From assembly GCA_964057225.1 (NCBI GenBank), contig OZ059899.1:5084001-5148000 (forward strand): DNA of 64,000 nucleotides, given 5' to 3'. This document shows positions 1 to 64,000 of the stretch, one piece after another (position 1 is the first letter of the stretch; every line of letters starts with the position of its first letter). Origin of the DNA: Auanema rhodensis (taxonomy: Eukaryota > Animalia > Nematoda). The notes beneath the pieces were generated by a model. The model made no database searches and was not told the DNA's origin. It saw only the letters and a program-made list of their open reading frames with translations. The position numbers were made by a program, and so were the translations under genes.

Positions 1-283
1 ATAAATCAGAATTATGTAGAAAAAAACAAAGTGAGGACCAAAAAAATACAATACGAAATGATTGACAGGTAGGCTTGAATAAGCCGTTAAAATCGTGATT
101 CACGGCATAACGGCAATATCAGTTTATCATATCAAGTAATCGAAATGCAGATATCAACAGAAATTATGATTAAAATGTCAACACAAGCTTATTAAACAAT
201 ATTTTTTGCTGAAAACTACCGCAACATTTGGAAAGTGTCTTCATAACCCAACAAGATAGCATGGATAAAGTTAATTGACTAAC

Positions 284-3200
284 CTGGTCGTTTATGAGTG
301 GTGGTGTTGGGGCCAATCCGAATGATCCTCCAAGCATAGGCTGTGACACGGCTGAAATAGAAATTGTTCATACCATTTGAGGAAAATAAAACAATGACAT
401 CTTTTTCAAACGCTTAATGGCTGGGAATTGAGCTGAATGAGGAAAACCGGTTAGTATCTAAGTTTCTCGACAATCTATCTATCAGTTTAGAAACCCATGT
501 GTCTGGTATGCTAATAATGTCAGCGCCATGTGGCTTGTCCATTGTTCTACGACCCTTCTGACCATCTGTCGTGATTACTACTCCATTCCGCCGATCAGGG
601 CAAGGTATATCGTCACAGAGTTTATAGGCATTGACATAAAAACCTAATCATGCTCCACATTAACTCTAATGACGATCTTAACGAGTATTTTACCTCTAGA
701 TTTTATCTCATAAGCATATTGAATAATCAATCTCGTACTTATATTTCCGGGACCATATTTTAGAAGAAAACAAGTTTGCTCAAATATGTCACAACAAGCA
801 AAGATAATTCGTTGTAATTATTGATAATTTTGCTCAAAAGTTGTAGCATTATTTCAATAAGCGTGCGATATAGAGAAGTTGACTCAGAGAGAGTATACAC
901 AGCTATACTCACATTTAATGAACTCCAGCTCTCAATCGATCGAAAAAAAAATTATCGACCTATATGAGCAAAGTTCGAATAATGCTCATAGTTTTCTTTA
1001 AATCGACTATTTATCATGATTATGGATTATATTGACTCGCTGTCACTCATCCACATATTACTCCACTCAAACTTTAATGGTGTACTATACTTAACTATGT
1101 GATAGACACATATTTTTAGGAGGGCGAATCTACCATAAGTTGATAGCTAATATGCTTTTGAGAATAAAAACATATTCTATCCCACGATGACTACAGTCTG
1201 CCCACAACTGTGTGACATATCAGACACATCATCTTTGTCAAAGAAACAAGGTGACATATCAAGCCACGTCATCAACATTCCCATTGCGCGTCTTCCGTGA
1301 ACTGATTCTTAGACGGTGAACATGAAAATAAAATTCTCGAACAATTAAGCTTTTTCAAGCTAACAATTACATGCAAGAAAGAAACGAATCATTTCCACCC
1401 TGGTATATAAAATGTTGACTAATTGTTCTGCAAGAAGATCTATTAACTATAGTTGTTTATACTATGGCAAATATAAATGCGTCATAAGTGAGAAACAAAT
1501 TTTGAGATGATCCTAATAGACAGAATTGACCGTGTACACGAAGCTCGACCTAACTATCCTTGCTTAATGTTTGTTTATTGAGATGACAAGTTCAATAAAC
1601 AGTAAACAAATACGCCAGCTTATGTTTACAACAAACTGATCAATTCGCCACGTAGGCTACAAAATTAGTATACTGATTATAGGCTCACTGTAAATCTTTC
1701 AATCTAACTCAATAAGAAATTTCGCATATAAATTCGAAGCTAAAGATTTCATAAGAACGGAATATATGCTGAAAAAATAAATGAAAGCATACCAGTACAG
1801 AGAACAGCCACTATCAATCAATGACCAAAATAAAATAAAAGTAAGCAATCAATTGATATTTCACTTTGACGTAACCACGTTTAAAAACTGACCAGTTTCT
1901 TTTATTATAATTACAATATTCTTTAAGTTCACGCTCTAATGTAAATTAGAAAAGTTACGGTGGACGAAAACTTTAAATATCTATATAGCAATTACTTTTG
2001 ACAGTCATTCAACGAAGTAATACCAATGATAGTTGTTTTCATTAAGAGCATTATTAATTAACAACACAAGTGAGATATTGTCTAGATACAAAATTGTTAA
2101 CACCGTTGAGAGGATTAGAACGTTGCTATAAGCTAATTAGGGCTCTCTCCACTCGGCATGGGGCCGTTGCACGGTCGAATTCCTGTGGTGATCGGCTCCC
2201 AATAAAATCAGAAGATAGGGAATTACGTTTAGATGCGGTGAACAATGCCTTCAGATGATCTAATCCATGCGATAATGTCTCTTTTTATTTCTCTCTCGTT
2301 CGCCTTCATCAAACAATAGTAAGATAATTATGTTTTCGCATTTTCACCATGGCTATGCTGTATAGCTTAATTTAGGTGACCTCATAGTCGTTCATGTGAA
2401 TACGATGATCAAAGGTAGAGAAAAACATCTCTACGTACCCCCATTTTTTAACCATAAACATGTTGTACTGGTTCACAACAAAACACAAGTTTTGTTTTTG
2501 ACCCGCCTTCTATTCCGTGTTGGTAATTGCTTTGGATAACTAGAACGAGAATCCCCTAATGATGGCAGCTTCTTTGCAACCATACTCACTTAATTTCAGT
2601 AACTATGAATGACCAACAAATTCTACAGCATTAAAAAGCTCTCTTGACTACTAATATCAATTCCCATAGTCATACTATGACTATGAAAAATATTATCTTG
2701 AAAATAAAGGTTATTCCAATAAATAAGATTAAAGATAATCAGAGGTAATTGTATACGGTTCGTTTCAGTTCATTCCTTCTAATTCCTATATAACACCATT
2801 TTTATAACTACAATTATAAATGTTAATTCTCTAGAATAAAGGACAAAACACGGTCAAGTTCTCGCTACAATACTCTAACTACAACTCCCACATTTTTGTT
2901 TGTATGACATTTAAGGTTAAAAAAAAATACCTGAACCCCAAGGCGATGATGTAAAAGACTGGGGGATTGGCCGAGCGACAGATGCTAGCAGTTGGGTTAG
3001 GCCCAAATCGTCCGAACCACTGCTGCTACTGCCCAGTGATTCTGACTCGCTCATTTCAGCCTCCCTGAAAATACGAAATATGAAAAATGAAATAATTCAA
3101 TAGAAACATTGGAATGTGTGTTTATTAGAATACAAAGTATGACACATGGTCTGTGAAAAGAAACAGTGCAATAGGTTGTCAGACATTGGTGAAACTGTGA

Positions 3201-6200
3201 ACCAGCAGGGGGTGCTGAGAGAAAAAGAGAAACGGTCCTATTCAGTTAATCTTTGCTGGTTTATTCAATAACTGATCAACACATAAATAGCTGCTCTAGT
3301 TTATTTACAAAGATGATCAACAGACAACAAAGTAACGCAGCACGGATGAAATTACCCTAGTCATAACATTACTAACTTTTCTTTTTGCCTTAAATATTTC
3401 ACAATATTTGTGCAAAATATAGCAGAATTCTAAAGTAGCTTTCATATTTCAAGAACTAAAATCAATTGAGCTGACCCTCGCGATATCATTAAATAGGCAA
3501 ATATGTAAGCCACCAAATTAGTTACCACTTTATATTGAGAATATAGGAGAAGTTAGTTTTCCGCTTTATCAGCAGTTTTTATCATGTTAGAACTCAATCA
3601 TGATGAAATAGAATAGCAAAAAAATGAGGAAGCATACTAGGCACACGGAAAACAAACTACCACCACCACCAACACCACAAACAAACAACGTTCTCTTCCA
3701 AGTCCCACAATAAATGTTTTTGGCTAAGTGGGCTAAGTTGAAAACTATTTCAACTGCTATGCGTTAAAAGATTTTACACATATATACAATCGTTAGCTTT
3801 AGTAGTTCTATTTGTAGCCGGTCCAGTTAAGATAAGATATTTTGCAATCTAATACTAGTAGAGATAAGAACTATAGCTATCGGTCGGCTTGCATCGTCTG
3901 TGTGGTCTTATGAGAGGAAAGACCCCTGCCCCATATGGCCACTCGGAAAATCGACAGATGGCCACCCAGGTGGTGGCACCGACTTCAACGCCTCACAGTC
4001 TCAGTAGTCTTTACTTTTTGGAAAGACGATCTTTTTTCACTGGATCCTAGTCAAAACCAATACGATCCTTTGAAAACAAACACTCGTTGATTTTCTATCA
4101 TAATTTTAAGTAATATCAAATCATTGACAACTATCCACTCCCCCCCTCTTATTAGTACCATCGATACTGGAGAAATCAGAAACAGCCAAGAAGAAAGCGA
4201 AGTAAGAGTGGTTCCGTAAAAGCCTGCTTCACTCCAGCTACTCAATCTATCTGCTTCTCATTCTTTCTATTCGTTCTCTCGTTCTTCCTCTCTACCACTC
4301 ATCATCTCTCAATGGAGCGTCGTATATACAAGCATAGAAAGGAGAATAGTAGCAGATGAGACTATGCGGACTGCCATAATTTAAAGTCACAATTGCAATC
4401 AACATCAATCTCATGTATTTATCTTATGACGACGTCAGGCGTAGCATCTTTTGGTCATAAGATTCGTCTTAGCACATGCCTCTATTCAGAAAGAAAATCA
4501 ATTAAGCCACACATCATATTGCTTAGAACAGGTCTAATGAGCTATAATGACAACAAATCGTTGATTCATTAAACTGGGTTCTAGTGTTTGTGAATACGAA
4601 CACAGAAGGAAATCGATGCAATGGCACATTTTCAAAGACGCCCGCTCCGGTATTGAACAACGGAAGGCAATGACGACGGGTGTACGTCCAGTCAATGCAG
4701 CTGCGGATAGAATTGACAAGTTAGCCAGAATAATCAGATGGAGAATGGTCTGATTCGCAGTGACCAAAAATAATAATAAAACAAGCGAACATAAAAGATG
4801 GCAGGTGTTTATGGAATGCCATAATTAGAAATTGTGTACTATTTGAAATAATGGTAAATATAAAGAAAATAGATGAAAGTTGACAGGCGGAAAGTAGTAA
4901 AGATGTATGGAAGGCGAAAAATGAAGTAAGAGAGATAAGTTTATATACAGAAATTCTATCGTTACCAAAAATACTAAGATAAAACTGGTAAAATTCCAAT
5001 ATTATCATAGAAAGCAAGCTAAGACTTAACAGCTTAATATCAGATTTTAAGAAATGGAGACAAATATTGATGATTTATCGATTATTGGTGTCATATGTAT
5101 TTAAATGAATACGCTGGCTTCCCAGATAGAATATCAATATTTAAGTAAGCACAATGGAATAAAACTAAAATTTTATAAACTTTGTAACATAAAGTATAGT
5201 ATAAGCTCGAGACTAACATCTTCAAGCCTTCGGCGAAGAAGTATCCGAATCAAAATGCATGACGGCTAGACTGACTAGTGCTCACTGGGTAAGAAATGGT
5301 GCGAGAGATCGACGAGAGAATGAGAGAAATGAAATAGGTCGAGATAGATAGAGAGACCAAGTCAGAAGCAGAGATGCACGAACGAGAGAACCAAAAAGCG
5401 AACACGGTCAAATGGAGAGGTTGGTTCACCAGACGAACGCGATGAGAACATATTTGAAACGAGGAGAGGGCTAAGAAGCAGATTGCACGCCGCACCGCAG
5501 AATCGCATGCGACACCATGCGACATCATGCGCGATTAGTAACCAGGGGAAAGCTGTGCAGTAGAACGTTGGAGTCAGGCAGTAGAGAAAGAAACATGGGA
5601 AAGACAGAGACGTAGAGCAGGTAAAAACGTGCACACATTTCATTTAAACGGTCAGAGAGAAGAAAAAGACCGATAGATAGGAGGGGGAATCGGGGGAAGA
5701 GAGCAAGTAGAGGAACTATACATTATCCGGTCGAGAGAAGCAGAAGAGAGATACACACCGAGAAAGGACAGAAAGAGAGAGAGAGAATCCAGTCAGAGAT
5801 GTAGACTAAAAGGGGAAAAAACAAGTAAAATGCGCACATACAATAGATACTGATGGAGAGAGAACAGAAATGACAGAGAGAAGCATCGCCAACAAGTGAA
5901 CAAGCAAAACAAGCTTCACGATAGTCCTTCATTCCTTTCGTCCTCTCTCTTTCTCTTCTCTATAGAGCAACGGCAGTTGTTTTTCAGTTAGTGCTGGCAA
6001 AAGCAGGCCTATCCAATTAACCAGCTCTACTAACAAACTACTCCATAACTAATATCGTACAGCAGCCAACACAATGAAAGCAGTCTCAAAAAAGGATATA
6101 GTTCAAATGGAGATTGACATGCAGTCCAATTCTCACGCAATTCTTCTTGAAGTAGCATTTGATGAAACGGCTTGGTCATTTTTGACCACTACTTCTTCAA

Positions 6201-9200
6201 TGGGGATTTATAATGATAACTCATTGATAAGATAATAATTTGTCTTTATCAAATAGTTAAACATCGTATAAATCATTTCCAGGACCATCAAAAAACTGAG
6301 CAATCGTCATATTGGAAAGCGACAGCTAATGGATCAAATTCAGTGCACTTGAATTCATGATGGTAGAAGCAACATGAGATCCTAAGTTGTAACCGGAGAT
6401 GAAGCCCCGCTTTCTAATATAAGAGCTGGAAAAATACTTAACAGTTATGTTTTCAGTCCATATAAATAAACTAAATACAATGTAAAAAAAAAAGAAAAAA
6501 ATTCGTACCATTCCTTACATTAAACTAAGAGGAGCAAATGAATCGTAGAAAAAATTTGTATATCTTTGTATATGGTATATATATATATATATATATATAT
6601 GGTTAACCAAAATAAGGGAACCTTGATATCAATAAAGTAACATTCAAGATATTTATGAAAAAAACATAAATAGAAGCTGATTTAACAATATATTATTTGT
6701 CTGGCGCAGACATATTGGAGTTAATAAATGAAACGCCTTCGATGCAGCCGATGCTACGCCAAAATCAGATAAAGATGCTTGAATCGAAGCAAAGCCATCA
6801 TTCGTAATAGATCTAAACAAGGCTATCTCGTTGCCTATTCATGTGAACGTCTTAATAAGCTTCTAAGGCAATACTTGAAAAAGTGAAGGCTTAACCACAA
6901 GGATATAAAGAGAAAGCAGTTTACTTCTATATTGAAGTTTTCTCAATGATTTCTACGTGTTGCATACAATCACATTTTTTATATGTCACTATTTAGAACA
7001 AATAAAATGGAAAATGAAATAATTATATATTAGAAAACTACCCAATATAGATGTGCTTTGTAGTAAATAACTATGAAAACTACAACCTTGCTTACGATGG
7101 TTTCATCCTTCTTCCTCTTTCAGTTTCTCTGTCTATGCGTCCAGCGACGATAGCAAAAAAACAACAACAACTCTACTATTACTACTACTAGCACTGCTAC
7201 TACTACCGCAACCATCGCATCAACTTCACAATAGCCCGATAACTATGTTGGCTTGTGTACGGCGTTGCCGGGGTATAAATACTGTTGTTATTCGAATAAA
7301 CAAGAAAGACTGGTTATTCCATGAGTCGATGGGATAACTATAATGAGAACTTCTATCGCCTTACAGGCAAAAGCTTGCAATTATAATCAGTTACAGAGAT
7401 CAGAGATGTTTGTGGACAACGACTTCTCAAGAAACTGTCCAAGAGAATGTTTTCAGATACTATTAATAGTTTAAGCAAACTTGGGATATGCATATATAGA
7501 ATGAAATTAAAAGATGTATCTCAAATTGTCAGAAAAGGTACATAGAAATGGGCGCTACACAGACTGAGAATGATCTTTGGTCAATGGACATGATGCAAAG
7601 ATGTTTAGATGGAAAAATATAAGATAGGGAAGAACAATCCGCACAGCTTGGTTGGATTACTGAGAATGCGGTCAAACTCTAAAACCTCGACTCTCGGCCA
7701 CAATCATTTCTAAACAGCTTTCACAAGGTTGCTTTTCTGAGGAAAATATAACTAACCGGTTGACTTAATTTTTGGAAACGGGCGAAGTCAAAATGTTCAT
7801 TTAGAAAGCATATAAGTATCAAAATTGTTCTACTGATTTTAATTGATTCCGCACTTGACATTCTCTAAGAGTTAGAAAACAAGAAAATACATCTATATAT
7901 TCTTTTTGGAGAAGTAGCGTCGAAGTGAATGCTGGAAGGCGTATAAAGAAAGAGAAGGATATGGAAGGGAAAAGAGTGGACAAATCGACGCCTGGGGGGC
8001 TTCGTAAGATGCATAAATGAGATACGACTGGCTATCTAACAAGAAACAACAATGTGGACGATAGTCAAACTAGTACTACTATATAGAATGAGCTTTCTCG
8101 TATAGAATGGCAATAGAATGCGGAACATCATCAGAATAACATAAGCAGATGAATTGAATTCATAACCTTTTCAAGAAAGGAAAATTAACACCTGTCAGTT
8201 TGTCAGAATGGACCTCATCTGCCAATTTATAACTTGATCCAAAACTATTTCCAAAGAAATTCATCTTTTCGAGGTTTTAATACATTTGCATAGCAGCATA
8301 CAAAGCTAATTTGTAATTCTAAGAGATGGTTTAACTAGAAGAAAAAATGTTCAACTTGTGAATATAACGAATAGTTTGGGGAAACGCAATGATACTAGTG
8401 ATAAAAATATGTAAGATACTTGAGAAAGAAAAGATGTTAACGAGTATAACACGCTGACGTTCTGCGTTCAAATCCACGCATCAAAAATTCTAGGCTCTCA
8501 TTTTCAGTTGGTATATTGACACATGAAAACAAATATGAAAATGAGTCTATAAACTATAACATTTTGTTTGTGATTTCGAAGTGAAAATTAACTATTGGAA
8601 ACCACGTACAACTTTCCAACAACAAAAGGGTTAATTGTAGAAATCGTTCAAAACTTAACAAAATAGGAAAAAAATGAAATGTGGCTCAGCACCAACACAT
8701 GATGTTTTAGCAACCAATATTGAATAAAAGACTAGAACAACATGGTCACGAGAACAATCAAAGAAGTCAAGATCGACTAGATGCATATTGAGCTGGAAGG
8801 TCAGGAGAAGCGGGAGAAATGAAAAAAAAGAGCAAACGGTCCCACAAGTATCAAAAAAGGAAATAGCTACAAAACGGATTTGACTATATTTGACTATATT
8901 TATTTATGTCACTTGTCTATACAGCAAAAAATAGACAATTTTACATTTACAGTCGCAACAATTCCATCCGTAATTATCATTATTCACAATGGAAAACGGA
9001 GGAACATACAAGCGCAATTATCACCAGACAATTTCATAAATCCAAGAAAGAACAATAAAACCTGAGATGCAGCACAACAAAAACTATAAGTAACAATAAC
9101 AAAAATAGCGAAAATATATTTTTTCCATTTTTATCAAAAAAAAAAAATTCATCTGAAGAGTTGTTCATGTAAGGTATCTCATAAACTTGTTCGCACGCAA

Positions 9201-12200
9201 AATAATTAAAACTCAAGAAAATATAGATGGAAGAAACGTCGCAATGTCAATATTATAAAATCGTAGTTTACAAATTGAGAAACAGCAAAGCAAATAAACA
9301 AACAAACACAGCAACAGAGAAACCCTCATAGATCAGAAACCGACAGCCGATCAGCGCAATAAGCACATGAGCGCTTTACAGCACAATAGTTTCGTGCGCT
9401 TCTGCCCAACGAGTGTCGTTCCCATAAGCCCCGAAGCAGTGATTCTCTATCAAAAATGAAGTTAAATAGAAAATGGCTCTTTTTACTTGCGATAACAAGT
9501 GAAGCCTGGAAAACAATGAAATATTAGAAAAAAGTCAGTTAATTTGAAAACTGAACTCTTTTTATCTTTACGTGTTTTAGTTATGTATATATACACATGT
9601 AACAAACTATACAAGCACAGAATGAAGACATCATGAATAGTACGTTTGAAACTCTATTTACCATAGATAATTAGAATATATCGTCAAAATAATTCTAAAA
9701 AAATTACAAAAGCAAATGATATCTCAGTTCTATCATGTGTTCATGCACTGATAATGGTATACATTTAACTAACAAGATGCGTTTCATCATGTCTATATGT
9801 TTAAATGATGAAATTTAACATACACGCGAACTATTTTTTATCTTCTAAATGATACAGTCGGCTACTTGTTCAAGAATGTAGATCAAAATTAACATTTAAA
9901 TAACATAACACATCCTACAACGGATGGCAGAAACGAATTATTCAGGCCCACATACATTTTACAGGACCGTATTGTAATCGATAATCCGGCGGCATTAGTT
10001 GGCCAGACGGACTGTTTCTAAATATTCGTACGAATCCAGAATAATAGTTGAATACTTTTAAAATTTGGCCCTACGATAAAGGACACAGAAACCATTTCTA
10101 CAGAGCTTTCACAAGAAAAAGACTTTCATGTTGGTAAAAATCAAATAAGAAACGCATAAGCTAAGTTTTTTTTATTGGATTTTAACCACTTTTTGCTAAT
10201 AACATGTTTCGTTTCCAAACAACTTAAGGATGAATATGATAAGAGTTGATATTCTATGATTACTTGTCTTGGGCAAAGGAATCAATTGATAGAAATGCAT
10301 GACGAGAAATCACGTTCAAGAAATCGATTTTGCTAAGAATATAATTTCAACTTACGGTATAGGAAAATCTAGTTCGAGAGAAGACAACATGGTGATTATG
10401 AAGCTTATAAACCTTGTAGATGAGGTTTCATTCAATTGGCAACGTGAAGATAACTTTCTTTCAACGTTGGTGCGGCAAAGGTGTTATATTGTATTGTATG
10501 TGCAGGTATGCCTGGCTAGTCGGTTGTCGACGCAACAGAGGGGGTGTGGCCCACATACGTATCAACACAGCACCCTCCACCACATGACATGAAATCAAGT
10601 TATATTTCTCCAATACAATTTTTTAACTATCCGGCTCAATCTATCTTCAAGTGATAGAGATACATGATCATCAATGCACTTTACTGGTCATTTTCAGAAT
10701 TCGAAGCCTTAATCATTGCTGTATAGGGTTTCTACCTTGTCCAAGCAATTACATGAAGAATCGCTGTCTTCTCACGTGATCCAGGATGATGGTTCCGACG
10801 TGACGGATAGACAAAGTGGCGAGCAGAGACAAGCAACGAAATAGTGAAGTAGTGCAGAGAAAGAAATAAAGAGAAACTGCGCGTATGGCTAACATAGAGA
10901 ACATTGGTTCATTCTTTTTACCCCTTATCTCAAACGCCTCCGCAGGTCCACAAATTAACAAGTCAGGAAAGCTTGAGGTACTCGAGCCCGTTCCAGGTCA
11001 TCTCCCTCTGTGAATTATGCATAAACAAATATAAGAGAAACAAATGTGCCTTAGCTGAAAGTTCTTATATATTCAGAAATATGGCAATAGATAATTAGAC
11101 ATTGACAGTCGACATAACAGCTATCTGAAGTTATTACAAGCCTGTCAACATATATTCTAGCTATTCAATAGAAAACTTCTAGAAAACTAAATACTCAAGT
11201 TGATAAGCCTGACTGTACCGCTCAACTGAGAGAGGAAAATAAATGAAACCGACAGATTGTCACGCCGTATCACAATCTAACAGCTCATCAGCCTAAACGA
11301 TTCAAACTGTATCTCGCTGATACATTTTGTTTTCTCTTGATTCATTATTTGATCAGCTTGAAGAGAAAACAAAAATGCCAAATTTAGAATTTTTATTTTC
11401 AAGAAGATCAGCGCATTATTGATTTATATTCAACCATGTTCAATTAAAACAGTAGAAGAGAAAAGCGATTTGTTCAAGAACGAAGAGAAGTCCTACTTGA
11501 CGCAAAGTGTTATTTGCTAAGAAATATTCAGAGATATACATCAGTTGCAGTTTAAACAACAAACGATTCGCTGAGACAGAGCAATGATCAAGCCAATCAA
11601 CAACAACAAAGTAGCAACTGTTGCTACAATGACAATGAAGTACAACAGCCTCATAAACTCGTGACTTCATGAGAGCATCTAATTTCTTCCAAAGATATCA
11701 CAGCCAGAACAAGCACAGAGAAGTTTAAAAAAGTTCTCAAATATTGCATAAAAAGAAAAATGGTATACGGGAATATTTTATATTTTCCCCTCATTGACTA
11801 ATTAGCAATATTAAAACAGGAAAAGGTTAGATAGTTAAAATGGCTCTTCAATATTGCACATTAAGACTCAACGCAAACTGAACCTTTGGCAGTCGACTGA
11901 TGTAGCGCAATAAAATGATGAAAACAGGACAAGGGAATACTTTCAAAACACACCCGGAAAAGTTTCATCTATCCTGATGATTTTGTGACAACTTTACTAA
12001 TGCTAACCTGTTTATTCAATCACAGGAAAGTGAATAATTACAGCAAAAAAAGCCAAAATTGGTTAAACCTCTGCAAAACAGTGCATTTAAAAAATGATAA
12101 CTAAATAAATAAGCAAGTAGTTTCTGCTGTGACATTAATGTAGAATTATATTTGATACGATGACCACACACACACACTAACATAATAGTCTCCCAGCCAT

Positions 12201-12653
12201 ATACAATCAGCTATACGGAAGAACAGGGATATTCAGAATAGTTTTATAAAAGAAAATGACCTTCAAACGAGATGTAATTATAGAAATTAAAAGCAAAATC
12301 CCAAATGGAGAACATCTATCGGCAGCGAATGACATATAAATGTCACTTATTAGCAAAAAAAAACAAATTCCGAAAATTAAAGCTGTTTGGCTTCAATGTG
12401 GACAAATATACAATTACTGCAAAAACTTATCCAGCATACTCCAATATATATACGGGCAAATATATATGTATGCGATCATTAAGATAGTTTTAAGCTAGCG
12501 ACGATGCGATCATTACAAATTAGTTAAAGAAAACAGTATCTAGCGGAACAATCAAGATATTGAAAAAATATGTATGCTTTAAATGCAAATCCAAATAATC
12601 TAGTAAGATATAAACAAAATATAAACGTACGTCATCATCATGAAATCTTTCAT
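284..12653 (-). CDS. 5' exons of a long-intron gene continuing past the left edge; tentatively ncl-1/Brat (TRIM-NHL) N-terminus
   Basis: Exons 12653-12631 (MKDFMMM, donor GTACGT), 3064-2931 (TTTTCAG acceptor; EAEMSESESLGSSSSGSDDLGLTQLLASVARPIPQSFTSSPWGS) and 351-284 (TTTCAG acceptor; AVSQPMLGGSFGLAPTPPLINDQ) join in phase. The SSPWG and LGGS(F/I)G segments resemble my recollection of the NCL-1 N-terminus. No B-box or NHL domain lies in the window, and the 12.6 kb exon is the least certain. Confidence 0.5.
6576..6600. repeat. (TA)n microsatellite
   Basis: Read directly from the sequence. Confidence 0.95.
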
Positions 12654-15600
12654 TTTCCTCTAGTTGATTTTGATTCTAATTGGAAGACACTTATGAGCAG
12701 CCTGTCACTACTGTTCCGATTCAAAAAATGAGCGGAAGTTATTCAAGTAGCTAACGTAAGTAAATTGATTAGCATACAACTAAATCTTGATTTGGCGCGT
12801 AAGATAAAAAATTAAGAGCATAAGCTTCATTAGAATATGCCAATACACATTATTCATGTCAATAATATGCTGGCGTATATTGTGAAACTATTTTTGAACA
12901 TTCCAATATATAGTATTCAACGTAGAGGTTTGTGACCATAATATAATATACTATCTTTTAGAGCGAGATGTATGCAAAATTGAAGTTTCGATTTGATAAG
13001 GGAATATTTGTTGAAAGGAAAAGTTCTCGATCCATAAAAATCAGTCCTTAAAAGGGAATAGGCTGAAACAAATCAATTCTGTGACGAATCGGAATTTGAG
13101 GCAACGATGAGGGTTTTCATAATAGTTTCAATAAACTAGCTATTCCATGAAGTGGAGATTATAGGAAGAAAAAACGAGAAAACCTTCTGGAATCAACCAT
13201 ATTCAACAATTTGTCAACTCGTTGATGTGATTATTCTCCCTTTCACGTAATGTACAAGCGTTATTTCTCAGTTACAACTATAAGAGAAAGAAAATATTTT
13301 ATGCCTGTATTTGAAACTATTGGTTTTCGCATCGAGTTTTTTTAGCCTCTGTTCATTGAGAATCTGGAAGAAGAAATCAGATAGAACTGCTATTTACAGA
13401 TGGGAAGCAAAAACAGGTAAATAAACCTTTTTCTATACCAGAATGAAAAGGTTTGAAAATTCGTAAAAGAACACCTCAAACGTCGATACATAAAATGAAC
13501 AATTATGAGAAGAAATAAAAAGATGTAATAAGATATTCAAAAACAAGAGAACGAATTATAGGTTCCGGAAATGACAATGACGCTGAAGTTTGAATTGAAG
13601 AAAAAATTGGCAAGGCCACTACCAGTATAGCTGGTTTGAATAATAGCTAGAAGCTGGGAATATCGTGATGGAAGACATAGCAAACAATTAAGCGCATTTC
13701 GACTAAGGCTGATTTGAAGTTAGTGCTTTATGAGGTAAGATCCAAAATTTGTCTTTTTAATGATCCCTCTTGAGGAGTGTTTTTATAGGTTTACTTTTTG
13801 GACATATCGAAAGGCGACATAGTTCTTTTTATAAGTAAAAAGAACCAATACATTAGAGGAACCGGCTTTATATGTGGCGATCGTTGTATGATTGCGGTTC
13901 GCATTGTCGCCTGACCAATGAATATAGGGGAGGAAAAGCATGCGCAAAGGGGAAGGTAAGAAAATGAGACAGTTAACAAGTCTAGTCCAATGGGTACAAC
14001 TGATTGATAATGTTTAGTCATTGTTCACACTATGTCTTTCTACCTCTCTATTAGTCTACCTGGAAAAAGTAGATTAAAATCAATGCTCTTACCACTTTTT
14101 GTGAGAACGACAGGCTTTAGGTTGATGAGGACGACCACGTAAATCAACTGGCTAAGAGCTAAGAAGTCGGAAAACAATAAAGCTTCACTTAGCCACAAAA
14201 ATGGAATTGTCAAGCCGAGTTGCCTAAAAATATAAAAACTCGATTTTATAAACCAATGAATGAAAGTTATAAAACAAGTGAGAAGGAAGATTTTAAAGCT
14301 GTTTAGATTGACGATTGATTAAAAAAATATAAAACTCAAACGATGGTTAAACAAATGGATTGTAAATGGAAAATACAGTCGACATCCTACAAAAGAAATC
14401 AAGTAGCTGTGGAGGTGGAATGGTTGAATGATTATAAATAAATGAAGCCAGGAACTAGTCATATAGCATAAAAAGGCAGAATAATGATTATATCGGTGCC
14501 ACCGAAAGACTATAAAGTAATTTGAAGAATTCCGTGGTTTTTCACCCCAATCCAGATAATAATCAGGAGCTAGATACATCATCTAATAAGATTGAAGTGC
14601 GGAGAATTCGGAATAGCTTGAACGAAGATTATGAAGTTTAGACACTAAAAATGAGTCATGAATTTCAGGCTAAATAAAAATTGGCTGTAGCTGCGTTTGC
14701 TCGAAGTGGCGCAAGCCCCGTCAGCGAGCGAAAGGCTACTAAAAACAGAGCGGAAATCAGGCAATCGACAAATGCATGATAGAAAAAGTAAATGAAAAAC
14801 AACAACACAAAACTTTCAACAAAAATAATTCTGCAAATGCATTCAGAACCAATTGGAACGAAATCTGAACGAATTCGCGTAAATCAAGCCACATTTTATA
14901 TATAAAAAGATCAGATACAACTAGCTATTCAATCGGAGGCAAATATGGTTCGTATGAGAGACTTTAACTTCGGAACTGATTGATGACAGTTTTGTCAGCA
15001 AATAAAATAATGGGGTCATAAAGTTAGTTTTGAATATGAAAGGGATGGGGTTTTTAGTTGAAAAAATGGATTTTCATCAGATGTAAAGATGGTAAGATTA
15101 CTTCATCGTTCCCAGAAACTGTTACCATGGCGAATATTGGATAAAAAGGAAAGAACTTTGACGAGACCAGCCACAATTACATTTATAAAATTTCCAGAAG
15201 CTTTCTATTCTAAAAAAATTGATAGCTGTGAGAACGGGCGAAGAGTAACAAAATCTAGAACGGGGTATAGACAAGATTAAGCTTTAGACGTACACATTGA
15301 ACACCGGCTGTCAATCCTCAGAATGCCCGCTCGTTTTTTCTCTTCTTCTCCTTCTTTCTCTCACTCCCTTCTCTATTTTCGCTTCCCTTCTCCTACGGAT
15401 AGCTGTTTTTGCTTTTCAGCTTTCCCAACATCCCACAAGCGCGTAAACTACGTCCTATTTTTGTTTATCTTTCCCAAACATCATTATTAAAAGCCTAGAC
15501 ACAAGCGGCTTCTACTATACGTGAAGAACTGCTAGAAAGTAGACTGGTTTACCTATCATATGGGGGAAAATAGAGATGTATTTTAAAACAGTAATACCAT

Positions 15601-16519
15601 AAAACGGGAAAGTTCGAATATGAATGTCTGAAGAAGGAAATATTTGTTTGTAATGACCAGAACCTTAGACAATTGCTAGGGGGGATTGTACAATTGTGAT
15701 AACTAACAGACAAGTAGATATCATAGTACCTTTTATATAAACTATAAAAAGAAATAAGAAATGGCCATCTTCTTCCTTTCTTCTTTTAAAAATAGATAAA
15801 AACAAATAATAAGGAAAAAAGAGGTGTTCGCTGCTAGTTATTTGGTAAAAGCATTGATATCATGAGAAAAGAAGCGGAAGTTTTATGAATTGCCTCCATG
15901 TTACATGAAAACATCAGAAATTTGAAAAATTATAAGGGAAAAATTCGACATTGAGTCGTCTAAAAAATATAATTCATGGAAAAAAAACCATGATCTTTGA
16001 AGAAAAATTGACTGTAAATAGTACTGAATATAAAATAAAAATTTATTATGAACCAAGAACAATAAAGTTAGTAATGGATGTGAGAATTTAAAATTGAAAT
16101 ATAGAAAATATGAGAATGATACGAATGAACGTTGCATTTGAAAAAAAAATGTGGAAAATCCGCATGTCCGTAGTTTCCGGTAGTGCTATGGACAACATGA
16201 ATTGTATTTTGTTGTTGTGGCTGTTGTTATTGTTGTTTTAATGGCTGGGAGCGGAGAGGACTGATGTATGAAAGGATGAACAGTTAGATAAAAGAGGTGG
16301 TGATCGACATCACTATGAGCGAGTGGATGGTCAGCCTTGCAAATTATCATCTCACAAATCCTCACAATCCCAATAAAGCTATCATATCAGCAAAATACGT
16401 AGAGAATGTTTTTAGTCGGTAAGTGATTCGAGAACTAGGCTAAGTAGTTATTTAACTTGACAGCTAACGAGAGAAAGAGAAAAGGAGAGGGAGAAAAAGA
16501 GCAAGAGAGAGAGAAAGAG

Positions 16520-16534
<15 letters not shown>

Positions 16535-16559
<25 letters not shown>
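16535..16559. repeat. (GA)n microsatellite within a purine-rich tract
   Basis: Read directly from the sequence. Confidence 0.9.
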
Positions 16560-18306
16560 TAGTGAAAGAAGGAGAAAACAAATGGACATTTAGTAAAAAA
16601 CAGCTCTGAAACAGAATCAGACAACAGGAACAGAATTTTGGGAACGACAACTTTACTAAGTTCTGAATTTTTTATTGGAAAGAAGAAGAAAAAAGAAAAT
16701 TCAGAAAAGATAAGTACCTCTCTATAGTGAGATGTAAAAAGAATCAAAAAGTGCGTGAGCTCTCTCTCTTTCTTAACCGTTCTCATGATATCCAGTGATA
16801 CAATTAGAAGTAATTATCTAAGTATTGATTAGCGTTTTTTAATTATTCCAAATATTCTCAGGATTTGAATTGTAAACATGAAAAGTTCGAAGTAATATAC
16901 GAATAAACTAGATCGTTTAGCATAAATAAACGTTACGAAATGAAGTAATTGATATGATTTTACATTAATCGTTTGAATGGCAGTATAATGGAGATGAAAG
17001 AAGTGCGAATGGCGTTGATTGTTTCAGTTTTATGACTGAAGTCAAGGGAATGAACATTAGAATCAGAACGATTGGCTGGTTGTAGTGGGTAGTGGGCTAA
17101 CAATAGCTGTATGATGGTTGGAGGGGGGGGACCAAAAAAAAGTTTGCGCTTCTGTTGTCCGGCTAGAAAGTAATGGTAAGAGAAAGCGAAAGCAGAGAGT
17201 GGGAGGCAAAGAGGAGGGGGTCGAAGTGAATATTGCATAGCTTCAGAACTAACATACCAGAACACGAATAAAGGCAGAAAAAGCAAAAAAGTTTCTTCTG
17301 TCAGCAATGGAGTGAAGCGAAACATAGAGGGCCAATTTGCACAGTAGAAAACTAATCTCTCTTAACTTGGAACCGTCAATTTTCCCAACCAAAAAGGTCA
17401 ATATAGAAGAGATGGAACAAGTACAGGATAGTTATCGCAGTGTCATTATAGTGGGAGTATTGTGAAGTTCATACATGGACACTCAAGGAAGAACAAATGT
17501 TCGTTTGGTCAGGTACTCTGCAGCTATTTCTCTGACAGTCATACATCAATTTGGATGTTAAAATTGTGGGAATGGGAGATCATAGGCATATGAAAGAATT
17601 TTTTTTTGTTCGTATAAAAAATGATTCGTTTTTTCATTTTCTTCACATATTTCTCCATCGACTACAATGACTGTTTCATCGTGTTTTGTTTTTATTCTCT
17701 TCGCTAACTGTGTGATATGGAGATAGGGAATGATAACAGAAAAAAGAGAGAGAGAGAAAGATCTCTTGAGCTATTTGCCTTGTGGGGACCAAGTTAAGTA
17801 TATTGAAACCCTTTAGTCAAATGAAAATGAAAGAATAATCGATGTTTCCTTCTTATTAGAAATTTTAAACATAAGAAGATAATGCAATATGAACAGGCAA
17901 TCAAGAATATTGTACTTATCACTTAAATCAAACATTGAAAAGAAAAAGAAAAGATGACTAAATCTCTGAAAGTACGAGCAGAAGAATATTGAGAAAAGCA
18001 AATCTTCTGTAAGATTAATCATAACTATTGTTATGAACAATTTTGAGAGAAAAATAAAGACCATGGTTGAAATAGATAAAAATGAAAAAATCCAATGAGA
18101 AGAGATTGAATCTTTTATGGTTTTGCACGAATAAGTAACGAAAGAGAGGGAAGGTAATAGACGGAAAAAGGGAGGAGAAGGTAACGTACAGAGAAACGAA
18201 GAAGGAAAAGGAAAAAGATAGAATTAAATAAAGGTTTGGAGAGAGACAGCAAAGGTTTGAAAAAAGGATTGAAGAGGTAAGAATAGAAAAAAAGAGAGAA
18301 AGAGAG

Positions 18307-18312
<6 letters not shown>

Positions 18313-18371
<59 letters not shown>
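18313..18371. repeat. (GA)n microsatellite
   Basis: Read directly; one AAAG interruption. Confidence 0.95.
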
Positions 18372-19358
18372 AATAGCGGAGGAAGAAAAAGGTGGTGCAT
18401 AGCGAAAAGAAAGGTAGAAAATTGAAGAGGTTGAAATCAAAGGCGCATTTTCCTATTTCTAAAGAACTTGGAACAACGTTTTTGATACTGAACAAGAAAA
18501 TAAAATTAAAAAAGAAAGAAAGAACAGATCACTTCAATATAATATATATATATATAAATATAGATATATAAAAACATTTATATGGTGTACAAACTACAAA
18601 CAGATAACTAGATATATGTTTTATTGTATTGTATATTATATTTATATTATATATTACTTATAGTATATATATAACTGTATATGAAAAATTCACCAACAAA
18701 TAAACATAAGTAATATTCTTGAAAGGCAAAGAAATTCTTTCAGAATCGGATGGATATAATATGGAATAAGTAATTATTGGTTTGAACATTTGTGTTGTAA
18801 ATAATTTTCTTTTGCATCTAACATCAGTGAAGGCAATTTTCTGCATTTTTTTTTACAAAAAGTAAAATTAAAGTAATCACTAAGGCATGCCAAGCGTTAA
18901 CGCCCGAAAATTTTTATTCAATTCCCAAAGAATGTATTTGCAGATAAATATAAAATAAGGAGGAGCGATAACCAATTCGTATCATTTTGAAAAGAGAAAC
19001 AGTATTAAACAGAGAGCAAGTTTGTCTTATCAATTATTTACAAAGCGATTTTGCAATTTATCTCAAACTGGTCATAATAGTCAACAATGAGTATTCTGGA
19101 TATAAATATGAAAATATCAGAAAAAGTAAAGCAAAAGTAGCAAATATGAACTGCTTTTCAATCTGTTTTTTTATCCTTTTGACCCTCTAACGTTATGAAT
19201 ATACATGCATATGAGCGTGCGCGTGTCTATGTAAGTTGATCCGTCATTTCATATATGTATGTATGTACAGAGAGAAAGATTGAGATAGAGAGAAAAAGAA
19301 ATAATGAAAACGAGATTAAGATATACATATAGAGAGAAAGATAGGGAGATAAAGAGAT

Positions 19359-19360
<2 letters not shown>

Positions 19361-19395
<35 letters not shown>
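19361..19395. repeat. (GA)n microsatellite
   Basis: Read directly from the sequence. Confidence 0.95.
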
Positions 19396-19398
<3 letters not shown>

Positions 19399-21986
19399 AG
19401 TTCTTAAAAGAATTCTTATAAAATAAGAATATTGTATAATAATTTAGTTAGGAATAGTAGATATAAGTAACTTAACAAACTAATAATAGGCTTTGAATTG
19501 TCTTGGCAGCAGCAGCAATAGTAGTAGTAGTACTAGTAGTAGCACCAACGGAAAGGAGAACGAAAGGAAGAAAACAAAAAATAAGGGGATCAAGCCTATA
19601 GACAACAGAGACTCGGGTGGCATAATGAAACGAATAGATACTAATATGAAGAAGGAAATATAAGAAAAAGAAAATAAATGGCACTGTGTACGACAAAACC
19701 AAACTGAACTTGAATACTAGAAAGCACAAACACCCACAAACAACTACTTGGACGAAAGCAATAACAACAACAAATATAAACATCCAAAGCAGCAAGAGCG
19801 TATAAAAACCTTGAATGGATATAAGAGTGAGACAAGATAGAATGAAATAAAAAGAGTAATGGACAGCAAAAGTGAGGAAAAGAGGGAGAGAGAGGGATGT
19901 AGAATGAATAGAAGAGAAGAGACAATATAGCAGAGACCAATGAGAAAAATAGTTGGTGTAGGAGGTAAATTGAGAACCTAGAAACGATAGTGTCCATGTG
20001 GATTGAAAGCGAATTGAAACGATCATTTTCATTAAATTTCTGACATAGGGAATGGAACATAGCTTTGAGGAGCGAAAATAGGTCTTCCACACCTTAAAAT
20101 ATGTAATAACGATACGAAAAGGAACAATTTTACGTTTTTTCGTCATTTACTGTCAAGTAAACAATAGACAAATGACCTAAGATTGCAGCCGTACACAAAC
20201 ACATGAGTTTATCTTGACTTTATCTGCGAAATCGTTGACGAAGGAGGCATGAGGATGATATTGACTAGAACAACCATCGCGTTCCTAATCTTTAGACCCA
20301 TAAAGAGCTCAGAAGTTTTCGCCAGGCTCAGAAACCACTTGAAAAATACGATTCAATGTCGCCGCAGGAAATCGAAGGTAGAAGCCCGTTTATCTCTTGT
20401 CTATCTCATCCTTTCCTCTTGATATATCTCTTTACCTGCTTCATTTTTTTTTCCAAACGTTGATGGTGGAATAGACGGAATGTGCGTCGTCCGCGTTTTC
20501 GTCAGCAGCCAGCTGGTCGACTTTTTGTATCGTCATATAGATGAGAGCGAAATAGACACAGCAGACAAGGAATGAGGACAACGAAAAGGGAGGGGGGGGG
20601 GGAATGGGGGAAGAAGGCAAAGACGAAAAAGAATAAGAGAAGCACATTTTCTTTTTTTATAACTTTGCAGCTGCCATCAAATATCTTTTTCATAACATAC
20701 GATTACGCCTTTTGCTGTTCGTCTTTTCATACTTCCTGTTTGGTTTTTAAATTTAAAAATAAGGTGCAAAGTCGAATCATAATCACACTTTGGATTTTTG
20801 ATTGTCTACTGAAGAGGCGAGTTATCTTTTGTTGGCAATCTATCTCTTTATTTTTACCTCTAACTGTCAGTATTCTTCTCATTTTCTCTTCACTTCGATT
20901 TCTTCTACTTTTTTACTGGTCACGCGGTCGTCAGAAAAGAATGCAGTAATCCTGAGGAACTAAAAGAGAATTGTTGATGTTAGAACAGCAGAAAGGAACA
21001 TAGGTTCATGTCATGATTACCAGTATTTTGTGTTTAACATGTTGATAAATGAGATCATACAGTGAAGAAGAAACTGCGATTTTACGAAGTCTTTATAGTT
21101 TCGAATCGAAAACTAGCTGTTTGTCATTCATTCTCATACACCCTTCCATCTTACTTCCTTCTTAAGAATCAACCAACTAACACTTCACTTTTCCCGTATC
21201 TTTTTTTCATCAAGAAAAAACATATAGAAAGCTATTTACATATTCTAATTACCACAAATAGTATTGAATGTAACGGTAGCTGTGTGTTCTTCTTATAGAA
21301 AAACATCGCTAATTTGACCAAAGTGAAAGCAGAGGAAAAAACTAAGGAGTCATTGAATTCTTCACATAAAATTCAAATGTAAAGTCTAAATTGAGGCTAA
21401 CCAGTCGACGGAATGCAGTTTGTAACAAAGAAATAGCAGGAACATTATCCAAAATCATTAATTTAATAGAAAATTAAATAATAAAACGATAAGACTAAGT
21501 AAGTAATATGTAAGGAACTATCTTTCAAGTCTGATAATGATTAACACTATTGTATCTTTGATCAAACATCCAGAATCTTTTAAACAGAAAAAATCTTGAA
21601 TTATCATTTCAAAAAAAAAAAAAGAAAATTGATCGAATTTTGAAATTGTTCGATAAAGTCGCTATATAATACAAAGGTAAGCGAAGCGTTCGCTCACGAC
21701 AATCGATGAAAAACATTTAAAAGCCAAATCATCATATTTTATCATAAAAATCTATAAAAAAATCTCTAAAGTTTGAAATAATTAAAGCTACACACTTGAT
21801 AATCTGTTTAAGATGAGAACTAGCATATAACTGACGTATTAAAATAAGAAAAAAAAAGGAAAAAGAAAGAATTTTAAAGAAATTTGAGAAAAAATAGAAA
21901 AATTGTAAAAAGAAATTATAAATATAACATAAGAGAGATCAAAAAAATTTTGTTTTGTTGGATATTGAGATCTGTGAGGAGATGAT

Positions 21987-24219
21987 CTACCATTGCTTCT
22001 GGTATTGTTGATAATTGGGATTAGCAGCAATAGTAGTCGTGTTTGCTCCGCCTGAATTTGGTTCATCCCACGCTGAAGCAAACGGATTAGTTGCTGAAGC
22101 TGTTCCTCCGTACACAGGCTGATATCCAGATGGAGGAGGAGCAGCAGATCCACTTATCGATCCACGATCTACAATAACGATTGTGAGAAGATAACTATGA
22201 TAATACATCATTACTTTTAGTTATTTGTTCTGCAGTTGGCAAAGGAGCAAGGTTTATGTGAGGATCTTGTTTAGCAGCACCATATCCACCACCTCAAAGA
22301 AATTAATTTTAAAAAAAAGTTTTGTGAAGTATAGTTACCTGGCTTATTACCAAGTACAGTGTTATTCCAAGGTTCTTCTTCTTCTTTTGGTTCTGCCCAA
22401 TCCTATAATTATGTAAGAAATGCTACATTTATTCTGATATTATACCTGTAATTCTCCAGATGCATAAATAGCATAAAATGTAACACCAGTGAAATGGATT
22501 AAGCTGGCAAGTAAGAAAACCTTAAAATGTTTTTATATGGTTATGACAGTGATTTGTTCGGTACTTTTGTCCATCCGTGTGATCCTCTTGAGGTGAACAT
22601 CTCCGTTACAAATGGACATGTCAAACCAGCTAAAGTTCCAATTCCGTTTGAAAGACCCATGAGAATAGCAGCATAACGTGGGGCAATATCAAGATGATTT
22701 ACATTGAAACCTTTAAATCATGTTTCATTGATTTATTTTTTAAAGAAATGGTACCAGAAATGGCAAATCCAGAGCATCCAACAGCAAGGATAAGAGCAAG
22801 CATTGCTGTTGATTCCTTTCGTGTATAAGCTACGATAAGCATAAAAGCTGCTTCACCACCAAATCCTTAAACAAAAAAAAATTGTAGAAAAATATAATAA
22901 AATATATTATTATACCTCCGCAATTAAATAGCTTTCGAACAGCTGTAGTTGAAAGAATTTTATTTGCTCGGAGATAATCAGCAAGTTGTCCACCAAAAAG
23001 TACAACAACTCCCATAACGGCATGAGGTAATGCAGCCAATAATCCGGACTATAAATGTAATTTCATTATAAATAATTATATGAATGATATAAGATTCTCA
23101 CATGGCTGATATTCAAGTCTAATACATCTTTCATGTAAGTGAGTTGGTTTTGAAGAAGAAGATAGAATGTCCATGATCTGGCAAAGTTTGCAACTATAAT
23201 AGCCCACACAGGTTTTGAGGTAAGTATTGCTTTCCAAGGAATTGAGAAGAACTAGAATAGTTTTTTTTAAAAAGAATAGTATTAAAAATATTTTATAACG
23301 AACTGTTGGATGAGAGTTAGAGACTGTTCCAATAGATTCTTCAATAAAGTTTTTCTCTTCTTGAGTAATCGTTGGATGATAAGCTGGTTTCTCGAAAGTA
23401 AGTGAAAACCATAAAAATGTCCATATTATACCAGCAACACCTATTAACAATGATGTCAGGTTTTGTTTGAACTATTTAATTTATGTTGAATATACCATAT
23501 AGATAGAATGGTGCTCCCCAGCTCACATATGATACCAGAAATGCTGACACAGGTAATCCCAATACTGCACCAGCATATGAACCAGTGAAAGCAGTTGTTG
23601 CCAATTTACTTCTTTCCATAGGAGGAGCCCAATACCGCCAAACACCATGCATAGATGGATAAGCAACCCCCTGATAATCATTTCAATGAAAACAAATATT
23701 TCTTAGTTAATTTACAGTGAAAAGTCCTTGAAAAATCTGAATAACAGCAACAAGCGTATCGTTTTTTGAGTTAAAAGCAGCTGGTAAGAAGGTATTCAAG
23801 AGAGCTCCCATACCAATAGCGATTCCAAACAACCTGCAAAAGAAATTATTTATTTTTATATTCAGATCAACAAATACTTATTTGGTGGATATTTTGCAGC
23901 TAAAAAACCAGCAGGAAGCTGAGTGACTAAGTAACCATAGAAATAAGAACTTTCCATGATACCAAGCTCTGTTTCAGTCCAGTTAAACTCACGAACCTAG
24001 ATGTAGCTATATCATATATCATATTAATTTTATTTTATACATGTTCAACTCCCCAAGGATCAGTATAATTACGGAACATGTGATTTTTTGCGGCTCCAAA
24101 ATTACATCGGATTCCAAAACTGATCATAAATCCAATGTTCGCTAAAATGGCAAGTTGCCATCTTTTTCGACAGTTGAAACAACTTGAGTTTTCAACAATC
24201 TATAATGGTAAATATTAAG

Positions 24220-24275
<56 letters not shown>

Positions 24276-24737
24276 TATATAATCAAATAATTAAAAACAA
24301 AACCTGAAGAATTTTGTTTGAATGTATCAATGCAGTATTATTCTCTTCAAATGAATATAAGTTTGTACCATTTTCAGCTCCATCTCTTTAAAATAAAAAT
24401 TTATTTTGTAATCTTATTGAAATTATTATTCTTACACTTCATTCGATGTTGTTTTTTCGTCCAGTCTAGTGGAACCATTTGTACCATCTTTACCAAGAAA
24501 TCTTAAATGAAAAATAACAGATATTAATAGAATATATAGAAATAAAAAGAAAAAAAGGAATAAAAGTTAGATTTATTAACTTTTTGTAGTAAATTTTTTT
24601 GAGCTTGTTATATATCTTTAATTGCCCTTTTCAACTCCAAAATGATGTTTCTTAATCATGGTGAAGCAAAAAAAATGAAATAACTTTGTATTTCCAAATG
24701 TAAATTTAAAATAATTTTTTGAATGATTTATAATATA

Positions 24738-24772
<35 letters not shown>

Positions 24773-25194
24773 GTTTATATATATATATTTGAAAAACAAC
24801 ATATTAAACAAATAAAATAAATAATGCTTGAATGCACGTTATTAATTTATTACTAAATTAGCAGAAACTTTAAGCTTATATGTATATTCACATGTATTTG
24901 TATATATTTATTTTTAAAATTCGGCAGACTTCATTATTATTTTACTTATGGAATATATCAAATATTATATTGAAACAACTGTATTATATGGAAATCAGCA
25001 TGCAAAGTCGTTTTATCAATTTTCAATAAGTTAAGCAGCTTTTTTTTTATTTATTGAAAAATGCAGATGATTTAACGTCAGTTAGCTTTGAAAAAAAATT
25101 GAACTTACTTTGAAATTGGTTGTTTATATTGGCTAAATTGTTCTTTTCCGGTTTCCCAAGCATCGTTAAAAGCACGTGGCAAATGTTGAGCCAT
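21987..25194 (-). CDS. eat-4: Vesicular glutamate transporter (VGLUT/SLC17), multi-exon
   Basis: The ATG follows a TTTTTAG acceptor ([17 protein letters not shown]). Motifs include [70 protein letters not shown] and the C-terminal [10 protein letters not shown]...QW stop. Confidence 0.97.
24222..24273. repeat. (TA)n microsatellite in an eat-4 intron
   Basis: Read directly from the sequence. Confidence 0.95.
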
Positions 25195-27716
25195 TTGCTA
25201 AAAAAAACAAAAATAACTAACTATATTACAAAAGTACAAAAATAAAAGAAAAGAAAGAAAATCTTTACTTATCTATCGAATATTCGAAAAAAATAATTGT
25301 GCAGAATAGTATGTGTATGAAAAGCTAAGGAAGAAGGAAAACTGGCTTGAATTATCATAAAATTAATTATACATGGATGATTTTGGATAAGTTTTCTAAT
25401 ATCTATCGGTATCTTTATGTGTTTTATCCGTAAATAAAGATCATTACAAGTCACTAAATTGTTGAACATGAATAAAAGATATTTAAGGTATTCATGCTTC
25501 AACTATGTGGTCAGGTGAGCAGCAAAAGTCGAAAAAAAGAGGTTAGAGAGAAAAGGGAAAATTAGAGTGAAATGGATGAAAAGAAAGAGAGAGAGATTAG
25601 AATTTGTTGCCAACGACCGATTAAGTCCATCCACCGAAGAACCACTTAGCTCCGGAAGAAAAGACCGGAAAACTTTTGGCTGCTTGTAAATGAATGGCTG
25701 CACAATCCTGAACAGAAAAAAAATATAAAAAGTCGTAAGTGAAGTTATTGAATTCTCAATCACTTTGAATCATTTTTTAAAATCATTATTTCAACATAAA
25801 CAATTTTATAAATACAAACTTAAATCACAAATGTACAGTTTGTATATAAAAATAATAATTTTGATAGAAAAGAATAAATATCTTGAATAAAATGATGAAG
25901 AACAGAAATTTATTATATTAGTTTATATCATTTTATGATTCATAAGGTTAAATAGTTAATATTTTAATATTATATAAGGAAGTAGATGGTTGTTCTGTAA
26001 AGTACAAACAAATTACTGAAATGTACTAAAATGGAGTTGAAGCTTTAAGTATAACTGGGTGGCAAAAATGTAATATATCAAAAGTTGGCAACGGAATCTT
26101 AATGGAATGTTGAGTACAAACTTTGAAAAGGTTGTCAAACATACATGGATGTATTGGAAAAAAGGTGTAATGTTTAAAAACTATACATATGCTTCATTGA
26201 CATGTGTTTGTTGATTTTTCGATAACAAATAACAAAAAAAAGTTTAATTTCGTGAATATGGTGATGAGTTGTGTATGTTTATTAGTTTAGAATGTAAAAT
26301 AATATAAAAGATATACATATATGCTGCATGTATGGAAGTTATTTATTTTATTTTAAAAATAAATAATTTAATTCTTATAATATTATATAAAATTATATTA
26401 AAAAGTATAAGATATAGTTTGAATTATAGAAGGTTAAGATGAAGTGTAGATTCACCTAACGGATGAATGAATGAACTTAATGAATTTTTCATTTATGACT
26501 AAACGATAAAGGTGAAGAAATATATTATAATTGATAGAATATGTTCTTCCATATTCGTCATCATTAAATGGTTTTTGAGTTATACGTCATAAAGATATTA
26601 AAGAGTTGTATATATATATATATATATATTTGATTCATATACAAAAAGCTATTAATGATTATTACATTTTAATATAGTAAAGTTGTAAATTTTAGTCAAT
26701 AATTTTGAAATTATTTGAATTAAATTGTCATTATTTCACTTAATTATCCTATTCATATGATGTCATTTTGAAAATTCTGTTAATGCTTTGAAGAAAACTG
26801 TGAAGCGTTATTGATATACATAGATTGAAATATGTATGTATGCTAGATTACATGATTATTTGAAGAAATAAAGTAAAACAACATGTTAAAGTTATTTACA
26901 AGTTTTTAGTTATATATCTATAACTAAATATATATTATACGTATTTATATATATATATATATATGTTGTGTGTGTATTGGATATAAATTAACTATTGGTA
27001 TAATGGGTGAAGAAGCTAGATACATGAAAAGAAGGAGTGAGTGAAAAGACAGCATATCTCTCTCTCTCAAACTAACATTTGCCCCTTTTTATAAGATATA
27101 GTAATGATATACAAGCAGATAATATAAAAAAAATAAGAACATAGATTATTTTTTTAAGAGTGAAGATAGAAAGATAATAAGCTGGACGACAAGCTCGAAA
27201 GAATCTCTTGTTGCTTGGCTTCAATGACAGAGATTATGTAGAAAAAGGATTAGGCTTAAGCTTATTTCTATAAAAAAAATCAAAATTTTTGATTTTTCTT
27301 CTATTACTTGTAAATTCTGATTGGTGTCGTCATTCAAATTGTTTCAAATATTAAAAGTTTGTGAAGAATGATGATAGTTCGATATACATGCCCTCATCTG
27401 CATATCATATAATTCATACATCGAGATAATAGGATAGTATAAACATTCTTTCATTTTTGCCTGGTTATCAATGAGAAAATATATTCAAACTTTTAATATT
27501 TATAATGTTTAAATTTTTCTTTTTTCCATTTAAAATTGTTCAAGTCAGACTCTGAAGATTGCAATTTCACGAATACATATAAGATGTTCATCTCACTATG
27601 TACTCTATACAACGATTGGCATCAAAAGTTTCCGGGAAAAAATTATTAAAATTTGACAAATTGCTCTAAATAAAAATGAAAATTATTGAAAGATATTGCT
27701 TTATACAAGTTTAATA

Positions 27717-27718
<2 letters not shown>

Positions 27719-27757
<39 letters not shown>
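27719..27757. repeat. (TA)n microsatellite
   Basis: Read directly; shorter TA runs also occur near 24741, 26609 and 26946. Confidence 0.95.
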
Positions 27758-27759
<2 letters not shown>

Positions 27760-28992
27760 AGAAAAGTTAATGATGATGTGAAGTATTAAATTGGTTTATA
27801 TGATATAATTCCGCGATAACTATCTTCAGATCATCATAGCTGATCTGATAATAATGATGATGAATATCAACTGATAGTTAATATCAACTCTTTCTGCTTC
27901 AAATAGTTTGAAAGATCATTGTTCACCATGAAGAAAGAATGAATGTACAAGATCTACAGATTTTTCTGCGTTGCTTACTCTTGTCAAATTGCAAAAAATT
28001 CATTCATAGTAGAGCGAGATGCTTCTTCTTTGAACAAAATTTTCAACTTCACTAGCTTAAACTGTAAAAAATGCTGAAAACATAGAAAAAAATAATTTTT
28101 TTGCCTTAAAAGCTTTTCCACTAAGAAAAAAGTGAAGCAAATTATGGAGGGTTGAAGAGAGATAGTGAGAAGGGTTAAAGGGGAGGCCGAATGGAATAGA
28201 AGCAGAAAAAGCTTTTAAAGATTTATTGTAAACGTAGAGAATAGAATGAAGTTGAAAAGTTTTGACTAGATTATTTTTATGACTATTACGTGCTAGGAAT
28301 GAGAAGAGAAAGAAATATGTAGAAGAGACGGAGAGAATCAGAATGAAAGAAAAGGCTTTTTACTTAAATTTGGTTTTCTTTCATATTATATGGACAAATG
28401 GCTTTCTAGCACGGTGACACCCAATTTTAATAGCAACATGGCCATTCAAGTTAATGGAAAAAACATCAAAAGAGACATGCTATCCGATAAACGTAACAGG
28501 GAAAACTATGTTGATACGAATAGATATAAGAGATAGAGGGAGTGCAAAAGAGGTGGAGAAATTGAGAGATAACATGGAATAAAAAAGAGAAAGACAGATA
28601 GAGAGATGGAAAATATGAAGATTGAGAGTATATGAACAAAACAAAAACTCAACCGTTTTGTTCAGTTGCAAGATGTAAAATGTCGACAAGCTCACGTGAA
28701 TTTCACGCTTATGAAAAGTTTAACATATATCATTAATATTTGAATATTAAATAGAATTTTTTATTTTTTTTATTACTTTTTGAAGTCTTTTTCACGAAAT
28801 ATATTAGAAATATGCTAATTTATTTGTTCTATGAGTAAAACTAGATTTATATAAAAATCAAAATATGTTATAAATATTAAGAAATTGAAATGAGCCAGGT
28901 GGTAATGGTCATTATTATCCTAATTGAATAAATATGAATAAAATTAACAAGAAATCAAGTTTTATAATTTCATTTTATTTTAAATATTTATA

Positions 28993-28996
<4 letters not shown>

Positions 28997-29051
<55 letters not shown>

Positions 29052-29075
29052 TATATATATATAGTTATATATATA
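28997..29075. repeat. (TA)n microsatellite, interrupted at the 3' end
   Basis: Read directly from the sequence. Confidence 0.95.
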
Positions 29076-32000
29076 GTTATTATGGATTATAATATCGAAT
29101 TATTGGTAGCTTTCAGAGATAAAAATTTTAAAAATTAACAAATGTATTTTGGAAAGCCAAGTATTTGGTAAGCCATCCATACGTATAGTTCTCTGATAAC
29201 AGGTGCTTCAACTCTGTTCCAACTACCAATCTCATGTTTTTATTTAAATCAAGAAGTATGTAGAGAAAAAGAGGGAAATAGTCAAATCTATTGCATAAAT
29301 GAAGAAAAAATAGTTGGAATATTTTTTTCATAACATGAAAATAATAGAAATCAGTTGTTTTTTTCTTTGAAATATGAAATATATTTTATTGAGTATATCT
29401 AATATTTAATAGAAAAGTTGAAACAGATTAAAGAATTTATGTTTATTATTGAGAAATCAAGAAGATTTTCCAAGTTTTCGGAAAGAAATCTATTGTCTGA
29501 TTATCATACATGTCCTGGTTGTGCAAAACTTGTTTCGATGTTGTAACCTTCCTATTTACTTATTTTATTTATGTACATACATTACCTTCTGACTAAAACA
29601 TGAAAAACTACAAAACTAATTGGGCTATTAAGCTTTTCTAAACGATAATTAAAGTTTTACAGATTGTATTAGTGTTTAATAGCAACTTTCAAACATGGAT
29701 ATAAAGTTTATAGAAAGCAAACTTTTCTTCAGTTTTATCTTTAATTTATAATACGAAAAATCTTATTTTTCTATAAAATGAGGTTTTGGAAAAAATTTAA
29801 TAAAGTTTAATGAAATTCTACAAATAAATACTCAAGCTCTTAGTTTTTGATATTGTATATCTCACATATTTCCAAACTATCTAATAATCTCGGAACGTGG
29901 TGGAAAGGGGGTGAAGCAGAATCCAAGCAACTTGCTGCACTAGCGAAATATGTAATTTCATATCTCCACCAATGACAGGAAGTCTGACGATTCGAAGGAA
30001 ATTATCATATTTCTTTTGGAATTTACTAAATAAAAATGAAAATCGAAAATTATAACCATAATCATTCTTAGCCAGAAAAAGCATTTCGGATTTGAAGCGG
30101 ATCATGAAAAGGGCAATGCCAGTTCGACTACTTTAATTTTTGGTTAAACTTTTTGAATGCATACTCATACTGAAAAATACATGACGTAGTATTGAGTAAC
30201 AACATATTAACTCTTGTACATTAGGCTTTTATTTTTGTGTTAATTCACACCAAACAGCACATTGCAGGCAATCTGAGCCAAATTTATTGGAAAATTGAGA
30301 GTTTTCTGAAAAGATTAACAATAATATTTGAAAATGTTATACAGACATTTTCTAAATGCTGATCTTTAATGTTGATGTTAAAGATTTTTAAATGGAAATA
30401 ATGTTCCAAACTTTACAGAAAAGTGGTGTTCTAGTTTAAGCTACAAAAACTTTTTTCTCGCAAAATGTTGAACAATTTTATATACAAACTGCAGATTTAG
30501 AATGATTTAAAATCAAAAGAACAATGAAGAAACAAAAAATAGGAAGCATAAAACTGATCTCAAAAAAGGAGAGAAAGCAATGTCAAGACTATAGAAAAGC
30601 AAAGCTTTATTCTCTCTCTCTCTTCTCCTTCTATTGAAAAAGCCAAATGTCACAAAATTCGTTCGAATTCATTTCAAATAGCTCGTCGTTGAGTTGCCAT
30701 CAACCATGTTACCGGTTATTTATGGCTGTTCAATACGACAAAGCTTTTAATGAGTTTCATTTTCTGTTACATATTGTATGTTAAAGACAATATAAGCTTG
30801 ATATATGTTTATATCTAATAATAAACTTAAATATAATTTTATAAACTTTTAAAAAAAAATCAAAAAACAAAGGGGATGAATATGAATCTATTCACTGAAC
30901 TTATTACTCTGTAAATGGAATTAAATACACATATTAGAGTATGTATTCTAATCCGGAAATTTGATTCAATATGCAGTTTATATAGGATTTATATTATATT
31001 TTCATGAGCAATTGATATAATACAAGATTTAGAAAAAAAATATTAATCTTGTAAGTATTAAAAGTCGATTTTTGCATTTCCTGTTCAGAGATAAAAGATA
31101 AATTCAAAGGTAAAAAAATATTTCATGTTTCAAAATATTTTATAAAACTATCTATGATCTCTACCTTAAGAAATGGAATCAGAATTGAAAATCCGATTGT
31201 TTAAGTACTATTCTTTTACTCTCTTTTCACTTACCTAGCCCCTCTTTCACCCACTCATATTTCCTGACTCTCCTTTTATGAAACCTCAATCTCTTAGTCT
31301 TTCTCTCTATCTTTTGCAGTCTCTCCAACATGCTGACAATGAATATAGAGAGACAGCCGAAGCAATTGCAAACGATTAAGCAAAGTTTGGCTTTAGACAC
31401 ACGTCAGGATGTTTTAAGCGCTAAATAAGGGAAGTCACAAATTACGGAGAATCGTCAAGCAAGTTAGAGTATAGACAGCTGAAACGGGGTGGCAAGAACA
31501 TTGGTGAAGAAGGTTTGAATTTTTGAGCTTTATGCGGTACTAAGTACTTACAGTTGAAAAGGAAACAGAAAACAAAGTGTGAAAAGCGGTAGAAACAACT
31601 GGAAAGATCAAGACCTCAGAGGGTCATGTTTCTTGTGAAAAATTATTTTGGTTAAAGCACAAACATACACGTATATTTGACTAAGTGGAAATTCCATAAA
31701 ACGTTTTGCTAAAGCCCAGTTAGAAATTAAAATAAAATACGAGAGAAAAGAAAATAGAGTAGGGGGGTAGATAGAGATAGATAGAAAGTGAGGTATAGTA
31801 TTAGAAATATGTGAATATTAATAGAAATAGTTGGCTTCACCAGATAAAGCAAGGATATTACAAATGAAGGAAGTAAAAGAGACGACGTTTAGATTTGTGA
31901 AATTAAGATAATGTTATGAAGTTCGAGTCCTAACAGAAGATGAAAAAAGCAAAAATTTATGATGATAGTTATGATATGCTATTGTTTACTATAAAAGAAA

Positions 32001-33356
32001 ATAACAAAGAAAAAAATCATATATTAATGGAAATAATTAGAAATATAGTATAGCTCGAAAGGAGATATAAAGATAATTTAGTTTTCATTATCAAAAAGAA
32101 AAAATCGAATAATACAAGAAATGAAAAGCAAAAGGAAGAATAGAGGGAGAGCACATATATTTCTATACATGAGACGTCATCTAAATTATTATGAAAACTA
32201 TGAAGAAAGCAACGAAGAGGAGAGAAGGGGGATGGTGATAGGATATTGGGATTAGTGTCTTGAAAGCATTGATGCATTGCTAAGAAGATTCGACATTGAG
32301 AGATGAAAAGTAAGAGAGGGGTATGTACATGAATATGAAGACTTCAAACTGAAAAAGAAAAGCCAAAGTACGAGAGAAAAGCCAAGATATATATATGTCA
32401 GAAAGGAAGTTTTATAATTTTTATTATTTCGGAATTGAGAGAGACGGTAGAAAAATAAAATTAATGTGGATGAGTGCATGGAAAAAAAACTTTTGCAACA
32501 GAATCATAACCATATCTAGCATTCACAGACGACTCAATTCATAACCTTCAAAATACATAAATTACTACTACAAATGTGATATTTATACTTGTAATGATAG
32601 AATATTGAAACAAATAATATACATAATGCACATAATTTGAAATAATATAAAACGTTTTTTTAAATCCTATGGATTATAATTTCATGCAGTATCAATGTTT
32701 TTTTAATTTATCCCAACAAAGAAAAAGAAAAAGAAACAAAAAAGTTCTTGTTAGTTCAAATTTGTTTGCCATACTCTAGTCATCAGAATAGCGTTAGCAA
32801 TCCAAGTTACGGGCACAAGCTCATTTGCTGCCTATAAAACAGCTATAACAATGTGTAGCAAAATGAGACAACCTATTTTAGACATATGAATTAAGAAAAA
32901 ATGTTAGATGAAAAACAAAAAAATACTAAGCTAAAATGAGATATTAAGCACATTTTACGAGACAACTATGTGGTTCTAGTTTGAAGAGTTACAAACAAAA
33001 ATTATTGGAATTAAGCTGATCGGCTAGATATCGTTATTAGTTCATTTTAATACAACTCAGTCAAACAATCGGTTGTCTTTCATCGATTCTCTATCTCATT
33101 TCACACAGTTTTACTTTATCAAGTAGAACTTGGACTTGTTATTGTAATCACGAGAGGATAAATGACCTAAAACTATGATCTGCTCAACTGTTAACGTTAG
33201 ATTACGGTATCCAATAGATCGATTACTAGACTATCATGTTTAGGGAAATTCTTTACTCTTTTTTTTCTCGAGAGCTCGTAAAAACCAATAAATTAATTTT
33301 TTATAAGAATATATATATAGCTAAGAAACGTTTTAAAATATCCAGAGTCTATCGCC

Positions 33357-35013
33357 ATGTATAGAAGCCTCGAGAATGAGGTTGTGATTGCAATAATTAA
33401 ATTTTTTTGTTATCTAAGTGTTGTAGGATGATATCTCTTCTCAAACTAGTGAGAGTATAAGAAATGTTGATGGCACTAAGATTAGCCGTTTTCATAAAAA
33501 AGTGAGTTTCATTATTGTCGCATATTTCCTTTTCAAAGGTTTTTTCAGTTATTTTCTGCAGCGGCTCGTTTATTGGCTTCTTTAGTTTCATGCTATCCCA
33601 TAGATAAAGAAAATAAAGAAAGGGATTCCTTCCCCTGTGCTAAGGAGAAGCGATTAAGGCAAGTCATTTCCTTATTTATTAAGTTATTCATAATCGTTTT
33701 CAGCTTTGAGGATTTGCCTAATGAGATTGTTTTACTTATAATTTCGAAATGTGATTTTTCCTCCAAAATGAATATGCGAGCTGTAAGTCATTGACTTGTT
33801 CTATCTGATATATTTTGAACCTAGGTAAACAAACGGTTTCAATGCATAATTGATGACTATGCTCATTATCTTGTTCGTCGTAATCTTATTGGGGGCATAG
33901 AAATTCGTGATGTTTCTCTTCATTCACATGAAGGCATGTTTCTTCATATTTAAGGATAATTGAAGAAATTGTGCTTTAGATACTCTAGCTACGTCTTCAT
34001 CGAAAGAACCTAGGTCAGAAAATGTCAGTTTAACTCTTCGTCGCCCCTTAAATAGAATGGAAATTTTACTACCTGTAGGCAGACTGAAGAATGTTTTGCG
34101 GTAAGTTTGTTATTGAAAATCTTAATGTTTTCTTTTATTTAGTCATGTTTGCGTGTGTCATTCTTTAAATTTACGTGGTGTTCATCTTGACGAGATTTTG
34201 GCTTCTGGCATCCTGAATGCTTCTTTCCGTGCCATAAGTGATGTAATTGTTGATCGTGTTCACAGCGTAACTGCGGATACATTGGCAAAGCTGGTTCGAA
34301 AAGTGAGATAATATCATTGTTCTTCAAATTTCATCCTGGTATTTAGGCGTATCCCTCCAATCTACTGTTAATTCAAAATCACGTATCTCCTGAATCAACT
34401 GATGTAATTGTACCGGAATTACTGAACGCTTGTCCAGCTCGGGAAATAAATATTGCTTCAAGTGTTTCTTTGGTAGTTTAAAAACTAATTCTTAAACTAA
34501 TTTTGATATATTTGTTTAGATTCATTCTTCTTTTGATGATTGTTCTCTGGTTAAATTGGTTTTATCCGATGTAGTAGTTCGAAGAGTCATAAGACTACCG
34601 CTTTGTTCCATTACTCATCATGGTATAAAAAAAGCTGCTATGGTAAGTTTAAGTTCAGAAATCTTGATATTATTTTGTTTGTAGGAATTTTATAAAAAAT
34701 GCTGTGAAATTATTAAAGAAACTACAGATGATATGCATTCACCTGTCTGGGAGGTAAGCGCTGTCTTTTATTTTTGTTCAAATTTGTGTTATAGGTGTCA
34801 GTTTCTGTGCCACGCTCTTCATTAATAGATCGGAATCAAATAAACATTCCTGAAGAAATGAAAGAACAATGTACCATTTGGGGCTATCTTCCTCCTCATC
34901 GAGATAGTTTCACTGTTGAGGTTTATATTTGAATCATTCGTTTAAAATTTTAGTGATATTAGGTCAGAGTCGAATTAATGAATTTACGGATTTTGGTTGA
35001 AACAAAAGCATGA
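33357..35013 (+). CDS. F-box domain protein, multi-exon
   Basis: F-box motif SFEDLPNEIVLLIISKCDFSSKMNMRAVNKRFQCII. The exon chain is in phase from ATG 33357 to TGA 35011-35013 and needs two GC-AG introns. Confidence 0.8.
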
Positions 35014-35287
35014 AGCTGTTGTTTACAGAGGTTTTTTTCAATTTTCAGTTTCGAATCCTTATTCATTCAGTGTATATTGTATTATTTTTCCCTTTCTTTT
35101 TTTTTGTTATTGTAAAGTTTGGAAGCCAGTGCAAGGTTTCCATTCCTAGTCTGATGTGGCGTTTCATCCACATTTTTTCTGTGATACATCTAATAATTGA
35201 AAGTTTTATCAAGTGAACTTTAATCCTTAACAATGTTTTTTTTCAATTCCAATATGGAATGTTTCCACGAGAAAATGATTTTTTTGA

Positions 35288-39346
<4,059 letters not shown>

Positions 39347-40547
39347 TGTAAACGGAAAAGAGCAAGATGCCCGAAAGCTGTCCTTGTAGGATAAAAGGAA
39401 AAAAGGAAATTAGATGGACCCTATTTCCACAGGATACTCGCTTTGCGGCTCTTAGAGATTGACGACAAAATGCAAGCATAGGTTCAGCATCATTTGATTC
39501 CGTGAGAAGGCTACAATGGGACTCTTTTAGTGATAACTTATAAAAGGAACTGTAAAACAAGCTGTTGAGGCTGAAAAAAATATTGCTTTATACGATATTC
39601 ATCAAAATACTAAACTAAAGAGCAGAATAGACATATATTAAATATTTTCTATAGTAAATTGAATATTGTTTTTTTTTTTAAAGGTACGCTTTACTCATAT
39701 CTTATATATAGCTATAATAACGCTTTCTTAAAATTCTTTCTGGAACCTAGTAGTGAATCTATCAAGATAAAGTTGGAAATTCAAACAGTCTTTGAGATGA
39801 ACCTCACAACTAGAAATGAAAACGTAGTTGTGAATGGAAGAGGTGTTGAGCTTAGCACATATGAAGAATATAATTTGATGTATACCCGTAAAAGGACGTC
39901 CAAGTCAGAGAGGATGCAGAGAAAAGAGGCGGCAAATTGACTTAAGGAGAGGGTACGGGATGTGCCTAGTGTCTGCTACAGCTGCTCCTACTACTTCTTC
40001 CTTGCAGCACAACCAACTTCTTTCTCTCCCTCTCTCTCCCATCTCAACTCTTTTCGTCGTACTTCTTTTCCCTCTCAATTTGCTATCTACCAACCACTTT
40101 CAGCCACCAAAATGAGAAAGGTCCACGAAATTGGCTCAGGCGTACCGCCGACCAATTATGGAAGGGAGGCTGAGAGCTTATCCTACAACACACTACAGCT
40201 GCGAGAAAGCATTCTTCAGGTTGATGGGACCTGACAATGCGATGCTTGGATTAAGAATACTTATTGGATAACGATGTTTACCATATTGCCTCAATAATCC
40301 CCTAGGATCATTCTAATGAATTGTAATATCATATTTGTACTCTTAGATTATTCAAAATTACACTGTACTTTTAAAAAAATTTATTTGACAATTCTTGAGC
40401 ATTAATATTAATAGGACACTTTTATAAAGACAACAATATATGATAGAGATCTTATGAACTTTTTCTCATTAAAAATTCAAATTGATAAACTACAAATATA
40501 TACAAATGAAATTATATAAATGACATTAGTTATGAAACATATGCTTT

Positions 40548-41492
40548 TTATACCCGAGTAAGATTAAACCCGCAAGACGACTCTACCGTAAATATGAAAG
40601 GTCCTTCTTGTCCACTCTGAAATCATAACTTTTTTCATTTTCCAATCTTTTAAAGAACTAACCAAAAATGTTGATACTTGTACTTTATATACACCAGCTG
40701 GAACTTTTTCCAGAGCTAAAACGGTATATCCGGGTCTGAACATAGTATGATACATACAAACATAATATTAAAAAACCAATACCTGTAAACACCAGAATCT
40801 TTACTCTCATATTTTATTTGCCGAGAAGAAGATTCCTGAGAAACTCTGAACCCGACACTATACTGCTTTGGTCCTTTGAGAATTATGAGAATTTCATTCT
40901 CATCACTATAATCCTCTAATGAGACGAGGAAACATGGATTGTTTCTAAAATAGAGAAACTTAATTTCGTTGTAACATTATATATATTATACTTGAATGAT
41001 TCACCCCCTCCATTACCGCAACCACCAGCCGATTTTCCTTCCCATTTACCAGTTATCTAAATTATATTTGTTTATTTTTCAACAAAAAAAAACTCACAGT
41101 TTTTTTATGCTTATAAGCAGTCTTAATGGGATTTAAATTGAATTTCGTTGAAGAATATACTCTTAGAGTGTAGTTAATTGTATTCATTTTTTCATACTAA
41201 AAAATAAAAAATCAGAGAAAAAGTTGAAAACTACTAAGAGAAACCTGGGCGACTACTAATGTATATTTTTGAATGCCTGGCTCATCAACAATCATCTGGC
41301 ACAAATAGTGAGGACTGTTGATTCGTAATCCTTCATAGAGAGGCTTAGGATCAACTGAAAACACAAAACAGTATTTCAGATATATTTTTAGAATCTCACA
41401 AGGCAAATATACTTTCTTGCCTGATTTGTAAACCATCACAGTAATATACTCTTTGTTGTTGGCAAAATCATTCTGAAATCAATTTTTTTTAG

Positions 41493-41549
<57 letters not shown>

Positions 41550-44011
41550 GAGAGAAGATCGAGAGGCTAGGAAAAAATATCGGGTAATTACTATTTCAGT
41601 GATGTGCCTAGTAAGTAAAATCCAAACAGCAGCTTTTCCCTGATTATTAACTTCTAAAGAGTATTGTGGGTTGTCAGCAACAGAATATAAATCCTTAATA
41701 GGTCCAGCACAAGCATGCCATGAGCTAATTTGAAAATTTTATTTTGATATTCAATCTTAAAAATACTTACGAATGATAAGCACTAGTGAATGGGAACAAA
41801 TTAGGGTTCCAATTCACATAGAAAACTTCGAAGAAATTACAAACCGATTGTAAATCAATCCAGAAAACTCCTAAAGATATGTCAATTTTTTAAAAAGTTA
41901 AGATGTCTTACAACAAACCGTCATCTTTTTCTTGGGCTTTATTAGGATCATAATCCAAAGCTTTACGTAAAGTTGGGGTCCAATTTGCTTGATCATTCTC
42001 AGAAAACTTTCCTTTCCATCTAAGATGAGTCCATGGATTTTTAACCATTAAAAGTTGATGTCCCTAAAGTCACGAATGAAAAAAAAAACAAGTACAACTA
42101 ATATACTTCAACTTTTCTCAAGTCTAAGACGGCGTATGCATGAGCATCTACTAATCCTGCTCTGTCACAAACTGCTTGATCTAGTTTACCAGTAGCCAAT
42201 GTGATTAAGCAATCACCAGCATGGAATCTAGTTAAAAGTTTCTCAAAAATCTAGAATAATACAGTATTATCAGCAGTACATTCCAAATTTACCTTGTCAA
42301 CATCAAGCTTTGAAATTTTTTCTTTTGATATTGCAATTCGTTCTGGTATCCATCCAGATAACGCATGAAGATCGATGTTCTGAACAAGTATAATAACAAC
42401 TATTATAATCAGTAAACTTACAGAATTTGATCCGGGAAAGTCATATCCACCCATTACTTTGAGATAAGCTTTTTCCAGGAGTGAAACCCAAAGTTCTCCG
42501 GGTTGCTGACTGTTAGAGCACAAAAGTACTCCATTTTCTCCAGTTGGAAAATAATCATCAATTATAACCTCAAAAAATAATATTAAAAAAGTTGTTAGAA
42601 TAAAAGAAACCTTTCTCCAGACACCATTAATGTGAAACTTAACCATATATTTGCCATGTGAATTATAAACCGGTATTCCACTTTTATTTTGAGGAAAAAT
42701 TATACTAAAATAAGATAAATAGTATAAAATAAATATTCCGATAAACCTCGTAACTATTTGTTTACCAAATTTCTTTTCATATCTAGCTGCTACCGACAAT
42801 GAGGATACAAATGAACAATCAGATATCACGGTCTGAGAATAAACAACTTCGGTAAACAACATTGAACGAAAAATACCTGCTTGATACTTCCACTATCAAT
42901 ATTTTTGATCAACTTGGGCTCAGACATGAACTCAGATGGTCTCAACCAAGCTTTGAATTTTGCCTTTTGTTTATCGGTTAAAGGAAGTTTGCCATCTTTA
43001 TCACTAAAAAAACTTTTTTTTTTTAAAACCGAGACGCAATGACTAACGTAAACGGTATTGAAAATGAAAACTTTTCTTGTAAATCATGAGACAAAAACGG
43101 TACATATTGCTTTCCATTTATGTTCGATGTAATACCTAGCACAGATAATTCTTCTTTGGTTAATCCATTTCCCTAATAATAATCTTTGAGAAAAATCACT
43201 AAATAGGCTATACTTGTTGTATCTTTGGTTTTAAAGAAGGTGAGGAAGTAGCTGGTTTTCTTTCTGGGCTGGGGGTTTTACTATGAATAGAAAACTTGTC
43301 AAAATCTGAACTTTGAAAGGTAAATTAAATTAATTTAAGAAATACAACCATTAGTAGGAACATCAGGAAGTTTAAGAAGTTCTTCTTCAGCTTTTTTAAT
43401 AAATCCGTTTAAAGTTTCCATTCTGGTGAGAGCAGCATCGATTATTTTTAAAATATTTTTTCGTTTCGTCTCATCAGTACAAGTATGGCACTTGAATAAA
43501 ATGGAAACTTTATATAAAATAAAAGTTAAACTTACGGCTTCAGTGAACAATTGAATAGACGCTTTATATTCATCTAAGGCTAAACTGTGGTGTTTTTGAG
43601 AATCAAGATCTTGTGCTTTAATCATTAGAAACTCCGCTTTTTCAAACCGCAGTTGATTAGGGCTTTTATTCATCTAAATGTTAATATCACCCATTTAAAA
43701 AAAGAGGTAGAACACCTTGAGCTTACCTTGGCTAATTCTAATAACCTCGGCAAATCTTTTTTTAAATATTCCGCTCGATTGATATATTCTTCAGCATTTT
43801 TTCTCAATATTGGCAAGCACTGAACAAGAACCTAGTATTATGTTTCAGTGAACACAAAACTCACTTTTTTTTCATTGAGTAATTGAAGTAATTTATTAGC
43901 AGCTTCAACATAGAAATATATTGCTTCTTCATATCTCCTACCATGATCATATGTTGTAGCTTTTTGAGCGATGCTTAGAGCAGCAGAAGTCGCTGCTTCA
44001 TCTACTGGCAT
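40548..44011 (-). CDS. CAPN7: Calpain-7/PalB-type cysteine protease with tandem MIT domains
   Basis: N-terminal MIT ([24 protein letters not shown]) plus a second MIT-like segment. The catalytic triad is intact: [24 protein letters not shown]. Also [23 protein letters not shown] and C-terminal STFLSGQEGPF. Confidence 0.93.
41499..41556. repeat. (GA)n microsatellite inside a CAPN7 intron
   Basis: Read directly; it expands this intron to about 115 nt. Confidence 0.95.
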
Positions 44012-44689
44012 ACTGGAATAAAAGTTTATTATGCAAAACTAGGACGATAACATTTTAATAAGCTATAAGAACTATATTTGAAATATATTTAAATCAAGAT
44101 TATTATACTCTATCATATGATATCGCTATCTTAGTCATAGCTTATGATTATCACAACATTGATTTCTTCATGCTGTACAAACAATGAATTTTTTTAAAAT
44201 GCTTAGTTCCTCTATCATGATTTCTTATTTGGAACTTAAAATCAAATTCAAACTAGTTCATAATAGACATTTTTTTAGAAAAAAATTAATTTTATAATTA
44301 AGTCAGGAAAAAGAGAATAATTATAGAATAAAAACGAATGCTGTTTACAAGGGGGCGGAGTTTTTCAATTATATTCAAATATCTGTTTATTTATTAAACT
44401 TTTTTTTTAAGCTTGAGTGTATTTAAATCAAATGTTATACATTAGCTGGAGTGTATTTAAATTAAATGTAATATATTATCTTATTATATTCATACATGAC
44501 AACTTTTGATGCTTTGATCTTTTTTTTTGTAATTTGCATATGCGAAAATGCTTCTTTTTTTATTTTATGCTCACAATTTCCTATTCGAAATTCTTATTTT
44601 TCATATTCTAATCCTTATACAAATAGAATAACGATATATTTTAGACCTTATCATTGATAGTCGGGTCTTATCCGCTAAAATATTGGCGT
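44012..44689. promoter_or_regulatory. Divergent (bidirectional) promoter region between CAPN7 and the plus-strand cluster
   Basis: Head-to-head gene arrangement. A lone GC box (GGGGCGGAG, about 44352-44360) sits next to a forkhead-like TGTTTAC (44342-44348) in very AT-rich sequence. Confidence 0.55.
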
Positions 44690-46891
44690 ATGTTCATTGT
44701 TTTATTTTTTCTTGTGATATATTGCACAAGTGCAAAAGATGTTTATCATGAAGAACTAACTATTTCCCGATTGCCAAGTCAAAATATATTATCTCAGTTC
44801 CGCTTCAAAATTATTAGTAAGGAACATGAATTAGGTATACAATTGTTTACTTTTGAAAATATATCAACATTTCAGCAAATACATTTGAATTATTTCCGCG
44901 TATCATTACTGAATTAAGTACTACACATTCCGTTGATGAATTATATTTTTCACTTGGACAAGGGCGTTGGCTAGCTGATAAATGGGGCTTACCTCCCCAA
45001 CCTAGTTCTCCTACGGGTGCTCATATACATGCTTGGATTTCTGGAAATAACTCTGGGTTTTGTGCTCAGCTAGCTTAATTATTTACAACTTTTATATTTA
45101 GAGTCACTGAAAAATGGACCAATCTTGTTAACGCTTTAAACGGAATATTTTGTACATCATTGACTAGTGTTGTACCTATCGCGAGTTCTGATCCAATCTA
45201 CACATTAAAGCCTACTGGGTTTATTAATAAAGATAGTCATCTGAAATATGGTGCATTAGGTAAAGAATCGTTATGTACTGAAAATCTCACACCTTGGAGA
45301 ACACTTTTACCATGCAAGCAGGTTTGATAAGATTTTGTAGTGTAAATAGCTCGGTATAACCCACTCGTTTAGAATGGATTAGCCACTCTGTTTACACCTA
45401 TTAAATTATATTCTTCTCTATATCATTCTTTAAATTTTCACGTTTTCAAGCAGTGTCAAGTATTGAATATATCATGATTAGTAAAAAGCTATTTACTTAT
45501 AGAATAATAATTGTCTTTGGAATCTGGAACTGAATTTAGTTATAGTCTCAGAGAAGGATTTGAAAAATGGAAAATTAGGTAATACTTTAGTTTTGGGTTT
45601 TCTAGTATATTTTAAAATAGATTGGGAAATAATAGGACTTACGGGAAGAAAAATTACTGGCTTCTGTAGAGCTGCAACTTCAAGTAAAGTTTACGTTCAA
45701 GTGGATAGAAAGGTTTGAATATAACTATTGTAGATTTTTAAATTTGTTTTTAAGAACCAAATTCTTGAACCCTCTCCTAAAATAAAAGTAAGTGTTGGAG
45801 ATTATGCTTTATATGAGCTTAGTGAACAAAATACCTCTCCAAGTTTTTCAATAGCAGCTTATTATGATACAGAAGAAAATAATCAAATAATAGACAGCTC
45901 TTCAATAGTCAGGTAACTCAATTAACACTTTTTTTTCTAATTTTGTTTATTCAGTATGTCAACTATGCTTGGTGGAGCCGAACAAAGTTCTGGTGAATTA
46001 GTTACTAAAATTGTAAATAATGTCGAAGAATTACGGGTGTCATTCTCTCATACACTTCCTTGGTATGTAAAATTATACTATCATACCATTCAATTGAAAT
46101 GCTTTGTTAATTCTGAAGAACAGGTATGGTTTTTCTTAATTATTTCTATTAATTATTTGAATTAATTAGGCTACAAAAATTTATGATAAACGTTTCAAGC
46201 CAGCAGTTTCAAGACAAATTCCTGCTCTCATGGAGTTCGATTTTGTTCTTCCTGCCTCTTCAGTTTGCCATATTCGGGTCACATTTGACAAAGCTTTCTT
46301 AAGGTAAGATACTACTGAAACATCTACTATATTTCAATTCATGTTCAGACTTCGCGAATATCCTCCAGATGCCAATCACGGGTTGTACTTACCTAGTGCT
46401 ATATTGAACGTAAAAGAAAGTGAAAAATTACTTAAATATATGTTAGTTTTTATACAAAATTCTTTTCAAACAATTACAACTTGCAGAGGATCAACTCGTG
46501 TTATCTCAGCTCAATCAGTCATTCTTCATAGCAATGTTGTTTTAATTGCTTTACCAACTCCAGATTTTAGTATGCCTTTTAATGTAATCTGTTTTGTTTT
46601 AACTGCCATGACCTTATGCTTCGGTCCTTTGCATAGTTTTTCAACTCAAATGTAAGTTTACTGCAAGTATGATTGAACTTATCTAATAACATTTACAGTT
46701 TGATTCCTGTTAATACTGCTCTACCTGTTGCTCCAAAATTCAAAAAATTCTTACGGGTTTTCTTACTGTTCTTAATTCTTGGTGCAGCCTATGTACAATA
46801 TCATGAAATCAGTTTGAATGAATTAAGAAGAATACTCATTGAAGTTAGTGATAAAGGAGTAGAAAAGTTCAAGAAGATGAACAATATGTGA
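44690..46891 (+). CDS. PIGT: GPI transamidase subunit PIG-T/Gpi16
   Basis: Signal peptide then YHEEL; GQGRW...WG; LCTENLTPWRTLLPCK; EYPPDANHG; LPTPDFSMPFNVIC followed by a TM segment. Confidence 0.93.
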
Positions 46892-47043
46892 TAATTTATT
46901 ATTATTTATTTATATACTATCATGTTCTTAATGTGCGGGCTTGCATTAAATGCTTTATATAAGAGTTTTTTATTTTTCAATGATTGGCTGTTCTATCTAG
47001 TATTTAGAATTCGTACAATACAGCAATTGTTTCTTATTTATAG

Positions 47044-49929
47044 ATGGGAGACAAACGATTAGGATCAATAATCCCCGAAACAACAAGTATAGTATTCAAA
47101 AAGGATGAAAAAATATGAGATTGTTTTCAGAGAGAGTAGGGGTAGCAATTTTAGAGGAACAGCATGACTTATTGAATGGAGAAAAAGAAGTTTACAAACA
47201 ATTTACATCAAATATCGAACTTATAAGAAAGCACCTTTCTACATTTGATAAGGATTTTTCAAGAACAAGAGGAAGTATTGTGTATCATAAATAAACTTTA
47301 CATCACTGTTCATTGTAGGGATGACTGATGCGTTTCGTCTTTTGGAAAAATATGTTAAGCGTGATTTTCACTTTGCTGGAAAAAGAAAACCTGGGAAATT
47401 TTCACCTGAGGAACAACTTTTCTTTGTTCAACATTCAGAACATATTATTCGGGGCGTACTTGCAAGAATTGTTCATCCTGAAAACTTCAAAGAAGGTGGA
47501 TCTCTAATATGTTTTAATATGAACATTAATTTTAGTGGATGGATTAGATTTAGAGTTTTATTCCAATATTTCAAGAAAACTCTCAGTTCAATTAGCCCCA
47601 CCACCTTCTAAAGAAGTTATGATGCTAGCCATGAAGTTCTTACTGTTTGATGGGTGCTGTGTTTATTTTCACAACTTTTCAGCCAGATATCTGAAGCATT
47701 TGAAAGAATATCGTTTCAATCCGATAATAATGATAGAAGAGATTTCATTGATCCATTCTCTCATAACTTTGAAGACACTCAACATGTGGACAATGAAGAT
47801 GTCAAAAATGTTCTTTCTGATCCCTTAGAGATTGTGAGAAATCGTTTGATCGGATTAGATGTTGAACCAGGCTGTAGAGGTGTATTATTACGTGATAACC
47901 TATGTTATTCTTGAAATTTCGTAGAGATACTGGAACAACGTAGTGAACATTTCATCGAATTAGCTCAACAGTTGGATCGTTCGTTGAGAATCAATCGGGC
48001 TGCCAGTCCTCCTAGACCCGATTGGAGTAATGTAAAACTAGAGTAAGCATTCCTTTGAAGTATTCTAAGTATGTTTGTTAAGAGTTATTGATGATGATTA
48101 TGAAAATGAATATCAAATCGAAGCTACCGGATCTACACCTGTTCTTGACGACGTGAAAGAGATGAATGAAGAACTTCATGAAGGTTTTTTCTTATCATTC
48201 TAGGAAAGACACGTCTCATTCAGAACCTACTAAAAAGAAAGTGCATTTTGCTAAAATTAATAAAGCAAATGGCGGTTTATACGGTATGACATTAACAACT
48301 GTATAATCTATTCGAACTTACATTAATAGAATCCGTCGATGAAATCATCTTGTTTAACCATATATGTTCATCCTACCGTAAAGATATTGGACTCCATGTG
48401 GCTCAAGTAATTTTTGGCTTTTTTACCGAAGTGGATAGTTTGCTTTAGGTTTACCGAGGAGATTCTTGTGACGTTAGTAAGCTAATGAGAACCGCAGTAA
48501 GACATGCATCTTTTACTAGCTGAATATATTTGTTTCATTTAGCTCGGAAGGAAAATTGATGAAATTTCAACAACAAAGAAGGCTAATGCAGAATCCGAAT
48601 TGTAATTTAGTGTTTAAATAGATTTTTTAGCTTCTAGATTTTCAGTAGAAATTTACTGAGATCTCTCCGGCGCATACGGCCTGAAAATTCAAACCCAGTT
48701 CAAAAAATTCGGACACCTATACATTTAGATCTGCAACCAGTCGATTCTAGTAATAAATTCTCGGATGTATTATTAATACTTATGGCTACCTATAAGTAAT
48801 TAATATTTACAGCAAGAAGCTGAAGACTATTTAGTTAATTGTGTAAAAACTTTGAATCGTTTTTCTTCGAATTGGGCTGGAATTAAGATATCAAAATGTC
48901 CTGAAAAAGATTATGAATCAAATTGTTATGGTAAAGCCTTTAATCTGAGGTCGTCGCCCAAATATTTCTTTAAAGGAATACTCATCTTAACAGATTCTTT
49001 GCTTGAAGATGTTGATCCCAGATTTTTCTTAAATGGAACCATAATCAGTTTACCTCCTCCGTTGAAATTAGAGTTAATTAGGAAAAGTAAAGCTTTATTT
49101 ATATCAAATTATATTTTTAGCGATATTCTCTTTGTTCTTAACAAATGCCGGTATGACAATTTGAATATGCGAGATATTGTACTTTCTTTTGGACATGATA
49201 TTCTAACTTATACAGGAAAAGTAACTGACGAAGTAATCGAGAGCGCTGTTCGTCAAGCTATTGAGTACGATAGCAATTCTTCATTTGGTATGATAATTTT
49301 TGTTTTTAGAGCTGTAGATAGAATCAAAGCTGTGTTCATGAAACGGCAACAAGAATTTTTAGAGATCGATCCTAAATATGGTAAGTTTATACGTATATTC
49401 ATGAAATATTCCTAAATATTTTATGCATATTATTGGATATTGCCCCCCACGCTGTTAGAGTCAAAGAGCTTCCTCTACCTAATATATATCTCCTAACTAT
49501 ACCTGAGGTACGTTTATTGATTCAATTACTTTTTGACAATCAACGTATAGTATGGAAACAGATCTAGAGCCTTTGCCAAATATAACGCAATTCTTAGAAA
49601 AATAAGCCCAGCTCTAAAGTTTGTTACCGCTCATCTATTGAATTTTATCCACATTACTTTTGAGAAATTGTACAATGATTGATTGGGCTGCGTTCAAATC
49701 TGAAGAAGATAAGGGATTTCAGGAGATGGAAGAATCAACTTATGATGATCTACAGTGTCATATTAAAAATAGGTAGATCTAACGTTTGTATTTATAAACT
49801 AGATGTTTCTATAGAATCAGACATTTGGCTAAAATATTGTACAAAGAAATGTATTTGTTGCATTTTCGTGAAAATGAAGAGCGATTCCCTGCAAATAAAC
49901 GCTATCCGAGTGAAGATAATATGGTGTAA
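47044..49929 (+). CDS. Uncharacterised multi-exon protein; possible C-terminal SGNH/GDSL-like (OSK-like) domain
   Basis: The ATG directly follows a TTTATAG acceptor, and a largely in-phase exon chain runs to TAA 49927-49929 (the acceptor near 49,460 is ambiguous). C-terminal blocks are ILTDSLL, IVLSFGHDIL, IYLLTIPEY, KYNAILRK and IDW; KKVHF is an RVxF-like motif. Confidence 0.75.
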
Positions 49930-50402
49930 ATTCATTTCAGTTGTTTCAAATATCTGTGAATATTGAATAAAATAAAATAAATTTTATGCATCAAAAAATT
50001 ATTACATAGGAAACTTTCAAAGGAATACTTAAGATTTTAAAGCCATAATTATTTTTATGATGATTTGTTTTCAACAATTGTTATGAAAGAAATATCTATA
50101 TCGGTCATATGTGAGTGGTCAAATATATTGCACTTTAATATTAACATGCACAACAATTGTTTCATAAGTTGATTATTTTATAAAGCTTCAGCAAACAATG
50201 TGATGTGGTTCAATATAGTAAGCCAGATCATTACAAATTGTAAAATAAATGTACGTAAAATACGTAATTGTTCAAGATATTATTTGAATTTCATTCATCC
50301 TGGTGATTTTTACTCTTAACCCTGTGCCAAAATTTTGATTCCCATTCGAACAATATGTGGTGTAATATTTCGAAAGGTTCTAAAAAGGATGACGTAGAAT
50401 CA

Positions 50403-52558
50403 ATGAGCTTATTTGGCGATGTTATTAGCAATGAAATTCATGAAAGCATTTCTAAAAAGAAAACAACAGCCAGGCAAGTTTTTTGTTATATATTTTTTTA
50501 ATTTCGTCTATTTAGGTTCACATATAGACTTCAATTTCTTCATAATGATCACTCTTATGCCAAACGAATTGATCGTGCTTATAAAGAATTAAATAGCGCA
50601 TTTGCAGAAAATCTGATAAATTATTTGATTCCCTTGGATGATACAGGTATCTATTATTTTTTGAAAATATACGTGACAAAATTAAGAAACCAACTCTGTA
50701 GATGGAAGTTTATCTACAGCCGTAGTTGAATGTAATTTTGCTTCGGTCAATGATGTTTTTGTTATTTTGGAAGATATCATTGGCAAAAGGAATAGAACAT
50801 TGATTCGAGTGCCTTGCTGTGGTGCATCTGTAAATTCTGTCATTGATGATGTTAAGAGTGAGGTTCGATATGTTATACCTTTACTATTATATATTTTTAT
50901 TTTATTTAGAAGTCATGTGTTTTGCTGATAGAACAAGTTGAGTTAAGTTCTGGTGAGTTTATAGACAATTTGTTCCGTCTGCTGAATTCTAATAATAAGG
51001 ATGATTGCCAAGTTGCCGTTATCGTTTGCGTATCAACAGGTAATTTCCTAAGGTCTTTCGTTTTGATTAACTTTGATTTGAAGATGTTACTGCCTTTTCT
51101 TCATTGTGTTCCATATCTACTCTGAACAGAATATGTGCTAAAACTTTCCAATTGCCTAGTTCCATAATTGTCTTCGAAAAAATAATTGAAGAAATTCTAT
51201 TTTATGAAAAACAACAGTTCTGGACATCAGGAGAGCTGACCGCGGCCATCAGGTAACTAACTTACTATATGTTGACTACGTATAAATGACTTACAGAAAT
51301 CGGTTTTTTTCTTGCAACCATTCTGTAACGGAAGTTAAGAGAATACTACAGTTTGCTATGTTACAGCATTGCATTAAAAACCCACTACATGACGAGGTTC
51401 TTTTCTTCTGATTTGCATATTATTTTCATAGTTTCCGTTATTTAGAATGAGTTATCAGTGTTTCGAAAAGTATTAGAGAACTATTGGAGATGTCTTAAAT
51501 TTGTATCTGAATCGATTGGGCTTCCTAGAGATACATTTGGGCTATACTTAACTCATGAGTCCATCCAATGTGGAAAACAATTTTGGACAAAACGTCAATT
51601 AGAATCCTATGAGGATATTACGCCTGAGTCAAAAGTCTATAAGTAAGAATGACTTTATGATTTAGTTATATTTTCGCGTTTATAGTAAATGGTATGATAG
51701 ACAGAGAGTTGCAGACCCCGAAAATATTATTGAGTTTTGTAATTCTCTTAGTTCTTTTCTTACTAAGGAGCTAGTAGATAAATTGAAGAAAGAGGTGGAT
51801 AATTACAATGACAGTATATTGAAAGATAAAGAGGAAGCTACGAACGCTCAAGCGAAAACTGAGGATGTTTCGCCTTTGAAGGTTTTTTGAATTCTATTCT
51901 TGTTTAAATTTGAACTTTGATTAAGGCTAAGAAGATGTCCCTTGCTGAACATAAAAAAATGTTAGATGCTCAAAAAGTGAAGAAACTTAATTCTTGGAAA
52001 TCAAAAGCTATTGTTTCATTGTTCGCTTGCATCGAGGTTGTTCGTTTTTTCAATTATAGAAACTAAACAGAGTATTTTAGAATTGCTTAGATACTGTGCT
52101 TTGCAATTGGAAAGATTATGAAATGTCTGAAAAGTTTCTTGTTAGCTATGTTGATGAAATGGCACTCCTGCATGGTAATCCAGCACATGATGCCGAAGCA
52201 GCTATGATTCAACCTCTGGTAATAAAACATTTTCAAATCTATTTTCTAAAATTGAATTTTTAGCCCGATGGTAACCCTGCTGTATCGCTTGCTTATCAAA
52301 AACTTTTGACAAGACCTAACTTCAAATATGCTGATCTAGCCACTTGGGGGCCGAGTTTTGAAAAGGACGTGAGTTTTGATTTATTGATCTCTATCTGATA
52401 TGTCCTCTCTCTAGTTACCTAAATCTATGAAGAACTATGCTGACTCGGCCTTCTTCGCTTCATTGGGTCAACTAGAGGTAATGGGTATCGTGAGAGCACG
52501 TCCTGATAAGAAAGACAGTCGAGTGAATATCATCTATCATCCAACCTTATATACTTAA
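50403..52558 (+). CDS. orc-3: Origin recognition complex subunit 3
   Basis: The AAA-like segment LLIEQVE...VIVCVST...FFSCNHSVTEVKRILQFAMLQH parallels the ORC3 FLYHDFSV...LLEHF pattern. The C-terminal winged helix reads AFFASLGQLEVMGIVRARPDKKDSRV. Confidence 0.8.
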
Positions 52559-52822
52559 TTCAACATGTATATTCTTTATTTAATACTATATATGCTCTTT
52601 TATTATACGTGTACTATGTGAGAAAACAATGTACATATCGATGTTTCTGGTTATATGAGTCATCCCGAGTCATCACTAATTCCACTTATGCATTCTATTA
52701 ACTTGATCTCCTAAAAAACACATTTTTCCTCTGTTTTATACTGTTTCATTCGATTTTTTTCGACTTTTTATATCTATATATGATTTTTGAAATATTCGTT
52801 TCATCAATATAATGTTTCTAGA

Positions 52823-53612
52823 ATGGCAGGAAAGAAATTACCTTCCAAGAAAGCATCTGATAGTTCTTCAACAAGTTCGAGTTTTGAAAAGGTTTTAAAA
52901 TGTTTTTGAATAATATAGTATTCTAAATTTAGGTCGATACAGTAGATTCTCAAAGTGAGAATAGTAGTCTTAATGATGACATTGCTGATCAGAAATTGGA
53001 ACCGGTAGAGAAGGATATCATGGAGAAAACCGAGGAGGAATTACTTAATGTTCCAATGAAGAAAGAACAGGTTTGTTAACTAATAATCAACTAATATATG
53101 AATAAATATACATAAAAAAATTTTAAGGAGCAATTCTATACTGAAGCTGATACATACAAAGCCATCAGAAACCTTATAATGTTTTCTTCTGCAATGTTCG
53201 TATTGCCACTACTTATAATGTTCTCGACCTATCACTACATATTCATAGGTACGATTTAAATACTTTTTACAAACTAATTACGCCACGTAAATCGAGCACA
53301 AAAATATAATATTCTGCATACTTAATTTTTTTGAACATATAATATGTAAATGTACCTCTCTTAAAATGCGAATTCTAGTTTTGTTTTGAATATTGTAACA
53401 AAAATTAATTAATTAACATCTTTACTCATTATTTAATATTTAACTATTTTTTTTTAGATCACTATAATTTACCACCAGATCAAGCTATGCTCTATGCTGC
53501 TTTCTGTGGCGTGGCTGTTGTTTTTGTAATTGTTGGGCTATTCATCTATGTAGCATATCAAGAAGAAAAAGAAGCAGAACAAAAGCTTAAAGCAAGCAAA
53601 AAAGAGGAATAA
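52823..53612 (+). CDS. VMA21-like ER membrane protein (paralogue A) with an acidic N-terminal extension
   Basis: Four exons; two TM helices (AIRNLIMFSSAMFVLPL; YAAFCGVAVVFVIVGLFIYVAY); C-terminal KKEE dilysine ER-retrieval signal. Confidence 0.8.
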
Positions 53613-53853
53613 TTTTCTTTGTTTATTTTTTTCATTAGAAATTAATGTATTATTAATCTGTGATATTTCATACAATTCTCACTTATTTGTAATATAAATT
53701 ACGTAATTTCAATTTTTTCTTAATTTTATTCGTTTGAGCGTTTATTATATTTCCGCTATCTTTACTTACATGTTATTTAACTGTTATTTAACACAATTCA
53801 ATAATTTTTAAACGTCTGAGTGCCCTGCCATTGCAGGCCACTACTTCCCTAAC

Positions 53854-54286
53854 ATGGAGGAATTAATTCCTAGCTTACGTGACCAGCGTGTGCAGGGCGC
53901 GGTGAAGAGTCTAATTGTCTACAGTCTCGTCATTCTGATTGTTCCTCTTGGATCAATGTTCTTGCTCAAGACATATCTGTTCGAAGGTAGCTTATTCTCA
54001 ATATTGCCTGACCTTACACATCAAAACATTTTTTGATGAACAATATGTTCTAGAACAGGCATTGATCCTACTTCTTGATATTTGTTTGTACACACCACTC
54101 ACTCATACTGCATGATAGCAATATTTTTTTCAACAATTTGTTTCAGCGCTTCTTGGATATTCGGTGAACGATTCACTGACTTATTCTGCTGTTGTTGCTG
54201 TTCTGTTGGTTCACGTAGTGTTAGGTTTTTGGATTGTTTCTGCTAATAAACAGGAACTTAAACAAGAACTTAAAAAACAAGATTAA
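53854..54286 (+). CDS. VMA21: V-ATPase assembly factor VMA21 (paralogue B)
   Basis: Exons 53854-53986 and 54147-54286: AVKSLIVYSLVILIVPLGSMF...TYSAVVAVLLVHVVLGFWI...KKQD stop (KKxx). Confidence 0.88.
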
Positions 54287-54288
54287 TC

Positions 54289-55874
54289 ATGCAAAACGAT
54301 GTTCACGGTACATAAATAGTTTTATACTTTACAGATAATGATTTCATTAAGATGCCCCAGTTCATTTGGGCTTTTCACTTGATATAGAGTCAGATAGTTT
54401 ATATTGTTTACGTAGCCAATATCTTCCTTTGGGTAAAATAGGAGGAAAACCATCATGGCTAAATCCTAAAAATATTCCTGTAACTTCACAGTTAGAGTGC
54501 AAAGTAAGCTGTATTACTTTGGACATTAATATTTCGTTTTTGTTAGATCTGTAAGAAAGCAATGTGTTTTCTCATCCAAATTTATGCAACGAAAGATGAC
54601 GATCCTGTGCACTCTTTCCACAGAACTTTGTTTGTGTTCGTTTGTAGAAATCCTCAATGTTCTAAGGTTTAAATGTGAGTTAGGTTGACACAAAATGTTT
54701 TTAAATTCCAGCCGAATGATTCATCAAATCTTAAAGTCTTCCGTTGTGTCCTGCCAAGAGCTAATCCTTATTATTCCGACCAAAATGCAATGGATCCTGA
54801 TCTAGGTATAAGAATTAATAGTTCATAAGCATATTTTTATTGTAGATGGGGATGTTGTTGATCCTTACTATCCTGCGGATGCTCCAAGTCTTTGCAGAAT
54901 CTGCGGTTGTTATGCTAGCAAAAAATGTGCTAAGTGTGGTGTTGCCTGGTAAGGCTACAAATGATAGTGTGTCTCAGTTCATCTTATTATTCAGGTACTG
55001 CTGTAGAGATCATCAAGCTCTTGATTGGACTACCGGTCACCGTGAAAATTGTGGTCTTGCTGCTAGTGTTGATAGTATTGTTAATCCTGCTAATCCTTTT
55101 GTTTTCAAGGAATTTGGAATTGAGCTTGATCAAGTATGATTTCGAGAAATAAGAAATTTTCCATGTTCTCTCTTTAGGAGTATGTTCCTTCAAATATTTT
55201 TGATGATTTGTCTGATGATGAAGATGATGATGGAGCTGATTCTGACGATGAAACTGATGAGGAACGACGCCGTCGTCTCAAAGAGTTTCAAAAATTCATA
55301 GATACACAAAAAGGAGTAAGTTTATTTTTTTTCGTGTTTAGTTGGTTTTCTATTTTTCAGAAGAATGAGGATATTACTGTTGAAGATTGTGAAGCCGCTG
55401 TTGAAGATCAAGCACGAGACGAATCTTTCGAAAAGTTGATATTTTTTTATAATTGTGGTTTATAGATATTTTGCAGGTTTAATAGACTCATTAATCTGAA
55501 TCCTGAACAAATTATTCGTTATCAGCGCTGCGGTACTATTCAAGACTATTTGAAGTAATTTTTTATATCATATTTCAGGAAATCCTTTGAAAGCAACAGA
55601 TTTGGCCCCATCTTTACCTGATGATATCCCATGTTGTGAAATTTGTAATGGCCCTCGCCGTTTCGAGTTTCAATTAACTCCACATCTTCTATCATTAATT
55701 GAAGTTGATTCTATTGGTATTTTGAACCGGTTTCATTATTTTCTTTATTATAACTAATTTATAGGGCAATCCATTGATTGGGCTTCTGTATATGTCTACA
55801 CTTGTGCTAGATCATGCGAGATCCCTGAACTTGGATATGCTGAAGAATTTGTTTGCAAACAAGATTTTAAGTAG
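54289..55874 (+). CDS. pdcd-2: Programmed cell death protein 2 (MYND zinc finger; uS5/RPS2 chaperone family)
   Basis: [11 protein letters not shown]...[23 protein letters not shown] finger (CRICG...KCAKC...[13 protein letters not shown]...C), [28 protein letters not shown]...Y.EEFV. The start is inferred at ATG 54289 via intron 54308-54351. Confidence 0.93.
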
Positions 55875-56134
55875 ATTTGGATGAGAAAATATGCTTCCTG
55901 TGAATTTGCACTCTCATACTGTTGTTGATCTTTTTGTTGATTTTCATTAGCCTTTTGTTAGCCGTTGTTGTTTTTTTTCCTATTTTACCCACATATTTTG
56001 TTAACTGACTCTGTTTTATTTTTTATCTATAAAAGTTAAATTCATAAATATCTGCATTTGAGGGTTCTGTGTTCCACCATTATCAATATTTTCTTTCGGA
56101 ATGCTTTGTAATGTTTCCAAAAATTGTTTAGTTT

Positions 56135-59100
56135 ATGTCCGAATTAAAGACCAGTAGGAAGAGGAAGCTAGAGCATACTTTTAGCCCTAAACAGAAGACT
56201 CCGAACCGTCCTAGAAGTCCGCCCAAGAAAGGTAAATATTGTTTTATCTGGGAGTTTGTGCTCGAAATCGTGTGTACATTGGGAGGAGATTCGAGGAGTT
56301 CTTCCGTTTTTCGTTGTGGTTTCGAAATTATTATACTTATATATCTATCTCTTTATTTTAAAATCTACAAAACGTTTACAGCCCGCAATTTTTTACATAA
56401 AGTTCTCCTGGTTGGATTCCCGGAGAAAGAGAAGCTAGAATATCAAAAATTAATTGTTGGAAATGTTGAATTCGTAGATGTATAGTGATTGACTAATAGA
56501 TTAATTGTCTCATTCTTCTAATACTTTCAGTATTTGGCCCATGATATAACTCACATTATTCTAAAGCCTGCATCTGTTAAGGACAAAAATTTCAGGTGGA
56601 CACCATTATACTTCGGAACGATTGCTGGTGAGTTTCATTAGTCGTTCAAAATTTTTTTTTGTTTTTGTTTTAGGTGCTTGCTTTCTTAGAATTGACTGGT
56701 TGAAAAAATCTTTTGCTAAGAAGATAATTCTCAAAGAAGAACCATTTGTTTTTAAAGACAGTGACATTGACATTCGTGTTATTCGAAGCAAACTTAATAA
56801 AATATCCTTGCCTGAGATACTTAAATTGTAAGAAACCCATATATTTTCTATATTATTTTTATTTTTAGATCAGCTTTTTATTCAAAAATGTCGGGAAGGA
56901 ATGTATTCGCAGATGAAGTTTTTTCTCGAGTTCTGATTATAGGTAGAAAAACAAAAGAAGGTCGTCAGAGAAAAAATGAATTAAGAGCGTTAGTATAGCT
57001 TCGGGTTTTCTCATATCTACTGTTTATTTCAGTGTATTGGAGGCAGGAGGTGCTTTTATAAAACCGGACGATACCTTGAAGAGTCTAAAAGATAAGAAGA
57101 ACACTAATCTTTGGGTCAATGTAAGTTCATATGATCTTTAATTACAAATTCTTATTTCTATTACTTTTAGGCTACTGCAGTTTTCATTCTAAATGGGGAC
57201 TCGTTAGAAGATGCTGATATTAACGAAGAGTTTATTCGAACAATTCTTCTAAATCGTATTCCTATAATGTATGAACAATTTATCACAATGTGCATTAGGC
57301 AAAAGGTAATGTACATTATATTGTTTTGTTTTGTTTCATATTATTATATAAGAGAATGTTTAGCTATTCCCCAATCGTGAAGTGATGTTAACTAACAGCG
57401 CTTCGTATTGGAGAAATGATCATTCACCCAACATTGTTTTCGATGAACAAAGTTTCAATTACATAACTAGCGGGGCTGGATATCCCACGCCCCAAGCGTT
57501 TTCTTCTAATGTACATTTTTGTTTCTCTTTTTTAGTTTGCTTCATTTGCTTTTAGAAACTTACTCGTCGCTCACGAACCAAATCACCTAGTATGATGGAC
57601 GATTTGAATGAATCTTCGTAAATATTAAAAATATGTATTTATTTTATATTTTTCGACTAATTTTAGAATTTCACATATATCGTTGAGTGATTTTGAACGA
57701 GAAATTTCCGAGAATAATTTGACTGTTCACCCTGAACCCTTATTAGCCGAAGAAGAAGAAGAAGATGAACGAGCAGTAACATTTTATATTTAAAAACTAT
57801 TTTTAAAGTCATTCCACCTTGCAGATTTCTTTAATTTTCTCTGAGGCAAATCTGAGCCAAACTACAATATCTGTCTTGTCTGATTTTACTACAGTCCTGG
57901 GAGAAGCAGATGTTACCATGTTTAATGAGAAGCCACCCCTTACCTGGGTAGATTGGAGAGCTGAGTTGAGCATCTGTATTCCTCAAGCTCTAGCGAGAGC
58001 TGGAACGGTATCGATATTTTACATTCAAGTGTTCTTGAATTATTTTTTAGGAATCCGGTTATATGAGTGAAAATGCTGTATCTGCATATAATATGATCTG
58101 TAGTGATTTTTCGAATTATGAACCAACTAGTGCTGTAAGTATATCACGTCCAAAGAACAGTAAACATTTTGCCCAGGTACATGATCTCATTTGTCATGAT
58201 AGTGTAAGCTATATTCGTCACTCGATGGATTCTAATTTTCTTCCCGAACCTGATATCTTATCTAAAATGCTGCACGAAATAGCTATGGTATTGTATTGTT
58301 TTTCTGAAAATTAGAAATTAATATATTCAGCCTTCATATGGTACTAGATTTGATAGTTCGGATTCAGTTTACAAATTAATCGCAGCTTTATTGAAGCAGT
58401 TCCCTCCTACCCATAGTGGTGGAAGACTTTATTGGCTAAAAGTTGAAAAATTCTTTTTTTTTTGTTAGTATTGTATTTCAGGTATTTTCTCAAGCCATAA
58501 TTGTTAGCAATGCACGAAAGTCAGAAGAATTAACTCCTATTCGTAGATTTAAAGCTGAACTAAAATCATTCAGAGAGAAAGTTTTTAACACATTTTCGTA
58601 CGTTTTGGTTTTGATGTCTCTTTTAATTATTATTCCTACAGAAAAGAGGGGACCAATCCGAATTTGATGTCCTTATTGTTAATGTTGCTTGAATATGATC
58701 TCTACGCCTTGCAGGTAAACTCACTAATTTTAAGCTAAACATTATTTTCAATCTTCTTCAGGGTTGCGGCCTAACTGGGAGCCAGGAAGCATTTGAGCGT
58801 GAACCAGATACATGTTCGTCAAAAACTAGATCACGGTAGGAAGCTATAAAAAATTGTTTTGGAAAAAAATATATTACAGATGCTCTGAAAACGAAGAAAT
58901 AAATTTGGAAGGAATCCCTCTTGCTTTCCTGGTTCTTTTCGAACCGAGTGGCTATCGACGAAGAGGACTTGACGAAACTTCAAAAAAATCTCTTGCTGAC
59001 GTAACCGATTATCTTTCAGCAAATGAGTTTAATGTATGAAGAGTTAACATAACTAAAACTATAATATAAGCTTACAGAGTAATTTGGTTCGCAGTTGTTC

Positions 59101-59393
59101 AAGATTCATAGCAGTAGTGTTGGAATCTGTTCGATGGTATTCTGTTGAGGTTTACTTTTAAAAATATCACTAAAAGTTTATTCTGTATTTAAGATACTCC
59201 ATTGTGCAGAGTCAGGCCAACTTCCGATAGAGATGCAGCAGGATCTGAAATATGTAATGCGCCACTTCCTCAAAAAAGGTATGAATTCCTTTTATATAGA
59301 TTCAGTATATAATGTTTAGGCTGGGACGTGAAATTTTTAAAACAAGTTTTTCCTCTAATCTATATGTATCCTTTGATTGATTCACTTGCATAA
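56135..59393 (+). CDS. Tandem-BRCT protein with a helical C-terminal domain; SLF1/Nse5-like candidate
   Basis: Basic NLS-like N-terminus; BRCT1 (VLLVGF...ITHII...RWTPLYFGTIAGACFLRIDWLKKS); BRCT2 (RVLII...LRAVLEAGGA); later FLPEPDILSKML...LIAALLKQFPP. The exon chain ends at TAA 59391-59393. Confidence 0.75.
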
Positions 59394-60256
59394 TGTAAAG
59401 AGCCTGTATATAGCTACTTACTCTTAGATATTAGGTTGACGAAAGAGCTTTATTACTTTTATTTTTGTGTTTTGAAATTCGAAGTCTGTGAATGGTCATC
59501 ATTTTATCACCGGTACAATAGATTCTCTCATCTTAATAAAAATAAATTAATTACCATTTTAACTGTTTTATTAAGTAATGTTAATAAATTACTAGCTCAT
59601 TGTTCGAAAAATAATGAATTATTTTACTGATATATTGAAACTAATTTTAAATTCATGCAACCATATTCTCAACATTTATTTTATAATATCATAATTTTGG
59701 TTTGAGGTTTGCTCTATTGCTAACTTTATAAATAGAGCTATTCTTATGCCAATAGGTCAGGATGACTATAAAAGTAATGTTTCATCGCCGCAGAGTATTT
59801 TTAGCTGTAACGAGGACAAGAAGAAAAAGGATCTATCTTTTTGAAAGCTGAACTATTTCAATTCAACTATGATTACTAAATCAGTTTACTCAGATCGCAA
59901 TTCAAACTAGTACTACACATATTCCTATCATCGGAAGAAGTGCAGTACGTCGACAGTTTAACAGTTAAATGAACCTTTATTATTTTGCAAGCTCATACTA
60001 CAAATCGTTTTTTCACTCTTATTAAACTCACTACGTGAGTTTTTTAAAATTTTTCTTGAGAAACATACCAAAAAATTTTTACCTGAACCGAAGATGTTTT
60101 ACTCTTTTTTTTAATCTGATGCTGTATATGTTGTATCTTCTATGGACGGTTCAATTTAATTTGTCATTGGTAAATAGTCAAGTTGTTTGTGTGTTAATGG
60201 TTGAGTGTGACAGTTTGCAATTTCATACAAGGGTCTTAAGTTCGGATCCCCCATGT

Positions 60257-60333
60257 GCTATGAAGAGAATGTGCCACTGTAAGTGTCGTCGTTGACACGG
60301 ATGTAGAGACCTAGGCACAGGGGCCATCTGAGC
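60257..60333 (+). ncRNA. Candidate box C/D snoRNA preceded by a tRNA-like A/B-box element
   Basis: Imperfect box C (ATGAAGA, 60260) and box D (CTGA, 60328) with short GCT/AGC ends and an internal GTGTCG/TGACAC stem. It is a GC-rich island in an AT-rich spacer, with upstream GTTCGGATCCC (B-box-like) and a T6 tract at 60356. Confidence 0.35.
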
Positions 60334-60527
60334 TATATGAAACAAAAACGTACCATTTTTTCTCTTTTGTGTTAATAGCTGCGATAATAAAATTGGACTG
60401 GCATATTTCTATCAATCCATATTTAGAGAGTTTATTTGGCTCGATATCTTTCTTTCTCGATAAATCTCGTATTGCTGTTTCGGTCTTTATTTCTGTAATT
60501 AAACTTTCAAATCTTATAGATTTTTCA

Positions 60528-63500
60528 ATGGGTGACTCCAGTGCTGCTGAAACATGTATGATAAATATTTTTTGATTTTATTCTAATTCTACATTTATAG
60601 TAGAGAAGATATATTTGAGACTTGCTTTATGTGATAGTGATGCTCAACTGCAATCTTTCACTAACAAACATTTGGTTGAACTCATAACTATTGTTGATAA
60701 GAATCCAGTACTTCTTGTTAAGGTATGATAATAAAAAAAAATATACAGATTAGTCATATTCTGTAGGCTAAAGAGATACTCTCTCATTATAATACTCGTG
60801 TTCGAAATAACGTAGAAATTGCTTTTCCCATCAATGGATTATTGGAAGCTTTGTTTAATGGTGGCACATTAGCTAGGGTTCGTACCAGTAGAGATAGATT
60901 CAAAAGATATATAGGTTTAGAATTTGGTTCTCATTTATTTACGTATGGGCAGGGCTCGACTAAATGATGAACAGCATTTACAATTATTACCAATTTTCAT
61001 CGAGGGAATCGCTAAGAAATCTTCGGATCGAAATTATTGTTTTGAGTAGGTTGTTTTTTGTGACCCTCTACTAAAGTCAGACATATAGACTATTGAGTCT
61101 GGCACTACCAGGTTTCTTCGCATTGTCCAAATTGGATAACCCTAAATGGCCAAAGCTTGATCTTTCTGAAGACGTTAAGAAAGTGATTCTTCGCTTCTTC
61201 CATTGTTTTGTTGTCTATACACCAAATAGAAAGTTTGATTAGTATAATTACACGGATTTGATTATATTCATTTTAGAACAATAACGGGAGATGTTATACC
61301 TATATCTGATTCGGAATATGATATAATTAAGAAGTTCATTGCATCTGAAAGTGAATCAATGATCAATAGTGAAGTTAGTAATGCTTATTAAATTTATTTA
61401 TTCTCTATTTATTCTAATTGATAGAAGAAGAATGCCATCTTGAAAATATGTGAAAATGGATTGTTTGCTGATCAAGAATACTTTTCTTTAATGGTAATAG
61501 CTGCTGGTGTGGAAGATGATAAGTAAAGTTTTTTTGAAAGTTTTTCCAACTAAGCAATTCGACTATTTAGAGTATCAAGCGCAGCAGATTTAGCTTTAAA
61601 GAAAGTTGATATGTAAGAACGTCTTTTACATTTTTAAATGAAGTTTTATTTTTCAGTCAACATTGTGTTGATTCTCCCGAAGTTGTTAGCAATTTGATGA
61701 ATATTTTTCTTGGTGAAAAGACTGGAACTCAGATTCCTGTCCAAAATCAAGTTGGTATATCTGCAACCTTATTTTACATTTCAATTTTTTTAAGTCTGAA
61801 TGTGCCAGCTATACTATGAAATGTAAAATTTTAAATTTCTTAACTCGGTCTGCAATCGCTCCAACAACTTATATGAATAATCTTAAGGTACACTTTATAA
61901 TATATTTAAAAAAAAACTAATTCTATCATAGATTTGTTTGAAAAGTATTGATCAAGGAGCTCGTCCAAAGTTACAATCGGGAGCTTTGATGTTTTTATTG
62001 AAAGTTATTGAGAAAATGTCCGGCACTGCTCTCAATAGTTTTGGTCCTTCATTATTTGGAAGACTTTTTCAAATAACTGCAAATACGGTGATAAAACTTT
62101 TATAATGTTTGTTCATTAAAGTTATATTTTAAGGATAATTCTCAATGCTTAGAATTGATTTACCGCTGCATGGGAGCTTTAGGAAAAGCTCATAAAAGTT
62201 TAGTTGTATCTAATATGGATGTTGTAACTGAACTTTTTCAATGTATATCTGTGGTATTATGCGTTTTCGGTATTATTCTAAAAGAGTTAATAAATTCAGA
62301 GTACCGATAATGTAGCTTATTCTGTAGTGGAAGCTTTGACTGACTGGTTACCAGCCTTCTGTCAGTCAGAAGACCAAGTTATTTTAAACAATTTAAAATC
62401 ACTAGTTTCCAACTTTGTGGTTCATGTAAGTTCTTAAAAGTTGAATTATTCTAAAGCACAATTCTTAAAATAAAAAACTTTAGTTTACCAAAGAAATGAT
62501 GACAATGGTTTGGTTTTAAAATTATTATTTGAGTTTCTTTAGTTTTTCTCGGGGATCATTTCTATATTCAAACTATATATCATATGTTTCAACTTACCCT
62601 TATAGTAAATTTTTTAAGCAAAATGCTAAATGTCGGCTCATTGCTTTGAAGTATGTGGAAGCTTTACTATCCGACCAGGAAATGGATATAAAATGGATCT
62701 TATTATTAGCTGCTGGAGATAGGTAATTCTTATTTCACATTTCCCTTATTTTTCAATATTATATAGTCGGGATGAAATGAAGAAAGAAGCTGCACGTCTT
62801 TTGGATCTCAGTTTAACAAAGAATGCTGTTCCATCATTGCAATTTATAGTTGATTTTCTTTGGGAGAAGACAAAAAATGATATTGTGGATGAACATGGTA
62901 AAGAAGTTATTTTATCAAAACAAACTGTTTCTGCTGAAACGTATCAAATGGTTTGAAAATGATTCTTTTATTTTTACATACACAATTTTTCATTTTAGTG
63001 CTCCAGATATCTTTGGGCAGTTTGTGAAAGGTTGTGCGGTCTTGAACCTGATCTTCGGATAATCGAAGGAGACGATCACTGGATGACAGCTTCTCCAAAA
63101 ATTGCAAAAATGATCAAAACTTTGAATGAAGATATTCTTCATAGAATGACTTTAATAGTTCTACAAACTGTTCGACAAGCATACGGTAAGTGGTTTCAAT
63201 TATTTGAAAAAACCAACATTAAAACCGTCATCGTTAGATCAAAGTCGATTTGTTTATGTATACAAAGAAGGTAGAAATAATATAATTCCATTTTTTTCTG
63301 TTTGATTGAATTATTCCTTAAATCCCAAAAAAGTACTCGAATAATTTTTCTTCTGTTTTTCTTATCCTTATATTTTTCTTTTTTTATAATTAAAATATTT
63401 ATTTTATAGATGTTCATTTCTTCCGAATTGCCGCCTGTTTTATCTCTGTTCGCCCTATTCCAAATATGTCATTAACTATCGAAGCTTGTGCACAACGTGC

Positions 63501-64000
63501 TCGAGATAGTTCTCGCGGAGAGCTCTCTTCATGTGCATCTTTCGTATCATGCACCCTTATGACCCCTGAAAATCGTGCTGTGTTCCATAAACTAAATTTG
63601 GAACAAATAGAGAAGGTTGGGCAGTACTTATATCATATTTTTGAAATCTATCTGTTTTACAGGTAAAGAAATCTGGATATTGCTGGTTGGCAACTTATGC
63701 CCTCATTGTTAGTGATTTGAAAGACACTGTCTCCCAATCCAGAGAATTTGTCAATGAGCTTCTTAATATTGCTGACCAAGAATACAATGGAACCAGTAGT
63801 CTCTTAGAAGGTGTTCTAGGATGCTTAGTTGCTATCTTGAGAACATACCATAAGGGTACTGTGGTAAGTATTAAAATATTTTATTTTAATACCACTTCCT
63901 CATTTATAGCCTTTGGAGCTACCCACAGAGGTATTAGAGAAAATGTTTAATGTTTGTGAAAAGATTGCTGGTTCTCGTAGAGATTCGTTGTCCACCAAGG
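60528..64000 (+). CDS. ECM29: Proteasome adapter ECM29 (HEAT repeats), 3' end beyond the window
   Basis: The N-terminus LEKIYLRLALCDSDAQLQSFTNKHL...EILSHYNTRVR...FPINGLL...NLVLIYLRMGRARL matches the ECM29 pattern; LLLAAGD.RDE occurs later. Confidence 0.85.

What the first reader, a model, noticed from the sequence alone, without database searches (positions are those of the whole stretch)
53854..54420. Interlocked VMA21/PDCD2 locus: one transcription unit for two unrelated proteins, with a possible fusion
Seen: the VMA21 stop (TAA 54284-86) is followed after only 2 nt by the ATG (54289) that opens PDCD2 through intron 54308-54351. That leaves no room for the usual operon spacer with polyA signal and SL2 site. 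VMA21 exon 2 (54147-54288) has no ATG in any frame and begins at a perfect TTTCAG. VMA21 exon 1 ends in phase 1 and the PDCD2 exon at 54352 starts in phase 1, so skipping the 161-nt exon 54147-54307 gives an in-frame ...[12 protein letters not shown] fusion with one TM helix. Inference: three routes are possible, namely a dicistronic mRNA with reinitiation, SL trans-splicing at the VMA21 intron acceptor that turns a coding exon into the PDCD2 5' UTR, or exon skipping to a membrane-anchored PDCD2. Any of these would couple V-ATPase assembly to 40S biogenesis through one splice choice. I recall that C. elegans VMA21 is annotated at the pdcd-2 locus, so the linkage may be conserved; this is unverified.
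Basis: partly seen in the sequence, partly recalled or inferred. Interest (0 to 1): 0.85.

Follow-up and report, generated by a model that had tools for sequence, protein, structure and literature searches.

The report
Two genes on one worm RNA
In this nematode the V-ATPase assembly factor VMA21 ends two bases before the start codon of the ribosome chaperone PDCD2, both lie on one spliced RNA, and worms as distant as C. elegans and Toxocara keep the layout, so how the second protein gets translated can be tested directly.

Summary
VMA21 (53854-53986 plus 54147-54286, 90 aa) stops 2 nt before ATG 54289. That ATG opens a 19-nt mini-exon of an 11-exon, 380-aa PDCD2.

RNA-derived contigs from four runs of one study each give one spliced contig. 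It runs from 53835 through both ORFs to about 56010-56050 and uses every predicted intron, including 54308-54351. The exon-skip junction 53986>54352 was not seen.

The layout is ancient. The spacer is 2 nt in Auanema sp. JU1783, 4 in two strongylids, 5 in Toxocara and 8 in C. elegans, a second Caenorhabditis and a third strongylid. Clade IV worms (Halicephalobus, Steinernema) keep the same gene order with an ordinary 130-190-nt operon spacer.

Lack of ATG in exon 2 is not significant in this window (0.5 expected). Out-of-frame ATGs are depleted across six tight-spacer species (3 against 7.5).

My best reading is a true dicistronic mRNA inside an operon, with PDCD2 made by termination-reinitiation. 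The main rival is spliced-leader addition at the VMA21 intron acceptor, and my data cannot exclude it. A functional fusion is unlikely. The scan noted a similar 2-nt pair elsewhere in this genome.

The parts
52823..53612 (+). Upstream VMA21-like paralogue, about 157 aa. Exons 52823-52891, 52933-53070, 53128-53248 and 53458-53612. It is the first gene of the conserved trio.
   Evidence: Model. Pfam VMA21 hits both halves, with the intron at the same profile position. Orthologous paralogues lie upstream in JU1783, H. polygyrus, C. elegans, Halicephalobus, Steinernema, H. placei and Toxocara.
53698..53836 (+). Ordinary intercistronic spacer of about 135 nt between the paralogue's RNA 3' end and the acceptor attgcag| of VMA21.
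   Evidence: The paralogue's contigs end at 53603, 53681, 53697 and 53701 in the four runs (53681-53701 in three). VMA21-PDCD2 contigs start at 53835 in three of four runs. The acceptor is conserved in JU1783. No contig bridges this spacer.
53837..53986 (+). VMA21 exon 1: a 17-nt 5' UTR, then CDS from ATG 53854 encoding TM1, ending in phase 1.
53987..54146 (+). VMA21 intron, 160 nt. It contains a block at about 54035-54078 that is conserved with JU1783.
   Evidence: The joint is removed in all four runs.
54147..54286 (+). VMA21 exon 2 coding part: TM2, the C-terminal KKQD and the stop TAA at 54284-86.
   Evidence: The KKXX ER-retrieval motif of yeast Vma21p is described in PMC7483274.
54287..54288 (+). 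The 2-nt spacer TC between the VMA21 stop and the PDCD2 start.
   Evidence: Homologous spacers are 2-8 nt in seven other taxa.
54289..54307 (+). PDCD2 start codon and 19-nt mini-exon (MQNDVH plus the first base of D). It is physically part of the same exon as VMA21 exon 2.
   Evidence: A single contig piece covers 54145-54306 in all runs. The mini-exon is conserved in length and phase in clade V species (alignment).
54308..54351 (+). PDCD2 intron 1, 44 nt. It contains CATAAA at 54311.
   Evidence: The joint is used in all four runs. The CATAAA signal is not conserved in JU1783, H. polygyrus or H. placei.
54352..55874 (+). PDCD2 exons 2-11: 54352-54503, 54547-54666, 54712-54805, 54846-54948, 54995-55133, 55178-55315, 55361-55434, 55477-55532, 55579-55716 and 55765-55874, with stop TAG. 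The total product is 380 aa.
   Evidence: Model. Every junction is confirmed by joints. Pfam finds zf-MYND and PDCD2_C. It is 78% identical to JU1783 PDCD2.
55875..56054 (+). PDCD2 3' UTR. Contigs end at 56009-56054. The next gene's ATG is at 56135, after an operon-like gap.

Best explanation
The locus is a conserved dicistronic unit inside a nematode operon. The gene order is an ORC3-like gene, a long VMA21 paralogue, VMA21, PDCD2 and a further gene.

The spacers on either side of the pair are ordinary, about 100-135 nt, and are not bridged by RNA contigs. Between VMA21 and PDCD2 the spacer has collapsed to 2 nt. VMA21 therefore has no 3' UTR of its own, and PDCD2 has no 5' UTR of its own. 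The mature spliced RNA starts at the acceptor 53836/37 and carries both ORFs.

VMA21 is read from the first AUG, which sits in a strong context. I infer that PDCD2 is made mainly by ribosomes that finish VMA21 at TAA 54284-86 and restart at AUG 54289, that is, termination-reinitiation.

Shown: the anatomy, the splicing, contig-level continuity, and conservation across nematode clades III and V. Inferred: that single mature molecules carry both ORFs, and the restart mechanism.
For: - One spliced contig per run spans both ORFs in four runs, while the neighbouring operon spacers are not bridged.
- The same continuity is seen in RNA contigs of C. elegans, another Caenorhabditis, H. polygyrus (every listed RNA contig, 9 of the 14 on record, carries both ORFs) and another strongylid.
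- Spacers stay at 2-8 nt in eight taxa of clades V and III although their lengths changed several times: 2, 2, 4, 4, 5, 8, 8, 8. Nearby introns range from 44 to 831 nt. This points to selection on stop-start proximity, which only translational coupling explains.
- Clade IV relatives with the same gene order have a normal 134-190-nt spacer, with an acceptor next to or about 37 nt upstream of the PDCD2 ATG.
- In five of six tight-spacer species every AUG of the VMA21 message is in the VMA21 frame. Pooled out-of-frame ATGs number 3 against 7.5 expected (P about 0.006). The two loose-spacer species show 5 against 5.6. All ribosomes would therefore end at the stop beside the PDCD2 AUG.
- The PDCD2 AUG has A at -3 in all eight taxa (read).
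- No conserved private polyA signal for VMA21 was found.
Against: - Contigs are assemblies, not molecules. A short spliced-leader tip or a rare isoform would be dropped, and no spliced leader was recovered even at the expected site 53837.
- From general knowledge, eukaryotic ribosomes usually restart poorly after ORFs of about 90 codons unless a special element helps. No conserved structure was found around the junction (0 predicted pairs).
- One Caenorhabditis RNA contig begins exactly 2 nt before VMA21 exon 2, as expected at a branch with a second 5' partner.
- H. placei has three out-of-frame ATGs in exon 2.
- All four runs come from one study.
Confidence: 0.45

Rival explanations
1. Two mRNAs arise from one acceptor. 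The VMA21 intron acceptor (54146/54147) is sometimes trans-spliced to a spliced leader instead of cis-spliced to exon 1. That gives an SL-exon 2-PDCD2 mRNA. In it the 142-nt VMA21 exon 2 serves as an AUG-free 5' UTR, and AUG 54289 is the first start codon. The dicistronic RNA then serves mainly VMA21.
For: - The acceptor has the perfect consensus gtttcag.
- Exon 2 has no ATG in five of the six genomic tight-spacer species tested, nor in one Caenorhabditis RNA contig read by eye.
- A Caenorhabditis RNA contig (L023) starts exactly at the AG before exon 2.
- Nematodes normally free downstream cistrons by trans-splicing, and minor trans-splice sites are common (PMC5741048).
Against: - This model gives no reason for the stop-ATG distance to stay at 8 nt or less in eight taxa.
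- ATG depletion in exon 2 alone is not significant (3 against 5.5, P 0.09). H. placei and one strongylid contig have ATGs there.
- No SL-exon 2 contig or loose end was seen at 54147, although that test had no positive control.
- The consensus acceptor is needed for cis-splicing anyway.
Confidence: 0.3
2. Leaky scanning on the dicistronic mRNA. Some 40S subunits pass the VMA21 AUGs and initiate at 54289, as proposed for green-algal polycistronic mRNAs.
For: - There are few AUGs between the 5' end and 54289: only M1 and M35 in the window.
- Out-of-frame ATGs are depleted across species.
- There is precedent in algae (abstracts of PMC7896298 and PMC11291117).
- A follow-up on another 2-nt pair in this genome read it this way.
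Against: - The VMA21 AUG has A at -3 and G at +4, a strong context.
- A conserved internal Met35, and extra Met codons in other species, must also be bypassed.
- Leaky scanning does not need the stop to sit next to the second AUG.
Confidence: 0.1
3. Exon skipping joins VMA21 exon 1 to the exon at 54352. This would make a functional membrane-anchored PDCD2.
For: - The join is in frame.
- The phases are conserved.
- One database protein, from Trichostrongylus colubriformis (P0108), has exactly this join.
Against: - The junction is not among the joints reported in four runs, though five joints were not shown.
- Predicted fusions in nine species all use different junctions, as expected of gene-predictor artefacts.
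- None of 33 relatives of the PDCD2 N-terminus has a VMA21 extension.
- The loop after TM1 is luminal (PMC7483274). That would misplace a cytosolic zinc-finger chaperone.
- The chance of matching phases is 1 in 3.
Confidence: 0.03
4. The two mRNAs are separate after all. VMA21 is polyadenylated inside PDCD2 intron 1 (CATAAA 54311), and PDCD2 starts from a downstream spliced-leader site and a downstream ATG.
For: - CATAAA lies at 54311.
- Possible acceptors lie at 54334 and 54351.
- AATAAA lies in the long C. elegans intron 1.
Against: - The donor at 54307/08 is used in all four runs.
- The ATG at 54352 is out of frame, and the PDCD2 frame has a stop at 54348-50. The conserved N-terminus therefore needs ATG 54289.
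- The polyA-like signal is absent from the intron in JU1783, H. polygyrus and H. placei.
Confidence: 0.03

Closest known systems
C. elegans chromosome III locus: VMA21 homolog (UniProt A5JYQ9, 102 aa) immediately upstream of pdcd-2 (R07E5.10)
   Same: This is the orthologous arrangement. It has the long VMA21 paralogue, then VMA21, then PDCD2 on one strand. The VMA21 intron is in the same phase. It has a 19-nt PDCD2 mini-exon (MQTDIH) followed by an intron, and dicistronic RNA contigs.
   Different: The spacer is 8 nt rather than 2, and PDCD2 intron 1 is about 200 nt and contains AATAAA. The arrangement exists as annotation only. I found no paper describing it or its translation. The annotation history is confused: the R07E5.12 hybrid was merged into R07E5.10.
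SL1-type operons of C. elegans (Williams et al. 1999, as described in PMC9258526)
   Same: Two operon genes have no intercistronic region, so normal 3' end formation plus SL2 trans-splicing cannot both occur.
   Different: In SL1-type operons the upstream 3' UTR and polyA site abut the downstream trans-splice site. Each gene keeps its own UTRs and the mRNAs are monocistronic. Here the coding sequences themselves are 2 nt apart and there is no acceptor between them.
Eukaryotic dicistronic or polycistronic mRNAs: Drosophila cases curated by FlyBase (PMC4528330), Sloth1/2 (PMC9681215) and green algae (PMC7896298, PMC11291117)
   Same: Two conserved, non-overlapping ORFs for separate proteins lie on one processed transcript, and the upstream ORF is small.
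   Different: Those cases occur in organisms that lack an operon-resolving machinery, and leaky scanning is favoured for them. Here the host normally resolves polycistrons by trans-splicing. The first AUG is in a strong context, and the spacing is held at 2-8 nt. I know these papers only from the abstracts shown.
Viral termination-reinitiation (calicivirus TURBS, influenza B M1/BM2), reviewed in PMC5972666
   Same: The stop and restart codons lie within a few nucleotides of each other after a long upstream ORF.
   Different: The viral systems depend on an upstream structured element that pairs with 18S rRNA. No conserved structure was detected here, and complementarity to 18S rRNA was not tested.

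Membership tests
VMA21 (PF09446) V-ATPase assembly factor | VMA21-like domain with two transmembrane helices | tested here: met
   Exon 1 matches profile positions 2-30 (E 1.4e-5). Exon 2 matches positions 33-63 (E 8.8e-8, above the cut-off). The protein is 91% identical to Auanema sp. JU1783 VMA21 and 61% to C. elegans A5JYQ9.
VMA21 (PF09446) V-ATPase assembly factor | C-terminal dilysine KKXX ER-retrieval motif (yeast type) | tested here: met
   The protein ends in KKQD. The motif is described for yeast Vma21p and is absent in human VMA21 (PMC7483274). Its function here was not tested.
PDCD2 / Tsr4 | PDCD2_C domain, an internal MYND zinc finger, and the conserved N-terminal LGF...GGKPxWL segment | tested here: met
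   PDCD2_C matches on exons 10 and 11 (E 6e-8 and 1.8e-6), and zf-MYND on exon 6 (E 1e-3). The N-terminal exon finds PDCD2 N-termini at residues 5-10 of their proteins. The full model is 78% identical to JU1783 PDCD2.
Nematode SL2-type operon | Same-strand genes separated by about 100-400 nt, with 3' end formation upstream and a trans-splice acceptor downstream | tested here: met
   This is met for the paralogue-to-VMA21 spacer (about 135 nt) and for the PDCD2-to-next-gene spacer (about 80-120 nt). The contigs are separate on each side. Spliced-leader identity could not be tested.
Nematode SL2-type operon | The same spacer architecture between VMA21 and PDCD2 | tested here: not met
   The spacer is 2 nt, with no polyA signal or acceptor between the stop and the ATG.
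SL1-type operon | Upstream polyA site directly abutting the downstream trans-splice acceptor, with the downstream ATG after the acceptor | tested here: not met
   There is no 3' UTR and no acceptor between TAA and ATG. The only strong acceptor upstream of the ATG is the VMA21 intron acceptor at 54146.
True dicistronic mRNA | Both ORFs on one mature, spliced, polyadenylated molecule | tested here: inconclusive
   Spliced contigs span both ORFs in four runs, and also in four other species. Contigs are not single molecules, and polyA tails and caps were not seen.
True dicistronic mRNA | The downstream ORF is translated from that molecule | not testable with these tools
   This needs ribosome profiling, reporters or genome editing.
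Termination-reinitiation | Restart codon within a few nt of the upstream stop | tested here: met
   The distance is 2 nt here and 2-8 nt in seven other taxa.
Termination-reinitiation | Upstream enhancer element (TURBS-like structure or 18S pairing) | tested here: inconclusive
   RNAalifold on the region from -90 to +19 in eight taxa predicts no conserved pairs. Complementarity to 18S rRNA was not tested.

The most novel reading that the evidence does not exclude
Nematodes of clades III and V have kept a cellular mRNA on which ribosomes finish a 90-104-codon membrane-protein ORF (VMA21) and restart 2-8 nt downstream on an unrelated cytosolic protein (PDCD2). They would do this without a virus-like helper structure, and in a phylum that otherwise resolves polycistrons by trans-splicing. 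Together with the second 2-nt pair noted in this genome, that would define a class of translationally coupled animal dicistrons.
Probability: 0.35. Interest if true: 0.8.

Novelty: new member of a known kind. Interest (0 to 1): 0.6.

Why it matters
Nematode operons are the textbook case of polycistronic transcripts that trans-splicing always cuts into monocistronic mRNAs. Here a pair inside an operon cannot be cut that way, and the arrangement has lasted since clades III and V diverged. Clade IV keeps the ordinary spaced form of the same operon, which serves as a natural control.

The orthologous locus exists in C. elegans, so the question is directly open to genome editing. Can animal ribosomes restart efficiently after a long ORF, or does one acceptor serve both cis- and trans-splicing?

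There are also practical consequences. At least nine public nematode proteomes carry artefactual VMA21-PDCD2 fusion proteins. In addition, C. elegans work on 'vma-21' (R07E5.7) may concern the long paralogue rather than the canonical gene beside pdcd-2.

Tried and rejected
- **Functional exon-skip fusion.** Rejected as the main product, for the reasons given under the fusion rival.
- **Private VMA21 polyA site in PDCD2 intron 1.** CATAAA at 54311 is present only in this window and is not conserved.
- **AATAAA at 54245 inside exon 2.** It lies before the stop and is not conserved.
- **Enlarged VMA21 intron as an internal promoter.** The intron is 160 nt against 40-48 nt for all ten PDCD2 introns. 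However, the homologous intron of the upstream paralogue is also long (209 nt), so its length is not tied to PDCD2.
- **snoRNA or other known RNA in the intron or at the junction.** Only sub-threshold Rfam matches were found.
- **Hairpin in the conserved intron block.** The fold is not significant (z = -1.25).
- **Conserved structure at the stop-start junction.** None was found.
- **Spliced-leader sequences in the fetched RNA contigs.** None was found.
- **Published SL1/SL2 or long-read data for R07E5.10, R07E5.7 or pdcd-2.** The supplements that are held contain nothing. WormBook and Genome Research papers on operons are not held.
Full report
**Observation**

The sequence is as described. VMA21 is encoded by 53854-53986 and 54147-54286 and is 90 aa long. 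Pfam VMA21 matches both exons. The protein ends in KKQD, a KKXX-type tail like the ER-retrieval motif of yeast Vma21p (PMC7483274).

The stop TAA at 54284-86 is followed by TC and then ATG 54289. That ATG opens a 19-nt mini-exon (MQNDVH plus one base), which is spliced over 54308-54351 to 54352. I built a complete 11-exon, 380-aa PDCD2 model with zf-MYND and PDCD2_C.

In the PDCD2 frame a stop sits at 54348-50, and the ATG at 54352 is out of frame. The conserved N-terminus (APVHLGF...GGKPSWL) can therefore only be reached from ATG 54289.

The organism is a rhabditid close to Auanema. Its VMA21 is 91% and its PDCD2 78% identical to Auanema sp. JU1783.

**RNA evidence**

Four runs from one study hold about half the sampled words of the stretch, as expected for spliced RNA. 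Laid on 52500-57500, each run gives one contig of 1570-1609 nt.

- It begins at 53835 in three runs and at 53882 in the fourth.
- It removes 53987-54146.
- It runs without a break across the stop and the ATG (piece 54145-54306).
- It removes 54308-54351 and all nine further PDCD2 introns.
- It ends at 56009-56054.

The start at 53835 is the AG of the acceptor attgcag|GCC. An assembly graph would break there if spliced-leader and outron reads converge at that point. This is an inference: no spliced-leader letters were recovered.

The upstream gene's contigs end at 53603-53701 (53681-53701 in three of the four runs), and the downstream gene has its own contig. These libraries therefore do not bridge ordinary operon spacers. 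The junction 53986>54352 was not among the listed joints, although five joints were not shown. Contigs are not molecules and they drop rare forms, so a minor spliced-leader isoform cannot be excluded.

**Context**

The gene upstream (52823-53612) is a second, longer VMA21-like paralogue with the intron at the same domain position. Before it lies a probable ORC3-like gene, supported by a weak Pfam hit and by synteny. Spacing of about 135 nt before VMA21, and of about 80-120 nt after PDCD2, is typical of an operon.

**Conservation**

The trio of long paralogue, VMA21 and PDCD2 lies on one strand in all the genomes listed below.

| Taxon | Stop-to-ATG spacer |
|---|---|
| This window | 2 nt |
| Auanema sp. 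JU1783 | 2 nt |
| H. polygyrus | 4 nt |
| H. placei | 4 nt |
| Another strongylid (RNA contig) | 8 nt |
| C. elegans | 8 nt |
| Another Caenorhabditis (RNA contig) | 8 nt |
| Toxocara canis (clade III) | 5 nt, with a 31-nt mini-exon |
| Halicephalobus (clade IV) | 134 nt, acceptor directly before the ATG |
| Steinernema (clade IV) | about 190 nt, with an acceptor, a 37-nt UTR and a 22-nt mini-exon |

In Bursaphelenchus the two genes lie on different contigs.

RNA contigs of C. elegans, H. polygyrus (every listed RNA contig that carries VMA21, 9 of the 14 on record) and the two unnamed species also carry both ORFs.

C. elegans VMA21 homolog A5JYQ9 sits 8 nt before pdcd-2. An early hybrid model, R07E5.12 (VMA21 N-part plus PDCD2 N-terminus), was merged into R07E5.10 (PMC3094335).

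**Fusions**

At least nine nematode annotations contain proteins with both VMA21 and PDCD2_C domains. Their junctions all differ: cryptic donors in exon 2, intron read-through, and in one case the exon-1 skip. One prediction even fuses all three genes.

This is what gene predictors do when two ORFs share one transcript, and it is not evidence for a conserved fusion isoform. Among the 33 relatives of the PDCD2 N-terminal exon, none has a VMA21 extension. The loop after TM1 is luminal (PMC7483274), so a fusion would place the cytosolic PDCD2 in the ER lumen.

**ATG avoidance**

In the window alone, the lack of ATG in exon 2 is unremarkable. The expectation is 0.49 out-of-frame ATG given the protein and the gene's own codons.

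Pooled over six tight-spacer species and the whole VMA21 CDS, out-of-frame ATGs number 3, all in H. placei, against 7.5 expected (P about 0.006). The two loose-spacer species show 5 against 5.6. The species are related and the sample is small, so this is suggestive only.

**Mechanism**

Three things have to be explained:

- there is no room for RNA processing between the two ORFs;
- there is one spliced RNA;
- the spacer changed length repeatedly but never exceeded 8 nt in eight taxa, while neighbouring introns range from 44 to 831 nt.

Only translational coupling gives a reason for that last constraint. I therefore favour termination-reinitiation on a dicistronic mRNA (0.45). The strong context of the VMA21 AUG and the conserved internal Met argue against leaky scanning (0.1).

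The main rival (0.3) is spliced-leader addition at the VMA21 intron acceptor, which would turn exon 2 into an AUG-free leader. It fits nematode biology, and it fits one Caenorhabditis contig that starts exactly at that acceptor. It does not explain the tight spacing.

No conserved RNA structure flanks the junction, and no known RNA family is present.

**Comparison and novelty**

This is not an SL2-type or an SL1-type operon junction, because those defining features were tested and not met. It resembles the dicistronic mRNAs of flies and green algae, and in its spacing it resembles viral termination-reinitiation.

The orthologous C. elegans CDS pair is already annotated, so this locus is a new member of a known, though undescribed, arrangement. 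In the searched library I found no paper on the arrangement, its conservation or its translation.

The scan has noted a similar 2-nt pair (TMEM242/PIG-L) and a 22-nt pair elsewhere in this genome. I did not check either of them.

Noticed in passing
window 52445-52476 joined to 52822: In runs X1 and X2 the contig of the VMA21-like paralogue carries 255 extra letters that match 52445-52474. This implies a cis-splice from donor CTAGAG|gtaatg (52476/77) in the upstream ORC3-like gene to the acceptor tttctag| one base before the paralogue's ATG 52823. Run X3 instead shows the upstream gene's normal 3' end, near 52759. An operon acceptor therefore seems to serve both cis- and trans-type splicing here.
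   Followed up: partly
window 54035-54078 (inside the VMA21 intron): This block is about 90% conserved with Auanema sp. JU1783, while the rest of the intron and PDCD2 intron 1 are not alignable. It contains the palindrome GAACAnnnTGTTC. That palindrome occurs only once in the 64-kb window (0.07 expected) and is absent from the other nematode loci fetched. There is no Rfam match and no significant fold.
   Followed up: partly
window 53810-53845: About 30 nt around the VMA21 trans-splice acceptor (gagtgccctgccattgcag|gccact) are nearly identical in JU1783. CCTGC and GCAGG could pair across the acceptor AG.
   Followed up: no
L008 3887-4554 and 5001-5383 (C. elegans chromosome III): C. elegans has two VMA21-domain genes in tandem, of 191 aa and 102 aa. 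Papers name R07E5.7 as the VMA21 homolog (PMC8519577). The protein closest to canonical VMA21 is the 102-aa A5JYQ9 beside pdcd-2. R07E5.7 is probably the long paralogue, and the rescuing fosmid probably carries both genes. I could not confirm the gene names with these tools.
   Followed up: partly
proteins P0083, P0085, P0089, P0093, P0105, P0108, P0114, P0118, P0120: Public proteomes of at least nine nematodes hold artefactual VMA21-PDCD2 fusion proteins, each with a different junction. Caenorhabditis sp. 36 has a 653-aa fusion of all three genes of the trio.
   Followed up: yes
L003-L005, L017-L022 (H. polygyrus RNA contigs); L009, L010 (C. elegans RNA contigs): These contigs have their introns removed. 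They still contain the unprocessed region upstream of the VMA21 acceptor, and in H. polygyrus they reach into the paralogue's 3' UTR and CDS. They look like polycistronic precursors and support operon transcription. They also show that contig continuity alone does not prove a mature mRNA.
   Followed up: partly
L014 1-130 (RNA contig of an unidentified GC-rich rhabditid): Here the PDCD2 ATG (MQAQPHD...) is preceded by about 53 nt without an ATG, after a possible stop of an upstream ORF of which only 9 codons are present. If that ORF is VMA21, the spacer is not always 8 nt or less.
   Followed up: no
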